From: an uncultured Verrucomicrobiae bacterium
Lineage (GTDB): Bacteria; Verrucomicrobiota; Verrucomicrobiia; Chthoniobacterales; UBA10450
Assembly (NCBI GenBank): GCA_963772365.1
Contig: CAVYXA010000004.1
Span: 64,001-128,000, forward strand
Length of the DNA stretch: 64,000 nucleotides
Reading direction: 5' to 3'
The notes beneath the pieces are model-generated. The model was not told the DNA's origin. It saw only the letters and a program-made list of their open reading frames with translations, and ran no database searches. How positions within the stretch are numbered: the first letter of the stretch is position 1; each line of letters opens with the position of its first letter. A program made the translations under genes and the position numbers. This document shows positions 1 through 64,000 of this stretch, in pieces.

Positions 1-1292
1 CAAACGGTGGCGGAATCTGGGGGCATTCCGGCGTAGCCAGCGACGGCACGAATATGTTCGTCATTACCGGCAACACGATCGGCACCGGCGGAACTTATAG
101 CCAGGGCGAATCAATCATCCGGTTACAAGCCGGGCCGGTCTTCAACAACAACACCCAGAATTATTGGGCCCCCACTAATTGGTTCTCTCTCGACAATTCC
201 GACTCCGATCTCGGTGGTTGCAGCGCCATGCTCCTCGATGTCCCCGGTGCGACGCCTTCCCAACTCGTCCTGGCTTTGGGCAAAGATCGTAACGCGTATC
301 TGGTGGATCGCAATAATCTTGGCGGAATCACTTCGGCCATCGCGTCGATGAACGTCTCCAGTTCCACACTCCGCGGACAGTCTTCCTGCACCTATCACAC
401 GAGCATGGGGACATATTTCACTTTCCGCGCCGGGACAAGCAACACCCTGGTCGCTTATCGGGTCAACCCCGGCAGCCCTCCCACCATGAGCAGCGCCTGG
501 CTGGTGACACAATCCGGTGAAGGTTCGCCGTTCGTCACTTCCACTGACGGTACGAACAATTTCATTGTCTGGGCATGTGGCGCCGGCGGTTCGCAGCGAT
601 TGAACGGTTACAACGCCGATACCGGCGCGCTGGTTTTTGCTGGCGGCGGATCGAACGAATTGATGAGTGGCACCCGGAAATGGAACACCGGAATCGCCGC
701 ACGTGGCCGCATTTATTATCCCGCCGACAATCGCATCTACGCCTTCAAACTGCCGGTGCCCGAGCTTCAAGTTGCTTCTGCCGTTTCACGCAAAACGCAC
801 GGCGCCGCGGGCGATTTCGATATTGAGCTTCCGCTTTCCGGCCCTCCCGGCGTCGAATGTCGCATCGGCGGCGCGACTAACGATTACCAGTTTGTCTTCA
901 CGTTCAGCAACAATGTCGAAAGCGGGAATGCTACCGTGACCAGCGGAACCGGCACAGTGTCCGGCTCACCGACATTTTCCGGAAACACCATGACCGTGAA
1001 TTTGACCGGCGTGACCGACATGCAAACGATTACAGTCACTCTGAGCGGCGTAACCGATCAGTTCCTCCAGGTCTTGCCCGACACACCCGTGAGCGCAAAC
1101 ATGTTGATCGCCGATACCAACGGCAATGGAACCGTAAACTCCTCAGATGTCGCCCAGACCAAGGGGCAGGTTGGCCAGACGGTGACCAGCGGCAATTTCC
1201 GCACCGACGTCAACGCCAACGGTAAAATCAACTCAACTGATGCAGCGATCGTAAAATCGCACTCGGGCGGCGCGGTCCGGGCACGGATGTAA
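1..1292 (+). CDS. Secreted beta-propeller (PQQ-repeat-like) protein with C-terminal SAVSRKxHG module and dockerin-like domain; 5'-truncated by the window edge
   Basis: Frame is open from nt 3 (NGGGIWGHSGVASDGTNM). Contains propeller-type motifs (DSDLGG, LGKDRNAYLVDRNNLGG) and tandem dockerin-like Ca-binding repeats DTNGNGTVNSSD / DVNANGKINSTD. Confidence 0.7.
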   Translation, partial: NGGGIWGHSGVASDGTNMFVITGNTIGTGGTYSQGESIIRLQAGPVFNNNTQNYWAPTNWFSLDNSDSDLGGCSAMLLDVPGATPSQLVLALGKDRNAYLVDRNNLGGITSAIASMNVSSSTLRGQSSCTYHTSMGTYFTFRAGTSNTLVAYRVNPGSPPTMSSAWLVTQSGEGSPFVTSTDGTNNFIVWACGAGGSQRLNGYNADTGALVFAGGGSNELMSGTRKWNTGIAARGRIYYPADNRIYAFKLPVPELQVASAVSRKTHGAAGDFDIELPLSGPPGVECRIGGATNDYQFVFTFSNNVESGNATVTSGTGTVSGSPTFSGNTMTVNLTGVTDMQTITVTLSGVTDQFLQVLPDTPVSANMLIADTNGNGTVNSSDVAQTKGQVGQTVTSGNFRTDVNANGKINSTDAAIVKSHSGGAVRARM

Positions 1293-1328
1293 TCTTTTTT
1301 GCCCGTCGGTTGTTCGCCAGGCGTTAGA

Positions 1329-1357
1329 TTGCTTTGCGAAATCCTTTGACGTAAAAT
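1329..1357 (+). promoter_or_regulatory. Sigma70-type promoter of the TA operon, probably leaderless
   Basis: TTGCTT (1329-1334), 17 nt spacer, TAAAAT (1352-1357). The GTG start at 1365 lies 7 nt after the -10 box, with no Shine-Dalgarno. Confidence 0.55.
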
Positions 1358-1364
1358 TGACGCT

Positions 1365-1550
1365 GTGGATGCAATCGCCGAAAAACTGAACACGAAGCTG
1401 AGTACATGGAAGCCAGAGGTTTCACGTGAAGTACGCGCTGTGGTCTCCGACGTGATCGAGGCCGCCGACAACGACACGCTCGACCTGCAACGCTCGCGGG
1501 CTGTCGAGCAGGAAGTGCTCGACCAATTGGATGAGTCCGCATCCAGGTGA
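1365..1550 (+). CDS. Putative antitoxin (61 aa, acidic)
   Basis: Small acidic ORF directly upstream of, and overlapping, a PemK/MazF toxin gene. Confidence 0.6.
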   Translation: MDAIAEKLNTKLSTWKPEVSREVRAVVSDVIEAADNDTLDLQRSRAVEQEVLDQLDESASR

Positions 1551-1986
1551 GGTTTGGCTAGCCGACCTCGGGTTGGCTGCGAAGACCCGGGCAGTTGTGA
1601 TTCTCTCGCGGCACGATCCAGAGGCGCCCCGCGCACTTGTCGAGTACGTGCCGCTGACGATACAAAACCGCGGGAGTCGATACGAGGTCATCCTGCCACA
1701 ACTGCGTTTTCTACGCGAGACGAGCATCGCGAATGTGCAAGGCATCGCCTCGATTCCGTTGGCTCGACTCGAGCGAAAGCTCGGCGAACTAGCTCCCGAC
1801 ACGCTCATAGCAATCCGCAAAGTGAGCAACGCGCAACGGACGTCACCCAAATCCAGTCTACAAGCTGGTCAGCCCACGAGCGACACTAATGCTCCGCACG
1901 ACGTAAGCGCCAACGGTACAATCAACTCGACTGATGCAACGATCGTGAAATCCCACTCGGGCGGCGCCGTTCGTCCGAATGAGTAA
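1531..1986 (+). CDS. PemK/MazF family endoribonuclease toxin with aberrant dockerin-derived C-terminal extension
   Basis: PGEVWLADLG..KTRAVVILSR..YVPLT..SIANVQGIASI is a PemK/MazF pattern. The last ~50 aa resemble the 3' end of the upstream gene. Confidence 0.8.
   Translation: MSPHPGEVWLADLGLAAKTRAVVILSRHDPEAPRALVEYVPLTIQNRGSRYEVILPQLRFLRETSIANVQGIASIPLARLERKLGELAPDTLIAIRKVSNAQRTSPKSSLQAGQPTSDTNAPHDVSANGTINSTDATIVKSHSGGAVRPNE
1823..1986 (+). repeat. Degenerate direct-repeat copy of the 3' end (approx. 1135-1292) of the upstream dockerin gene
   Basis: gacgtaagcgccaacggtacaatcaactcgactgatgcaacgatcgtgaaatcccactcgggcggcgc versus gacgtcaacgccaacggtaaaatcaactcaactgatgcagcgatcgtaaaatcgcactcgggcggcgc. 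Confidence 0.85.
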
Positions 1987-1991
1987 GTCGC

Positions 1992-3236
1992 CTAACGACA
2001 GACGTGCGTTTCCGGGTTCATTCGATATTTCCAGTCAGACCCGTTTGAGCCAGCTTCGCTCAAAGCGGAATCGACGAGCGAGCGATTCGCGGACAATGTG
2101 CAGACCGGATCCGTGTTGGCGGCGTTGCCGGTGAGCAACGCCGCTTGGCAACGGCAGCCACCGAAATCGATTTCTTTTTTCGGACAACTCCGACACGGCT
2201 CCGGCATCCAATCGGTTCCGCGAAACCGGTTAAAGCTCTCCGATTCTCGCCAGATCCAATCGAGCGACTGCTCCCGGACATTTTCGAATTGCATATCCGG
2301 AATCGCCGATGATGCCGTCGGACAGGGCGAGACGTCGCCGATCGGATTGACGGTGAGATAGCGCTGGCCCCAGCCGTTTAGGCACGGTTTCGGCCGCGTT
2401 TCGTAATAATCGGGCAGGACATAAAAGATGTCGATCTTACTGGCTAGCCGTTCTTTTGCCGCAGCCGCGATTTCACGGGCACGCTCGACTTGTTCGCGCG
2501 TCGGCAATAACGCGGCCCGATTCAAAAATGCCCAGCCGTAGAATTGCGTGTTGGCCAGCTCGACCCGATCGGCGCCGAGCTCTTCTGTCAGATCGATCAT
2601 CTCTTCCAACTGATCGATGTTGTGCCGATGCAAAACGAAATTAAGGCTGAGAGAAATGCCGGCGCTGCGAATTAGCGCCGCGGCGTGGAGCTTTCGTTGA
2701 TGTGCTCGCGCGCCTGCGATCTCATCGGCAAGATCGACATCGGCAGCTTGAAAACTGAGTTGCACAGAATCAAGGCCGGCGTCCCGCAATTCATTGACCC
2801 GCTTTTCATCGAGGATGATGCCGCTGGTGATCAGATTGGTGTAGAGATTGGATTCCCGAGCCGCGCGAATAATCGCGGCAAGATCGCGCCGAACCAGCGG
2901 TTCACCGCCGGAAAAGCCAACCTGCAATACGCCCAGCGCTGCCGCTTCACGAACAACGCGGAGCCATTCCTCGGTGGTCAATTCCGCATGAAGTGCTGTA
3001 GCGTGCGCTGTCCTCAGCGCATCTGTTGATGGCGCCGCTCGGCTTCCGCTGAGGAGAGCGGACGCTACACTGACCGGATTCGAGCAATACGGACAATGCA
3101 GCGGACAACGATGTGTCAGCTCCGCCAGCAATGCGTATGGACGCGGCGGCGCTGTAGGGGAAGCTGATAGCTTCCCGCGTGGCTGCGTTTTAGGGAAAGT
3201 GTCAGTTTCCCCTACAGTTTTCTTTGTCGTGCTCAT
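1992..3236 (-). CDS. pqqE: PqqA peptide cyclase, radical SAM/SPASM
   Basis: LLAELTHRCPLHCPYCSNP, GFSGGEPL, PKPCLNGWG, DFGGCRCQA; lies in pqq operon context. Confidence 0.97.
   Translation of the reverse strand: MSTTKKTVGETDTFPKTQPRGKLSASPTAPPRPYALLAELTHRCPLHCPYCSNPVSVASALLSGSRAAPSTDALRTAHATALHAELTTEEWLRVVREAAALGVLQVGFSGGEPLVRRDLAAIIRAARESNLYTNLITSGIILDEKRVNELRDAGLDSVQLSFQAADVDLADEIAGARAHQRKLHAAALIRSAGISLSLNFVLHRHNIDQLEEMIDLTEELGADRVELANTQFYGWAFLNRAALLPTREQVERAREIAAAAKERLASKIDIFYVLPDYYETRPKPCLNGWGQRYLTVNPIGDVSPCPTASSAIPDMQFENVREQSLDWIWRESESFNRFRGTDWMPEPCRSCPKKEIDFGGCRCQAALLTGNAANTDPVCTLSANRSLVDSALSEAGSNGSDWKYRMNPETHVCR
2997..3069. repeat. GTAG-type palindromic REP-like doublet, in frame inside pqqE
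   Basis: 23-nt inverted arms (21/23 complementary). Nt 2995-3022 is identical over 28 nt to intergenic 20892-20919. Confidence 0.9.
3152..3217. repeat. GTAG-type palindromic REP-like doublet, in frame in the pqqE N-terminus
   Basis: Arms ctgtaggggaagctgatagcttccc / gggaaagtgtcagtttcccctacag (21/25 complementary). A related arm lies at 12697-12719. Confidence 0.85.
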
Positions 3237-3511
3237 GCGAACTCGATCAATTTTCGGCGCTGAAAATCCGAGAGCGTCTCCTGAACATCTGCTGCAATTG
3301 TGGCAGGATCGACATCGTATTCTTTGGCGAGGTCGCTGATGATTTCCCCAAGTACCCGCCCATCACAACGCGCCATGATTTCGTGAGCGGTTTCGTTCAG
3401 TTCGACGATCCCCTCTGGATGAAGCAGGACAGATTTACCGCTGGCATTATCAATCTGGAAGCGAACGCCCGGCGCAAGACGTGGCCGCATGTCGTCACGA
3501 ATTGTTTGCAT
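3233..3511 (-). CDS. pqqD: PQQ biosynthesis peptide chaperone (RRE domain)
   Basis: RPRLAPGVRF..VLLHPEGIVELNETAHEIMARCDG; located between pqqC and pqqE. Start chosen at ATG 3511 (3517 is an alternative). Confidence 0.93.
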   Translation of the reverse strand: MQTIRDDMRPRLAPGVRFQIDNASGKSVLLHPEGIVELNETAHEIMARCDGRVLGEIISDLAKEYDVDPATIAADVQETLSDFQRRKLIEFA

Positions 3512-4268
3512 AAGCATGATGAATTGCGTCCAGAATCGCCCAGAGCAGATCGCATTTGAACTGGAGCGCGCGAACGGCGGCTTCCTGTAGCTCGCGCGTG
3601 TTGCAATAACGCATGGTGATCTCGAGGGCTTCGGTCGAATCCCGCCGGGCTTGAGTAACCCGCCGCCGAAAATAATCGAGTCCACTTGTGTCGATCCACG
3701 TATAAAATTTTTCGAACGCGGCGAGACGCGTCGCCATCAAATCGGGCGCGAACAGTTCCGTGAGCGACGAGGCGATTGCGACCGGCCATGGCTCGCGTCG
3801 AGCGAAATTCACGTAGGCATCGACCGCGAACCGGACGCCGGGCAGAAGATGTCGATCCTGCAACAAATCTTCTCTCGATAATCCACACGCTTGGCCCAAT
3901 CGCAGCCAGGCTTCGATCCCGCCTTCTCTGATCGGATTGTCGCCTCGGCTGTCCTGAACCGATTGCCCCTGTGATCCGCTGAGGACAGCGGACTCTACAG
4001 CGTCGATCAGCCCGTCATGATCGACAATCCGATGGACCCAGACCCGCCGCACGTCGCGCTCGGGACAATTGGAAAGAATGGCGGCGTCTTTGATCGGGAT
4101 GTTGCGCTGGTAATAAAACCGGTTTGCCACCCAGCCGCGCAACGCTTCCTTCGAAAGCCGGCCCTCATTCATCGCAAGATGAAACGGATGTTTGTCGTGA
4201 TAAGCGCGTCCGCCGGTCTCGCGCAGTTTCTCGATGAAAATCTCGCGATCCCAAACCGTGGCGGTCAT
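3495..4268 (-). CDS. pqqC: Pyrroloquinoline-quinone synthase
   Basis: YHDKHPFH, WVANRFYYQRNIPIKDAAILSNCP, RIVDHDG, GVRFAVDAYVNF, SSLTELFAP, FKCDLLWAILDA. Confidence 0.97.
   Translation of the reverse strand: MTATVWDREIFIEKLRETGGRAYHDKHPFHLAMNEGRLSKEALRGWVANRFYYQRNIPIKDAAILSNCPERDVRRVWVHRIVDHDGLIDAVESAVLSGSQGQSVQDSRGDNPIREGGIEAWLRLGQACGLSREDLLQDRHLLPGVRFAVDAYVNFARREPWPVAIASSLTELFAPDLMATRLAAFEKFYTWIDTSGLDYFRRRVTQARRDSTEALEITMRYCNTRELQEAAVRALQFKCDLLWAILDAIHHAYANNS
3938..3999. repeat. Degenerate REP-like doublet, in frame inside pqqC
   Basis: Arm tccgctgaggacagcggactctaca (3975-3999) matches the pqqE arm tccgctgaggagagcggacgctaca at 23/25. It falls between HDG and EGGIEAW. Confidence 0.75.
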
Positions 4269-5164
4269 AAAACGATTTCCATTCCATCGAATCCGATCTC
4301 AACTCCCGCCTTTTCGACTTGTTGTCGCTCCTCTGAGCCGGGCATCAGAATCGGATTGGTATTGTTGATGTGAGTGTAAACCTTCCGGCTTGCCGACAAA
4401 CTGCGCAACAAATCGAGAGACCCGTCGCGAATCGGCAAATGATGCATTTCCTGCGCGGTGCGCGCACCTGCCCGAACGGCAGATAACTCGTCGTTTGACC
4501 AAAAAGTTCCGTCGAACAGGATCACATCGGAGGCGTGGATTGCCTCGCGCAGATGATCTGTCAGTTCGCCAACCGCCGGCGCGATCACGGCACTCTTGCC
4601 GGAGTTTTCATCACGCAATTGAAAAGCAATGCTCTCGGGCAATGGAATCGCGGAAACGGAAATCTTCAGGCCGGGCAAGATTGAGCTTTGTAGGGCAACC
4701 GCTTCGGTTGCCGAGGCAGGCGGAGCGCCTGCCCTACAATTCGTGATGTCTGGGTTCAGGTCGCGCCATTCTATTCCGCAAAATTGTCTGAGCAGATTGT
4801 CGATCCAATTCAGCGCGATCCGCGTGGACCGATCGGCATAAACAAGCAACGGTTGCTCCCGTTGCCGCAGCAAAACCAGACCCAGCGCATGATCGATGTC
4901 CGCATTGGTGAGAAGAACGGCCGCGATGGGACTGTTCCGCAACGAATGGGGCCGCGGTTGCAGTTCTGGCGTGCTCTCGATTTGACGCGCCAGATCCGGT
5001 GAAGCGTTGATGAGAAACCAATGTCGATCATCGGCAGTGACGGCGACGCTCGACTGCGTCTGCGGTTGAATTTTTCCCGCGCGTGCGGCAAAGCAATTTG
5101 GACAAGCGCAATTCCATTGCGGCAGGCCGCCACCCGCCGCGCTCCCGAGAATTCGGATACGAAT
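4265..5164 (-). CDS. pqqB: PQQ biosynthesis protein PqqB (MBL fold), apparent ATT start
   Basis: The frame extends upstream of the ORF-track start as (I)RIRILGSAAGGGLPQWNCACPNC..QSS..WFLINASPDL..NADIDH..FDGTFW..HINNTNP. An in-frame TAG lies two codons before ATT (5164-5162). Confidence 0.93.
   Translation of the reverse strand: MRIRILGSAAGGGLPQWNCACPNCFAARAGKIQPQTQSSVAVTADDRHWFLINASPDLARQIESTPELQPRPHSLRNSPIAAVLLTNADIDHALGLVLLRQREQPLLVYADRSTRIALNWIDNLLRQFCGIEWRDLNPDITNCRAGAPPASATEAVALQSSILPGLKISVSAIPLPESIAFQLRDENSGKSAVIAPAVGELTDHLREAIHASDVILFDGTFWSNDELSAVRAGARTAQEMHHLPIRDGSLDLLRSLSASRKVYTHINNTNPILMPGSEERQQVEKAGVEIGFDGMEIVL
4688..4739. repeat. GTAG-type palindromic REP-like doublet, in frame inside pqqB
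   Basis: Terminal inverted repeat ttgtagggca / tgccctacaa overlapping two internal hairpins (ggcaaccgcttcggttgcc, ggcaggcggagcgcctgcc). Confidence 0.85.
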
Positions 5165-5181
5165 GACCTACCCTCGCTCGA

Positions 5182-5271
5182 TCAGACAGCAGCCGCGTAG
5201 CAGGTGCACTCGAAAAAGATCGGCACGTAGCGCGCTGCGGGTTTGATCCACTTTTTCCTGTTCGATTTCAT
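5182..5271 (-). CDS. pqqA: PQQ precursor peptide (29 aa) MKSNRKKWIKPAARYVPIFFECTCYAAAV
   Basis: Manually translated. Has W-x-x-P and E-x-x-x-Y motifs and lies immediately upstream of pqqB, with GGAG a short distance upstream. Confidence 0.9.
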   Translation of the reverse strand: MKSNRKKWIKPAARYVPIFFECTCYAAAV

Positions 5272-5397
5272 AGACGCCCTTGAGTCTCCTCTTATATCGC
5301 GAAACTAAGCCGGCTGCAATGCTAATTGTCTTCTAGCGGTTGCCGGGACGAAACCGCCGCCGCGCGAATCTGCTGCGAATGTAACTACGTGCACGCC

Positions 5398-6486
5398 GTG
5401 GCGAAGAGGCAAAACAAACGGAAGATCGACAAGGCAGCCGATCCAGGCAAAGCCGCCGAAGAGGCCGGACTTCGTTACGTCAGCGACGACCGGCCCGGTT
5501 ATTCGCGCATACGGCGCGGTAAAGACTTCGACTACTTCGACACCGAAGACAAACCGATCCGCGACGAGCAACGCCTGCTCCGCATCAAGCGCCTGGCCAT
5601 TCCACCAGCATGGACGGACGTTTGGATTTGCCCCTCGCCTAATGGACATATCCAGGCGACCGGCCGCGATGCCCGTCGCCGGAAACAATATCGGTATCAC
5701 GATCGGTGGCGCGAGGTGCGCGACGAAAACAAATACGACAAGATGGTGATATTTGCGCGGGCGCTTCCGAAGATCCGAAAACGGGTTGCGCGAGATTTGA
5801 GACGCAAAGGCCTGCCGCGCGAGAAAGTGCTGGCCACGGTGGTGCAATTGCTGGAGCGCACATTCATACGGATCGGAAACGAAGAATACGCTCGTGACAA
5901 CAATTCGTTTGGGCTGACCACGATGGAGGATCGACATGTTCAGGTGAAGGGCTCAAAACTACGGTTCCGGTTTCGCGGCAAAAGCGGGCGTCAGCATGAA
6001 GTCGATGTTTCGGATCGACGGATCGCCAAAATCGTCTCCAAGCTGCAGGAGTTGCGGGGCCAGGAATTATTCCAGTATCTCGATGACGATGGTGAAGTGC
6101 GCGATGTGACTTCGCAGGATGTGAACGATTACCTGCGCGAAATCACCGGGGAAGATTTCACCGCGAAAGATTTTCGGACCTGGGCCGGGACCGTCCTTGC
6201 GGCGATGGCTTTGAATGCGCAGGAACAATTCGAGACCAAGAAGCAGGCGAAGAGCAATGTGCGAACGGCGATCAGCGCCGTCGCAGAAATGCTCGGCAAT
6301 ACACCGGCGATCTGCCGGAAATGCTACGTCCATCCAGCTCTCCTCGAGGCGTATCTCGATCGCATTTCCATCGAGGGATTGAAGCGAACGATCGCGAACG
6401 GCCAGAAGACTGTCGATCTTCGGTCGAGCGAGAGCGCTGTGCTCGAGTTTCTCGAGACGCGTCTGAAAGAGAAAAACGGAAGCTGA
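5398..6486 (+). CDS. DNA topoisomerase IB (poxvirus-like bacterial family)
   Basis: LAIPPAWTDVWIC, GRDARRRKQYRYH, IRIGNEEY, FRGKSG, KDFRTWAGT, LGNTPAICRKCYVHP. Start (GTG 5398) is uncertain. Confidence 0.93.
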   Translation: MAKRQNKRKIDKAADPGKAAEEAGLRYVSDDRPGYSRIRRGKDFDYFDTEDKPIRDEQRLLRIKRLAIPPAWTDVWICPSPNGHIQATGRDARRRKQYRYHDRWREVRDENKYDKMVIFARALPKIRKRVARDLRRKGLPREKVLATVVQLLERTFIRIGNEEYARDNNSFGLTTMEDRHVQVKGSKLRFRFRGKSGRQHEVDVSDRRIAKIVSKLQELRGQELFQYLDDDGEVRDVTSQDVNDYLREITGEDFTAKDFRTWAGTVLAAMALNAQEQFETKKQAKSNVRTAISAVAEMLGNTPAICRKCYVHPALLEAYLDRISIEGLKRTIANGQKTVDLRSSESAVLEFLETRLKEKNGS

Positions 6487-6501
6487 TTTCGCCGAACGGC
6501 G

Positions 6502-7617
6502 TCACTCTTTCTTTTGTTTTTCCAGTTCCGGCAATTCGACGTCCTTATTTTCCAATGTGCCGCTGAACGCTTTTACAAAAGCGTTTCGAAATGCATTAAA
6601 CACGGTTTCAATGATGTCCGGTTGCGGATTGTCGAATGTGCCGGCAAACGGGACCTTGGTGCCGAAGCGATCTTTCGGTTGATTTCGCACAATATGCGTG
6701 ATCCCGCCGACGATCGCCTGCCAGACAAAGCTCAGTGGATTTTCAGCGTCATGTTCGGGATTGAAGATGCTCATGTGGTCGAACACTGGCTCGACATATC
6801 CCTGATATGCGCCTTTGCTCGCGCTGGCTTCCATGGCCATTCTGAAGGTGCCTTTCTCGAAGGTGAAATTGCCATAGGCTTTCGCGAAATCATTTAGTTT
6901 GACCAGCGGGATCTCCTTCAGCTCGACGTTCAGTGAAAATGTGGGATTCGCTGCATAAGGATCGAGAGCCATTTGCACTCGTCCGTGCCCGGCCTGCAAC
7001 GGCCGGCCTTTAATCTCGACTTCGGCAATCAGCGTTTTCGAAAGCTTTTTACTGTTGGTGAGATTGCTCGCGATCATCTCGATCTGGTCCACGGTGATAT
7101 TGACTTTCGGAGTTTTGTTAAAATCGCGATAATAAATCTCGCCGTCGTGGATGGTGAATCGATTAATCTTTAGCGGATAAAGTTGCTTGATTTTTTGCGC
7201 CCATGGCTCATCCACCGGCGCCTGTCTCTCGGATACGCTCGGACCGTTTACGAGATTCATGTTGGGCCGATAAATCTGAATCTCGCCCACCATCGATCTT
7301 TCGAAGATGAGCGCTTTCCATTGCACATTAAAATCAATTAGCGGCGCGGAAAAGAACGGAACCGGTACATCCCCGCTGGTTTTTTTAATGTCGAGATTGT
7401 GAATTTGATAGGCTCCACGCCAGAGATGGAGTGTGACCGCGGCGATGTGCGCACGATAACCGTGAATCTCGGAAAGCTTGCGGTTCACATAATCGCGAAC
7501 CCAGACCGCGAGGTAGGCGTGCACGATAACGAACGCGACGACGAACACCATCAGCAGCCAAAACCACCAGCGTCGGACGAGCCAACTGAGGCGCACTGTT
7601 TTGGTTAACGATTTCAT
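6502..7617 (-). CDS. DUF748/AsmA-like membrane-anchored protein
   Basis: N-terminal TM segment, YVNRKL..LHLWRGAY, beta-rich body, NAFRNAFV. Confidence 0.7.
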   Translation of the reverse strand: MKSLTKTVRLSWLVRRWWFWLLMVFVVAFVIVHAYLAVWVRDYVNRKLSEIHGYRAHIAAVTLHLWRGAYQIHNLDIKKTSGDVPVPFFSAPLIDFNVQWKALIFERSMVGEIQIYRPNMNLVNGPSVSERQAPVDEPWAQKIKQLYPLKINRFTIHDGEIYYRDFNKTPKVNITVDQIEMIASNLTNSKKLSKTLIAEVEIKGRPLQAGHGRVQMALDPYAANPTFSLNVELKEIPLVKLNDFAKAYGNFTFEKGTFRMAMEASASKGAYQGYVEPVFDHMSIFNPEHDAENPLSFVWQAIVGGITHIVRNQPKDRFGTKVPFAGTFDNPQPDIIETVFNAFRNAFVKAFSGTLENKDVELPELEKQKKE

Positions 7618-8033
7618 GAGAGGCGCTTTCGGGCGCGCCCTAAAGGAATCGTTCTCGAAATGCGCCGTGGTTGCACTGCCGCAATCTGCTTATGCTGTGT
7701 GTAGACGATCCTCGCGATTCTAGGCCGAGAACGCTTCCTGTCGGTTGCACGACGGATTTGGGTCAGGATCCATGGCAACTCCAGCACACGTAAAAACAGG
7801 CTCGACTCCGTTGACATTGCCGGGATTGTCGGCACAGTGGCGGCGACCATAGAGAAAAGAGGCGCGCTCTGGCAGCCGCTAGTCCAAACGCAATTCCCTC
7901 CAGGCCAACTCGCATTCACCGAGGTTGGTGTTCTGTTCTCCGCGATCAGCGGGACTGACGAGAACCGGGTTGCCTGGCCTAAGCGCTGCTACCGATCTTC
8001 TTCTCAACTAATTCAACCCCCAGTTTTAACGAT

Positions 8034-8573
8034 ATGAAACGTTTCCTAGGTTCTGCGGCCATTTTTGTTTTGGTGATGCCCACAGCTTTTGCGCGCATCC
8101 AACACACGCGCGAGCAAACTGTTCTGGCTCGAGTGACGGTTTATTGGGCCCATGGAGGAGCCGGGTCCGACCGATACACGCGTCAGCACAAATGCGCTAC
8201 CGGCATTCGCCTGCGCCAGGGCCATTGCGCTGTCGATCCTCGGCGGATTCCTTATGGCAGCCAGGTCATTTTCCCCGATGGAAAATTTGTGGCCGTGGAT
8301 ACGGGAACGGCCGTAATCAATCGGAAAGCAGCACGATTATCGGGCCGGACAAAAGAGGAGCGGGGCGCGATTGTGATCGATCGATTCTTCGAGCACAAGA
8401 GCCAGGCATTGGCGTGGGAGCGAAGGCATTCGCCATTCATGGTTGTTCGGGTGATTCCACCAGGCCATCATCCCGCCCAGCAATCTGACGTCAGAGTCGC
8501 CAAAAAGACGATTCCGCGAGCTCGGCTGTTTGCAAAGAGAGAAGCCAATTTCGCGACGGGCTTGTTTCGATAA
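8034..8573 (+). CDS. Secreted 3D-domain (MltA-like/RlpA-like) protein
   Basis: Signal peptide; ARVTVYW, CAVDPRRIPYGS, VAVDTGTAV, VIDRFF contain the three Asp residues. Confidence 0.8.
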   Translation: MKRFLGSAAIFVLVMPTAFARIQHTREQTVLARVTVYWAHGGAGSDRYTRQHKCATGIRLRQGHCAVDPRRIPYGSQVIFPDGKFVAVDTGTAVINRKAARLSGRTKEERGAIVIDRFFEHKSQALAWERRHSPFMVVRVIPPGHHPAQQSDVRVAKKTIPRARLFAKREANFATGLFR

Positions 8574-8612
8574 ATCTTGGCGGCAGGGGCCAGACTGGAT
8601 TGACTCAATGAA

Positions 8613-9089
8613 ATGGCCCGGCCTCATCACGTCTCTTCTCGGGAGATTGAGCGGAAATTCCTGATCAAGCGCTTGCCGCTGCAAATTCTTCGGTCGCGTC
8701 ATTTCCAACTGGCCCAAGGGTATCTGGCCAATGAACAGGGCGGGCGTCATGTGCGCTTGCGGAAAAAAGGCGGGACGATGTCGCTCACATTCAAGGTCGG
8801 CCGAGGTGCAGCCCGAGAGGAGCGCGAGATTCGACTGAGCCCGAAGCAATTTGCGACCTTATGGCCCGCCACACGTGGGCGGCGTCTGCGCAAAACGCGC
8901 TACGAAGTGCCGTGGAAAAATCTCGTGATCGAGATCGACATGTATCACGGATCTAATGACGGCCTCGTGGTGGCTGAAGTAGAGTTTCCCAGCCATGCCA
9001 GCTGCCGCAAATTCAAACCGCCACGCTGGTTTGGGCGAGAAATCACCGGCGAGAAACGCTACAGCAATGTGAGGCTCGCCACTGAATAA
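8613..9089 (+). CDS. CYTH domain (triphosphate tunnel) protein
   Basis: EIERKFL, QGYL, VRLRK, REEREI, KTRY, EIDMY, VAEVEF, EITGEKRYSN. Confidence 0.93.
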   Translation: MARPHHVSSREIERKFLIKRLPLQILRSRHFQLAQGYLANEQGGRHVRLRKKGGTMSLTFKVGRGAAREEREIRLSPKQFATLWPATRGRRLRKTRYEVPWKNLVIEIDMYHGSNDGLVVAEVEFPSHASCRKFKPPRWFGREITGEKRYSNVRLATE

Positions 9090-9107
9090 ATCATCTTTCC
9101 GCGAGCG

Positions 9108-10025
9108 ATGAGCTACCGATTGAAATCGGACGAAAGACCTTCCGAAGGCCTGAAGCGAATCTTCCGGCAGGAAATCGAGGCCGCGATCGAATTATGTCGT
9201 CATCCTGCCGAGGAACGCGGCGTGACCGTTCACGAAGTTCGCAAGCACCTCAAGAAACTTCGGGCTGCGCTCCGGCTTGCTGCGGACGAAGTGGGGAAAG
9301 ATCGACATACTCGCGAGGACCGCAACCTGCGCGACATCGGGAAACTCGTCTCAGACCTACGCGACGCGCAGGTCCGCCTGCAAACATTCGATCAACTTCG
9401 GGACGTGATGATAAAACGCACCGGCTGCAACCCCTTTCCCACTATCGAACAATTACTGTCGATGGAACGCGATAGTTTCTCGGCGGCATTCGCTGGCTGG
9501 CAGAAGCAAGCGATCCCAAAGCTGGAAGAGGTGAGAGATCGTCTTTCGAAATGGCCCACGGAAGGAATCAACTGGAAACAGATTTGCGCCGCTGTGGCCA
9601 AGACCTACAAGCGTGGCCAGCGTCGGCTGCAAAAGGCGATTAAAAACCCGGAGCCGGAAAATTTACATGCGTGGCGTCAACGGATGAAGGATCTGTGGTA
9701 TCAACTGCGGATTGTGCAGCCCCTGAACCGGCTGGTGCTGGAGGAGATTGCCATAGATGCAAAGACGTTAGGCGAATTGCTTGGGCGTGGCCACGATTAC
9801 ACGTTTCTGCTTCTGCGGCTGAAGAATGAACGCGGCGATGAAGCATTAGACGCTGAACTCGATCAATTGGAAAGGCTGATTCAGAAACGAAGCGCGAAAC
9901 TAAATCTGGACGCACTGGAACTGGGTCGCCGCTTTTATGCCGAACCAGCCAAGGCTTTCGCCAAGCGCATCTCGATCTTCATTGGGAAGAAGAAGAGCCG
10001 CCATAGAAGACGACTGCCGCGCTGA
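9108..10025 (+). CDS. CHAD domain (polyphosphate-binding) protein
   Basis: VHEVRKHLKKLRAALRL, RDAQV, LHAWRQRMKDLWYQL, LGELLGRGHD; follows CYTH. Confidence 0.9.
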   Translation: MSYRLKSDERPSEGLKRIFRQEIEAAIELCRHPAEERGVTVHEVRKHLKKLRAALRLAADEVGKDRHTREDRNLRDIGKLVSDLRDAQVRLQTFDQLRDVMIKRTGCNPFPTIEQLLSMERDSFSAAFAGWQKQAIPKLEEVRDRLSKWPTEGINWKQICAAVAKTYKRGQRRLQKAIKNPEPENLHAWRQRMKDLWYQLRIVQPLNRLVLEEIAIDAKTLGELLGRGHDYTFLLLRLKNERGDEALDAELDQLERLIQKRSAKLNLDALELGRRFYAEPAKAFAKRISIFIGKKKSRHRRRLPR

Positions 10026-10086
10026 GACAATGCGGCTGCCCACCAGCGAGTGCGTGCGGTCGCCAGATTCGAAACTGCTCTCGCTT

Positions 10087-12075
10087 TTAAGGCAGGTTTT
10101 GTTTGATTATCGTGACGTCGCTCGAGTTAATGCCGCCGCTGACATTTACATCTGAACGGAAATTAGACGGGGTGACCGTCTGACCAATTTGGCCCTTCGT
10201 TTGGGCGATATCAGCTGAACTGACATTGCCGCTGGCATTGGTATCGCCGGTGATTCTTGTCATTGGAATAATTACATCCGTCGCAGGCCTATCCGCTGCG
10301 GCGTTTACTCCATTTAGTCGGACGTTGATCGTTTGGTCGTCGGCAACATTGGTCAGAGGGATGGTCACGACCGTACCACTCACGCCGACCGTTCCGCCGT
10401 TGCAGGCGCCCCCACTTCCGACACAGCCTGCACCTGATATCACTTCGGCTTGAGGCGAGCCAGTTACCGTTACATTGCCGGAGAAGGTGACCACCATTGT
10501 GTAATCGTTAGTGGCGCCTCCGGTCCGACACTCGATGCCCGGCGTGCCGGTAAGCGGTAGATTGACATCAAAAGTGCCCGCCGCGCCGTGCATCTTTCGA
10601 GACACGGCGCTAGTCACCGTGGGTGCCCCTCCTGAGAAGACGAGCGTGTCGGTGTAAAGATCAAAGGCGTGCAATGTCCCGTTCGCGTTCGTGCCGTCGC
10701 AGTTCGCGTTGTCCGCCCACACCGTGAACAACTTGCCCGCATGCGCGGATTGACCCACATAGTCACCATAATCGACTCCATTTGCCGCCGCGGCCGCATT
10801 CGAGAAACCGCCGCTCAGCCTGACATTCGCCGCCCAAGTTGCACCGCCATCAGTGCTGTAGGTGCCGTAGTATTCCGCATCGTCGTTAGGGGTATTATTT
10901 GTGCCGCCTGAACCGGGCACGCCGTTGTCATTGCGACAATCGTGGAATCCTACCGCGACGTGACCATTTGTCCGATCGAGTGTGATGTAGGGCAGGAACT
11001 GGCTTCGAATAGGCCCTATTGGGTCATCATTCACGCGCACCGGAGCTGTCCATGTCGCGCCATCGTCGGTCGAGGTCCGCAGGTAAATCTCGGTATCGTT
11101 ATTCTCGTTGACCGTTTCCTCTGTGTAGACCAGGTAGATGCGGTCGTTGAATGGCCCTCCGGTTGCATCCCATACTAGCCCGGCCTCAGAATCGATCGAG
11201 CGCCCGTTCTGGGCCGGGATGAAATCGAAGCCGCCGACATTGGTCGTCGTTACTGTTATTCGTGCGCCGAAGCCGCCGGCTCCCAAACCGTCCGCATCCA
11301 CATTTGCGTAAATTGTTGCCGGCCCCTGCCCACCAGTCGGGTTTTGATACGCCACGATGACTTTGCCGCCGTTTAGGCCGGGGCCAACAGCGATTCCTCC
11401 GAAGCTGCCGGTCGCTGACGGGATGGACTGTTGCGGGTTGAAAGGTCCAAAAACACCAAGACCGGCCACCGGCGCGCCGCGCGCGACCATACTTCCGTTC
11501 TGATTCCAATCGACCCACACGCTGCCATTGCCCACAGCGATCGAAGGCTGATCGATGCTGCCTGTCCCAACGGTTAGCGGTGCGCTGAATGTTGCGCCGC
11601 CGTCGGTGCTCAGGATAACATTGATTTGGTTGACGCTGTTGTTGATGTAGACCAGGAACAGGTTGCCGAACGTGTCCCACGCCGCCTGCGCGTCACAACA
11701 CGCGACGTTGGTGGCTACCGTGCCGCGCGTCCAAGTCGCACCGCCATCTATTGAATACCCGCGGAAAATGCTGTTAGCGCTGGCCAGGTTGGAGAACGCG
11801 ACCAGGTTATTTGTGTTGGTCGGGTTAACGACAACGAAACTCTCAGCCTCGTTGCCGGACCGCATGCTGACGTTTACCACCGGCTCCAGGCAAGTCAGCG
11901 GCTCAAATAAATTGGTGAGTATCGGGAAACGGTTCTCAGGCTTTATGCATTTGCGTGTACCGTCGGGCACATTCCTGGTGTCCTTCGGCACCAGCAGTTG
12001 GGCCTGCAAAGTAGAGGTGAGAGCGGGAAGGAATGCGCAAACGGTGGCAAACGCAACGAGGCGAGATTTTTTCAT
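10087..12075 (-). CDS. Secreted BNR/Asp-box (sialidase-fold) protein with SAVSRKxHG module and dockerin-like tail
   Basis: Signal peptide; four Asp-boxes (SIDGGATW, STDGGATF, STDDGATW, STDGGATW); YGDY; GDTNASGNVSSAD / SDVNVSGGINSSD. Confidence 0.8.
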   Translation of the reverse strand: MKKSRLVAFATVCAFLPALTSTLQAQLLVPKDTRNVPDGTRKCIKPENRFPILTNLFEPLTCLEPVVNVSMRSGNEAESFVVVNPTNTNNLVAFSNLASANSIFRGYSIDGGATWTRGTVATNVACCDAQAAWDTFGNLFLVYINNSVNQINVILSTDGGATFSAPLTVGTGSIDQPSIAVGNGSVWVDWNQNGSMVARGAPVAGLGVFGPFNPQQSIPSATGSFGGIAVGPGLNGGKVIVAYQNPTGGQGPATIYANVDADGLGAGGFGARITVTTTNVGGFDFIPAQNGRSIDSEAGLVWDATGGPFNDRIYLVYTEETVNENNDTEIYLRTSTDDGATWTAPVRVNDDPIGPIRSQFLPYITLDRTNGHVAVGFHDCRNDNGVPGSGGTNNTPNDDAEYYGTYSTDGGATWAANVRLSGGFSNAAAAANGVDYGDYVGQSAHAGKLFTVWADNANCDGTNANGTLHAFDLYTDTLVFSGGAPTVTSAVSRKMHGAAGTFDVNLPLTGTPGIECRTGGATNDYTMVVTFSGNVTVTGSPQAEVISGAGCVGSGGACNGGTVGVSGTVVTIPLTNVADDQTINVRLNGVNAAADRPATDVIIPMTRITGDTNASGNVSSADIAQTKGQIGQTVTPSNFRSDVNVSGGINSSDVTIIKQNLP

Positions 12076-12228
12076 ATGTCGTGGACTGGTAGTAAGATTG
12101 GCCACGAGTATTGAATCATTTTAAAAAAAAAGTCGAGTCTATTTCAGCTGTGGAACGGGGGGATCGAATCGGCCCGCCATCCTGCGATTGACAGCAATTT
12201 GAAAAAGCGAATCGTGATTCTGTTCCAT

Positions 12229-12642
12229 ATGAATCTGTTCCGCAGCATCATAATCTATGTCCTCGGAATCGGCTTATCGGGTGGTATGTCCGCAGCGCGG
12301 GCACAAGTGAATAGTGCGGAACAAACACCGCACTTTGCGATCACTCCCTCAAAAGTTGATGCCGCTTCGCTGCAGAAAAAAGCTGCTCAAGCCCAGGTCC
12401 GGATTAACGCCAACAGCGACGACCGCGATCAATTGAGGAGGGCGGTTAAGGTTAACGAGCCTGGCCTGGCTAAGGAAGTTCTCATCAGAAACGGATTCAC
12501 TGCTGAAGATCTGGAAAATGCGAAGATTATTTTACGAACGGGCGGAGGAAAAGATTCCGAGGACAAAATCGAGATCTCTGCCACGTGTTGTGAACCTAAG
12601 GAAATCGTAATTCAACGATCGCTGCCTTACTTCACCAAGTAA
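12229..12642 (+). CDS. Hypothetical exported protein
   Basis: Signal-peptide-like N-terminus ending AARA-Q. TTGACA at 12188. No family recognised. Confidence 0.6.
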   Translation: MNLFRSIIIYVLGIGLSGGMSAARAQVNSAEQTPHFAITPSKVDAASLQKKAAQAQVRINANSDDRDQLRRAVKVNEPGLAKEVLIRNGFTAEDLENAKIILRTGGGKDSEDKIEISATCCEPKEIVIQRSLPYFTK

Positions 12643-12696
12643 TTCTAACAGGAAGATCGGAAATTAGGACGCACTGCAGCGAAACAAAGCTACACA

Positions 12697-12719
12697 GGAA
12701 GCTGTCAGCTTCCCCTACA
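12697..12719. repeat. REP-like arm supplying the last codons and stop of sixA
   Basis: ggaagctgtcagcttcccctaca is the same family as 3152-3217 and reads CRGS* on the minus strand. Confidence 0.75.
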
Positions 12720-13172
12720 CGCGATCCGGGGCGGGAAAAGCCAGAGCAATCGCCCCGCGAGCGAGGAAAGATCGACATCGATCAGAGCGACACCGCCTTT
12801 CGAAAGTTTGAGCGACGCTCCGGTCAGTGCTGCGATCGCGCCTGTAAAATCCGGCTCGTGACCAACGAGCATTGGGTCTTCGTCGGCATATTTTTCCAGC
12901 AGCTCTTCCAACTCTCGTTTCCCAAACCCCGGCGCGAGTAATTTTTCTTCCCGACACTTTGCCTTTAGACATTTTGCGGCAATCTCCGCAGTCTGCGCCG
13001 CTCTTGGCAGAGGGCTGGTCAGGATAATAGATGGCTTGGCTTTAACCCGGCGAAGGAACTTGCCAATTTCGCTCATTTCCTTTTTGCCGGCCTTCGTGAG
13101 GGGCCGCTCGTCGTCCGGTTTTTTCCAATTCGGCCAGTCGGCCTGACCATGTCTGAGAAAGTAAAGCCGCAT
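12705..13172 (-). CDS. sixA: Phosphohistidine phosphatase SixA
   Basis: LYFLRHG, RPLT, TSPLPRAAQTA, LVGHEP. Confidence 0.9.
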   Translation of the reverse strand: MRLYFLRHGQADWPNWKKPDDERPLTKAGKKEMSEIGKFLRRVKAKPSIILTSPLPRAAQTAEIAAKCLKAKCREEKLLAPGFGKRELEELLEKYADEDPMLVGHEPDFTGAIAALTGASLKLSKGGVALIDVDLSSLAGRLLWLFPPRIACRGS

Positions 13173-13240
13173 TGTCGATGTTAATTCTTCCTCTTACTCA
13201 TCGTCGGCTGCGGCGCGCCTGGCTGCCGCGCCCTACCAAA

Positions 13241-13930
13241 TCACATGATTCGCCATTTCGGGCGGCCTGTCTTCGAGTCAATTTGCCACATTCGTTCTCC
13301 GCCTAAAAACGCATTACGATTATGGCCGCGTTCGATTCCTTCCGGCAGATCGTCAAATTTCTTCACGTTTCCGCCGCCTAACACAACGTAATCGGCGATT
13401 AATGATTTCTTTAAATGCTCGACCGCATTCACGACCTCGCGTCGCCATTTTTTTTCGCCCAGCTCGATCATTCCCGATTTGCCCAGGAAATCTTCGATGG
13501 CTCGTCCATCGCGGTACGGAAGGTCGCCCAATTCCAGCTGCAGGACGGCATTGCTCCAGACCAGAGCCGATCCGAGGCCGGTGCCAAGCCCGAGAAAAAG
13601 CATTCGTCCGCCGTGATAACTGCCCAGCGCCTGGAGAGAAGCGTCATTGATAAGGCGAACCGGTTTGCCGAATGCTTTCTCAAAGTTAAAGCCAATCCAG
13701 CCGCTGCCGAGATGTTTGGGTTCGCTCATGATTTCCCCATTGAGAACGGGAGCCGGGAATCCAATTGAGATCGCATCGAACTTCCAATCGCTTACGAGCG
13801 GTTTCGTCTCGGCCACCAGCCGGCGCGGCGTCAGGTCAGGACCCGATTTAAATTTTCGCTTTTCCGCCCGCGAGATCATCAGCTTCACGTGGTTGCCGCC
13901 GATGTCGACGACCAGCACAGCCTTTTTCAT
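13241..13930 (-). CDS. ROK family sugar kinase, polyphosphate glucokinase-like
   Basis: VDIGGNHVK, IGFPAPV, INDASLQALG, LGLGTGLGS, VLGGGN; directly downstream of ppk1. Confidence 0.8.
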   Translation of the reverse strand: MKKAVLVVDIGGNHVKLMISRAEKRKFKSGPDLTPRRLVAETKPLVSDWKFDAISIGFPAPVLNGEIMSEPKHLGSGWIGFNFEKAFGKPVRLINDASLQALGSYHGGRMLFLGLGTGLGSALVWSNAVLQLELGDLPYRDGRAIEDFLGKSGMIELGEKKWRREVVNAVEHLKKSLIADYVVLGGGNVKKFDDLPEGIERGHNRNAFLGGERMWQIDSKTGRPKWRIM

Positions 13931-16134
13931 GGTTGCTGTTTCAAATCTGCGGCTGTGATCGGGATAAGCTTCGAGACATTGGGACGTTTTGGCGGCGGCC
14001 GAAGTTTTTTCATGCGGCGACGAGATCGTTCCCGAAAATGAAGCTGTGCCTGGGATCGCGGCTCCTGTCCTTCAGGTCTTAGCCGGCGGTAGCTACCATC
14101 AGGTTGAAGCTCCCTTGATTTGACGCGGTCATGCAGAAAATTCGGGAGGATCTCGTTGATGATGTGAGCCCGAAGCGGTAGCGATTCGATTGGAAATGTA
14201 ATCTCAATCCGCCGCAGAAAATTGCGCGGCATCCAATCGGCGCTGGCCAGGAACAGATCCGGTTCTCCACCGTTTGCAAAGTAGTAGATCCGACTATGCT
14301 CGAGGAATCTGCCGACGATGCTGATGACGCGGATGTTTTCGCTCAAGCGCGGAATCTTCGGCCGCAAACAGCAAATGCCGCGCACGATCAAATCGATGGT
14401 CACGTCGGCGCAGGAGGCCTCATAGAGCTTTTCGATGACGTCCTGATCGACTAACGAATTAAGCTTGGCCACGATTCGAGCGGGTTTGCCCGCTCGGGCA
14501 TGATCGCGCTCGCGTTCGATCAATCCGATGAGGCGCTGCTTCAAATCGAAGGGCGCGACCATCAGTTTTTTGAGACCAGGATAGCCGGCCAGGCCGGTCA
14601 GCGTGTTGAAGACGATGGCGACTTCATCGGTCAGCTCTGGCTCGCTCGTAAGCAGGCTGAAATCGGTGTAAATGCGCGCGGTCCGCGGATGATAATTTCC
14701 CGTACCGAGATGGACATAATTGCGGAGCCTGTCGGCATCCCGGCGCACTACCAAAAGGGCTTTACAATGGGTCTTTAATCCGACCACGCCATAAATGACG
14801 TGCGCGCCGGCTTCTTCCAGCCGTCGCGCCCATTGAATGTTGACCGCTTCATCGAACCGTGCGCGCAATTCCACAATCGCTGTCACTTGTTTCCCGGCAT
14901 TGGCGGCATGGATTAGAGCTTCGACAATCGGCGAATCGCCACTAGTGCGATAAAGGGTGATCTTAATCGCAAGCACCTGCGGATCGTTTGCGGCCGCCTC
15001 GATGAATTCAACAACGGGATCGAAGCTGTCATAGGGATGATGGAGCAGAACATCCTGGCGTCGCAGCACCTCAAAAAAATCCGCGTGCTTAGGCAATGCT
15101 GGATCGCGAGCCGGCTGAAATGGGCGATCTTTCAAATTGCCAAAGGCGTCATTCGTGACCAATGGCATCAGGTGCGTCATCGATAATGGTCCGTCCAGCT
15201 TGTAGGCGTCGGCTTCGCTGAGGTCGAAAAATTCCAGAAGCAAACCAAGAAAATCCTTTGGGCAATCAGCCTCGACTTCCAATCGCACCGCATCCCCCCG
15301 ACTGGAGCGTCGCAACTCCTGTTCAATGGTGCGAAGAAGATTTTCCGCCTCTTCATCGTCGATGTAGAGATCGCTGTTACGCGTGACCCGAAAGGCATGG
15401 ACATCATCGAGAATCAAACCCGGGAAAAGCTCCGCGATATGATGTTTGATGAGTGAGGCGAGATAAATGTAGTCCCACGGCTCATTTTCCGATTTGCCGC
15501 GAGGCATCAGAATCAGCCGCGGCAAGACTCGTGGCACCTGAACAATAGCATGGAGCGGTTCTCCCTGCCGTTTTGTCCGCGCCCGGACTAGCAAGTTGTG
15601 GCTTTTGTTCAGAAGCTGCGGAAACGGATGACTGGCATCTACGGCCAGTGGCGTCAGCATGGGAAAAACTTCCTGCTGAAAATATCGAAGCGCCCAGGCC
15701 GCGCGTTTGGCGGACAACTCAGACATCTCTCGCACCCGAATTCCATTCCTAGTGAGCGCGGGAAGCAGTTCATTTTTCCAGAGCGCGTATTGCGTCCCGA
15801 CCAGCTTGCGCACCATTTTCTCTATGCGGTTAAACGTCTCTGTTGGGCTGAGTCCGTCCGGGCCAATCTTGCTCGTTTCGCTTTCGATTTGCTGTTTGAT
15901 TCCGGCGACGCGGATCTCAAAAAACTCGTCGAGATTTGAGCTGAAGATGGTGAGAAACTTTACCCGCTCGACCAGCGGCTGGTTGGCATCCTGCGCCTCT
16001 TCAAGAACGCGACGGTTGAACTCGAGCCAGCTTAGCTCCCGATTAATGAAATTTTCCGGCGCGGAAAAAGATGGAGTGGTGACCGGAAGAACTACCGGTT
16101 CTTCGGTACTCGCTTTGGCGATCGCTGGCTCCAC
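13927..16134 (-). CDS. ppk1: Polyphosphate kinase 1
   Basis: NRELSWLEFNRRVL, SSNLDEFF, LHHPYDSF, ELRARFDE, KTHCK, GTGNYH, GRFLEHSRI, SADWMPRN. Confidence 0.98.
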   Translation of the reverse strand: MEPAIAKASTEEPVVLPVTTPSFSAPENFINRELSWLEFNRRVLEEAQDANQPLVERVKFLTIFSSNLDEFFEIRVAGIKQQIESETSKIGPDGLSPTETFNRIEKMVRKLVGTQYALWKNELLPALTRNGIRVREMSELSAKRAAWALRYFQQEVFPMLTPLAVDASHPFPQLLNKSHNLLVRARTKRQGEPLHAIVQVPRVLPRLILMPRGKSENEPWDYIYLASLIKHHIAELFPGLILDDVHAFRVTRNSDLYIDDEEAENLLRTIEQELRRSSRGDAVRLEVEADCPKDFLGLLLEFFDLSEADAYKLDGPLSMTHLMPLVTNDAFGNLKDRPFQPARDPALPKHADFFEVLRRQDVLLHHPYDSFDPVVEFIEAAANDPQVLAIKITLYRTSGDSPIVEALIHAANAGKQVTAIVELRARFDEAVNIQWARRLEEAGAHVIYGVVGLKTHCKALLVVRRDADRLRNYVHLGTGNYHPRTARIYTDFSLLTSEPELTDEVAIVFNTLTGLAGYPGLKKLMVAPFDLKQRLIGLIERERDHARAGKPARIVAKLNSLVDQDVIEKLYEASCADVTIDLIVRGICCLRPKIPRLSENIRVISIVGRFLEHSRIYYFANGGEPDLFLASADWMPRNFLRRIEITFPIESLPLRAHIINEILPNFLHDRVKSRELQPDGSYRRLRPEGQEPRSQAQLHFRERSRRRMKKLRPPPKRPNVSKLIPITAADLKQQP

Positions 16135-16146
16135 GTCGGCATCACC

Positions 16147-16833
16147 TCACACGGCGGCAGCGATTGATTGGTGGCGAATATCCTCGGCGGCAGCGGCGTA
16201 AACCGCATCTTCGGCGATGTTCGTGGCGTGATCGCCCACCCTCTCGAGACAGCGCGAGACGAAAATCAAATTCAAATAGCCACGAAGTTGATCGGGGTCC
16301 TGAGCCATGCGTTCGATGAGACGCTTATTCGCCTGGCGATTCATATCGTCCAAATCTTTGTCGCGCGGAATCACGCCTCGCGCAAGATCGACATCTTCGC
16401 GGGCAAACGCATCCACCGCGTCTTTGAACATCGACATCGCCTGGGCTTGAATCGGCCGGATCAATTCCGTCTCCGATAACGGCGGATGCTGGTTCAGTTT
16501 GCGCGCCCGGCGGGCGATGTTCGTTGCCTGATCGGCGACTCGCTCAATATTGGGTGAAAGTTTCATGGCGGAAACAACACGCCGCAAATCGGACGCCACC
16601 GGTTGATAGCGCAACAGAATGTCCACGCCATCCTTGTCGATCTGTTTTTCGAGTTGATCGATCTCTTCGTCATCGGCGATGGCCGCGGTGCAGAGATTAT
16701 CGTCGCACTGAAGCAATCCCTTGATGGAGCGATCGAGACAACGCTCGGCCAACCCGGCCATCATTAGCACATTGTTGCGCAATGAGCTCAATGCTTCGTC
16801 AAAAGTCCCGAGAATATGTTTTGGTGCGATCAT
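16147..16833 (-). CDS. phoU: Phosphate signalling protein PhoU
   Basis: QPVASDLR, ERVADQA, LERVGDHATNIAE. Confidence 0.97.
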   Translation of the reverse strand: MIAPKHILGTFDEALSSLRNNVLMMAGLAERCLDRSIKGLLQCDDNLCTAAIADDEEIDQLEKQIDKDGVDILLRYQPVASDLRRVVSAMKLSPNIERVADQATNIARRARKLNQHPPLSETELIRPIQAQAMSMFKDAVDAFAREDVDLARGVIPRDKDLDDMNRQANKRLIERMAQDPDQLRGYLNLIFVSRCLERVGDHATNIAEDAVYAAAAEDIRHQSIAAAV

Positions 16834-16872
16834 GAAGCCGATACATCCTGAAATCGTTAGAACCCTAAGCGA

Positions 16873-17718
16873 TTAGCCGAAGCGGCCGGTAATATAATCT
16901 TCTGTCTGCTTTTCGCTCGGGTTTGTGAAAATTTTCGTGGTCGCGCCAAATTCGATCAGCCGACCCATATAGAAAAAGGCGGTGTAATCGGAAACGCGAC
17001 CAGCTTGTTGCATGTTGTGTGTGACGATCACGATGGTGAATTGGGTCCGCAGTTCGAAAATTAATTCTTCGATCTTGGCCGTGGCGATGGGATCGAGAGC
17101 CGAGCACGGCTCGTCCATCAGAATTACTTCCGGTTCGACCGCAAGCGCGCGGGCAATGCACAGCCTTTGTTGCTGGCCACCGGAAAGACTCGTCCCCGCC
17201 TTGTGCAGATCGTCTTTCACTTCATCCCAGAGTGCAGCCATTCGAAGAGATTTCTCCAATCGCTCGTTAAGAAATTTTTTATCGCGCACACCATTCAAAC
17301 GCAGACCGACGATCACGTTCTCGCCGATGGAAAGGGTCGGAAACGGATTCGACTTTTGGAAAACCATTCCCACAAGGCGACGCACGATGGCAGGATCGAC
17401 ATCCTGGGAATAAAGATCCTCGCCATCCAAAAGCACCATTCCTTCCATCCGCGTGCGCGGGACTAGCTCGTGCATCCGATTCAAACACCGCAGGAAGGTC
17501 GATTTGCCGCAGCCGCTCGGACCGATGATCGCGGTCACCGCCTTCGAGGGAATATCGAGTGTGATATTTTCGATTGCTCGTTTTCCACCGTACCACATTG
17601 AGAGATTTTTGACCCGAAACGTCAAAGCCATTGATTCGGTTTCCAAACCCGGCTCAGCTTCATGCGCGCGCTGCTCCACCACGGTTGGATCAGGGGCTGC
17701 CATAAGTAAATTTGCCAT
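16873..17718 (-). CDS. pstB: Phosphate ABC transporter ATPase
   Basis: [48 protein letters not shown]. Confidence 0.97.
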
Positions 17719-17729
17719 GGTGAGAAATT

Positions 17730-18590
17730 CTAAACAACCGACACCTTGCGCTCCCGGGTGAGAATTCTCACCAACACATTAACGCAAAAAATTCCGGTGA
17801 CGAGCACAAGCGCGCCGGCCCAAGCCTGGCGGTGCCAGTCGTCATACGGCGAGATGGCGTAAGTGAAAATTTGCAACGGAAGGGCGGCGATCGGTTCATT
17901 CAAATCGTGGTTCCAAAAACGATTGCCGAACGCGGTAAAAAGAAGCGGTGCGGTTTCGCCCCCAATGCGGGCCAGCGCGAGGAGCATGCCGGTGATAATT
18001 CCTTTCGAGGCGGTCTTCATCACGATATGCACGATGGTTTTCCAGCGAGCCACTCCGAGGGCGAGGGCGGCTTCGCGGTAACCATTCGGCACGAGCAGAA
18101 TCACCTCCTCAGTTGTTCGCAGAATGAGCGGGATCATGATGAGACCAAGGGCAAGGCCGCCGGCATATGCGGAAAAGCCTTTGAAGCGTAAGACAACCAG
18201 CCCGTAAACCGCTACCCCCCAGGTGATCGACGGAACGCCGTTGAGCACGTCGGCAACGAAGCGCAGCATCGAGTTTGCGCGAGCGGTGCCGTATTCAGCC
18301 AGGTAAACTCCACCAAGCACACCGACCGGAATGCCAATCGCAGAAGCGAGCGCGAGCAATTCGAGCGACCCAAGAATTGCGTTGGCCATTCCACCTCCGG
18401 GCTCACCCACTGGCTTTGGCAAATGCGTGAAGAAATCCCAATTCACTGAGCTGGCGCCATTGGCGAGGAGATACAGAAAAACCAGCGCGAGCGGCGCGAT
18501 CACCAGTAGCGCCGAAACAAACGTGGCAGTCATAGCGAGGACATTCTTAATCTTTCGCCAAACGTGATGATCTGCTCGTGTGGTGTACAT
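17730..18590 (-). CDS. pstA: Phosphate ABC transporter permease
   Basis: [25 protein letters not shown]; position in pst operon. Confidence 0.96.
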
Positions 18591-18592
18591 CG

Positions 18593-19618
18593 TTACTGCA
18601 CGGCTCGGGTTGTCGATGTTGTCATCATCGTTTTGAGAAGAAGTTGGGCCAGCAGGTTGACCAAAATGGTGACGCCGAAGAGCACCAATCCGATCTCGAA
18701 CAATGCCGCCAGATAAACATCGGTGGTTGCTTCGGTGAACTCATTCGCGATTACGCTGGCCAGCGTGTAACCGGGCTGGAGCAGAGATGCGGCGATTTGG
18801 GGAGTGTTGCCGATCACCATCGTGACCGCCATCGTTTCCCCAAGCGCGCGTCCGAGGCCGAGAATGACGGCGCCGAACAAACCTTTCCTCGCATAACTCA
18901 GGACCGCAATCCGTGTCACTTCCCACTGTGTCGCCCCCAGCGCGTAGGCCGCTTCGCGCTGCAAGTTCGGAACACTTCGCAGAATCTCACGCGAGACCGA
19001 CGTGATGATTGGCAAAATCATGACGGCGATGATGAGTCCTCCAGCGAGCATGCTTGGTCCGTAGTTCGGCCCGGTGAACAACGGCGTCCAAACAAAGAAG
19101 CGTTTGAGGAATGGCAAAGAAGGTGTCCATCCGAATACCTGCTTGAGAAATGGAAATGGATAATCTCGCAGCCATGGCACCATGACGAAAATTCCCCATA
19201 GCCCGAGAATTACGCTCGGGATTGCGGCCAGCATTTCGATTAATGAGACGATCGGCTGCCGGATCCAGAGGGGCGCGAGTTCAGTCAGATAAACTGCCGT
19301 CGCAATGCTCAATGGCACCGCAATCAGCAGAGCAATGAACGATGAGACTAACGTCCCGTAAATGAACGGCAACGCGCCAAAATCCCCTGCGTTTGGGTCC
19401 CAGGTCGATGTTGCGAGAAAATGGAAGCCAAACTTCTGGATGGCAAGGGAAGAGCCGCGGGCCAGTTGCCAGCCGATGAGGAAGACCAGCACAACCACAG
19501 CCATTGCCATTCCAAGCGTAAGCCACTCAAATGCTTTGTCCCCAAACCGCGACGGCGGCTTCATCTGGGCCGCCGCCGCAGTTTGCATCGGAATCTCCGG
19601 TGTAATCGCTCCTGTCAT
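18593..19618 (-). CDS. pstC: Phosphate ABC transporter permease
   Basis: WDP..FGALPFIYGTL, LAAIPSVILGLWG, GRALGETMAV. Start is 19618 or 19588. Confidence 0.96.
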   Translation of the reverse strand: MTGAITPEIPMQTAAAAQMKPPSRFGDKAFEWLTLGMAMAVVVLVFLIGWQLARGSSLAIQKFGFHFLATSTWDPNAGDFGALPFIYGTLVSSFIALLIAVPLSIATAVYLTELAPLWIRQPIVSLIEMLAAIPSVILGLWGIFVMVPWLRDYPFPFLKQVFGWTPSLPFLKRFFVWTPLFTGPNYGPSMLAGGLIIAVMILPIITSVSREILRSVPNLQREAAYALGATQWEVTRIAVLSYARKGLFGAVILGLGRALGETMAVTMVIGNTPQIAASLLQPGYTLASVIANEFTEATTDVYLAALFEIGLVLFGVTILVNLLAQLLLKTMMTTSTTRAVQ

Positions 19619-19706
19619 TCTGAGCCAGGCGAAGAATATCTGATCATTCTTTGTCAGTCATGGAGAGCAATGATTGGAGATGTTTCGCTCCGCTCAAACA
19701 TGACAG
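19612..19706. repeat. GTCAT-type palindromic element between pstS and pstC, overlapping the pstC ATG
   Basis: ctgtcattctgagc...gctcaaacatgacag inverted ends; related to 26092-26172. Confidence 0.7.
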
Positions 19707-19715
19707 AAATAAGAG

Positions 19716-20735
19716 CTAGTATTTGATTTCGTTAATTCGCTTCAACACCCGTTTCTGCACGTTGTCCGGCAATGGAGCATAATCCAGATCCTTGGCCATT
19801 TGTTCACCCTTGGTCTCGGCCCATTTCAGGAATTCAACGATCTTCTTGCCCTTTGCGTGGTCCTTCTGGTTTTGGTAAACGAGCAACCAGGTGGCGCCCG
19901 CGATCGGATAAGCGTCTTTGCCCGGCGCGTTCGTCATCGAGAATCGGAAATCATCTGGAATATCTGCGGTCGCCAGCGCGGCGGTGACCGATTCCAAGCT
20001 TGGCTTAACGAATTCTCCGGCGGCATTCTTTACGTCCGCGTAGGGCATCTTATTCTGGATCGCATAGATCAGTTCCACATAACCAAGCGCCCCTGGCGTT
20101 TGCTTCACTTGTCCGGCCACGCCTTCATTGCCTTTGCCACCAATTCCGGTCGGCCAGCTTACTGACGTATTTGTGCCTACCTTTGATTTCCACTCCGGGC
20201 TGATCTTACTCAAGTAATCAGTCCAGATGTAGGTCGTTCCGCTGCCATCCGAACGATGCACGACGACGATTTCCTGGTCGGGTAACGAGACGCCCGGATT
20301 CAACGCCACGAGCTTCGGATCATTCCATTTCTTGATCTGGCCAAGAAAAACGCCGGCGATCGTATCGCTGTCGAACTTCAGGGTTGGATTGCCGGGGAGA
20401 TTATAAGCAACGACATCCGCGCCCGCGACAGTGGGAATGTGCAACAATTTCCCCGGCGCTTTGGCCAGATTTTCATCGCTCATCGGGCCGTCGGATGCGC
20501 CGAAGTCGACGGTTTGAGCGAGGATTTGCTTCTGGCCGCCACCGGATCCGATCGACTGGTAATTGAACCGGACCGATGGATCAACCTTGGCATATTGATC
20601 GAACCACTTTGAGTAGATCGGATACGGGAAGGTAGCGCCGGCTCCATTGATCATCATCTGCGCCGAAGCGGTCGCAGTGATACCAACCAGCAGAACGCCT
20701 GTGAAAAATTTGCGGACGAGGTTGAGAGAATTCAT
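19716..20735 (-). CDS. pstS: Phosphate ABC transporter substrate-binding protein
   Basis: Signal peptide; GAGATFPYP, YQSIGSGGG, DFGASD, RSDGSGTT, GKGNEGV. Confidence 0.97.
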   Translation of the reverse strand: MNSLNLVRKFFTGVLLVGITATASAQMMINGAGATFPYPIYSKWFDQYAKVDPSVRFNYQSIGSGGGQKQILAQTVDFGASDGPMSDENLAKAPGKLLHIPTVAGADVVAYNLPGNPTLKFDSDTIAGVFLGQIKKWNDPKLVALNPGVSLPDQEIVVVHRSDGSGTTYIWTDYLSKISPEWKSKVGTNTSVSWPTGIGGKGNEGVAGQVKQTPGALGYVELIYAIQNKMPYADVKNAAGEFVKPSLESVTAALATADIPDDFRFSMTNAPGKDAYPIAGATWLLVYQNQKDHAKGKKIVEFLKWAETKGEQMAKDLDYAPLPDNVQKRVLKRINEIKY

Positions 20736-20783
20736 AGATGCTCGCACCCTGCCGCAACCCATTCCGAAGCGTCAAAATTTTTA

Positions 20784-20803
20784 GTGTTACGTTTGTGTGA
20801 CGC
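20784..20803 (-). promoter_or_regulatory. Pho-box-like direct repeat upstream of pstS
   Basis: Minus strand GTCACAC-aaac-GTAACAC with an 11-nt period like the PhoB box, about 50 nt upstream of the pstS ATG. Confidence 0.65.
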
Positions 20804-20851
20804 AACATGAGATTGCGCCGGCACCCGGAGCGGCTGCGCTACAAGAAGAAG

Positions 20852-20919
20852 ATCCGCTGAGACAGACAGCGGACACTACAGCATCCTTACCGCTGTAGCG
20901 TGCGCTGTCCTCAGCGCAT
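20852..20919. repeat. Intergenic GTAG-type REP-like arms
   Basis: tccgctgagacagacagcggacactaca and gctgtagcgtgcgctgtcctcagcgcat; same family as the pqqE/pqqC inserts. Confidence 0.85.
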
Positions 20920-20973
20920 TGGATCAACGCGTGGCTACATCCAAGTTCCCGCCCGGAGCAATCGACGCCGAAA

Positions 20974-21663
20974 TCAGAAACGCATGACCGGTGCGATGTG
21001 TAAAAGCGAGCCTTCGCTGGTCAGATTGGAGATCGAGTGGTAGGCGATTTCAGCAACGCGACGACTGACATCTTCAGGCGTAAAACTGTTGCCCGTTTCC
21101 TTCTCAATGGATGTCATGGTCACATCTTGAATCCCACACGGAATGATCTGACTGAACGGCGCGAGATCGCCGCACACATTCAACGCGAATCCATGCATGG
21201 TAATCCAGTGGCGCACTCCGACTCCGATTGACGCAATCTTGCGATCGTGCACCCACACACCCGTTAGGCCAGGACGAGTCCGGCCCGCGATATCGAAAAT
21301 GCGCAGGGTTTTCACGAGCAAATCTTCGATCCAACGCAAATATCGATGCAGGTCCTGGCCGCACCGTCGAAGATCGACAATCGGATATCCGATTAGTTGG
21401 CCGGGCCCATGATAGGTGGCCTGGCCACCGCGATTAATTGTAAACAGCGGATGCGGAAGATGCGCTGCATCGAGCAGACTCGATTGATCCGGAGTCCGGC
21501 CCATGGTGTAAACCGGATCGTGCTCGAGCATCAGCAAACAGTCCGGCGCCAGTCGATTCTCCCGTTTCTGCGCAACCAATTCTTCCTGCATCTGGAGCGC
21601 GTCGGCGAAAGGCACTCGGCCCAGCCAGCGCCATTCGAATGTTTTGCTATTGGCCGTGTTCAT
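20974..21663 (-). CDS. lipB: Lipoyl(octanoyl) transferase
   Basis: LEHDPVYTMG, RGGQATYHGPGQL, KIASIG, HGFALN, PCG. Confidence 0.96.
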   Translation of the reverse strand: MNTANSKTFEWRWLGRVPFADALQMQEELVAQKRENRLAPDCLLMLEHDPVYTMGRTPDQSSLLDAAHLPHPLFTINRGGQATYHGPGQLIGYPIVDLRRCGQDLHRYLRWIEDLLVKTLRIFDIAGRTRPGLTGVWVHDRKIASIGVGVRHWITMHGFALNVCGDLAPFSQIIPCGIQDVTMTSIEKETGNSFTPEDVSRRVAEIAYHSISNLTSEGSLLHIAPVMRF

Positions 21664-22163
21664 ATTTGTGATTCACCCGGAATGCCCAAGCGCATCATTT
21701 CCTGGGCTCGCAAATGAGTGAGCCCGATGGCCAGCGCATCAGCGGCGTCCGCATCTGGAGTTTCTGTTAAGCCCAGCAAGGCCCGCACCATGAAAGCAAC
21801 CTGATTTTTTGCCGCGCCGCCACGGCCGACGGTGGCTTGTTTGATGCGGCGCGGCGAATATTCGAAAATCGGCAATCCGTTTTCCGCCGCAGCCAGAATA
21901 GCAGCGCCGCGAGCCGCGCCGAGCAGGATCGCGGTTTTGTGACTCTGCACATAAATCACGCTTTCCAGCGCACAACAATCCGGTTGGTGCGTTTTAATAA
22001 GTTCCGCTAATTGAGCGCGAATCCCGACGAGGCAGGATGAGGAGCGCAACGAGCTGGGATTGCGAATGGTGCCGAAATATAACGCCCTGGCCTTGCCGTT
22101 GTTTGCATCGACAACCGCGACTCCCGTGTTCCGCAACGATGCATCGACAGCCAAAACTCGCAC
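21660..22163 (-). CDS. ruvC: Holliday junction resolvase
   Basis: VLAVDASLRNTG, LGAARG, YSPRRIKQATVGRGGAAKNQV, DAADALAIGLTH. GTG start at 22163 is inferred. Confidence 0.95.
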   Translation of the reverse strand: MRVLAVDASLRNTGVAVVDANNGKARALYFGTIRNPSSLRSSSCLVGIRAQLAELIKTHQPDCCALESVIYVQSHKTAILLGAARGAAILAAAENGLPIFEYSPRRIKQATVGRGGAAKNQVAFMVRALLGLTETPDADAADALAIGLTHLRAQEMMRLGIPGESQI

Positions 22164-22244
22164 CGCCCAACTTAGGATCGACCATCGCCGGTTCAAGATG
22201 GAATCGACAATCTCTGTCGAGCTAGTTAATTCATCGGGAATTCA

Positions 22245-22952
22245 ATGAGCGAACCTGTTCGGCAACAAACTTGTGTTGTTTGCAAGAAATCATTCCCGTC
22301 CTCTCGCGGACAGCTGGCGGAGCTGATTCGGCCATCGCTGCACGAATTCGTTCGCAAACGTCTGCCGGGTTGGGATGGCAAGGGCTTCATCTGTCTCAAT
22401 GATCTCGGCGAATTCAGAAAAGAATATGTAAAGGACGTCCTGGAGGACGAGATCGGCGAGCTGACCGCACTCGACCAGGAAGTCATCGAAAGTTTGCAAG
22501 AGCACGAAATCCTCTCGAGCAACATCAGCCAACAATTCGAGCGAAAGCTGACGTTTGGCGAGCGACTTTCCGATCACATTGCGACGTTTGGCGGCAGTTG
22601 GCGTTTCATCATCCTCTTCGGAACCGTCCTTCTCGGCTGGATAGCTCTCAACGTAATCGTGTTCCTTAACCGTGGATTCGATCCTTACCCATTCATCCTG
22701 CTTAATTTGATTCTATCCTGTCTGGCGGCGATTCAGGCGCCGATCATCATGATGAGCCAAAATCGGTCGGAAGCGCGGGATCGCTTGCGAGCCGAAAATG
22801 ATTACAAGGTCAATCTGAAAGCCGAGCTGGAAATTCGACACCTGCACGAAAAAATCGATCATCTTCTGCGCCGGCAATACAATCGGCTTTTCGAAATTCA
22901 GCAGATCCAGATCGAGCTGCTGGAAGAGCTGGGGCGAAAACGGCGCCCGTGA
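22245..22952 (+). CDS. DUF1003 family membrane protein
   Basis: TFGERLSD..FGGSWRFI, FDPYPFILLNLILSCLAAIQAPIIMMSQNR, AELEI. Confidence 0.92.
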   Translation: MSEPVRQQTCVVCKKSFPSSRGQLAELIRPSLHEFVRKRLPGWDGKGFICLNDLGEFRKEYVKDVLEDEIGELTALDQEVIESLQEHEILSSNISQQFERKLTFGERLSDHIATFGGSWRFIILFGTVLLGWIALNVIVFLNRGFDPYPFILLNLILSCLAAIQAPIIMMSQNRSEARDRLRAENDYKVNLKAELEIRHLHEKIDHLLRRQYNRLFEIQQIQIELLEELGRKRRP

Positions 22953-23078
22953 TTGACCCTTCACGGAAATCAGCTCGCGCCTGCGGCGATTGGTTGCCAT
23001 CGTCTTCGGGAGAAGCCGATCCACCTACATCGGGGTGGAACGCGTTGGCAAAAACAAATGCGGCTTTGGCCGCCATAC

Positions 23079-24320
23079 TTAGTCGCGACCCCAAATCATC
23101 GCCACAGATGTCGTGAGACTCCCGCCCATGTTGAAGGTGAGGAAACGTTTTGCGTTTGGAATTTGTCGGGCACCGGCTTGCTCGCTCAGATGCTGATACG
23201 CTTCGTAAACCTGACGCACGCCGACTGGCCCCGACAGGATGCCCATCGCCAATCAAACCGCCGCCGGGGTTAACCGGAATCTCAAACGCAAACGGACCCC
23301 GCATTTTTTCATTGCGCACTTGCGGCAACGCGGTTGCGCCGCTCTTGGCCAGGTCTGCGCCTTTGCCTGGTTCGGCGAGACCCAGAATTTCGTAAACGAC
23401 AATTTCGGTAACGGAAAAGCAATCGTGCACGTCCGCGCCATCGAGGTCGCGCGGCTTGATGTTCGCCATTCCGAACGCTTTCTCCGCGGCTTTCCGTGCG
23501 ATCGAAAATGTCGGCGCGTCCTTTTTGTTGAGCGGGAGGTAATCGGTCGTGTGACCGAAACCGAGCAGGCGCGGCGTCTTCTTTTTAGCGCGCCCGGTCC
23601 TTTCCAAAAATTTTCCAGACACGAGCACGAGGCCAGCCGAGCCATCGGTGATCTGCGAGCAGTCGGAAACCTTCAATGGTGGGGCGACGCTCGGATTTTT
23701 GTCCGAGACCTGCGAGGCGCAGCTGAGAGTGAGATCGGCCTCGCGCATCTGGGCGAGGGGATTCAATTTCGCGTGCGCGTAATTTTTCCAGGCAACAGTT
23801 GCCAGGTCGGCTTCGCTTCGCGCCGTAGTTGTCGATGTAAATTTGGGCGATCCGTCCAAACAGTTTCGGGAACATATAATCGCCGTACTCGGGCTTTTCG
23901 TTGTGATAATCGGCCGCGGCTCCAAGCACATCCGCGCCATCGAGCGACGACATCGTTTTCTGTTGCTCCGCGCCTACCACGAGCACGACATCATAAAGTC
24001 CGCCCATGATCCATTCCGCGCCCAGCAAAACTGAGAGGGCGCCCGCTAGCGCAGGCCGCTTCGGTGTGCATCGTCGGGAATGCCGCGCAATTTCGGATCG
24101 ATTTCAGGAATAAATGCGCCGAGCTGCAACTGCTTGGTGAACTGGCCGGAATTAAAATTTCCCACCGCGCCGGCCTGAATCTCTGACCGGGTCGATCTCG
24201 GCATCATCCATCGCTTTCTTGCCGGCTTCGATGATCAAATGCCGGATCGTCTTGCCTTCTTTTTCAGGTTGCGCTTAAAGTCCGTGCGCCCGCCGCCGAG
24301 ATGTAAACTGGCTCGCTCAT
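23079..24320 (-). pseudogene. Thiolase (HDCF, SCP2-thiolase type) with multiple frameshifts; true pseudogene or sequencing errors
   Basis: Fragments across frames: MSEPVYI, GGGRTDFKRN, EAACAS, VVGAEQ, DCSQITDGSAG, HDCF, VNPGGGLIGDGHPVGA, NMGGSLTTSV. About six or more indels. Confidence 0.8.
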
Positions 24321-24350
24321 ATAGGATAATCTACCAATCATTCCGCACTG

Positions 24351-24881
24351 TCACCACTGCGGCCGCTCATTAGCTTGATCCTCTTCCTCGGAAATTGGCC
24401 ACCGTGCGTCGATCGGAAGGGAGTTCAAGCGAGTGAATAAATTCACGGAACCGCTCCGAGAAAATTCCTGTCGCAGTCTCCAATAATGCCCCATCCCGGG
24501 GGATGCGATATAATGGCGAAGAAGGCCGCACCATCCCTGCCAAATCTGTTCGTCCATGACCCGATGAACATGATGAAAATGGATCGTTTCAAATGCCTTG
24601 AGAAATTGGTAGGCGGAATGAAAAAAGCGGGCCTGCTCTTCCGCCGATAGCGATTGGAGATTTTCCAGACCTGCCCGCCAAATTCGGGCCAGCTCTGCGT
24701 TTTCGGCGAAAGGCCGCGTAACTTCACGAAGGGAAGTGGCTGCCGCATCCTGCGCCGCCAGTCTCGCCACACGCGTGCTTTGATGAACTTGAACCGCGAG
24801 ATAAAGAACGGAAAGAACGACTGCAATCGAGCCGATGATTTGCGAGACCGCACTGATGGCGTCCCAGTTCGAATGACTCAT
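24351..24881 (-). CDS. Hypothetical membrane-anchored protein; possible frameshift near the 3' end
   Basis: NWDAISAVSQIIGSIAVVLSVLYLAVQV N-terminus; ATGA overlap with the upstream gene. Confidence 0.65.
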   Translation of the reverse strand: MSHSNWDAISAVSQIIGSIAVVLSVLYLAVQVHQSTRVARLAAQDAAATSLREVTRPFAENAELARIWRAGLENLQSLSAEEQARFFHSAYQFLKAFETIHFHHVHRVMDEQIWQGWCGLLRHYIASPGMGHYWRLRQEFSRSGSVNLFTRLNSLPIDARWPISEEEDQANERPQW

Positions 24882-26060
24882 GCGCAATCTGAAACTCCGA
24901 ACGCGTCGATCCCGGTGACGTCCGACCGATGACCAGCATGTGGACATGTCGGGTTCCTTCATAAGTGTAAACGCTTTCCAGATTCATCAGATGCCGGATC
25001 ACTGAGTAGCGATCAGTGATGCCGGCAGCACCAAGGATGTCGCGCGCTTTGCGAGCGCACTCGAGCGCCATGGCGACGTTGTTGCGTTTTGCCAACGAAA
25101 TTTGCGCTGGTCGCGCCGTGCCGGCTTCCATAATTCGAGTCAATCGCAATGCCAAAAGTTGCGCCTTGGTAATTTCCTGCACCATCCAGGCCAGTTTTTC
25201 CTGCACGAGTTGAAAACCGGCAATCGGTCGCCCAAATTGTTCTCGAGATTTGGCGTAAACGAGCGCCGTCTCATAGCAATCGATCGCTGCCCCAATCACC
25301 CCCCAGGCAATACCGATTCGCGCTTGTGAAAGACATGACAACGGCGCGCGCAATCCTTTCGCGTTCGGCAAACGGTTCGATTCCGGAATCCGGCAATTCG
25401 TCGAACCAACATTCCGACGTGCGCGACATGCGCAGACTGAATTTCCCTTCAATGTCGTTAGCGCGAAAACCGGGACGCGTCTTTCTCGACCACGAATCCC
25501 GCCACGCGTCCATCATCATCCTTCGCCCAGACAACTTTCACATCGGCAATGGAAGCGTTGCCGATCCAGCATTTGCTGCCGTTCAATATATAATTAGCGC
25601 CGTCGCGCTTCGCCCGGGTTTCCATCCCGCCAGGATCGGAGCCGTGCCCGTGTTCGGTCAGGGCAAAACAACCGACGCGCTCGCCCGACACCAATCCGGG
25701 CAACCAGCGCTTTTGTTGCTCAGGCGATCCGAACGAATGAATCGCATGAATGGCCAACGGGCCTTGTACCGACGCCAGCGAGCGTAATCCCGAATCCGCT
25801 CGTTCCAATTCCTGCATGATCAATCCGTAACCGGTATAACTCAGCCCGGCGCAGCCGGGCTCTTTCAGATACGGCGCATAAAACCCGAGCGAGCCCATTC
25901 GCGGGATGAGATGCTCCGGGAATTTCCCTGCGCGATGACACGGAACAACCTCCGGCATCGCTTCCTCCGCCACGAATTTTCGCGCCCGATCACGCGCGGC
26001 GCGCTCGTCATCAGTAAGCAATTCTTCAACCGCGTAGTAGTCGAGAGATCCCGGTGTCAT
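24878..26060 (-). pseudogene. Acyl-CoA dehydrogenase (glutaryl-CoA dehydrogenase-like), frameshifted
   Basis: ELERADSGLRS, FALTEHGHGSDPGGMET, LNGSKCWIGN, QFGRPIAGFQLVQEKLA, SLAKRNN, NLESVYTYEGT; split over at least three frame segments. Confidence 0.85.
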
Positions 26061-26091
26061 TGAGAATTCAACAGGAAGCTATTCCATAATC

Positions 26092-26172
26092 GTCATTCCG
26101 AGCGAAGTCGAGGAATCCATGGCGCAACTCACCGGTAGTTCCACGGGATGTCTCGACTTCGCTCGACATGAC
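26092..26172. repeat. GTCAT-type palindromic element
   Basis: Inverted arms gtcattccgagcgaagtcgag / ctcgacttcgctcgacatgac. Confidence 0.85.
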
Positions 26173-26193
26173 ATGTGGCGGCCGCAGCCTCCG

Positions 26194-26322
26194 GGTAGCG
26201 CACGCGTCTCGGGTGCTGGCAAGGGCGTCCTCGCCATTGCGAACTTTCTTTATGCCTGCAAATCACAAGCAAAGTTCGTTTCGGCGCGACGCCTAAACCC
26301 CACACCAGACGCGTGCGCTACC
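26194..26322. repeat. GTAG-type long palindromic element
   Basis: Perfect 16-bp terminal inverted repeat ggtagcgcacgcgtct / agacgcgtgcgctacc, with inner gcgaacttt / aaagttcgt. Confidence 0.85.
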
Positions 26323-26359
26323 TGGAAATCGCGCTAGAGTCGCGCGATACGCATCAGTT

Positions 26360-27898
26360 ATGGCTCGACTCCACGAGTATCAAGGCAAAGCAATTCTGGC
26401 TGCGAATGGATTTAAGACTCCGCGGGGTCGTGCTGCATCGACTGCGGAAGAAGCAGTCACGATCGCCAAGGACCTGATGGCAAACGGCAATGCGGGTGTG
26501 GTCATTAAAATTCAGGCCTGGACTACTGGACGCGCCGGAATTGGCGGAGTGGCTTTTGCCAAACGACCGGCCGATGTTCGCGGTCACGCCTCACGAATGT
26601 TGTCGATGAAAGTGGGCCAGTTTCCAGTCGAGGCTGTGCTGGTGGAAGAGAGGATCGACATCGATCGCGAGTTTTTCTTGTCGTTCGCCATTGACGACGC
26701 TGCCCGGGCGCCCATCATTGTTTTCGCGGTCGGCGGCGGCACCGGAATTGAAGAGCGCGCCGCATCGACAAAGCGAATTCCTTGCGATCTCAAAACCGGA
26801 CCGCTGGATTCTGCGCTTACCGAAGCCGTTGCGTCGAGCGAACTGCCCGCAGCGCAAGCAGAGAACCTGCGCGACTCGATTCGGAAATTGTATGCTGCCG
26901 CACGCAGCGTGGAAGCGCGTTCCCTAGAGATCAATCCGCTGGTGTTGACGAAAAAAGGTGAGTTCGTCGCGGCTGATTGTCGGATCACGATTGACGATTA
27001 CGCCGTGGCGCGGCATCCGGATCTCAAGATCGAAATCGCGCGTGAGTTCGATCATCCACCGACGCCATTGGAGCGTGTCGCCTACGCTGTCGAACAAAAC
27101 GATCACCGCGGCACATTTTATTTTGCGCAGTTGGCCACCGCGGCCGCAAAAGGATCCAAAGGGCTGGTCGGTTTTCACGGCGCTGGCGGCGGGGGATCGA
27201 TGATGTCGATGGACGCGATCGTGAACGCCGGATTCACAATTGCCAATTTTACTGATACCAGCGGCAATCCATCGGCATCGAAAGTTTATCGAGCAGCGCG
27301 AATCATTCTGACTCAGCCTGATTTGGTAGGCTATTTCGGTTCCGGATCCGGCGTTGCTAGTCAGGAACAATATTGGTCGGCCTACGGATTGGCCAAGGCG
27401 TTCTGGGAACTCGAGCTCAACATACCGGCAGTGATTCGACTGGGCGGCAATACCGAAGACCGGGCAGTAGAGATCTTGCATAGAATGGCCAAGCTGCTCG
27501 GCGCATCAATCGAAGGTTATCGCAAAACCGATTCGCCGGCTTTTATCGCCGAGCGATTCTCCCAGCTCATCGCCGAATCCGGCGGTACGAAATGGCGCCC
27601 GAGAAAACCGCGCGCGCCGAAGTTCGTTAACGATTCGGCGGCAGCCAAGCTTCCATTGAAAGCTGGCCGGGTTTGGATCGACAAGGCGAAGTGGCCCGAG
27701 ATCCGTGCGGCAGTCGAGACACACTCCGCTGGATTAATTGCAGACCGCGACGGAGCTCCCTTGCCGGGTCTGCCGGATGAAGAATTCGCCACCAAAGATT
27801 CGGAGTTGCTCGCCTGCGACGTCGAATGCCGCCTGGCCGGCGTCGAGGGATTTTATCTTGAGCTTGATATTCCCGGCCTCGACGAGATTACGCCCTGA
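26360..27898 (+). CDS. Succinyl-CoA synthetase beta-subunit-like ATP-grasp ligase with C-terminal extension
   Basis: LHEYQGKAIL, VVIKIQ..GRAGIGGV, LEINPL, ANFTDTSG, VIRLGGN. At 512 aa it is longer than typical SucC. Confidence 0.8.
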   Translation: MARLHEYQGKAILAANGFKTPRGRAASTAEEAVTIAKDLMANGNAGVVIKIQAWTTGRAGIGGVAFAKRPADVRGHASRMLSMKVGQFPVEAVLVEERIDIDREFFLSFAIDDAARAPIIVFAVGGGTGIEERAASTKRIPCDLKTGPLDSALTEAVASSELPAAQAENLRDSIRKLYAAARSVEARSLEINPLVLTKKGEFVAADCRITIDDYAVARHPDLKIEIAREFDHPPTPLERVAYAVEQNDHRGTFYFAQLATAAAKGSKGLVGFHGAGGGGSMMSMDAIVNAGFTIANFTDTSGNPSASKVYRAARIILTQPDLVGYFGSGSGVASQEQYWSAYGLAKAFWELELNIPAVIRLGGNTEDRAVEILHRMAKLLGASIEGYRKTDSPAFIAERFSQLIAESGGTKWRPRKPRAPKFVNDSAAAKLPLKAGRVWIDKAKWPEIRAAVETHSAGLIADRDGAPLPGLPDEEFATKDSELLACDVECRLAGVEGFYLELDIPGLDEITP

Positions 27899-27922
27899 AC
27901 AATCTCTGACTTTCGAGGCGCA

Positions 27923-28879
27923 TTACAAAACGACAGGTTTGCCTTCCGTCATAACGAGCAGACTCTCCGCGATCCCGTGAGCACGCGCGGAGGCGAGAAG
28001 GCGTTGCGGCGGTTCTTCCATTGGTTCGTAGCCAAGTCGAAATGTTCCGTAATGCATCGGCACTAATTTCTTCGCCTTTAGCTCGACAAAAGCGCGCACT
28101 GCTTCCTCCGGATTCATGTGAACTTCGCGCCCGGTAGGCGGATCGTAAGCGCCGATTGGTAAGAGCGCGATGTCGATGTTGTAGCGTTCACCTATCTCGC
28201 GAAAGCCGGGAAAGAACGCGCTGTCGCCGCAATGAAAAACCGTCCGTCCTTCGGCGGTGATGGCAAACCCGCCGAAGCCGCGATGCAGATCTGCGAGGAA
28301 ACGTGCTCCCCAGTGGTAACAAGGGGTAAGAGAAACTTCGATCGAACCGAGCTTCACCGTTTGCCAGCAATCGAGCTCATGCACAATGTGGAACCCGAGA
28401 TCATGCACAAGATTCCCCACACCGATGGGAACGACGATCGGTTGATCGGCCGCCACCTTGCGCAAGGTCCGACGATCGAGATGATCGAAATGAGCATGCG
28501 TCACCAGAACGATGTCGATCTCCGGCAGGTGATGGATTTCAAATCCCGGTTTCTTCAGGCGTTTGATTACCTTGAGCCACTTCGACCAGATCGGGTCGAT
28601 CAAGATGTTCATCTCGCGCGTTTGCAACAGAAACGAAGCGTGACCGATCCAGGTCAGACAAATCTGACCCGGCTGAATCAGAGGAAATTCCGGTGGCACA
28701 TAATCACCCGAGCGCCGAGTGAACAGCGAGGGAATAAGCACCTCCGATAAATAATTGCGCCGATGCCAATCGCTCCGCGGCCGCATTTTTACCCGGGTGG
28801 AACGATGAACCTCAGAGGCCTTATCCGGAGACTGGCGAATTACATTCCGCTGACTTTTTTTCGCAAAGGGAATCGGCAC
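27923..28879 (-). CDS. MBL-fold metallo-hydrolase (NAPE-PLD/RomA-like)
   Basis: TWIGHASFL, THAHFDHLD, GDS, LLPIGAY, HMNPEEA, PMHYGTF. Start uncertain. Confidence 0.88.
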   Translation of the reverse strand: MPIPFAKKSQRNVIRQSPDKASEVHRSTRVKMRPRSDWHRRNYLSEVLIPSLFTRRSGDYVPPEFPLIQPGQICLTWIGHASFLLQTREMNILIDPIWSKWLKVIKRLKKPGFEIHHLPEIDIVLVTHAHFDHLDRRTLRKVAADQPIVVPIGVGNLVHDLGFHIVHELDCWQTVKLGSIEVSLTPCYHWGARFLADLHRGFGGFAITAEGRTVFHCGDSAFFPGFREIGERYNIDIALLPIGAYDPPTGREVHMNPEEAVRAFVELKAKKLVPMHYGTFRLGYEPMEEPPQRLLASARAHGIAESLLVMTEGKPVVL

Positions 28880-28985
28880 TTGGAGAGAACGATATGAAGC
28901 GGCGACGGCGAATCAAAATTTTTCGATTTTCGGGAGAGATCAGTTGCTCAATGGAAAATTTGGCATTCTCTTTGTCGGGGTAAAT

Positions 28986-29873
28986 ATGGGGAAGTGGAAA
29001 ATCTTCGTTGCAGTCGCGCTGATTGGCTCGACTGCGTTTGCATCGGAGCACGGATTGCCTTTCGGCACCGTTTTTAAGGGGCACGATCGGTTCGACCGGC
29101 TGGTGACACAGGCAAAACAGGAAAATTGGAAGGCGCTACCGATCGGTGAACGGACTGCTGCGGTTGGTCATGCTCTTGTGGGAACGCGGTACCGGCATTT
29201 TACACTGGAGATCGACAATCGAATCGAGGCGCCTTCCGTCAATTTCAACGGAATGGATTGCTGGACCTTTTTCGAAACAGCACTGGGTTTCGCCCGCATG
29301 TTGAATGAACCGGAGGAGAACTGGACCCCGGAAATGCTTTTGCATTACATCGAGAAGGATCGATATCGCGGCGGGGTTTGCACGGGTGACTATCTTTCTC
29401 GACTCCATTATCTGGAGGATTGGTTGCACGATAACGATCAGCGCGGATTGGTCGAAGATTTGACGCGCGACCTGGGCGGTCGAAGCGTTCCGCATTCAGC
29501 CCGGGAGATGTCGGTTGGCTGGCGGCATTATCGATATCTGACAGCGAATCGAGCCTTGCTCGGTCCGTTAGCCAAGATGGAAGCACGCGTATCGGCGCGG
29601 CCACTGTATCAGATCCCGAAAAGCCGGGTAGCCAGGATCGAACCGAAACTGCGAAGCGGCGATATCATCGGAATTGTTTCGCACGATGGCCGGCATCTTT
29701 ATTCCACATCGCATGTCGGCCTGGCCCTTCGAACCAGGGATGGCGTTTTGCATTTCCTGCACGCATCAGCGCCAAACAATTATGGACGCGTCGTAGTTGA
29801 TTCGCGCCTCTCGACTTATTTGCACCGCTTCCGGTCCGACAGCGGAATCCTGGTTGCGCGTCCGGTGAAATAA
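28986..29873 (+). CDS. DUF1460 / NlpC-P60-like amidase family exported protein
   Basis: Signal peptide; MDCWTF, RYRGG..YLSRLHY, GDIIGI, SHVG, HAS. Confidence 0.8.
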   Translation: MGKWKIFVAVALIGSTAFASEHGLPFGTVFKGHDRFDRLVTQAKQENWKALPIGERTAAVGHALVGTRYRHFTLEIDNRIEAPSVNFNGMDCWTFFETALGFARMLNEPEENWTPEMLLHYIEKDRYRGGVCTGDYLSRLHYLEDWLHDNDQRGLVEDLTRDLGGRSVPHSAREMSVGWRHYRYLTANRALLGPLAKMEARVSARPLYQIPKSRVARIEPKLRSGDIIGIVSHDGRHLYSTSHVGLALRTRDGVLHFLHASAPNNYGRVVVDSRLSTYLHRFRSDSGILVARPVK

Positions 29874-29894
29874 TATCCGCCCGGAAAATCGAAG

Positions 29895-31916
29895 TCACTG
29901 GCTGGTTGCAGTCGGCAGCTCGATCGCGAATGTCGCTCCTTTGCCCAACCCCTCGCTTTTCGCGCGAATCGCGCCGCGGTGCATCTCAATAATGACCTTA
30001 CTGATGGCCAGGCCAAGGCCCAGACCTTCCCGACGCGAATCGATCTGCTCAAAAGCGTCAAAGATCTTTTCAAGGTTTTCGGCGCTAATCCCAATACCGC
30101 TATCGCTGATCTCGATGGCAATCGATCCGGGGGTTGGGTTGTGCGAACGGATGGAAATGACACCGCTTTCCGGAGTGAACTTGCAGGCGTTGCGAAGCAC
30201 GTTCCAAAAGACCTGCTGCAAACGCGAGGAATCGACCCGAAGGGTATGATCTTTTGCGTCCAGCTTTACTACCAGGTTGAGATGCTTGGCGTGAATATCG
30301 CTGGCCACGATCTCGATAGCCTGCCGAACCAGATCGTGCGCGTCGGCCTGGCGAAGTTGCAGCTGGAGTTTCCCGCGGGACAGCCGGGTAAGATCGAGAA
30401 GATCGTCGATCAATCGTGCCTCCAATTCGACGTTGCGGCAGACCATTTTTAGTCCTTCCCGCATTTCCGGAGTTAACCCGGGTTGATCGACAGTGCCTCC
30501 CGCCCAAATCAACACTGGTGTAAGCGGGGTGCGCAGTTCGTGACTCAGCGTTGCCAGGAATCGGTCCTTGGCCGCATTGGCCGTCTCGGCTGCTTCTTTT
30601 TGGCGCTGCAATTCCGCTTCCGTCTGGCGCCGTTGTATGAAAAGGCCAATCTGACTTCCCAACGCCTGGGCGAGCTGGAGCAGATCGTCGTCGGGCTCGA
30701 CTACCGCCGGACTAAACAATTCCAGGACACCTTTCATCGAGTCTTCGGCTAACAGAGGAAAACCGAATCCGCCACAGATCCCCGCCTCGGCCGCGAAATC
30801 TTTGCGAGGAAAATTGCTGTCTTTGCTGACGTCGCTGATCCAGAAGGGCCTTTTCGATGAAAACACGCGCCCTGGCAGTCCAATGGAATTCAGCAATGGC
30901 GTGGTTCGCGTGACGCTCTGAAATTTCTCCAGCCAAGGCGCCCCCGTATGCCAGGTAACTTCGCACCGCAGTATTTTTTCAGATTCGTTCCAGAGCCAGA
31001 TCGAGCCGAAGATCCAGTTGCCGCTTCCGGCGATGATCTCAATAATGTGCGGCCCTGCTTCGGCAAGGGAATGGGAACCGGCTAGCAAATTCGCAATCGC
31101 GTATTGAGCTGACCGGCGCCGTTCGATCCGCACCCGCGCGGTGATGTCGCGCGCAATTTTTGATGCGCCGACCACATGTCCGTCTTCATCCTTGATGGGG
31201 GAACGCGTCATCGACACGTTCACGTGCGTTCCATCCTTTCGACGACGCACACTTTCGTAGCGCTCCACCCTTTCTCCCAGCCGAATCTGATCGAGCACAA
31301 CCTGTTCTTCGTTGTGCCGTTCGGGGGGAATCAAAATGGCGATCGATTTGCCGATCACTTCCTCAGGCGTGTAACCATACAGCCGCTGGGCACCCTGATT
31401 CCAGCTCCTGATATCGCCGTTCAGATCCGTGCTGAGAATTGCATCTTGAGAAGAATGCACGATTGCAGCTAGGTGCCGCTGGGCTTCTTCATCCCGTTTA
31501 CGTTTCGTGATATCACGCAGGTAAGCGGTGAAGAACGGTTTACTGTCGATCCTGTAAGGAGTAATCGCCAATTCCACAAGAATTTCCGATCCGTCTCGAC
31601 GCAATGCATTGATCTCGACGCGCTTTCCGAGGAATATGCCTTGCCCGGTCTTTAAAAAATTGGCCAGCCCGCGGCGGTGTTGATCTCGGAACCGCGCCGG
31701 AATGATTAGCTCGGCGAGTTCCCTTCCGATTACTTCATCCCGAGTAAAACCGAATATGCGTTCGGCCGCGGGATTGAACTCCAGAATATTACCCCTGCCA
31801 TCGATACAGATGATGCAATCGAGGGCCGATTCGAGAATGGCATGGTTGAGCGACTCGGCCCAGCCGGGCGGGCGACGGATTCGAACTCGCTTTTCCTTGG
31901 TTTTGTGCGGCGGCAT
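29895..31916 (-). CDS. PAS-PAS-GAF sensor histidine kinase
   Basis: Two PAS domains, a GAF domain, LSHELRTPL, NVLRNACKF, DSGIG, GLGLGL. No receiver domain. Confidence 0.93.
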   Translation of the reverse strand: MPPHKTKEKRVRIRRPPGWAESLNHAILESALDCIICIDGRGNILEFNPAAERIFGFTRDEVIGRELAELIIPARFRDQHRRGLANFLKTGQGIFLGKRVEINALRRDGSEILVELAITPYRIDSKPFFTAYLRDITKRKRDEEAQRHLAAIVHSSQDAILSTDLNGDIRSWNQGAQRLYGYTPEEVIGKSIAILIPPERHNEEQVVLDQIRLGERVERYESVRRRKDGTHVNVSMTRSPIKDEDGHVVGASKIARDITARVRIERRRSAQYAIANLLAGSHSLAEAGPHIIEIIAGSGNWIFGSIWLWNESEKILRCEVTWHTGAPWLEKFQSVTRTTPLLNSIGLPGRVFSSKRPFWISDVSKDSNFPRKDFAAEAGICGGFGFPLLAEDSMKGVLELFSPAVVEPDDDLLQLAQALGSQIGLFIQRRQTEAELQRQKEAAETANAAKDRFLATLSHELRTPLTPVLIWAGGTVDQPGLTPEMREGLKMVCRNVELEARLIDDLLDLTRLSRGKLQLQLRQADAHDLVRQAIEIVASDIHAKHLNLVVKLDAKDHTLRVDSSRLQQVFWNVLRNACKFTPESGVISIRSHNPTPGSIAIEISDSGIGISAENLEKIFDAFEQIDSRREGLGLGLAISKVIIEMHRGAIRAKSEGLGKGATFAIELPTATSQ

Positions 31917-31936
31917 TTGCGCAGACGATTAGTAGT

Positions 31937-32749
31937 CTATTGCGGATTATAACCAAATTGGCTATCCAGCTTTCTAATCGCATCTGCCGCATACCGCTGG
32001 TCGTCGGCGGAAAGATATTCTCGATAACCACCGATCTTGCCACGCCGGACTTTGAAGGATTCCGGATCAAGCACATCGCCAGCGCGGAGAATCTTGGAAT
32101 CGAACGCGCCCGCCGCCTCCATTTTTTGCATATTTTCGAACCGGGAAAACTCGATAGTCTGCTGCAAGATCGACATATCGGGTGTCGCCTCGCCCAGGAG
32201 CCCGAGTAACGTCCGAAAGTGTTCGACTGGTGCGGCGCGCAGTGATTCATATCGCAACAGGCTAAAATCCGGTCGGCCGGAAAATTCGCGCATCCATTCG
32301 TTCATCGTTCTCACCATCGCCCGAATACCGAAGCGTCGATCACGTAGAACTTCACTGATTGAGCGGGCTCTTAGTCTTTCCGCTGTCGCGGGGTCACGAC
32401 GCGTCATCTGGAGATAGAGTGAGACAAAACAATCGCGGGGATCTCGCGCCAGCAAAATAATGCGCGCCTGGCCAAGCTCTTTGGACGGAATCAAATATTT
32501 CCCGCGCAGTTTGTCCCATTGGCGTCCTTTTGTTCTATACTCGAATCGATCGTGCGAATAAATGATCCGCGGAATCTTAAGATCGACATATTGCTCGGGC
32601 TCGAGAGTAAATTCACGACCATTCCGTTTGCAAAAATACGCGCACAGGAATGTTCGCACCCAGGTCCGTCCGCTTTTGGGAATCGAAATAATGATTGCGT
32701 CGCCACCGGAAAGATGACGCGCACGGCTGCTTAAGTTTCTCCGGATCAT
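31937..32749 (-). CDS. Sulfotransferase domain protein
   Basis: PKSGRTW (5'-PSB), RDPRDCFVS (3'-PB), RRGKIG. Confidence 0.88.
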   Translation of the reverse strand: MIRRNLSSRARHLSGGDAIIISIPKSGRTWVRTFLCAYFCKRNGREFTLEPEQYVDLKIPRIIYSHDRFEYRTKGRQWDKLRGKYLIPSKELGQARIILLARDPRDCFVSLYLQMTRRDPATAERLRARSISEVLRDRRFGIRAMVRTMNEWMREFSGRPDFSLLRYESLRAAPVEHFRTLLGLLGEATPDMSILQQTIEFSRFENMQKMEAAGAFDSKILRAGDVLDPESFKVRRGKIGGYREYLSADDQRYAADAIRKLDSQFGYNPQ

Positions 32750-34470
32750 TGAGGACCGCCCTCGCGCTCGGCAACGGCAAGTTGGGCCCGGAGCAGATCG
32801 TGCAAGGTCACAATGCCAATCAATTTGTTCCCCGAATGATCGGTGATGGCGAGTGTGCCAGTGGTGGATTGAATCAGGCGCGTTTGCGATTGGCGAATCG
32901 ATTCACCCGGCCGGCAAGTCACAGCCTGTTCCAGTTTTGGTTGTCGATGCTCCGCCAGGGCCGCTGTGATCTCCGTGCGGGTGGCGACACCTTTGACCTG
33001 GCCATTTTCGATGACTGGAAAATGTCGATAGGGATAGTGTTCGATCAATTCCGCCAACGTTTGCTCCGAGAGATCGTTCGCCGCCACCGGCTTGAAATTT
33101 GCCAGCGCGGAGATCGGAAGATTTTGCCACGAGCGCAAGTCGCGCGGTGGAATCAGATGGTCGAGGTCGTGTCCATCCTGGCAAAGAACCTGGTCGTAGA
33201 AGTTCGTGCGATTGATCGCACGGGCAATCACTTGGCTGATTAAGCCGGCCAACATCAGCCCTGGAACCAGCGCGAACTGGTGGGTCATTTCAAAGATGAT
33301 CAGGATCGCCGTGACCGGCGCTTGCACCACGGCGCCGAGGCAAGCGCTCATTCCACCAACCGCGAGCAGAACTGAATCGCTTTCATTCAGCTGGAGAAAA
33401 TGTCCGCCCAATCCCGCAACGACAACGCCGCACATTCCGCCGAGGAAAAGATTGGGTGAAAATATTCCACCGCATCCTCCGAATCCGTAACAGGCAATCG
33501 TGGCGACGAGTTTGCCCGCCAATAAAGCTGCTGCGAGTTGCCAGGTAAAATCTCGATTGAGCGCCGAGGATAAATCTTCATAGCCCAAGGCGAATACGCC
33601 GAGATGCGCCGTCGCGAAAAATACCCCCACGCCCACAGACCAGGTAATCAATCCGCCTCCCAGTGGATGCAACCAGCGTGGAATGGCGCGGACTTTTTTC
33701 ATCCCGGCGCGCAACGCGAGCGAGCCGCGCTGGAAGATTACGCCGAGCAAAGCTGATGCTCCGGCAGCGATCGGCATGAGAACGTAGGAGCGCCAGCTTG
33801 GTTCGCCGATGTGCGGCAAAATAAATGCCGGCTGCGGCCCGATAAACGCGTGAACAACGAACGCGCCGATGACTGCGGCCAACAGAACCGGCCCCAGCGA
33901 ACGACTGTTCAAATCGCCAATGATCTCCTCGAGCACGAACGCTACCGATGCCAGGGGGGCGTTGAACGCCGCCGCCAAACCCGCAGCTGCTCCGGCCGCG
34001 CTCGCTGCGCGCCTGTTTTGTTTCGTCACCCCAAACCAGCCGGCGATTGTCGATGATAAATTGCTCCCGATCTGCACCGTTGGTCCTTCGCGACCCAGTG
34101 CTTGACCGCCACCGATGCAGACAGCACCGGCAATAAATTTTACGAGCGCGATCCGACTCGGCGCGTGCCCGAATTCCTTCCAGAAATTCAACTTTACCTG
34201 CGGAATTCCGCTGCCAGCCGCTTCCGGAGCGAAGGAGTTCAGAAGCCAACCTGTGAGCAGCGACCCAGCGACGATTGCGACCAGGCTAATCCATAGAAAG
34301 CGGGACGTGTTCATCGCCGCGGGAGCTACGAATGCGCGCCCGTAGATCCAGTTGATCGCTAATTGAAATCCAACCGCAGCGATGCTCGCCGCCAAAGCAT
34401 AAATACAAGTCCCGAGAATCGGGCGCGCCTTGTCGTGCACCCGATGAAACTCGGTCGCCAAGGATCTCAC
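32746..34470 (-). CDS. ClC chloride channel/antiporter with CBS-like tail
   Basis: GSGIP, GREGP, AAFNAPL, GGIFSP, IFEMT. Confidence 0.92.
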   Translation of the reverse strand: MRSLATEFHRVHDKARPILGTCIYALAASIAAVGFQLAINWIYGRAFVAPAAMNTSRFLWISLVAIVAGSLLTGWLLNSFAPEAAGSGIPQVKLNFWKEFGHAPSRIALVKFIAGAVCIGGGQALGREGPTVQIGSNLSSTIAGWFGVTKQNRRAASAAGAAAGLAAAFNAPLASVAFVLEEIIGDLNSRSLGPVLLAAVIGAFVVHAFIGPQPAFILPHIGEPSWRSYVLMPIAAGASALLGVIFQRGSLALRAGMKKVRAIPRWLHPLGGGLITWSVGVGVFFATAHLGVFALGYEDLSSALNRDFTWQLAAALLAGKLVATIACYGFGGCGGIFSPNLFLGGMCGVVVAGLGGHFLQLNESDSVLLAVGGMSACLGAVVQAPVTAILIIFEMTHQFALVPGLMLAGLISQVIARAINRTNFYDQVLCQDGHDLDHLIPPRDLRSWQNLPISALANFKPVAANDLSEQTLAELIEHYPYRHFPVIENGQVKGVATRTEITAALAEHRQPKLEQAVTCRPGESIRQSQTRLIQSTTGTLAITDHSGNKLIGIVTLHDLLRAQLAVAEREGGPQ

Positions 34471-34494
34471 GCCCCGATCATAGCGTGTTAATCG

Positions 34495-36297
34495 CTACTC
34501 AGCGAACAAGCCGATTCCTTCCGCCATCGAGTGGGCGATTCGTTCCTTGGAAATCCAGCCGCGGATTTCGCTCCCCGAGTTCACGGCCAAATTGCCGGAA
34601 ACTAAAAAAACGTCGGTCCGGTTCGTATGCATTCGGGTCACGATTTCGAACAGCGTCGTGTTTTCACCGATCACGTCGTAATTCAAGTTCGCGGCGTCGC
34701 CCACAGTTTCCGTTTCCGGGCGGCGTCGCATTGCTCGATACGCCATCTCTTCGGTCAAGACCCCTTTAATTTGGCCATCACGTTCGATCACGAACAAGGG
34801 CGGTGTTGCACCCGGTTCCGGCATTTTCTTTCTTAATTCTTCCAAAGTGACTCCAGCTGGCAACAGCGTCATATTTTCGTTCTTCAAATCGCGCGCCAAC
34901 CGCATGTGTTGAAGATTGGTCTGGAGCGCGTCGGGCATATAATGGCCGCGGCGGGCGAGCTTCAGGGTGTAAATGCTTTCTTTGAGCAGCACCTTTCGCA
35001 CTCCGTAACTGATCGCCACCGTAATCGTCATCGGCACGATCACGCCATAATCCCGCGTCATTTCGAAGATCATGACGATCGATGTAATCGCAGCGCTGGT
35101 TGCGCCACCCACCATTCCGGCCATGCCCGCCACGGCAAACGCCGGCGGACTGATGGGCAAGGCCGGAAACAAAACGCCTAACACGCTTCCGTAGGTCGCA
35201 CCCAGAGTTGCTCCCAAATACAAAGAGGGAGAAAAAATCCCGCCGGATCCACCGGAACCGAGAGTCAACGATGTCGCCATCAGTTTAAGCACAAATAACA
35301 GAGCCAACGGTCCCGCGGTCGCTAACACTCCGGACAAAATATCCTGCACTGTCGAGTAACCGATCCCCTGGATGTAATAATGCCCCCATCCCCGCATCAT
35401 CAGATACATCATCACGCCGACGAGCAACATCCCCAGCGTGTGTCGCACGTAGTAATTACCTCGAATCTTTTTCTCAAACAAATCCTCGAAGACATAGATC
35501 GATCGAATGAACAAGGCGGCCGCGCCACCGGCCAGGACTGCGAGCCCGACATAGGAGAGAAGCACCACCGGATTGGTCGCATGATAAAACGACTCGCGAA
35601 ATTCCGGGATGACGAATGACGGATTCGCGCCGAAGAACAACCGACCGATATACGTGGCGGTCGCCGTTGAAATTGCCACGGGCACAAGTGTCCAGACGCT
35701 CACTTCGTGCAACATGATCTCGGCCGCGAACAAAATGCCCCCGATGGGTGTATTGAAGGTTGCCGCGATCCCGCCGCCGGCGCCGGCTGCGATCAAAGTC
35801 ACGCGTTGCCAGGCTGGAATCCGCAGCCATTGACCAAATGTCGATCCGAACGCGGACGCGATCTGGATGATCGGGCCTTCCCGTCCCACCGAGCCACCGC
35901 TGCCGATGGAAAGAGCTGAGGCCATCGCTTTCACGAAAGCAACGACAGGACGAATCAAGCCCTTATTGTAATAAATTGCGTCCATCACTTCGGGGACGCC
36001 GTGGCCCTTTGCTTCGGGCGCAAATGTCTTGACCAGAAACGCCACGCCCAAACCGCCAATCACCGGAGCGAGAATGATCCAGGGACCCCATGGCCCGGCG
36101 GGAGTGTGCGCATTGGCGTCGTAGAAGATCGACAATCGGCCAAGGAAAAAAAGATTGTGGAAAAACGCGATCAGCCCGCGAAAAGCGGCTGCGCCCAAAC
36201 CTGAAACGATCCCGACTATGACTGATAATCCCCAGAGCGAAAATGGACCGATCGGGCGGCTGCGTTTTATCTGTTTATTACTGTCGGGTTCCGCCAT
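34495..36297 (-). CDS. ClC chloride channel/antiporter with CBS-like tail
   Basis: GHGVP, GREGP, ATFNTPI, GGIFSP, IFEMT. Confidence 0.92.
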   Translation of the reverse strand: MAEPDSNKQIKRSRPIGPFSLWGLSVIVGIVSGLGAAAFRGLIAFFHNLFFLGRLSIFYDANAHTPAGPWGPWIILAPVIGGLGVAFLVKTFAPEAKGHGVPEVMDAIYYNKGLIRPVVAFVKAMASALSIGSGGSVGREGPIIQIASAFGSTFGQWLRIPAWQRVTLIAAGAGGGIAATFNTPIGGILFAAEIMLHEVSVWTLVPVAISTATATYIGRLFFGANPSFVIPEFRESFYHATNPVVLLSYVGLAVLAGGAAALFIRSIYVFEDLFEKKIRGNYYVRHTLGMLLVGVMMYLMMRGWGHYYIQGIGYSTVQDILSGVLATAGPLALLFVLKLMATSLTLGSGGSGGIFSPSLYLGATLGATYGSVLGVLFPALPISPPAFAVAGMAGMVGGATSAAITSIVMIFEMTRDYGVIVPMTITVAISYGVRKVLLKESIYTLKLARRGHYMPDALQTNLQHMRLARDLKNENMTLLPAGVTLEELRKKMPEPGATPPLFVIERDGQIKGVLTEEMAYRAMRRRPETETVGDAANLNYDVIGENTTLFEIVTRMHTNRTDVFLVSGNLAVNSGSEIRGWISKERIAHSMAEGIGLFAE

Positions 36298-36418
36298 GGA
36301 CGATACATTTGGATTTTTCGAATCGACTCCTCATGGCGGACGTTCGATTCGCCCGGAGGCATTAAGAATAGGCAGGCAAACCCGACTTAAAGCAAGCCTA
36401 TCAAGGAGACAACGGATT

Positions 36419-38101
36419 CTATCTTTCGGCCAATTTCCCCGGGCCCCACAATGCCCTTCCCGGTTTTGCGCCAGTGTGCTCGCCGTCCTTGATCACCTGG
36501 ACGCCGTTCACGAAAACGTGCTTCACGCCGATTGCGTATTGCTGTGGTTTCTCATAGGTAGCGCGATCGGCGATCGTCGCCGGATCGAACACGACGACGT
36601 CGGCAAACATTCCTTCCTTCAGGAACCCGCGATGATCGAGTCCAAGGTTTGTCGCCGGCAGACCGCTCAACTTATGAATCGCCTCCGGCATCGGGAGCAC
36701 TTTTTCGTCGCGGACATATTTGCCCAGAACACGCACAAAATTTCCGTAAGCACGCGGATGCGGATGAGACTTGAGAAAAACGCCTTCCGGCGCCTGGGAA
36801 GATTCATCGGAACCAAAGGAAATCCATGGCTTGGCAATTTTCTTCTTCACGTTCTCTGCCGACATTACGAAATAGATTGTGTCGATCCGCGATTCATCTT
36901 CGGCGATCAGGTCCATGATCGTTTCGATCGGATCTTTTCCGCGCATTTTTGCCACTTCGGCAAGCGTTTTGCCGGTGAGCGGTTTCAGTTTCTCGGTTTT
37001 GAACCCGACCAGCAGAATCTTATCAGGCGAACCAGCGGCCAGATAAAGGTTTTCCCATTTGTCGCTGTCGATCTTCACCTCGGCGGCAATCTTTTTTCGC
37101 GTCGCCGGATCGCGCAACCGTTTGAACAGCGCGGGATAGCCTCCATCCTGCGTCCACGGCGGAAGACATGCATCTAATCCTGTCGCCGCGGCCGTGTAGG
37201 TGTACATGTCGGCGGTAATTTTTAATCCCTCTTTTTGCGCGGCTTCGATTCGCGCCAGAAAGGGCTCCAACTTGGGCCAATTCTTTTCGCCGGCTGCTTT
37301 AATGTGATAAATCTCGGCTGGAATGTGGGCCTCTCGCGCGATCCGGATCAGTTCGTCCGTCGCTTCGAACAGCTGATTTCCTTCACTGCGCATGTGAGAG
37401 ATGTATTTGCCCTTGTACTTCGCAGCGACTTTGCAAAGCTCGATCAGTTCACCGGTCTTGGCATAAAACGCCGGCGGATAAATCAATGAGCTGCCGATAC
37501 CGAGCGCGCCATCTTCCATGGCCCGGCGCACAATCTCGCGCATCTCATCGAGTTGTTTCGGTGTCGGCTGTTTGTCTTCGAGGCCGATGACATACTCGCG
37601 AACCGTAGTGGCGCCGAGAAATGACGCGACATTGCAGGAAATTCCGTGCTGCTCGAGATAGCGCAGATATTCCGCCAGCGCGTTCCATTTGATGTCGAAC
37701 TTGATGTCCTTCTGCTCGTCGAGCATTCGCTTTTTCATCCGGTCATTGAGCGGACCCATCGACCAGCCTTCGCCCATGATCTCGGTCGTGACACCCTGCC
37801 GGATCTCGCTCTCCGAGCGACCGTCTTGAATCAAAGATTCGTTAGACCAGGAGAGCATGTTGATGAAGCCCGGCGCAACGGCAAGCCCGGCAGCATCGAC
37901 AATCGTTTGCGCTTTCGCGGCCTTGAAATCGCCTAGACCGGCGATGCGGTCGCCGCGAATGGCAACATCGACATGTTGAGCCGGTCCGCCGGTGCCGTCA
38001 TAAACGGTTCCATTTTTAATGATCACATCGAAATCGCCTTGCTCCTCCGCAAGTGCGATGGAGCTCACAAGCAAAACTGCACTGCAAAAAAATGTTCTCA
38101 C
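36419..38101 (-). CDS. Exported N-acyl-D-amino-acid deacylase (amidohydrolase)
   Basis: IKNGTVYDGTG, VAPGFIN, SHMRSEG, HPRAYGNF, ADVVVFDP. GTG start overlaps the upstream TGA. Confidence 0.9.
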   Translation of the reverse strand: MRTFFCSAVLLVSSIALAEEQGDFDVIIKNGTVYDGTGGPAQHVDVAIRGDRIAGLGDFKAAKAQTIVDAAGLAVAPGFINMLSWSNESLIQDGRSESEIRQGVTTEIMGEGWSMGPLNDRMKKRMLDEQKDIKFDIKWNALAEYLRYLEQHGISCNVASFLGATTVREYVIGLEDKQPTPKQLDEMREIVRRAMEDGALGIGSSLIYPPAFYAKTGELIELCKVAAKYKGKYISHMRSEGNQLFEATDELIRIAREAHIPAEIYHIKAAGEKNWPKLEPFLARIEAAQKEGLKITADMYTYTAAATGLDACLPPWTQDGGYPALFKRLRDPATRKKIAAEVKIDSDKWENLYLAAGSPDKILLVGFKTEKLKPLTGKTLAEVAKMRGKDPIETIMDLIAEDESRIDTIYFVMSAENVKKKIAKPWISFGSDESSQAPEGVFLKSHPHPRAYGNFVRVLGKYVRDEKVLPMPEAIHKLSGLPATNLGLDHRGFLKEGMFADVVVFDPATIADRATYEKPQQYAIGVKHVFVNGVQVIKDGEHTGAKPGRALWGPGKLAER

Positions 38102-39372
38102 TTTACAAACTCCGGATGGCCGGCTCTCCAAGGATCGTATTTTTTCGCAAATAGAATCCGTTTGTCCAGCGGCGGATGATTGTAAAGCCAAAGTTCAATG
38201 AATCGCGAGGGCCTCGGATCGCTCAGGTTCACTTCGCCCAGGACCTGAAATGCTTGCGCCGCGGCGGCTGTCGAGTGCGGCACGATTCCGTGGATCACTT
38301 CCAGGCCGTAAATGTCGGCCTGATGTTCGTAATGACGCGACATGGCATTGATCAACGGCTCGGCCAGAAAGCTGAGACCAGTCAGGAACAACAAGAAGAC
38401 TGGAAGCGACGCCCAATCATCGATCCCGCGAATGTCCCAACGCGCACCGGATTTTCTCAGAAGCCAGTTTGCGCCGCGAGCGCCGACGTAGAGAAACACG
38501 AGCATCAGCGCGCAGAGAAACAGGATGAGTTTGGGAATGTGCCCGAGGACGTAGTGGCCCATTTCATGGCCAAAGACGAACAGGGTCTGGTCGTTGTTAA
38601 GGCGCTTCATGGTCGTGTCCCACACCACCACGCGTTTCGATGCGCCGACGCCGCTGACGTAAGCGTTGACGGAATTCATTTTCTCGCTGGCGTTCATCTC
38701 GAACATCCGCTGTTCGGGGATCGTTAGGCCGGCGCGGCGGACAATTCTGGAAATCTGCGCCACCAATTCCGGATGCTTCTTCGCCAGCGGCTCGAACTTG
38801 AAAAACAGTGGCTCGATTACGAGCGGCGAAATAAACATGAGGAAGACCACAATCGGGATGCTCACCAGCCAAAAATAAAACCACCACCACCGCGGGCTTC
38901 GTCGAATCATACCATACAGAATCCAGAGAAGCACGGCGCCCAGCGCAGTCGTGAGAAGTTGACCTTTGGTCCAATCCCAACTCCACGAAGCCCAATCCTG
39001 AATGGATTGATCGTATTTGCGCGACAACCATTGGCGATAAATCTCGACCGGTAGAGAGAACAATCCGAGCGTGAAGAGAATTAGCGCACCAAAAATCCAG
39101 GCCTGAACAAAGCGCTTATGGGAAACGCGTTCGGCCCAGTCGCGGTATTTCGGCGCGACCCGCGCGGAGAGCAATCCCATGAGAACAAGTATTCCATAGG
39201 CGACCTCGGCAAAGTGAAGCCGGTATTTCGTGCGCGAAAATGCAACCGCCTTCTCGTATTTTTCAGGCGAAAGATGAAAGCCATTCGGCCGCCGGCTTTC
39301 CTGATTTCCTGTCTGCGCCCCGGCCATTCGCGTCAAAGCGCACAGAAACAGCGTTGCAATTATGATCGGCAT
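38098..39372 (-). CDS. M48 (Ste24-like) membrane zinc metallopeptidase
   Basis: Multiple TM segments; NAYVSG, HEMGH, EHQAD, HPPLDKRI. Confidence 0.93.
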   Translation of the reverse strand: MPIIIATLFLCALTRMAGAQTGNQESRRPNGFHLSPEKYEKAVAFSRTKYRLHFAEVAYGILVLMGLLSARVAPKYRDWAERVSHKRFVQAWIFGALILFTLGLFSLPVEIYRQWLSRKYDQSIQDWASWSWDWTKGQLLTTALGAVLLWILYGMIRRSPRWWWFYFWLVSIPIVVFLMFISPLVIEPLFFKFEPLAKKHPELVAQISRIVRRAGLTIPEQRMFEMNASEKMNSVNAYVSGVGASKRVVVWDTTMKRLNNDQTLFVFGHEMGHYVLGHIPKLILFLCALMLVFLYVGARGANWLLRKSGARWDIRGIDDWASLPVFLLFLTGLSFLAEPLINAMSRHYEHQADIYGLEVIHGIVPHSTAAAAQAFQVLGEVNLSDPRPSRFIELWLYNHPPLDKRILFAKKYDPWRAGHPEFVK

Positions 39373-39376
39373 CGAT

Positions 39377-40450
39377 TCAGTGTGCGGTTTCTTTCAGCAG
39401 CTGTGTCAGCCGATCTTTCCACAACGCCGCGATGGTGTGGCTGCCATGACCATGCGTTTTATCGCTGAATGGAATTACAACGGCCCGCCCGTGCGGAACG
39501 CGTTTGATTTCGTGTTCGAGAATTCCAAGCTCTGGCGGATTTATTAAATCATCGGCCGAATTGACCGCCAGCAGGGGCGCCTGGATTTTGTCGAGGTTCG
39601 GGCCCGGATCGTAATCGTGGGAAGCTTCAACTGCGTAAAGCACGTCGGTCGCGTCGTCGATCTTGATAATTTTTTCGACAAACTCGTCGAGCACCGCATC
39701 CGTTTTCGCCAGAGTCGGCGCTTCTTTTTGACGAAGGACCGGGTTGCTGCTCATGAACCAAAGCATCTCGGCAGCGGTGCGCAGGCTTGGCGGTTCCCTT
39801 TTGTAATCGCCGTTATTCCAAGCCGGATCGTTTCGAATGGCGTCAATAACGATCCGGCGCCACGCCCGGTTTCGTCCGGAAATTTGGGTCGGCAGGCTGG
39901 CCAGCGGCAAGAGTGCATCCATGAACTCGGGATGAATTTCTCCCCACAGCCACGTGTGCATTCCGCCCATCGACGTTCCCATGATGAGACGTGCATGGTT
40001 CACTCCTAATCCGTCCGTCAACAATCGATACTGCGCTTCGACCATGTCGATGTAGCCATAGCGCGGGAACTTGGCGTGCAATCCATCGCTCGGTTTGCTC
40101 GATTTGCCGTGGCCGATTCCATCCGGGACCACGATAAAGTACTTGGTCGCATCGAGCGGCTGATCTTTCCCGAAGAGTTCGCCGGCAAACTCGGGTCGAA
40201 TGAATTGCGCACCACTGCCGGTCGTGCCGTGCAGGATCAAGACGGCGTTCGTCGTTTGGCCTGCCGCATTCTTTTCCGGTTTGCCAACAGTTCGGTAATG
40301 AATCCTCAGTTCCGGCAGCGTTTCGCCGGAGGTAAATTTGAAATCGCGAACGATGTAATCCCCTTCGGTCGGGGTCGGGTAATTTGATGCGCGCGATATT
40401 TCGACACCGATAAACAAGAGCAACGCAAGCAGCCGTACCATCGACATCAT
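39377..40450 (-). CDS. Exported alpha/beta hydrolase (MetX-like fold)
   Basis: Signal peptide; FTSGETLPEL, LHGT, GTSMGGM, SADDLINPP, GHGSH. Confidence 0.85.
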   Translation of the reverse strand: MMSMVRLLALLLFIGVEISRASNYPTPTEGDYIVRDFKFTSGETLPELRIHYRTVGKPEKNAAGQTTNAVLILHGTTGSGAQFIRPEFAGELFGKDQPLDATKYFIVVPDGIGHGKSSKPSDGLHAKFPRYGYIDMVEAQYRLLTDGLGVNHARLIMGTSMGGMHTWLWGEIHPEFMDALLPLASLPTQISGRNRAWRRIVIDAIRNDPAWNNGDYKREPPSLRTAAEMLWFMSSNPVLRQKEAPTLAKTDAVLDEFVEKIIKIDDATDVLYAVEASHDYDPGPNLDKIQAPLLAVNSADDLINPPELGILEHEIKRVPHGRAVVIPFSDKTHGHGSHTIAALWKDRLTQLLKETAH

Positions 40451-41011
40451 TCGGGAATGAGACGATAAGATGCGCCCACTGGCAAGCCGAGTTGCGATCA
40501 AGAGTTATGCCAGGAAAAAAGACAATGCATCGCCGCCGCAGTTTGCGCCCGCAATCGCCGCCCTCGCGCCGGGAAGAAAATATTCAGGTGGGTGGGACCA
40601 AGGTCGGCATGAGAAGCGGAGGCAAGAAATCGGACGAAACCCGGGCGAAACGACGTTCGGCTGGTGTGCGCTGATGATCGGCATAACCGCGGGATGAAAT
40701 AAGACACGAACGCGCAGACGTGAGTGACCAGGGCGACACTTTGCCTAACCGCCCATTGTATGATTTCTCGTGCAAGCAGCGGGCGTGACAGCCGGCCGAG
40801 GGGGGCTTGGGTCTCTAAGCGCGCAGCGTGACGGCAGAGGACTCGTTAGGGAATTAGGGAGCGAGTGTTGCGTTGGCGCGTCGCGTGCCGGGTCTTCTTT
40901 GCCCAAGACGGTGGCCGCGATGCCGTTTCGTTTGATGCAGCGCATCTGCCGCTCGAATCTCTCTTCTCCCAGCGCTCAGGCGTGATCGCCGCCTTGGGCG
41001 ATGACGCCGGC

Positions 41012-41323
41012 TTACGCGTCGATGTGAATAACCTTCTCATCGGCGAGCCGTTTCAGAAAAGGGAGTTCGGAAGAGGCGGCCCAGATGTCCAGCGGGCCAT
41101 CGTGAAAACCGAACAGCTCGTTTCCGCCCTTCTTGAGGCGAAAATCCTGCGTCGCTTTAATCTTGGCGTTTGTGCACCAGGTATCGGTGAGATGCGGAAA
41201 GTCTGCAGAAAGATAATTCCGACCGTCGATTGTTGCGACGGAGTCACCGCCCGTATCCTTGAACAACCGACGAAAAAATTCCGAATAGCGGGTCGTTCTA
41301 ACTGTGAGTAATCGGTTCTTCAT
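41012..41323 (-). CDS. Putative immunity protein of the Rhs toxin (103 aa)
   Basis: Its ATG overlaps the rhs stop (TAATG). Small ORF in the position typical of an immunity gene. Confidence 0.7.
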   Translation of the reverse strand: MKNRLLTVRTTRYSEFFRRLFKDTGGDSVATIDGRNYLSADFPHLTDTWCTNAKIKATQDFRLKKGGNELFGFHDGPLDIWAASSELPFLKRLADEKVIHIDA

Positions 41324-44300
41324 TAACCCCCGCCACCCCGCCATGTACCGATAACGGCGCGCAAGTTTCTCAAAAAATTGCCGCTCTGTTGGGGCAAATG
41401 GTGGGTTCCGAGACCGTTTCCCCAATCCAAATGGAAGTGCGTTCCCTCTTGCCATTCTCCGGCATTTTTCCAGCGGCCGTATTCAAATCCTCGGAATCTC
41501 GCAAGCTTTAACCCTGCGGCGGTGACCAGAGCCTCCTGCGATACCGTCCCCAAATACTTGCTGATAGCGGTATCTTTGGCACACGGGTCGTAACGATCTG
41601 AAAACGGATCGGCGAACGGAATCAAACCATCTAAACCGGCATAGGCACCTTGTTCAAAATCTGCGGCCCGGTAGTTATCCCATCCCCCGTTGAATCCTTC
41701 GTAATCGCCCACGCCCCACGTCGCTGGATTAGTCAGATACCAAAGACCGAGAGGATCTGTCAGGTTGACGGGATCGTTCCCGACGTAGCCGTACAGATTC
41801 ACGCCTCCATCCTCCCCGATTGGATCGCGGCTTAGCCATCTTGCAGCCACAGCATCGTACTCACGCGTGAGGCTGAAATTCAGACTGCTTCCACTGTGAA
41901 GATAAAATCCTGTAAAGCCGAAATCGGCGTCCTGACCGCCGCTTACCTTGGTTCGGTTACCGTAGGGATCGTAATCGTAACGCGCCTTGATTGCCCCGGT
42001 GCTATTTGTCATCTCCCGGATACTGCCGAGGTGATCACGCAGGTAATAGAAAAGCGTGTTGCCGCTGACAGTCTGCACCCCCTGGGCGTAATAGCGCTTA
42101 ACCACCGCATTGCTATTGTTGCGCTGCTCAGCGACTGTTACCCCCTCCCACACGAATTTCTTTGTGCTGTTGACCGTGTTCCCTGTCTTCTCCACGATCT
42201 TGACACGTCGGCTTAAGCCATCGTAGGTAAATTCGCTTCGATTCGTGGTCCCGGTGTAATTGATTGCCACCAGTCGACTGGCTGCGTCCCATTCGTAGGT
42301 CTTCGTTGCGTCATCAGTCAGATTGCCGTTTAGATCATACGAGAACGTCCGGTTCGAGCCGGAAGAAGCCGTGACCTGATAGTTGTTCGTCTTGACATTC
42401 CCATTCGTATCGGTCGCAACTACGGAGACCGTGTTGTTCCCCGGAACGACATCCACCACTCCGTCGAAATTTCCTGCCCCGTCCACCGTGGCCGCGTTTC
42501 CGCCTACTGTCACGGTCGAGGGTTCATTCACCGTCCCTCTAAAATGCAGCTTGCCTCCTCCGTTCTGGCTCGTCAGTTGATTGAGCTCGTTATAGTTCGA
42601 GGTCGTGATTGTGCTCCGCTCCTGGTTGGTATAGCGGTTGCCAGCCGCGTCGTAATCGTAGTCGTACTGCTTGAGCACTGCCCCGCTTTGCACTTTCTTT
42701 TGCAGCGCACTGCTCAATTGATCAGCCGAATCATATCTGAGAGTGTACGTGCTCGCCGTATTGGCAGCTCCCTGTCTTACCGTCCAACTCGTGATATCGC
42801 CCGCTGCATTGTAGAGATAATCGAACTGCGAAATAATGGCTGCGGAAGGGTTAAGGTTCTTGATCTGTTTCAGGCGCTGATCGCCCAGATTGTCGAAGTA
42901 AGCATACTGAATCTTCTGGCCACCAGGGATATCCTCATGATCAAGTCGGCTGGTCGTGTTCACGTAACTGTAATTAAATGTGCCCAAGACATTGGTCACG
43001 CTCTGCACACGGCCCAATGAGTCATACACCATCGAAGCAGCATTCGCCGCACCATTGATCGAGCGGCCAATCGCCCGGCCCAGCTCATCATACGAGTAGG
43101 TAATGGTGTCGTTGTTGAGCGAGCCATCAACGCTCGCCAGGCGAGCCGAACCGAGCGCGGGCGGCACTGGTACCGGATTGTAACCGTAGCTCGTCAAGCC
43201 GGTACCGTCGTTCATGCTCGCCACCCGGTTGTAAACCGGATCGCAGGTGTACGTGACGCTTGGCGTGGCGATCTGCGCGTTCGTGTAACTGATCTGTTGG
43301 AGGTTGTTGTCGAGGAAATAGCCGTAATTGGTCGTTTGCCCTTTGGCATCAGTCATCGATTTGAGCCGGCTGGTTGTGTCCTCGTATGTGTAATGGGTCG
43401 AGTTTTGGTCGGCATAAATCTTTTCCGTGACTCTGCCCTGAACGTCCCGCACCCAATTGGTCGTGTTGTGGTTTGGATCGGTGATGCCATCCAGGCTGCC
43501 GCAGTTGCACCAATTGTACACCGTGATCCGGTAAAGCGGATCTTGCATCACGATCAGGCGGCGAAGGGCATCATGCCAGTTGTGGCTCCAGCGCCCCAGC
43601 CGGTCCCGGGTCCATTCCGGATCAAGGCGGTCGTAGGTGGTTTCCTCGTAAGTGCCGTCGGGATAGGTGACCTTCGCGATCCGGTCCATTGTCTTCGTGG
43701 GGTCACCGCCAATCGCGTCGTAGTCAATCGTGACCGCGTATCCTTCCGAATCGGTTGCCGTGCGCAGCCGGCCAAAACCGTCGTAAGCAAATGAAGTAAT
43801 CGCACCCGCCACAGGCCCCGTGATGCTCTGGAGATAGCCACTGTTGTCGTAGGCGTAGGTCGTGACTTCGTTTTTTGCGTTTGTAATCGTGTGAATCTGG
43901 CCGTTTGCATAGTAGTCGTAAATCGTGGTCTGGCCCGAAGCGTCCGTCGCGGTGAGGGGCTCGTGTTGTGCGTTGTAGGTATAAGCAGCGACCTTGTCGG
44001 CCGCTTGCCCTTCTGGATCAAGACTGGCTCCGGCCGGGTTCCGTTGATACACGGTGAGCAGGTCGATTCCGTTGGCGTCGTAAGCGTAGCTGGTAACCCG
44101 ACCCAGCGGGTCGGTCACCTTGGTTGTTTTGCCGAAGCCATTGTATTCGTATTGATAAAGCTGGGTAGTGCCGTCATCCATGACACGCGCAACCTTGGAA
44201 GGTTTAAAGATCGTAACGTTCCCCGTCCCGGCGGGCCAGGTCTGCCCGGGATAATTGTTCCAGACCCGATCCTCGAACGGCATTTTGCTGCTTTCGGGGA

Positions 44301-46551
44301 CATCGGAAGCGACATTGATGTCTTCAGTGTGGAGCCAGTGGGTGATGCGCGCCTTGGTGTAGACTCCAGGCGCTTCCGCCATCGCTTTCTTGTCCCAATA
44401 GAAGGTGTCCCGATAATTAATGTATTGGTTGAAGGTGGCGATCTCGGGCGGAACCGTATTGCCTGATTCCGAGAACGGAATGGCTGAGACATTGTTATTA
44501 TATTCGACCCGTTCTTTGGCGCCCTGAGGATCGGTGACTTCAAGCCAGCGATAGCTCGAGCCGGATTCGCCCATGGCGAAGAGCGTATCACCGTATGGCG
44601 TCGTCATTTTGTTGATGAAATCGCCCGTATCGTAGGTGAATTCCGAAACGAGACCAATCGAGTCGGTAATCTTCCACAGTTGCCCGGCTTCGTTGTACTC
44701 CAGTGTGGCGACCCGGCCAAATGGATCGGTCACCTTGGTTACTTTTAGTGGGTCTCCGGTCAGCTCGTAGCTTAGAGTCGTCACCTGACCGATCGCGTCC
44801 GTGATTGCAACCAGGCGAAAGGTCCCATCGTAAGAATAGGCGAGCGCGTTCCCGTGAGGGTCGATTGACTGAGTCATAAACAGCTTGCGCGCCACCGGGG
44901 CGCCATCTGAGACCGCGAAAATCTGCCGAGAACCGTCAGGGAACCGCTTCTCGTATTGATCGGTTCCCAGCTTGACCAGGCTAACCTGGGTCTCGCGTTG
45001 CGGCGCATAGCTTTGAGTGCCGGAGTTAAATCCATTGTAGTGCAGCGTTCCGCCTCCCGGTCCGTAAGCAGTGGCGTCTGCGGCTTCATTGGCCGGATCG
45101 ATGACGATGTAGCTGATCCAATTGAAGCTCCACTTGTTCCCCAGATTGGAATAGGTTGGGGTTTGTACAGGCGCGACCTCGCGCTGCTGATAGGAAACGG
45201 CAAATTTTACTGCGGGTCCGACCGGCGGCGCATAGCTGACCGGTGTGTCGGTGATCGTGAGACTGACCCGGGCGGAGTCGACGTTGTAGTCTGCCATGCC
45301 ATCCGAGCCGCCACATTCTGGCTTAGGACATTTGACCGACGGAGCCACACACGGCGGAGGCGGCTCCGAATTACTGCCAGCGTTGCCCTTCCCCCAGACG
45401 TTCTTTCCTTCCGCTTCGCTGACCGGCTGCCAACCACTGGGCAGATCGCCCGCCGGTACAAGAAAGTAGCCCGACTGCTCCTCGTCGATCGTCTGCTGCG
45501 TGAGGAGCGTGTCGTCGCCAAACGTCGGATCCTGGGCGCGGAACCTTCCATCCTTTTCCTCGATTAAGGCGGCGTAATGGCCTACCCGCCAATTGATCAC
45601 CGAAGGAACGATTATCCTTGCTCCAAGTGAACGCTTTGCCATCTGATATCTCAAACCGAGTTTATCAGCCAGCTTTTTGACCTGAACCAATGACATCCCC
45701 CTATTAGTCGAGGCAGAGGCGAGAATCTCCTTTTGCCGATCGGGGCCGCCCAAATGCGAGGCGGCAAGAATCTGTTTCAACGCCATCGGACCACACCGAA
45801 AAGCGTCTTGCGGACGTGTCCTCATTAACGCTAACCCTTGTCGCGCCGTGGCGACTTTTTCCGTCGCCGCGCCTCGAACGTCGCGGTGATCAATCTCGCC
45901 AAACAGAGCCTCAAGGCGATCTGCTCGGCCCAGCCTGGCATTGAGCTGAGCGAGCTCACCCAAAACATAGTCAGCCAGCGCTCGCTGGCGTGGCTGGGTT
46001 GCCTTTGCGACCAGGGGCCACGCCTCTTCCCAAGCGTCCAGTGCTTTGGACCAGTGACCAGTCGCGCGCCAAATCGCTCCCAAATTGGCGAGCAATGCTG
46101 CTCGCCAAGGGGAAGCAGGGAACTGATTGAGGAAACTAGTAAATCCATCGGCCGCTTCAGGATTGTTCCGGGCAGCGAAATCTTTGATGATCGTTGCCAA
46201 CGCGAAATTTTCCGACGGTGAGGTCCTGCCGCCAACCGGGATCAATGGTTCCCGAAATACGCGTGCCGCTTCAAGCTCACCATCGGTGGGGCTGCTGGAA
46301 AAGTGCATTGCCGATCGCTGACTCATAGGCGGCAGCGTACGATTAGGCCTTGCTCCGCTCGTCGAAGCAAAAAACGTGGCTGCTTGTGCTCGTGGCTTCG
46401 GGGCCGACGAAGTTGTTGTCTCAGTGGTAGCCGCGATCAAAATCTGGACAGGCCAAACAGAGACCGCTTGTGATACTGCCACAAGGTATGAGGTGGCGCG
46501 AAGTCGCCAGTTCAATTGTGACATTCTCTTGGCTGACACCGCGCTTTTCAT
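41323..46551 (-). CDS. Rhs/YD-repeat polymorphic toxin: signal peptide, TPR, C39-peptidase-like domain, YD repeats with Ig-like insert, Rhs core, 139-aa C-terminal toxin
   Basis: YD repeats; core WLSRDPIGEDGGVNLYGYVGNDPVNLTDPLGL; CGPMAL..GMSL..WRVGHYAAL..QDPTFG. Confidence 0.92.
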   Translation of the reverse strand: MKSAVSAKRMSQLNWRLRATSYLVAVSQAVSVWPVQILIAATTETTTSSAPKPRAQAATFFASTSGARPNRTLPPMSQRSAMHFSSSPTDGELEAARVFREPLIPVGGRTSPSENFALATIIKDFAARNNPEAADGFTSFLNQFPASPWRAALLANLGAIWRATGHWSKALDAWEEAWPLVAKATQPRQRALADYVLGELAQLNARLGRADRLEALFGEIDHRDVRGAATEKVATARQGLALMRTRPQDAFRCGPMALKQILAASHLGGPDRQKEILASASTNRGMSLVQVKKLADKLGLRYQMAKRSLGARIIVPSVINWRVGHYAALIEEKDGRFRAQDPTFGDDTLLTQQTIDEEQSGYFLVPAGDLPSGWQPVSEAEGKNVWGKGNAGSNSEPPPPCVAPSVKCPKPECGGSDGMADYNVDSARVSLTITDTPVSYAPPVGPAVKFAVSYQQREVAPVQTPTYSNLGNKWSFNWISYIVIDPANEAADATAYGPGGGTLHYNGFNSGTQSYAPQRETQVSLVKLGTDQYEKRFPDGSRQIFAVSDGAPVARKLFMTQSIDPHGNALAYSYDGTFRLVAITDAIGQVTTLSYELTGDPLKVTKVTDPFGRVATLEYNEAGQLWKITDSIGLVSEFTYDTGDFINKMTTPYGDTLFAMGESGSSYRWLEVTDPQGAKERVEYNNNVSAIPFSESGNTVPPEIATFNQYINYRDTFYWDKKAMAEAPGVYTKARITHWLHTEDINVASDVPESSKMPFEDRVWNNYPGQTWPAGTGNVTIFKPSKVARVMDDGTTQLYQYEYNGFGKTTKVTDPLGRVTSYAYDANGIDLLTVYQRNPAGASLDPEGQAADKVAAYTYNAQHEPLTATDASGQTTIYDYYANGQIHTITNAKNEVTTYAYDNSGYLQSITGPVAGAITSFAYDGFGRLRTATDSEGYAVTIDYDAIGGDPTKTMDRIAKVTYPDGTYEETTYDRLDPEWTRDRLGRWSHNWHDALRRLIVMQDPLYRITVYNWCNCGSLDGITDPNHNTTNWVRDVQGRVTEKIYADQNSTHYTYEDTTSRLKSMTDAKGQTTNYGYFLDNNLQQISYTNAQIATPSVTYTCDPVYNRVASMNDGTGLTSYGYNPVPVPPALGSARLASVDGSLNNDTITYSYDELGRAIGRSINGAANAASMVYDSLGRVQSVTNVLGTFNYSYVNTTSRLDHEDIPGGQKIQYAYFDNLGDQRLKQIKNLNPSAAIISQFDYLYNAAGDITSWTVRQGAANTASTYTLRYDSADQLSSALQKKVQSGAVLKQYDYDYDAAGNRYTNQERSTITTSNYNELNQLTSQNGGGKLHFRGTVNEPSTVTVGGNAATVDGAGNFDGVVDVVPGNNTVSVVATDTNGNVKTNNYQVTASSGSNRTFSYDLNGNLTDDATKTYEWDAASRLVAINYTGTTNRSEFTYDGLSRRVKIVEKTGNTVNSTKKFVWEGVTVAEQRNNSNAVVKRYYAQGVQTVSGNTLFYYLRDHLGSIREMTNSTGAIKARYDYDPYGNRTKVSGGQDADFGFTGFYLHSGSSLNFSLTREYDAVAARWLSRDPIGEDGGVNLYGYVGNDPVNLTDPLGLWYLTNPATWGVGDYEGFNGGWDNYRAADFEQGAYAGLDGLIPFADPFSDRYDPCAKDTAISKYLGTVSQEALVTAAGLKLARFRGFEYGRWKNAGEWQEGTHFHLDWGNGLGTHHLPQQSGNFLRNLRAVIGTWRGGGG

Positions 46552-46554
46552 TCC

Positions 46555-48555
46555 TTAAGGTGAGAGAACCGCGTCAGCGGGTTCAGTTAGCACAATCGTG
46601 GGAGGGGTATGGTCGTTTGGATCGCCCGAGGGAAGCTGCGAACGCGTAGGATCGAGCGGGTAAGCGTCTTGTCCGTCGGGTACGCCATCGCCATCGGAAT
46701 CTGCAGCGAAGGGATTGGTGCCGATCGAGTACCCATAGGTATTCGTGAGACCATCACCGTCGACATCGTTGCTGAGCGGGTCAAAGCCCGCATAATACTC
46801 AGCGCCGTCTGGAACAAGATCTCCGTTCGTGTCCCAATTATAGGGGTCAGTGCCGATTGCTTGTTCTTGTCCGTTCGGAAGACCATCGTCGTCCTGGTCC
46901 AACGCCGGAAAAAGGTATTTCGAATCGAGCGCCCGTATAGCCCCGGCTCTCTCCGCAAAGTTCAAAACATGGTCGTAGACGATCACTTCGGCTATATCGC
47001 CGGCGAAGTTGTCAATGTAAGCTCGACCCAGGAGAGGATCAGAACGAAACGCCACTGTGTTAGTTGTTTCCCGATGTTCCTCTAATCCATCAAAGCGCGC
47101 CACCCATTCGTTCTCCTTCGCACTCACGTTGTAAATGTGATATTCGTCCCAGCTGTGGGGCGGATTGCCTAAGTTGTATTGCACCGTGCTGCCGAAGTCG
47201 TCATAGATGTTCCCGTCAAACCAACAAGGATAACACGCTCCGTAGGTACTGCCGCCAAACGACATCATGCGGTAGTGGCCGCCATCCTTCGCCCCTCGCA
47301 CCACCAGGAAGATCTCCCCCTCCGTTCCCCCGTTCATCAGATTCGGCAGACTTAGCCATTGGTTTCCTCCAAAATGCACAACCGGACGACCATTCAGCTC
47401 GTTCTCCACCAAGGCTGGCTGGTTTGCCCCTGTGTTCTGCACAGCGTGGTTCTCCAAGCCGGATTGATCCACCCAGTAGTCAATTGGATTGGTCGTCGCA
47501 TCGGCCTTTAACCACAAACGCATGTTATTCAATGGCATTCCAACACCGAACGGAGGAAGCGACGCAGTTGCTTCATTCGAGGGTAGCGATAGGCCCGCAA
47601 AATTACTGGCACTGACGCGATACGTATAAGTTTCACCCGCTTGCAGCGCAGCATCGATGTAGCTACGCCCTGGCACCCTTGCAATTTCGGTGAAAGCTCC
47701 AGCGCCTACTTTGCGCTCCACGATGAACTCAGTCGCATCGTTCACTGTAGGGTAATCCCAAATTACGCTCGTTTCATCAGCAGAGATGGCGTGAGCGCCA
47801 AGATTCGTCGGCGTCGTTGGATCTGCCACCAATGCATATTTGCTTCCCAGATATGTGTCCGTCGTTCGGCGCTCCGCAGAGCTCAAGACGCGGTCGTAGA
47901 CGATCACTTCGGCTATATCTCCGGCGAAGTTGTCAACGTAAGCTCGGCCCAGGAGAGGATCAGAACGAAATGCCACGGTGTTCGTTGCTTCTCTGTGTTC
48001 CTCCAATCCATCAAAGCGTGCCACCCATTCGTTCGCTTTCGCACTTACATTGTAGATGTGGTACTCGGGCCAGCTCTGGGGCGGATTGCCTAAATTGTAT
48101 TGCGCCGTGCTACCGAAGTCGTCATAGATGTTCCCGTCGAACCAACAAGGATAACATGCTCCGTAGGTACTAGTGCCAAAGTGCATCATGCGGTAGTGAC
48201 CGCCATCCTGCGCCCCTCGCACCACCATGAAAATCTCGCCTTCGCTTGCCGTGTTCATGAAGTTCGGCAACGTAAAATATTCGCCGCCGCTGAAATGGAC
48301 GATTGGCAATCCGTTTAGACCATTCTGAGTGAAAAATGGTTGCTGACCGCTGTTCGGTTGCGTCGCGTCTGAGGAGTTTCCAGATTGGTCCTGCCAAATG
48401 CTGATCCTTCCATTTGAATCATAAACAACGCCGAAGTCGGCCCGTAGCCAGAGTCTGAGTCCTTCAGTGACTGGCAAAGTTTGAGAGCCAGCCGTCGCCC
48501 TGAGTATCATTGCGAAGCTTAGAACCCGTATGATTCTTCGGCATTCAGTGCGCAC
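46555..48555 (-). CDS. Secreted LamG/ConA-like x2 + FN3 + TSP3-like Ca-binding repeat protein
   Basis: LRLWLxAD..W.DQSG..GDIAEVIVYD twice; PTTPTNL..YTYRVSASN; DQDDDGLPN/DTNGD/DVDGDG/DSDGDG repeats. Lies 3 nt upstream of rhs. Start uncertain. Confidence 0.8.
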   Translation of the reverse strand: MRTECRRIIRVLSFAMILRATAGSQTLPVTEGLRLWLRADFGVVYDSNGRISIWQDQSGNSSDATQPNSGQQPFFTQNGLNGLPIVHFSGGEYFTLPNFMNTASEGEIFMVVRGAQDGGHYRMMHFGTSTYGACYPCWFDGNIYDDFGSTAQYNLGNPPQSWPEYHIYNVSAKANEWVARFDGLEEHREATNTVAFRSDPLLGRAYVDNFAGDIAEVIVYDRVLSSAERRTTDTYLGSKYALVADPTTPTNLGAHAISADETSVIWDYPTVNDATEFIVERKVGAGAFTEIARVPGRSYIDAALQAGETYTYRVSASNFAGLSLPSNEATASLPPFGVGMPLNNMRLWLKADATTNPIDYWVDQSGLENHAVQNTGANQPALVENELNGRPVVHFGGNQWLSLPNLMNGGTEGEIFLVVRGAKDGGHYRMMSFGGSTYGACYPCWFDGNIYDDFGSTVQYNLGNPPHSWDEYHIYNVSAKENEWVARFDGLEEHRETTNTVAFRSDPLLGRAYIDNFAGDIAEVIVYDHVLNFAERAGAIRALDSKYLFPALDQDDDGLPNGQEQAIGTDPYNWDTNGDLVPDGAEYYAGFDPLSNDVDGDGLTNTYGYSIGTNPFAADSDGDGVPDGQDAYPLDPTRSQLPSGDPNDHTPPTIVLTEPADAVLSP
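46971..48237. repeat. Internal ~345-nt direct repeat (46971-47316 and 47892-48237)
   Basis: Offset 921 nt. Near-identical peptides such as STYGACYPCWFDGNIYDDFGST occur in both LamG-like domains. Confidence 0.92.
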
Positions 48556-48839
48556 AATGTGCGATGAATAGAAAATGAAGTTTTGATAGGCAAGACTTTT
48601 TTGTGTCACAAATTTTGAACCAGCGCGATCGGCCAATGCGAACGCTGCCCGCACGGCTCCGAACAGTTGCCCCGTGCAAACAGGGGTAAAGATCCAACTC
48701 TTTTCCGCCAACGCGAACGCGGTGAGACCGTGCCGGGAGTGTCCGCCTGCGCGCCCACGAGAGGTCGCGGGCTGTTATTCCACCTGATGATGTCGCTGCT
48801 ACGCGGCCAGAGCGGTCCGTAAATTGCCCGCTCAGCTTG

Positions 48840-49084
48840 TTATCCGCTTGCACCGGCGGCATGATCGCGAGTTCTTCATCCGGTGTTGGTTTGTAATTTC
48901 GATCTACAAATTCCACACCGGCGCCGATCAAAATTGTTTTGTCGTGGACACGAAGTGGAGGCGTTTGGGAATAGATCTGTTCGAGTAAATCGCCAACTGT
49001 CGATCCTGGCGGAACATCGATATCCGTTTCCGGAACGCCGACTATATCGCGCAGCTGAACGTAAAACTGGACCAGAATTGTCAT
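48840..49084 (-). CDS. moaD: MoaD/ThiS sulfur carrier with a 1-nt deletion in the terminal Gly-Gly codons
   Basis: VQFYVQLRDIVG..STVGDLL..ELAIMPPVQ. The sequence caagcggataa becomes caa ggc gga taa (QGG*) if one G is restored. Confidence 0.8.
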
Positions 49085-49208
49085 TTGATCTCGATGAAAG
49101 AATTTTCTGCCGAAATTATCTGGAATTTTGAAACGGGCTCACTAATGTGGGCGGCAGCCGCGAGCACGCGCGAGGTTTGAAAAGCGCCCCTGGGTGAAAA
49201 AGTTTGCC

Positions 49209-49841
49209 ATGCCAGAAAAAGTCCGACCGACCGAACAAATGCTGGAATTGAACGAGGAGGAAGGGCTTTCGCCCGAGCATCTCGATTCGCAGGTTCAGAA
49301 GGCGCAGGAACAACTGCTCCAGCTTAAGCGTCAGCAGGAGCAAATCGAAAAACAAAAACGGGAACTGGAAGAGCTGAGTCGCCGTCAGGAAGAACTCGAG
49401 CGCGGGCGGGCGGAGATGACCGATAAGTTAACGCGGTCGCTCGTTGTATTGGAACGCGAAGGTTACGAAACTCAAAAACGTCTCGAACAGATCCGGGCGA
49501 TGCGGGAAAGTTTCGGTCAGCATTTGGAATTGATCGAGGCAATCGATCCGAAAACATGGAACCCGGCCGACTTGCACAAGGAGTTGAGCAGGGCGTTGAG
49601 CGCAGTTGATGATGCCCGGGCGGAATACAGTCAGCAGCGCAGCCGGCTTCAAGCTTCTGCCGGCGAAAACAGCGGAGATGTGGATTTGCCCGAAGCTGCT
49701 CCGGGCACGGCAGGTTTGTTCAACGGCGGACGTTCCTTCGGGCGATGGATACAGATCGGGTTCGCGTTTAGTCTCCCGTTAATCATTTTCGGATTTATCG
49801 CGCTACTCCTTTTCTTCTGGATGGCATCGAAAGGCCCGTAA
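49209..49841 (+). CDS. Hypothetical coiled-coil protein with C-terminal TM anchor
   Basis: E/Q/K/R-rich heptads and a hydrophobic C-terminus. Confidence 0.75.
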   Translation: MPEKVRPTEQMLELNEEEGLSPEHLDSQVQKAQEQLLQLKRQQEQIEKQKRELEELSRRQEELERGRAEMTDKLTRSLVVLEREGYETQKRLEQIRAMRESFGQHLELIEAIDPKTWNPADLHKELSRALSAVDDARAEYSQQRSRLQASAGENSGDVDLPEAAPGTAGLFNGGRSFGRWIQIGFAFSLPLIIFGFIALLLFFWMASKGP

Positions 49842-49846
49842 CTCGC

Positions 49847-50209
49847 ATGCTTCGTCGCCTGAGTAGATCGGACACGGCGCTCGATCAAAGTAAAGAAGCG
49901 CTCGCCCGCCGCGAATCGGAATTGCGCGAAAAAATGGCACAGCTCGAGCGGATGATCGAGGAGGCGCCGCGTGTCGCAGAGGAAACATTGCGGAAACAGC
50001 GGGACGAATTGTTGCTGCGCGCTAACGAAGGCGGCAGAAGATTGGACGTATCGATAGCGCTCCAGGATAAACGCCGCAGTTATGCGGATGCGCCTCGACC
50101 TCGCGGATCGCTTCGCAAAGAGCGGCGGGAAGGTCGAATTATCTTCCTTGTGCTCGTGATCGCGCTTGCGGTTGCGGTGACCTGGCTGGTGAGTCATTTG
50201 CATTTCTAG
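49847..50209 (+). CDS. Hypothetical coiled-coil protein with C-terminal TM anchor
   Basis: Charged helix followed by IIFLVLVIALAVAVTWLV; directly precedes gatC. Confidence 0.7.
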   Translation: MLRRLSRSDTALDQSKEALARRESELREKMAQLERMIEEAPRVAEETLRKQRDELLLRANEGGRRLDVSIALQDKRRSYADAPRPRGSLRKERREGRIIFLVLVIALAVAVTWLVSHLHF

Positions 50210-50211
50210 CA

Positions 50212-50502
50212 ATGGCGAACAGTTCCGATCTCGATGTTGCGTACGTAGCCAGATTGGCCCGACTCAATTTGACTCAGGCAGAAACAGAACTCTTCCAAAG
50301 GCAGCTTGGTGAAGTATTGCAATACGCCGATAAGTTACGCCAGGTTGACGTGACGAATGTAGAACCGGCGGCGCACGATGTTGAAATGTTTAATGTTTTC
50401 CACGAGGACGATCCGCGCGATTGGTTCACAGCCGAAGAGGCTTTGAGCAATGCTCCGCGGAAGGCGAACGGCCTTTTTATCGTCACAAAAGTCGTGGAAT
50501 GA
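50212..50502 (+). CDS. gatC: Asp/Glu-tRNA amidotransferase subunit C
   Basis: [32 protein letters not shown]. Confidence 0.95.
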   Translation: MANSSDLDVAYVARLARLNLTQAETELFQRQLGEVLQYADKLRQVDVTNVEPAAHDVEMFNVFHEDDPRDWFTAEEALSNAPRKANGLFIVTKVVE

Positions 50503-51957
50503 GCCGGCCTGATCTGCCGGCGTTTACCATCGCCGAGCTTCGACATCTTCTTCATCGCCGCGAGATTTCACCGCGCGAAGTGGTCGAAGCTCTGCGAAGC
50601 AGGATTGAAGATGTCGATGGAAAAATCAGCGCCTATCTCTCAATCGATTTTGAAGCCGCACTGGAAGAGGCGGACAAAGTTGATGTCGATCTTCCACTCG
50701 GCGGTGTGCCAATCGCGATCAAGGACATCATCAACGTCGCCGGCCAGCCGTGCACATGTGCCTCGAAGATTCTGCGGAATTATCGAGCGAACTATGATGC
50801 GACCGTAATCCGGAAGCTGCGCACCGCCGGGGCGATTCCGTTGGGAAAAACAAATCTGGATGAATTTGCAATGGGTTCATCCACCGAAAACTCGAGCGTA
50901 CAGCCAAGTCGTAATCCGTGGGATCTCTCGCGCGTGCCCGGTGGATCCAGTGGTGGATCGGCTGCCGCGGTTGCGGCCGATGCCGCTTTTGCCGCGCTTG
51001 GAACGGATACCGGCGGTTCCATTCGACAACCCGCGTCGCTCACAGGTGTGGTCGGTGTGAAACCGACTTATGGACGAGTTTCGCGGTTCGGCGTTGTCGC
51101 GTTTGCCTCTTCGCTCGATCAGGTTGGACCGTTAACGAAAACGGTGCGGGATGCAGCCCTCATCTTGCAGTCGATTGCAGGAAAAGATCCGCAGGACACA
51201 ACCTGCTTGAATCAACCAGTGCCGGACTACTCGGCCAAATTCGAGGACAGTCTCCGAGGGATTCGGCTGGGCTTGCCGCGGGAGTACATGAGTCACGCAA
51301 TTGATCAGCAGGCGAAAACTGCAATCGACGCAGCGACCGCGCAGTTGCAATCGCTCGGCGCGGAGATTGTCGAAGTTTCTCTGCCTCACACCGATTATGC
51401 GGTGGCGGTTTATTACATACTCGCCACGGCCGAAGCATCGGCTAATCTGGCCCGTTTCGATGGTGTGCGTTACGGATATCGCGCCGAAAATCCTGTCGAT
51501 CTTCTCGATCATTATGGACGCACCCGCGGGGAAGCTTTCGGGCCAGAAGTGAAACGGAGGATTATTCTGGGAACGTACAGTTCTCAGCTCCGGATATTAC
51601 GACGCCTATTATCTACACGCGCAGAAAGTGAGACAACTGATCCGACAGGATTTCGCAAACGCGTTCGAAAAAGTCGATGCGCTCATTACTCCAACTTCGC
51701 CGGGGCCGGCATTTAAGATTGGGGAACGCCGTGAGGACCCATTGCAAATGTATCTCGCCGATATTTTCACAATTGCGGCGAACCTGGCGGGAATTTGCGC
51801 GATTAGTGTGCCGTGCGGTTTTGCCAGGATCGACAATTCTGAGTTACCGATCGGACTGCAATTGTTAGGCAAAGCGTTCGATGAAGCATGCCTGCTTAAA
51901 ATTGCGCACGCTTACGAGCAAAGCACCGATTGGCACAAGGCGAAGCCGCGACTGTGA
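50499..51957 (+). CDS. gatA: Asp/Glu-tRNA amidotransferase subunit A, with a +1 frameshift at about 51579
   Basis: [45 protein letters not shown]. Removing the A at 51579 restores [14 protein letters not shown]. Confidence 0.95.
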
Positions 51958-51964
51958 AGTCTTT

Positions 51965-52660
51965 TCAATGCCGCAATAGACGACTCGCGAGGGCAATCAA
52001 CCAGCGGCAGAAAAACCTCAGGGCGATCCCAAATGACATTTTCGATCGACCGTGCGCGCGATCCCGAAAAGAGATTGGAATTTCTTTGACCCGGAGATTG
52101 CTTCCGCCGTGAACGATGGTCTCGAAAAGAATTTTGAATCCGCTCGTTGGAGGAGCTATTTTTAAAAGCTGCGATCGAGAGATGGCAAAAAACCCGCACA
52201 TGGAATCGCGGACACCGGTTAGCGGATAAGCCAGAATGGACGCAGTTCGCGACATGATTCTCCGCCACAGCGGCCAACCTGGTGTCGATCCGCCGGGCAC
52301 ATAGCGGCTTCCAATCACCAGGTCCGCCGTTCCGGCGAGGATGGGATCGAGCAAATCTTTGATGCGCTCTGGCGGATGGCTGAGGTCGGAATCCATCACC
52401 ACTACGACGTCACCTTGCGCTGCACTGACGCCAGTCATGATAGCCGCTGCCAGTCCAGGCGCATCGGCGGCCTGGACTATCAATCGGGTTGGGCGATGGC
52501 TGGATAGAGATTGGATTACGGCGGCGGTCGAATCCGTGGAATTACCATCGACAAATAAGATTTCATGTAAAGGGATTGCGGTTTCCAAGATTTTCGCAAC
52601 GAGCGGACCAACGTTTTCGGATTCGTTCAGCGTTGGGACAATGATGGAAACTTTCGTCAT
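51965..52660 (-). CDS. GT2 polyprenol-monophosphomannose synthase-like glycosyltransferase
   Basis: SIIVPTLNE, VDGNSTD, MDSDLSHPP, GSRYVPGG, GFKI, SKM. Confidence 0.88.
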   Translation of the reverse strand: MTKVSIIVPTLNESENVGPLVAKILETAIPLHEILFVDGNSTDSTAAVIQSLSSHRPTRLIVQAADAPGLAAAIMTGVSAAQGDVVVVMDSDLSHPPERIKDLLDPILAGTADLVIGSRYVPGGSTPGWPLWRRIMSRTASILAYPLTGVRDSMCGFFAISRSQLLKIAPPTSGFKILFETIVHGGSNLRVKEIPISFRDRAHGRSKMSFGIALRFFCRWLIALASRLLRH

Positions 52661-52708
52661 GGCTGACGCTAAACCGGCACGCAGCACAATCTGGAGGACT
52701 CTTGAGAT

Positions 52709-54322
52709 TCAGGCTTCGCCGGAATGGATGATTTGCTTCAATTGCTGAACTACCTGTTTCCGAGCATCGCTATCATCAGCGCAGCCCCACACCGCAATCT
52801 CGAGCATTTGCGCGCCCACTTCGCGCCTTCCATGCAATGCCGCTCGAATACGTCCCCAGGCTGTCCAGTCTTCTTGCTCAGCTGCGGCCACATTTCTGTA
52901 GGACGACCGCGCGTCCCAGTAACAATAGAAGACGTGTAGTGGCACACCATGATCGTCGAACAAATAGGAGCGCAGCGGCAAGTCAGCGCCATTGATGTTG
53001 GCTAACCAGAATCCGCTGTCGCGTATCATGGTGAGGCCACTGGCAGGAAGGCATTTTTCCGGTCGATGGATTTTTACAAAGAGAGCAGCCGTGCGACCCG
53101 GCAGCCAATGAAAGAAGTACATCAGCCAATGGTGGCCATCCGGCGAGGTCCAACCCGCGCCTCCGCCATCGTCGTAGCGAAGCATCCTTGCCGCCTCGGG
53201 TGAGATTGGAACCGACTTGAAGTCCGCCTCGGATTTTGGCCAGGAAACAGCCCAGCGCGAATGGGGCGGTACGCGATGCAACCCGTACCAAAATTGAGCG
53301 CCGATCTCAGACAAAACCAACCAGAGAGTCAGCGCGGCGAGCAAGGGCAACTGCCGGCGGAAACGTTGCGTAATTTGAAAGATGTCGTTTGAGGAGTCGA
53401 GCCGCCGCGCCATTATTTTGCGATTCTCATGCCGGCGCATGAACAGACTCAGAAACCAAAGACCAAAAAGGCAAATCAGCAGAATGGTTAAACCAGCCGG
53501 ATCATGCCAGTTTTCTAAAGCATCGGTCCCGCGGTTCGCTCCGATCCACACCAGAATTGCTGTGCGCACAACATTGCTGATGAATGCGAGGATCCCGCCG
53601 GCCAACAGCAGAAACAGGCGGCGATACATCGTAAATGAGTAGAGTTCGCCCAGAAACAGCGAGATCATCAGTGTGGCTTGGAGTGACCGGACACCGCTGC
53701 AGGCTTCTTCAATTCCAATGAGGCCCGAGGTAACTTCAATCACGTTTCCATGTTGGAGTGCGGGAATGCCGGCGGCATTCAGGCCGGCAACATTGATCGC
53801 AGTCACCGCCCGCATTAGGCCTTGAATTACGAATTGCTCAAACCGAACAGGCCACGGAACAGCCACCAGAACAAAGCAAAAAGGGAAAGCAAAATGCCGC
53901 AGCCACGGCGCGCCGCCGATCAAATAAATTAAGCAAAGAGAAATCGTAAGCGCGATAAAAGCGAGTCCCCAACTGAGCAAGCGCCAATCTGGATTTGCTT
54001 CCGACAGAAATCGAATCGGAAGAAGAAGAAAGCTGAAAACAACAGTGGTAGCGATGGGAAAAGCTCGAGATTTCGGTGCGCTCCGCGATGATGGACGTTC
54101 CGGCCAGCGTTGCCAAAGAAGAAGAAAAATCGCGAGAAATGGAACCGCCCAACCGTAGCTGTACTGAGGGTTAAACGTCCACTCATTGCTCAAATGCTTG
54201 AAAACCTCAGCCCAGAGGAAAACCAAAAAGCCCAGGAACAATGAAGTCGGCCAGAGCGCGGGCGTAGTAGATGTCGATCGGAAAGAAATTGTGCGCGCCA
54301 TTACGGTTTTCATCGCCGGCAT
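52709..54322 (-). CDS. Exosortase fused to an EpsI-like C-terminal domain
   Basis: Multiple TM segments; QYSYG, EEACSGVRS (Cys), NVVR (Arg), WHD (His); C-terminal HRPEKCLPASG. Start uncertain. Confidence 0.88.
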   Translation of the reverse strand: MPAMKTVMARTISFRSTSTTPALWPTSLFLGFLVFLWAEVFKHLSNEWTFNPQYSYGWAVPFLAIFLLLWQRWPERPSSRSAPKSRAFPIATTVVFSFLLLPIRFLSEANPDWRLLSWGLAFIALTISLCLIYLIGGAPWLRHFAFPFCFVLVAVPWPVRFEQFVIQGLMRAVTAINVAGLNAAGIPALQHGNVIEVTSGLIGIEEACSGVRSLQATLMISLFLGELYSFTMYRRLFLLLAGGILAFISNVVRTAILVWIGANRGTDALENWHDPAGLTILLICLFGLWFLSLFMRRHENRKIMARRLDSSNDIFQITQRFRRQLPLLAALTLWLVLSEIGAQFWYGLHRVPPHSRWAVSWPKSEADFKSVPISPEAARMLRYDDGGGAGWTSPDGHHWLMYFFHWLPGRTAALFVKIHRPEKCLPASGLTMIRDSGFWLANINGADLPLRSYLFDDHGVPLHVFYCYWDARSSYRNVAAAEQEDWTAWGRIRAALHGRREVGAQMLEIAVWGCADDSDARKQVVQQLKQIIHSGEA

Positions 54323-54579
54323 AGCGTAGCGAAGTCCGAGCAGGTTGCGAGCCGCTTTGCTCCGCCGTTCATGTGTCCGACTGACTGTGGGTAGGATTGT
54401 TCGCCGAAATTCAATTCGCGGAAATATCCACTCGCCGCGCAAACTGGTCGAAGAGGATTCTATTGTTCTCGATGGTGTGATCGCCGGAGTATTTTTTTTG
54501 ACGGAATTTTCCTTGACCTCAGCGAGCGGGGCTGTCTAAAAGAGAACTCGAAACTACCGTTTTCGTGGGATGCGATTGT

Positions 54580-54616
54580 TATTGACGAGCGCAGCGCGAA
54601 TATGATAATTATGGAA
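54580..54616 (+). promoter_or_regulatory. Promoter motif TATTGACG-N13-TATGATAATTATGGAA
   Basis: TTGACG, 16 nt, GATAAT upstream of the PEP-CTERM gene. A copy lies at 57675-57711 on the minus strand. Confidence 0.65.
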
Positions 54617-54640
54617 ATCATCAGATAAACATCGAATCTT

Positions 54641-55291
54641 ATGAAGCTATCTAACAAGTTAATCGTCGCTCTTTTCGCCCTTTTTTTCCTCGCCAGCACT
54701 TCGGCGAATGCGGTTGTCGTCACTTGGGACCTCAATCCAACTAATGCAAATGGCGCCGTTGGATCGACAAGTCATACTTTCAATCAGAGCGGCTATCCCA
54801 TCACCGCGTATGGATTCGACAGGGTGTTCGGCCCGGATACCCCCCATGAACTCTATTACAAAAACGTTAATATTGACCATGGCCTCGGGCTCGTAAACAC
54901 GCTAGATAATGAGCTTCAGACCAACAACTACATTCAGTTCGACTTCAATTCTATTTTGACGCAAGGCTTCTCAGACGGTCAGATCAAAGTCAGCAGTGTC
55001 GATCCGGGTGAGTCATTCAACCTCTATGGCTCGAACACTCTGGGCAGCATTGGAACACTGCTAAACGGGTCACCCTACGGCAGCAATACCAACAATAGTT
55101 GGATCGATATCCCGAACTTCGGCAATTATAGATACGTTTCAGTGATCGCGGCGGTCGACGATGTGCTTCCATGGGCTATCCGAGCGACGGTCACCCCCAT
55201 TCCGGAAGCATCAACCGTGATTCCGGTTATCCTCCTGGTGATCGGTGCAACCGCGTTCGAGGTCCGTCGGCGCCATCGGGCCACTGCGTAG
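54641..55291 (+). CDS. PEP-CTERM-type sorted surface protein
   Basis: Signal peptide; C-terminal TPIPE + TM helix + RRRHR; divergent from the exosortase gene. Confidence 0.85.
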   Translation: MKLSNKLIVALFALFFLASTSANAVVVTWDLNPTNANGAVGSTSHTFNQSGYPITAYGFDRVFGPDTPHELYYKNVNIDHGLGLVNTLDNELQTNNYIQFDFNSILTQGFSDGQIKVSSVDPGESFNLYGSNTLGSIGTLLNGSPYGSNTNNSWIDIPNFGNYRYVSVIAAVDDVLPWAIRATVTPIPEASTVIPVILLVIGATAFEVRRRHRATA

Positions 55292-55314
55292 GATTTGCTT
55301 TTGTCGATTGGCGT

Positions 55315-55349
55315 GGCCGCTCTGGAAACGGGGCGGCCGCTCTTTTTTT
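55315..55349 (+). terminator. Intrinsic terminator
   Basis: Stem ggccgctctg-GAAA-cggggcggcc followed closely by T7. Confidence 0.75.
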
Positions 55350-55372
55350 CTGGTTGCCAACCAGCCCTGTGT

Positions 55373-57076
55373 CTACTGGATTTTGCTTTCAGCCGCGGTG
55401 AGCAACGCTCTTTCTTCGGGAAGCAGTTTCGCGCTCGCGCCGTACTTGAGATATTCACGCGCCTTCGTACTATCACCCGCGGCGGCTAGAAGGATGCCAT
55501 AATATGCCGCCAGGGAAGGCTCTTTTAATTCTTCTTCAGTTAGGCCGTTCATCACCTTCACCGCAGCGGCCGCGTCGCCTTTGCGGAAAAGCGAAAAAGC
55601 GTAGGTCGATGCATACGCTGGATTGGTCGTATCGGATTCGTAAAGCTCGGCGGCCACTCTGCAAGCGCGCTCCACATCTGTGTTCAGCAATAGGCTAACC
55701 TGCGCAAGATTGTTTTGGGCAATTTTGTCCTGGGGTCGCATTTCCACTACGCGGAGGAGCACGCGATGGAGACCAGGGGTGTCCCCGTCATCTACGTATT
55801 TTTGGTGAAGGCTTTGGAATGCTTCTAATTGCGTTTCCGGATATTTAGTAAGTGCCCAAAGCAACCCGAGCCACTCCTTCTCCCAGTGCCACTCTGCTGT
55901 GGCACGGGCCAGTGTGGAGAGAAATCCCGGTTGGGTCGATGCGTTCTTCTCCGCAGCGGACCACTCGCCGTCTGCCGCAACTGTCCTGCCCTGATTCCGC
56001 AGCGCCAAGGCCAAATACGCATGTCGCATGAAGTCAAACTGGCCCCAATCCTCCCTCTTCATCCGCGCTTCCAGATCTGGCCAATCCTGCAACTTTGCGT
56101 GGATCTCCGCTACCGCCATGGGAACGGGCCACTTATTTACAGTCTCTTTCGGCAATGTGCGGATGAAATCGACGGCGAGCAAGCTCATGCCGCTGGTCTT
56201 CATCCACGTTATCAACAAAGCCAAATTTGTCGGTTCCGAAATAGCGGCTTTCTCCAGCACGGACAAATATTCCGTAAAACTCGGCGCCCTCAATTGTCGC
56301 AAAATGTCCAAGTAAAGAAGGCGATCACTAAACGTGGCTTCCGGGTAGCCCTGAAGTTCCTTCGCGCGTGCCAGTAGTATGTCGCTGCTGATATGGCGCG
56401 CTGCTCCATCCCTGATCAAGGCGCGAGTTGCTGCCGCTCGCTGCTGCTCATCGTTGCGCAGCGAGTCGAGAATCTTACGACCCCGCTCACGTTTCATTTG
56501 ATCCTCTGATCGCAACAAGACGGACCCGAAGTCAAGTTGGTAAGACTTTTCGTTTGGGGCCAACTCTACGGCTCGAACCCAGTGTTGCTCCGCCTCCTTC
56601 GGTTGCCCCTTTTTCTCTGCCAGACGCGCCGCCGCGGCATGAAATGCCGCGGTATCCCGGCTATTCTGATCTACTCCTCCCAGTATTTTTTCCGCTGTGC
56701 CAACGTCATTGAATTGCAGCGCGCACAAGGCCAGGGCGAGCTGATTTGCTGTAGAGTGCGGTTCCAATTCCAGAGCTCTTCGGCGCCAACCGATCGCGGA
56801 ACGATCGCCGGTAACTTCTGCGATCTTAGCCATTACGTTAATGCCGGCTATGTTGTTCCCGTCCAGTTCCAACGCACGTCGGGCACTCAGTGCTGCTTGG
56901 CGGAGCTCGCCGCTGCTCAGGTAAGCCGCAGCCCGACGCGCCGAGTGCCGGGATTCAAATCCGCCATATAGTCGCCAGCCGCCCCAGCATACAAAAATAA
57001 AAAGAACAAATCCGAGCAAACTACCGACAATTAGTTTGATGTAAGTTCGCTGCGCTTTCTCAAGGGATTGTTCCAC
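55373..57076 (-). CDS. Membrane-anchored TPR-repeat protein
   Basis: N-terminal TM segment; repeated ARRALELD/RRALELEP/RAVELAP helices; AQNNLA. Confidence 0.8.
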   Translation of the reverse strand: MEQSLEKAQRTYIKLIVGSLLGFVLFIFVCWGGWRLYGGFESRHSARRAAAYLSSGELRQAALSARRALELDGNNIAGINVMAKIAEVTGDRSAIGWRRRALELEPHSTANQLALALCALQFNDVGTAEKILGGVDQNSRDTAAFHAAAARLAEKKGQPKEAEQHWVRAVELAPNEKSYQLDFGSVLLRSEDQMKRERGRKILDSLRNDEQQRAAATRALIRDGAARHISSDILLARAKELQGYPEATFSDRLLYLDILRQLRAPSFTEYLSVLEKAAISEPTNLALLITWMKTSGMSLLAVDFIRTLPKETVNKWPVPMAVAEIHAKLQDWPDLEARMKREDWGQFDFMRHAYLALALRNQGRTVAADGEWSAAEKNASTQPGFLSTLARATAEWHWEKEWLGLLWALTKYPETQLEAFQSLHQKYVDDGDTPGLHRVLLRVVEMRPQDKIAQNNLAQVSLLLNTDVERACRVAAELYESDTTNPAYASTYAFSLFRKGDAAAAVKVMNGLTEEELKEPSLAAYYGILLAAAGDSTKAREYLKYGASAKLLPEERALLTAAESKIQ

Positions 57077-57279
57077 GAGTTATTTTAACGCTAGAATTGA
57101 ACGTTCGCCAAAAGTGAACCGAATGCGCGGGCAAAAAACCCGCTCCAGCGCGATGTATTCCAACTGAGTGATGCCCCATATCACTCGCCGATGAGCACTC
57201 AACGTGCACGAAAATTGAGGTCGTAGTGTGGTTAGAGCAGCGCGGTTTCTTCAAGCCGCGGTACAGGCAAAGGCCGGTA

Positions 57280-57660
57280 TTAAGAATTTGAGCGCCGGCG
57301 GCGACGCGATTCAAACAGGGTGGCAACGACCACCAGTGTCCCGGCTGCCAAGAGACTGGCCATTTCCCGGAGCGTTGTGAGGGTCCTCTCAAAAACAATC
57401 GCGTGGTCAAAGAAATGGCGCTCCTGATCAAAACGAGAGGGAAGGCCGCGACCGCTGTCGGTGTAAGAATCCCGAGCTTCGGCCTGGCTGTTCATGAAAC
57501 TGCAGTTGTAAGTAGTGGCCGTTGCCAGAGCCAAATTTGAATTCTGGTAACTGGGGTTACCGGTACTCGCAGAGGTTCGGGAAATTCCGCTTGCCAAAAT
57601 AAGGGCCGAGAGAAAACATAGCAGGAGGCGATAGAAGCGAGAGCTCATTCTGGGGATCAT
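57280..57660 (-). CDS. Small exported protein with a degenerate PEP-CTERM-like tail
   Basis: Signal peptide; C-terminal TLRE + TM + ATLFESRRRRR resembles ATAFEVRRRHR of 54641-55291. Confidence 0.55.
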   Translation of the reverse strand: MIPRMSSRFYRLLLCFLSALILASGISRTSASTGNPSYQNSNLALATATTYNCSFMNSQAEARDSYTDSGRGLPSRFDQERHFFDHAIVFERTLTTLREMASLLAAGTLVVVATLFESRRRRRSNS

Positions 57661-57674
57661 CAAATTATCACTAC

Positions 57675-57711
57675 TTCCATAATTCTCATAATAGACTGCC
57701 AAGCGTCAATA
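57675..57711 (-). promoter_or_regulatory. Promoter motif TATTGACG-N13-TATGAGAATTATGGAA
   Basis: Same motif and spacing as 54580-54616. Confidence 0.65.
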
Positions 57712-57906
57712 GAAATTTAAGGTGCTGAAATCTCGCGACGCGGGTTTTGGAAATTCGCACGACCGAGCACCGGAACTGAGACTATAAGGGCAAGATTTCT
57801 CCGGAAGGAGTGCAGCCTCCTGACAATACGAGGACAGGCGGTTTTCGCCGTAACGCCAGATTCAGCGCCAGCGGCTGGGCTGAGATCCCGTCAACCCCGC
57901 AAAAAT

Positions 57907-58602
57907 TTACGAGCGTGAGCGGGTCGTGACCGAGAGCGGCTCCGCCGTTTCCAAATTCTTGATGACTGTGCTGAGATAAACGGATTGAGGATAAAACGCT
58001 TTGTATTTCGTTATCTCCGCCCGATTCAGAACCTTGAAACCGTAGCGTTCAAACATCCTTTCTCCCCGACGACTCTCAAAGGTCACGATCTGCCCATAAA
58101 CTCGCTTTTCTCCGGAGCGGTAGAGATAGCTTAAATATGCGCTCATCAACGCGCGCGTCGTCGACATCTTCCGCGCATCCGGCAAGAGGTTGATGTGAAA
58201 ATGCGGTGTCCGACGCGGCGGGGCCGGCACCTCTCTCCAGCCGTGCACCAGTGTCCAGCGAATGAATCGTCGCGACCGCTCTCGGTATCGGAAGTATCGC
58301 GTTAGCGCCTTGCCAAACAAGGAGACATTTTGCCAAAACGAGTAAAGCTGATTGCGAAGCGGTCTTCGGCAGCCGAGCAAATAACCACGAATCTCGCCAC
58401 TGATTTCCACGACAAACGATGATTCCGGTTCCCAATCGGTGTAGTAGGTCGTGAGAAAATCGGCGAATAATTGTCGATCTTCGTAAACTGGATCGATCGG
58501 TGTGCCCAAAAAACCCGTGTCGCAACACAACTTACGCACCGCGGCGCGATCCGACGTGCGATAACTGCGGATTACAAATGGCTTGGAATCGTCGATTTCC
58601 AT
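57907..58602 (-). CDS. GNAT-family acetyltransferase-like protein
   Basis: IRSYRTSDRAAVRKLC..TG, EPESSFV, GYLLG, HFHINLLP, FERYGF. Confidence 0.75.
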   Translation of the reverse strand: MEIDDSKPFVIRSYRTSDRAAVRKLCCDTGFLGTPIDPVYEDRQLFADFLTTYYTDWEPESSFVVEISGEIRGYLLGCRRPLRNQLYSFWQNVSLFGKALTRYFRYRERSRRFIRWTLVHGWREVPAPPRRTPHFHINLLPDARKMSTTRALMSAYLSYLYRSGEKRVYGQIVTFESRRGERMFERYGFKVLNRAEITKYKAFYPQSVYLSTVIKNLETAEPLSVTTRSRS

Positions 58603-59780
58603 CAGGATTCGCGGTAGTTTGTGCAGACTTGGCGGTAAATGCAAAAGAGTTCGTCAAACACGCGTGGCCAACTGTAAAGATCCTTTGCCGCTTGCGCCAC
58701 ATTCGTCACGACCATAGATCGCTTGTTTGTGCTTGATTCTTCGATTGCATTCGCCAGCGCTTCCGGCGTGTTTTCAGTGGCCCAAGATTCCTGCCCATGA
58801 AGAATGATGCGGTCCATGTAACTGCCGCGAATTCCGACCACCGGCGTGCCGCAGGCCTGACTCTCCAATGCCACTAAACCGAACGTTTCCTGAACCCCGG
58901 GATGAACAAACAAATCCGCCGCCCGATAATGCCGCGCCAGGTCAGCTGAGTCCGTGCAATAACGAATCCATGTGACCGCACCGTCTGTTTCGTATTGTAG
59001 CTTTTCCAGTCCGTCGCGTTGCGGACCATCGCCGATCACAACAAGATGGAAATCGCCGGGGCGACGACGTTCCAGAAGTTGAAACGCTTCGAAGAGGAGT
59101 TGGATATTTTTTTCTTTTGCCAGTCGTCCTACATACAGGAGCATCTTTTGATCGCTGGCCACGCCGAGAGAGATGCGGGCGGCCTCTTCCCGGCCCCCGT
59201 CCGAGTTAAAGATGTCGATGTTGACTCCCAAGTGCACGACCTGAACGTTCTTGACGCCCCAATCACGCAGAACCTTGGCCAAATTTTCTGAGGGAACCAG
59301 TGTCACTTCAAATTTGTTATAGAGCTTGTCCACATATTGCGCGGCAAAATCCATCACCGCTTCGGTTGCAGTTTGTCCCAGGAACTTCGCGGTGCTCCGC
59401 ACATAGGCTTCCGGAAAATGCGAGTGATAAAACCCGACCACCGGAATCCTGAGGGCGCGGCCGGAAGCGATCGCTTTCCACGCCACTTGGTACGGATCGC
59501 TCGATTCGATCAAGTCCGGTTTCTCGCGTTCCAAAATTTCCCCGACCGCGCGCAGATTCAGCAGCGCTCGATAGCGTGAGGTCCGGGAAAGAAGAGGCGA
59601 ATGAATTGAATAAACCCGCACCCGCGCCTGTGTGGTCAGCTCGGTCTTCTCTCCTGGAATCACGAGCACGTGCTCATCGTCCGGTGAGTACTTGTCGATG
59701 TACGCGATTTTTTCATGCACATAACGTTTCACGCCGCCGCTGAGTGGAGAATAAAATTGGGTGAGATCGCAGATTTTCAA
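58602..59780 (-). CDS. GT4 family glycosyltransferase
   Basis: SGGVKRY, LYVGRLAKEKN, IGDGP, ETFGLVALESQACGTPVV. Confidence 0.92.
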   Translation of the reverse strand: MKICDLTQFYSPLSGGVKRYVHEKIAYIDKYSPDDEHVLVIPGEKTELTTQARVRVYSIHSPLLSRTSRYRALLNLRAVGEILEREKPDLIESSDPYQVAWKAIASGRALRIPVVGFYHSHFPEAYVRSTAKFLGQTATEAVMDFAAQYVDKLYNKFEVTLVPSENLAKVLRDWGVKNVQVVHLGVNIDIFNSDGGREEAARISLGVASDQKMLLYVGRLAKEKNIQLLFEAFQLLERRRPGDFHLVVIGDGPQRDGLEKLQYETDGAVTWIRYCTDSADLARHYRAADLFVHPGVQETFGLVALESQACGTPVVGIRGSYMDRIILHGQESWATENTPEALANAIEESSTNKRSMVVTNVAQAAKDLYSWPRVFDELFCIYRQVCTNYRES

Positions 59781-59804
59781 ATGTGAACGTGTCGCGATCT
59801 TTTC

Positions 59805-59875
59805 TGTAGCGGCGGTCTATGACCGTCGCAAACTCGTGTGTTTCAAGATGGCGACGGTCACAGACCGCCGCTACA
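59805..59875. repeat. GTAG-type palindromic REP-like doublet
   Basis: tgtagcggcggtctatgaccgtcgc / gcgacggtcacagaccgccgctaca (24/25 complementary). Confidence 0.9.
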
Positions 59876-59899
59876 AGGGGAGATCGGATTTGCTGTTAA

Positions 59900-60826
59900 T
59901 TACCGGGACTCCAATTCACTCAAATACTTCTCCGCTTCCATCGCTGCAGCGCAGCCTGAGCCCGCTGCCGTAACCGCTTGTTTGTAAACGCGATCGGCCA
60001 CATCCCCCGCGATAAATACACCCGGATGTTTGCTCTCGGCGAGGTGTCTCGCGATCAGGTAACCATCCGGATCGGTCTCAAGCTTGCCTCGATACGCTTG
60101 GGTGTTCGGGTCGTGACCGATCGCCACAAATACACAGGCCACTTCTAATTCACGTTCCTCGTTCGTCTTAATGTTGCGGAGACGCACCGCGCGCATTTCT
60201 CCTTTTTGATCCGGAATGTAGTCCGTCACGATCGTATCCCAGATCGGCTCGATCTTTTGATTCGCAAACACGCGTTCCTGCATGATTTTCGATGCCCGCA
60301 TTTGGTCGCGGCGATGGATCAAATAAACCTTTGAAGCGAACCGGGTGAGGAAAAGCGATTCTTCCGCTGCGGAATCGCCGCCGCCGATTACGCAGACTGG
60401 CACATTTTTGTAAAAGGCGCCGTCACACGTTGCGCAGCTCGTTAGTCCATGGCCAATTAGTTTCTCTTCGTTGTCGAGTCCAAGCCATCGGGCTGAGGCG
60501 CCACTGGCAATGATGAGCGCCGGCGTCTCGAGCCATTCGTCATCCACCTTGATCCGAATGTGTTTTTTGCTCGAATCGAAATCCGTGACTTCAGCATACG
60601 AAAAGCGGGCACCGAAATTCTCCGCCTGCTTATGCATGTTCATGATCAACTGCGGTCCATCGATGCCTTCGGGAAATCCGGGAAAATTCTCCACCAGCGT
60701 AGTCGTCGAAAGCTGTCCGCCCGGTTGCCGTCCTTCCAGCACGAGTGGATTCAGGTTGGCGCGCGCCGCATAGATCGCGGCGGTCAATCCGGCGCAACCG
60801 CTCCCCACGATAATCACTTTCTCCAT
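59900..60826 (-). CDS. trxB: Thioredoxin-disulfide reductase
   Basis: GSGCAGLTAA, VENFPGF, CATCDG, GGGDSAAEE, AGDVAD, QAVTAAGSG. Confidence 0.96.
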   Translation of the reverse strand: MEKVIIVGSGCAGLTAAIYAARANLNPLVLEGRQPGGQLSTTTLVENFPGFPEGIDGPQLIMNMHKQAENFGARFSYAEVTDFDSSKKHIRIKVDDEWLETPALIIASGASARWLGLDNEEKLIGHGLTSCATCDGAFYKNVPVCVIGGGDSAAEESLFLTRFASKVYLIHRRDQMRASKIMQERVFANQKIEPIWDTIVTDYIPDQKGEMRAVRLRNIKTNEERELEVACVFVAIGHDPNTQAYRGKLETDPDGYLIARHLAESKHPGVFIAGDVADRVYKQAVTAAGSGCAAAMEAEKYLSELESR

Positions 60827-60873
60827 GAATAAATCTAGCATGCCGCGCAAGCGGGCCAATATCGATAGAAGAC

Positions 60874-60939
60874 TCACCCTCACCTCAATCCTCTCCCTTC
60901 CAGGGAGAGGCGGACGCCACCAGCCGCCGGTGAGGGTGA
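60874..60939. repeat. CCCTCACC-type palindromic element
   Basis: Perfect 11-bp inverted repeat tcaccctcacc / ggtgagggtga with inner hairpin cctctccct/agggagagg. Confidence 0.8.
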
Positions 60940-60978
60940 TTCGATTGCGTGTCCAAATTGGCACAAGTACTCTGCGAA

Positions 60979-61773
60979 ATGCCTGAGCTGGCCGAAGTCG
61001 AGTGGTTTCGCAAACAATGGGATCCCGGCCGTGGCGCTGCCATTGTCGATGTTAGTGTACACACCGGCAAATATGTTTTCCGTGGCACCAATACGCGCGC
61101 GATTCAGAAAAATCTGATCGATCAAACACTCCTAAGATCGACAAGGCGCGGGAAACAGATGCTGTTCGAATTTACCGGCAACAACTGGCTCGGCGTCCAT
61201 CTGGGGATGACGGGAAAAACGCATGTCGAGCAGCGAGACTTTTGTCCGGCCAAACACGATCATCTTGTGTTGTATCAACAACAACGCGCGATCGTCTTCA
61301 CCGATCCACGGCAGCTCGGGCATGTTCGGTTTCATCATGGAACCGCTCAGCCCGATTGGTGGAAACGCAGTGCTCCGGAGATCGACTCGCGCGAGTTCGA
61401 TCAAGAATTCCTCGATCAATTTTTAGATCGACATCGCCAGGCGCCGATCAAGGCCGTGCTTCTGATGCAAAACGGCTTTCCGGGTATTGGCAACTGGATG
61501 GCAGACGAAATTCTCTGGCGAGCAAAGATTCTGCCATCAAAGCGAGGTGCGAAACTGACTGCGCGGGAACGGACCGCGATTTTTCGCGCGGCAAAATTCG
61601 TGGTTCGCCGCTCGTTGAAAACGCTCGGCAAAGATTTCTCTGATCCGCCAAGCGGCTGGCTCATTCACGAAAAATGGAAACGCAAGGGAATCTGCCCAAA
61701 ACATCGCACCCTATTACACCACGCCACATTCGGTGGGCGCACAACGGCTTGGTGCCCGAAGTGTCAGAAGTAG
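60979..61773 (+). CDS. Fpg/Nei family DNA glycosylase
   Basis: MPELAEVE, GKQ, HLGMTG, DPRQLG, GIGNWMADE, C-terminal CPKH..RTTAWCPKCQ finger. Confidence 0.93.
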   Translation: MPELAEVEWFRKQWDPGRGAAIVDVSVHTGKYVFRGTNTRAIQKNLIDQTLLRSTRRGKQMLFEFTGNNWLGVHLGMTGKTHVEQRDFCPAKHDHLVLYQQQRAIVFTDPRQLGHVRFHHGTAQPDWWKRSAPEIDSREFDQEFLDQFLDRHRQAPIKAVLLMQNGFPGIGNWMADEILWRAKILPSKRGAKLTARERTAIFRAAKFVVRRSLKTLGKDFSDPPSGWLIHEKWKRKGICPKHRTLLHHATFGGRTTAWCPKCQK

Positions 61774-61800
61774 ACCGGAAGGCACGTTCGACGGTTGGAT

Positions 61801-63357
61801 CTAGGCCATTATGTGAACGACGATCTTGTGAAATCCGGTCACACCTGAGAATGGGCTTCGATCGGGATCCCACTTCTGGACTGTGCCGTTACCGTCAGTG
61901 GCACGCAGAACCAATGTGTAATCGCTCGGTTGTTCCGGCGTCCAATTCACTCTCCAAAGCGACCACGCAAGATTGCCGCCGTTGTAATAAATTTCCGCGT
62001 CACGCCAGGTTTTGCCGTCATCGAAGCTTAGCTCGACGCGCGAGACGCCGCGGTCGCCGCCGTAGGCCATGCCTCTGACTTCGATCTGACTCTGTTTCGC
62101 GAGCGAGAACCATGATTCGTGATACGGGACGTCGATTCTCGATCGTATCGGCACGATGAAATCGGGACCCCAACCTTGTTTCTCGTAAAAGCCTTTTGCG
62201 TCCGAGGTCGTCAGCTCGATCCGCGTAAGCCATTTCACATGTTTTTCTCCAAAGTAGCCGGGAACAATTACTCGCAGCGGATACCCATGTCGGTCCGGCA
62301 AAGGCGCACCGTTCATTTCGAAAGCCAGCAAAGTGGTCGGCAACATCGCTTTTTCGAGAGGAATTGTATCGGTGTAATTATCGACGGCGTGAAAACGCAC
62401 GCGGGCGGCATCCGGCGAAGGCTTGGCCGATTCCAAAAAATCCCGCAACCGGAAACCTTTCCAATGCGCGTTGCTGATCAATCCGGCATCGATGCCATTG
62501 CTGATGCACATGAGAGTGGTTTCCTGTTCGACAGCAGGAATATCTTTTAGGTGATCGAATCGATACGCCATCCGGTTTTGCACCAGGCCGGTAATTTCCA
62601 ACGTCCACAGATCAATTTTCACCCGGGGATCGACCACGTTCTTGGTCACGCAATAAAACTGATCGTTAGGCGTGATCGGCTGAACAGTCGGTCCTTTGTA
62701 TTGCGTGCCGTCGTAACTAAAAGTGGCTGCGCGCCAAAGTTTCCGGCCCAGGGCGATGCTGCCGCCTGCCAGCGCGAGGCCAACCCCGCTTAACACAAAC
62801 GCACGGCGTCCGATGGCAGGACTAAATTCGCTTCTCCGTGTAACCGCGGGCGCCGACCGTGGCTGAACCAAAAATTGAAACCCGAAAACCAGCGCACGCT
62901 CGAACACTAGAACACACAACGCAAAGCCCACGAGTGTGATCCATCGCGCGGCCTCGATCGGCAATCCACGATAATTGGTCCCGAGCACCGGCCAGAGTAC
63001 AATCCCCATGGCGATGATCGGCAGCGCGATGAAGATCGACATTGTCCAGAGCGTCGCCCGCCGCTCGGGTTGGCGTCGCATCAATAATCCAAAAAGCCCG
63101 CCGCCGATGGCGCCGACAATCAGCTGGCCAGCGATTGTCGATCCTACTCCGATCTGTTTGAGGTGATTGTATCCGCCCACTTTTCCCATGAGCGACAGAA
63201 ACGGCCCCGGAGAAATGAAAACCGAAAGCCGATCGCCAATTATGAAGAGCGGCGTCGCAACTCCGAACACTGCCAGCAATAGCATCATCAGCGTCATCGC
63301 GATCGCAGCCACCAGACCAGCGAGCAACCCCGCGAAGCAAGCTTTCGACGCGCTCAT
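61801..63357 (-). CDS. Membrane-bound sulfite-oxidase-family molybdopterin oxidoreductase
   Basis: N-terminal TM segments, internal RRAFV motif, TLMCISN, HGYPLR..PG, VKWL, VELSFDDGKTW. Confidence 0.88.
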   Translation of the reverse strand: MSASKACFAGLLAGLVAAIAMTLMMLLLAVFGVATPLFIIGDRLSVFISPGPFLSLMGKVGGYNHLKQIGVGSTIAGQLIVGAIGGGLFGLLMRRQPERRATLWTMSIFIALPIIAMGIVLWPVLGTNYRGLPIEAARWITLVGFALCVLVFERALVFGFQFLVQPRSAPAVTRRSEFSPAIGRRAFVLSGVGLALAGGSIALGRKLWRAATFSYDGTQYKGPTVQPITPNDQFYCVTKNVVDPRVKIDLWTLEITGLVQNRMAYRFDHLKDIPAVEQETTLMCISNGIDAGLISNAHWKGFRLRDFLESAKPSPDAARVRFHAVDNYTDTIPLEKAMLPTTLLAFEMNGAPLPDRHGYPLRVIVPGYFGEKHVKWLTRIELTTSDAKGFYEKQGWGPDFIVPIRSRIDVPYHESWFSLAKQSQIEVRGMAYGGDRGVSRVELSFDDGKTWRDAEIYYNGGNLAWSLWRVNWTPEQPSDYTLVLRATDGNGTVQKWDPDRSPFSGVTGFHKIVVHIMA

Positions 63358-63491
63358 TGATTGTCGATATTACAAGTGCGCGCGCGGAATGGAATAGAGA
63401 GTTTCTCGCCACGAAATAATGAAGGACGAGATCCGAAACTCGAATCAACGACAAATCAGAATGACGGCACCGTGTTGCTTTTTCGCGTCAG

Positions 63492-63579
63492 CTTTGGAGT
63501 GCGCACGCGTCCTCGCGTCGCTTTGAACGCGCCAATCACCTCCAGAAAAGCGATGCGAAGACGCCTCGCACTCCGAAAG
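63492..63579. repeat. GGAG-type palindromic element
   Basis: ctttggagtgcg..cgtcgcttt / aaagcgatg..cgcactccgaaag. Confidence 0.75.
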
Positions 63580-63650
63580 GACTTCGTCCGAAATGGTCGA
63601 AGCCGTCCGCGCGGGAAGACCACCAGATAGAAGAGGCATGCCGATCTTGA

Positions 63651-63742
63651 GCACAGATTAACACGGATCGAAAGCAGAGTCTCGGCTCACTTTGATTTCG
63701 AAAATCCGTGTTCATCGGTGTTCATCCGTGTCCATCCGTGGC
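63651..63742. repeat. ACACGGAT/ATCCGTGT short-unit repeat overlapping the glycosyltransferase 3' end
   Basis: aacacggat opposite atccgtgttc-atcggtgttc-atccgtgtcc-atccgtgg (10-nt period); encodes the terminal PRMDTDEHR. Confidence 0.7.
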
Positions 63743-64000
63743 TTCGTTTTCAAGGCAAGTCGAATCAGCGTCGCTATGATGCGCGTGCCGGCGACGAGCG
63801 TGCCGCGCAATGTGCCGGAAACCTTCGATTGCCCTCCAGTCCGCCGCCGGTGATTGACCGGAATTTCCAAAATGCGCAAACCAGCACGCGCAGCCTTCAT
63901 CTGCATCTCCAAATTCCAACCGTAGGTTTGCTCGCGCATCCCAAGTTTCTCCAGCGCATCCCGTCGAATCGCTCGAAAAGGACACATGTCAGTGTAACGG
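63712..64000 (-). CDS. GT2 glycosyltransferase, C-terminal part (truncated by the window edge)
   Basis: YTDMCPFRAIRR, TYGWNLEMQ, EIPV..RRRTGGQSKVSG. Confidence 0.85.
   Translation of the reverse strand, partial: RYTDMCPFRAIRRDALEKLGMREQTYGWNLEMQMKAARAGLRILEIPVNHRRRTGGQSKVSGTLRGTLVAGTRIIATLIRLALKTKPRMDTDEHR

Follow-up and report, generated by a model that had tools for sequence, protein, structure and literature searches.

The question raised by this locus is whether two adjoining genes encode the two parts of a single immunoglobulin-like (Ig) domain, and what such a joint would do for a toxin. The window, by which we mean the whole stretch of 64,000 nucleotides that was analyzed, contains the following features.

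46555..48711, minus strand: partner gene, longest open reading frame 718 aa, with signal-peptide-like start, LamG, Fn3, LamG, TSP3-type Ca-binding repeats and putative donor tail
46642..46899, minus strand: TSP3-type acidic repeats directly before the tail (TSP3_bac E 1.7e-4, strongest at aa 605-623; where the run ends was judged by eye)
46555..46614, minus strand: C-terminal putative donor tail, 19 aa plus stop, counterpart of strands A and A' of a glucodextranase-B-type Ig domain
41323..46551, minus strand: Rhs polymorphic toxin, 1742 aa (RHS_repeat, YD_repeat_2x and Rhs_assc_core above cut-off)
45454..45798, minus strand: N-terminal C39-like peptidase domain (C253, H325, D341) after a TPR-like helical part (Peptidase_C39 22.9 bits, cut-off 22; TPR_2 weak)
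41734..45264, minus strand: YD-repeat shell (cocoon) and Rhs core (AF2 pLDDT 90, pTM 0.83)
42370..42552, minus strand: putative acceptor, a six-stranded Ig domain (strands B-G) in the turn between two shell strands (Pfam, fold prediction, structure match)
41743..41973, minus strand: Rhs-associated core with the two aspartates D1576 and D1599 of the autoprotease motif (TIGR03696)
41323..41742, minus strand: variable C-terminal domain, putative toxin, a role suggested by position and homologues
41012..41323, minus strand: small gene, 103 aa, putative immunity gene by position; its ATG overlaps the Rhs stop (TAATG)

Translation confirmed the layout described in the original prediction. The YD repeats are interrupted at 42370-42552 by 61 residues (Rhs aa 1334-1394), the upstream reading frame ends in the 19-residue tail followed by TAA, and 3 nt (GGA) lie between this stop and the Rhs ATG. 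The true start of the partner is probably V53 at 48555 or M68 at 48510, and the gene call in the database is 651 aa. Its Pfam matches (Laminin_G_3 in two stretches, fn3 and TSP3_bac) are all below the curated cut-offs. The pair is neighbored in the window by a ThiS/MoaD gene and the putative immunity gene. The GC content of the locus (0.52-0.56) is not distinct from that of its flanks (0.54-0.55). The possibility that a false stop divides what is really one gene was rejected, because the frame of the gap between partner and Rhs varies among 28 loci (8/11/9 modulo 3); at 46551-46555 the two genes are in the same frame. A search for a relative of 3050-5000 aa with this region found none, which is weak evidence.

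Structure prediction of the Rhs protein, in a model beginning after residue 429, indicates that the YD repeats form a closed beta-spiral shell. In structure it most resembles T6SS Rhs cores (8QJC, TMq 0.75), with teneurin-type chains scoring below these, and Pfam gave no match to a teneurin TTR, FN-plug or NHL propeller before the shell, where the C39-like domain sits. The Rhs-associated core contains conserved aspartates and ends in DPxG (TIGR03696 72 bits, cut-off 32.5). D1576 and D1599 are each conserved in 40/40 sequences and presumably catalyze autoproteolysis, as in known Rhs proteins; H325 and D341 of the C39-like domain are likewise conserved in 40/40 and C253 in 35/40. The Rhs protein has no match to the PAAR family. 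Profile queries of the genome, which is 90% complete, did not find TssC and gave no VgrG above cut-off; three secretins are above cut-off and a fourth is weak. The C-terminal domain of the window's Rhs had no Pfam match and gave a weak lead to MafB clusters in an Atlas search (score 0.90, low recognition), and the 103-aa gene matched no family in Pfam or Atlas. Among 14 homologues surveyed, 12 of them chosen by precomputed labels, the C-terminal domains included HNH (EHHH, LHH), REase-9, Ntox37, colicin M, Tlde1, YkuD, M91 and HINT, and repeated downstream (orphan) modules were found in L037, L053 and L109. The gene order fits a putative toxic domain followed by its immunity gene.

An Ig domain split between two genes

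The insert in the Rhs shell has the strand B-G sequence and the sandwich fold of a glucodextranase-B-type Ig domain. Pfam Glucodextran_B matches it at profile positions 22-81 of 83 (E 2.5e-8), so that the first 21 positions are absent, and its predicted structure matches residues 706-772 of 1ULV (Z 7.6, rmsd 1.9, 63 aligned). All 120 homologues listed, of 326 found, carry the insert, and in relatives that lack it the two flanking shell strands are joined directly. A strand A/A' preceding strand B in the same chain was found in 0/48 Rhs inserts and in 0/120 of those listed. By eye, the inserts of G226, G073 and G395 are divergent. An alignment of the inserts alone gave a best E of 0.0025 against PDB sequences (SraP) and was too variable to serve for a locus search.

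The missing strand is found at the end of the partner. We built a profile from partner tails only and counted as a match a score of at least 10 bits upstream of an Ig domain, a level reached by 9.6% of random 40-mers. The profile matched 160/204 insert-like Ig domains outside the YD context, 150 of them at a fixed offset of 21 residues, and none of the 168 Rhs inserts (the 48 plus the 120 listed of 326). These data bear out the original claim that the insert lacks its first strand and that the tail is that strand, and they define the exact register of the split. When aligned against Pfam and PDB sequences, the tail was too short to give a useful match.

A potential concern is whether the donor strand could come from within the Rhs itself. 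No match of at least 5 bits to the tail HMM was present among the 120 whole Rhs proteins listed of 326, and a looser 12-column score reached 10-14 bits in 18 of these 120 at scattered, non-equivalent places; an internal donor was accordingly rejected. The insert is also predicted with high confidence when folded alone, in the absence of a donor strand (pLDDT 92-98, and 86-92 within the whole shell), so that a self-sufficient domain is possible. Its core-facing hydrophobic columns are conserved like those of intact Ig domains. Where the intact domains have V at column 4 and I/V at column 58, Rhs inserts have F and Y, respectively, and their residue at column 56 is polar; these bulkier or polar residues could shield the strand-A groove.

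Linkage of the tail and the insert

The tail and the insert are linked in both directions. In related loci, the gene upstream ends in the tail for 28/32 insert-bearing Rhs and 0/57 insert-less Rhs, across differing partner domains, which is the pattern that the original prediction had proposed to look for among homologues. Conversely, an Rhs follows 19/22 C-terminal tails, and each of the 15 such Rhs that reach the insert position carries the insert. The exceptions are a 5'-truncated Rhs with insert and no partner (L181), a divergent insert (by eye) with no upstream tail (L046), two tails lacking a complete Rhs (G733, G520), and a tail at a contig end in a 240-contig draft where no insert-bearing Rhs was found (G033). 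The genome of the window has one true tail and one insert, and these adjoin. The pairing recurs in several bacterial phyla, and a culturable bacterium that has it is Chthoniobacter flavus Ellin428 (L068).

The tail is kept while the rest of the partner varies. Partners range from 278 to 3076 aa and share the tail, with domains that include LamG, RCC1, Fn3, PKD and beta-helix. The description of the partner as lectin-like suits the window's protein, which has LamG domains, but RCC1 propellers, instead of or beside LamG, were found in 11/30 partners scanned. The motif P-x-I-x-L-x-x-P and the A' segment persist among loci whose Rhs proteins share as little as 29-53% identity and whose partners have unrelated bodies. 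Among 120 partner homologues, the tail match was C-terminal in 48/49 cases (the exception, P0165, has an internal tail), and a tail regex matched just 22 of 4505 reading-frame ends located elsewhere than upstream of an Rhs, a rarity that speaks against a chance occurrence.

The phylogenetic evidence is more limited. On the tree the insert state changed at least 4-5 times and the tail never changed in the opposite direction, but the well-supported part of the tree yields just 4 independent contrasts (sign test p 0.125-0.25). Once shared ancestry was accounted for, a mirror-tree test of 26 pairs gave no co-variation of insert and tail (partial r 0.13, p 0.18). The insert-less Rhs lack the entire partner gene, not merely its tail, so that gene linkage by itself does not point to the tail in particular.

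Probable docking of the partner and possible purposes of the joint

Prediction of the complex, as the original prediction had called for, gave an ipSAE of 0.48 for insert plus tail compared with 0.00 for the best of 3 controls, with at least 94% contact agreement between runs and a partner pLDDT of at least 56; no interface was reported. The benchmark mark was reached by 116/157 solved pairs and 2/215 mismatched pairs, but with a score of 0.60 or lower by 18/157 solved pairs and by both mismatched pairs, and a resemblance to intact Ig domains may account for the pass. Physical binding of the tail to the insert is weakly supported by the model. As to the observations that the original prediction had named as counting against it, completion from within the Rhs, lack of a confident interface and lack of co-occurrence, none was clearly obtained, although the complex prediction gave weak support and showed no interface. 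The split-Ig claim is well supported by sequence, by the structure of the insert and by the two-way co-occurrence.

We consider docking of the partner onto the Rhs by strand complementation the best reading, with a probability of about three in four. The partner and the Rhs, each beginning with a signal-peptide-like segment, would be exported separately. The Rhs would be a toxin-holding cocoon from whose wall the six-stranded domain projects; because strand A is lacking, both ends of the domain would lie at one pole and it could sit inside a beta-turn. The last 19 residues of the partner would supply strand A/A' in trans, completing the domain in a non-covalent complex, and evolution would swap the remainder of the partner but leave the joint unchanged. 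The export route, the outward position of the insert, the ligand of the partner and the toxicity of the C-terminal domain are here presumed.

Two alternatives deny this mode of binding. The tail may not bind at all, the insert being a stable six-stranded receptor-binding or hinge domain and the tail a gene-split relic inherited with the operon, or a sorting signal. The confident fold of the insert alone, its bulkier core residues, the few tree contrasts and the null co-variation test agree with this, but an unused 19-residue relic would not be expected to retain its motif and A' segment across divergent Rhs and partners, no tail gene was found beside the 57 insert-less Rhs, and the sole true tail of the genome adjoins its sole insert; we regard it as unlikely. 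That the partner binds by its TSP3-type Ca-binding repeats, or by the linker leading to the tail, is more improbable still. TSP3_bac is found in 17/30 partners scanned, and the 40-residue partner chain folded in the complex took in the end of the TSP3 region; yet the tail is retained where the repeats are absent (e.g. L033, L037, L182), no column of the 40-residue alignment is invariant except those of its two prolines, and the register match of the tail profile would be left unexplained.

Strand complementation could also serve another purpose than targeting. The partner, after docking by the same joint, might tether the Rhs to the producer's surface or matrix, or aid its folding or export through a secretin. 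A ligand is known for no partner, MafA, an adhesin encoded with MafB toxins, proved to be their secretion factor (PMC7738311, from the portion of that article available), and the variable adhesion domains of teneurin-like proteins are presumed, in the part of PMC13018210 consulted, to control display on the producer. Against this, a crude scan of 19 complete partners found a lipobox-like pattern in one and, beyond residue 100, no 19-residue window with a mean hydropathy over 1.8, the 57 insert-less relatives manage without a partner, indicating that it is not required for export in general, and the extreme domain turnover fits choice of ligand better than a fixed export role. We judge such a purpose rather unlikely. 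Based on its domain families, the partner might be a receptor-binding targeting protein, with display, export and stabilization as possible roles; that it aims the toxin at target cells we hold to be an even chance, and its most likely contribution is to give a toxin without an injection machine a means of binding surfaces. More tentatively, in a class of signal-peptide-exported Rhs widespread in soil and water bacteria, a plug-in receptor-binding protein may replace the injection machine, the socket in the cocoon wall taking any donor-strand partner, so that target choice and payload would evolve as two independent cassettes.

Comparison with known systems

In type V and chaperone-usher pili, an incomplete Ig fold is known to be completed in trans when a second subunit contributes a terminal strand. 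Pilins of the chaperone-usher kind polymerize, and the strand they lack is G, with an N-terminal extension as the donor, whereas here strand A is missing, the donor is C-terminal, the pairing is one-to-one and no chaperone or usher gene adjoins the pair. In the Lactococcus phage Tuc2009, a C-terminal extension similarly completes the Ig-like sandwich of another product (BppU-BppA) and attaches an optional carbohydrate-binding module; as far as the available part of the source describes it (PMC4742702), the scaffold of the phage baseplate donates a hairpin to an acceptor on the binding protein, whereas here the binding protein would donate a single first strand to an acceptor inside the scaffold. 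We did not find a split-Ig joint between a partner and an Rhs described in the literature searched.

The T6SS-linked Rhs cocoons (Salmonella bongori Rhs 8QJC, RhsA 7Q97, Tse15 8UY4) share the YD shell, two-aspartate core, variable C-terminal domain and small downstream gene. The window's Rhs differs in having a signal-peptide-like start and C39-like domain instead of a PAAR/VgrG link, and an Ig insert in its wall; the outer surfaces of T6SS Rhs are described as smooth, without protrusions, in the accessible part of 10.1101/2024.02.26.582050. MafA-MafB-MafI of Neisseria also combines an adhesin-type gene with a signal-peptide polymorphic toxin and an immunity gene, but MafA resides in the outer membrane and is required for MafB to be secreted, and the portion of the article available reports no Rhs shell or split domain (PMC7738311). 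The bacterial teneurin-like proteins (BiTLP, 9IFO) are also YD-shell toxins. They leave the cell by the Sec route, have immunity genes and adhesion domains that vary, and lack an evident delivery machine. According to the part of the source consulted (PMC13018210), their adhesion domains are N-terminal in the same chain, whereas here a separate gene product would be joined by the split Ig, and how cocoons of this type find and enter target cells is an open question. For Rhs and teneurin-like cocoons that have no injection machine, this locus names a concrete candidate accessory subunit and a 19-residue joint. Strand complementation, familiar from pili and phage baseplates, would thereby reach polymorphic toxins as well, and the geometry would be unusual, the acceptor being inserted inside another fold and the first strand donated by a C-terminus. 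The tail also provides a marker by which many large hypothetical RCC1/LamG/TSP3 proteins can be placed in toxin loci.

Layout of the Rhs gene and its partner

The analysis concerned the following features of the window.

41323-46551, minus strand: Rhs ORF, 1742 aa
45454-45798, minus strand: C39-like domain in the N-terminal part of Rhs
about 43501-43509, minus strand: CxC motif in the shell, Rhs aa 1015-1017
42370-42552, minus strand: Ig-like insert, Rhs aa 1334-1394
52709-55291: presumably an exosortase-like gene on the minus strand and, close to it, a PEP-CTERM-type gene on the plus strand

The 61 residues quoted in the original prediction are the translation of 42370-42552, and the ORF upstream of Rhs (the partner) ends, as described there, in the 19-residue tail, with its stop 3 nt before the Rhs ATG. 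The partner consists of LamG, Fn3, LamG, TSP3-type repeats and the tail, based on domain matches below curated cut-offs. Rhs has a weakly hydrophobic start, a TPR-like part and the C39-like domain with C253, H325 and D341, followed by the YD shell, an Rhs core with D1576 and D1599 (both kept in 40/40 homologues) and, at the C-terminus, a domain that falls in no known family. The ATG of a downstream 103-aa gene overlaps the Rhs stop. Self-cleavage is a candidate activity of the C39-like domain, which lies at the N-terminus of a signal-peptide Rhs; in 5 of 40 aligned homologues Ser takes the place of its catalytic Cys, and the whole domain is absent from some relatives, where the profile match begins near position 380. 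Each cysteine of the CxC motif is found in 35 of 40 homologues.

Linkage of insert and tail

From the Rhs family 154 loci were taken (78 genome, 76 metagenome; the best 80 of each search). We excluded 27 loci in which the Rhs N-terminus was missing, 17 that lacked upstream DNA, 20 with the insert position not covered (3 of them with the tail) and one borderline locus, L118, with a tail divergent by eye. The tail was scored as P-x-[IVLF]-x-[ILVMF]-x-x-P near a stop, a pattern near the originally predicted motif but composed after earlier locus results had been seen. It was present upstream of 28 of 32 insert-bearing Rhs compared to 0 of 57 insert-less Rhs, supporting the proposed co-occurrence; the counted loci include two pairs with identical Rhs (L146/L182 and L122/L123), and 10 of the 57 insert-less loci were checked by eye. 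The four exceptions comprise a tail behind a stop on a visibly error-ridden contig (L098), a tail variant differing by one residue (L101 and L105), and a 5'-truncated Rhs with no partner (L181). Records for the 28 loci are labelled Verrucomicrobiota, Acidobacteriota, Bacteroidota, Planctomycetota, Myxococcota and Binatota, and include one bin labelled Bifidobacteriaceae and 12 metagenome contigs. Within the window's genome (90% complete) a strong insert match occurs in one ORF, and 8 of 4245 ORF ends fit the pattern, one of which reads as a true tail; these two are the neighbouring genes. Its other Rhs genes or fragments (C1:777028-782595, C1:1080295-1084836 and C3:399199-406301) have neither the insert nor an upstream tail.

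The reverse search, from tail to Rhs, gave a similar result. Among 351 genomes of the order, the tail alignment produced 30 matches besides the window, 29 with loci, and 22 of these were C-terminal tails. An Rhs start directly follows 19 of them; two lie at a contig edge, and one, in genome G733, has no Rhs within 12 kb. By eye, 3 of the remaining 7 matches belong to intact Ig domains, as their first strands, and 4 are apparently spurious. Fifteen of the 19 Rhs extend to the insert position and all 15 contain the insert, as predicted (2 are loci counted before); three others are cut by contig ends and one is an N-terminal remnant. A search of 401 genomes of the phylum yielded 9 matches besides the window: 4 known pairs, 1 contig-end tail for which no Rhs was found, 2 first strands of intact Ig domains and 2 spurious. 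In 120 listed homologues of the end of the partner the tail was matched 49 times, 48 times at the C-terminus; the only internal tail seen (protein P0165, residues about 245-270) is followed by PKD-type domains. At two contig edges (L261, G733:C6:1-12000, and L215) the tail gene end is followed by an ORF that by eye is group II intron reverse transcriptase-like, with no Rhs within 12 kb.

A tree built from 95 Rhs with the insert columns removed shows at least 5 changes of insert state, 4 of them forced by supported branches. L058 has neither insert nor tail within a Bacteroidota clade bearing both. Four independent tree contrasts never run in the opposite direction (p 0.125-0.25, with 0.05 unreachable for so few pairs). 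Insert-less Rhs lack the whole partner gene, and 41 of 42 partner-cluster members come from insert-bearing loci; the tail is singled out because it is the part common to all partners. The 30 partners scanned, of 41, contain RCC1 propellers (11), LamG (11) and TSP3 (17), as well as PKD, Calx-beta, Fn3 and beta-helix domains. A test for co-variation between insert and tail was null (partial r 0.13, p 0.18). Across 18 discovery regions greater insert divergence accompanies greater tail divergence, the exception being L046 (divergent insert, tail absent), and some divergent regions have a small gene between the tail gene and Rhs.

Several variants were also observed. In a divergent clade (L035, L039, L043, L044) partner and Rhs are separated by a conserved gene of 165-190 aa whose start resembles a signal peptide; its product would be a third component. 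Shorter tails without the first proline pair end the upstream genes of L047 and L048 and the second upstream gene of L038, preceding very divergent inserts; L038 has two consecutive tail-like genes. The strand-less insert is also present in Rhs that have a DUF6531 N-terminus, and in others whose flanks differ (P0095; P0341, P0345, P0350), and is therefore not confined to the C39 family.

The tail as the missing strand

Pfam Glucodextran_B covers the insert over profile positions 22-81 of 83, consistent with the claim that the first strand is missing. Modelled alone, the insert is a six-stranded sandwich; in a comparison with 48,161 chains it matched residues 706-772 of glucodextranase 1ULV best (rmsd 1.9, 63 aligned; Z 7.6, values below 8 being middling). 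We take domain B of 1ULV to begin near residue 685. A 12-column score derived from the 28 partner tails only was applied to the 40 residues preceding each insert-profile match in 148 proteins from a representative search. Outside the YD-context pattern, 160 of 204 matches score at least 10 bits, 150 of them at offset 21, the background being 9.6% for 40-mers drawn at random from these proteins; 13 of 43 proteins outside the pattern are Rhs that it missed, their best scores all below 0. That score was reached before 0 of 48 matches in YD context and 0 of 120 inserts of listed Rhs homologues. A profile built from tails thus finds intact Ig domains at a fixed offset, which identifies the tail as the strand absent from the insert and places its 19 residues at positions -21 to -3 before strand B, as strands A and A'. 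For an Rhs-internal donor, 120 whole Rhs proteins gave no tail HMM match of at least 5 bits; in 18 of these proteins the looser 12-column score reaches 10-14 bits, at scattered positions.

For the AlphaFold2 model of Rhs aa 430-1606 (pLDDT 90), the nearest structures are T6SS Rhs cores (8QJC, TMq 0.75). In relatives without the insert, the shell strands on either side of its position are connected directly, indicating that the insert sits in a turn. In an Ig domain that spans strands B to G the two ends lie at the same pole, a geometry suited to insertion; we infer that the insert faces outward. Two observations count against the need for a donor: the insert is predicted to fold confidently without one, and, relative to intact domains, two of its core columns are filled by bulkier residues and a third by a polar residue, the remaining core columns all being hydrophobic as in those domains. 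ESMFold2, given two alignments, one of the 151-residue insert region and one of the 40 C-terminal residues of the partner, scored the complex at 0.48 versus 0.00 for the best control (94% or more of contacts in agreement, partner pLDDT 56 or higher), graded as weak support with no interface reported. Of 157 solved complexes 116 pass the complex mark, but only 18 of the 157 do so at 0.60 or under; of 215 mismatches 2 pass, both at 0.60 or under. Likeness to intact Ig domains may raise the score.

Proposed role and relation to known systems

The two-gene system described here is real and conserved, and it bears the precise signature of a split domain. Most likely, with a probability of about three in four, both proteins would be exported and the partner tail would complete the Rhs insert, resulting in a one-to-one complex. 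With the queries used, neither TssC nor VgrG was found over cut-off in the 90% complete genome, and secretins were, so a putative release through a secretin is plausible from gene content. C-terminal domains of the Rhs family are varied and of antibacterial type, and repeated modules lie downstream of Rhs. Orphan C-terminal modules downstream of full Rhs (L037, L053, L109) start at, inside or shortly before the insert, which suggests a second function of the insert, as the point at which toxins are exchanged by recombination. The domain types of the partner and their turnover, together with a crude scan that showed no obvious anchor, point to recognition of target cells, at roughly even odds; the main rival is that the partner instead serves display or helps export.

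The system belongs to the Rhs polymorphic toxin family; neither the T6SS-linked Rhs class nor the chaperone-usher class applies. Pilus donor strands share the working principle of the joint between tail and insert. In the open-access literature searched, no description came up of an Rhs wall that carries an Ig insert or of a donor-tail partner, nor do the consulted passages of PMC3482391, 10.1101/2024.02.26.582050 and 10.1101/2023.11.21.568195 describe one; the supplements of PMC3482391 and PMC13018210 may list such architectures. As far as the consulted portions of these sources describe them, the BppU-BppA joint of Tuc2009 works in like manner (PMC4742702), MafA-MafB forms a parallel (PMC7738311), and teneurin-like proteins form another, but with their adhesion domains in the same chain (PMC13018210, PMC6425310).
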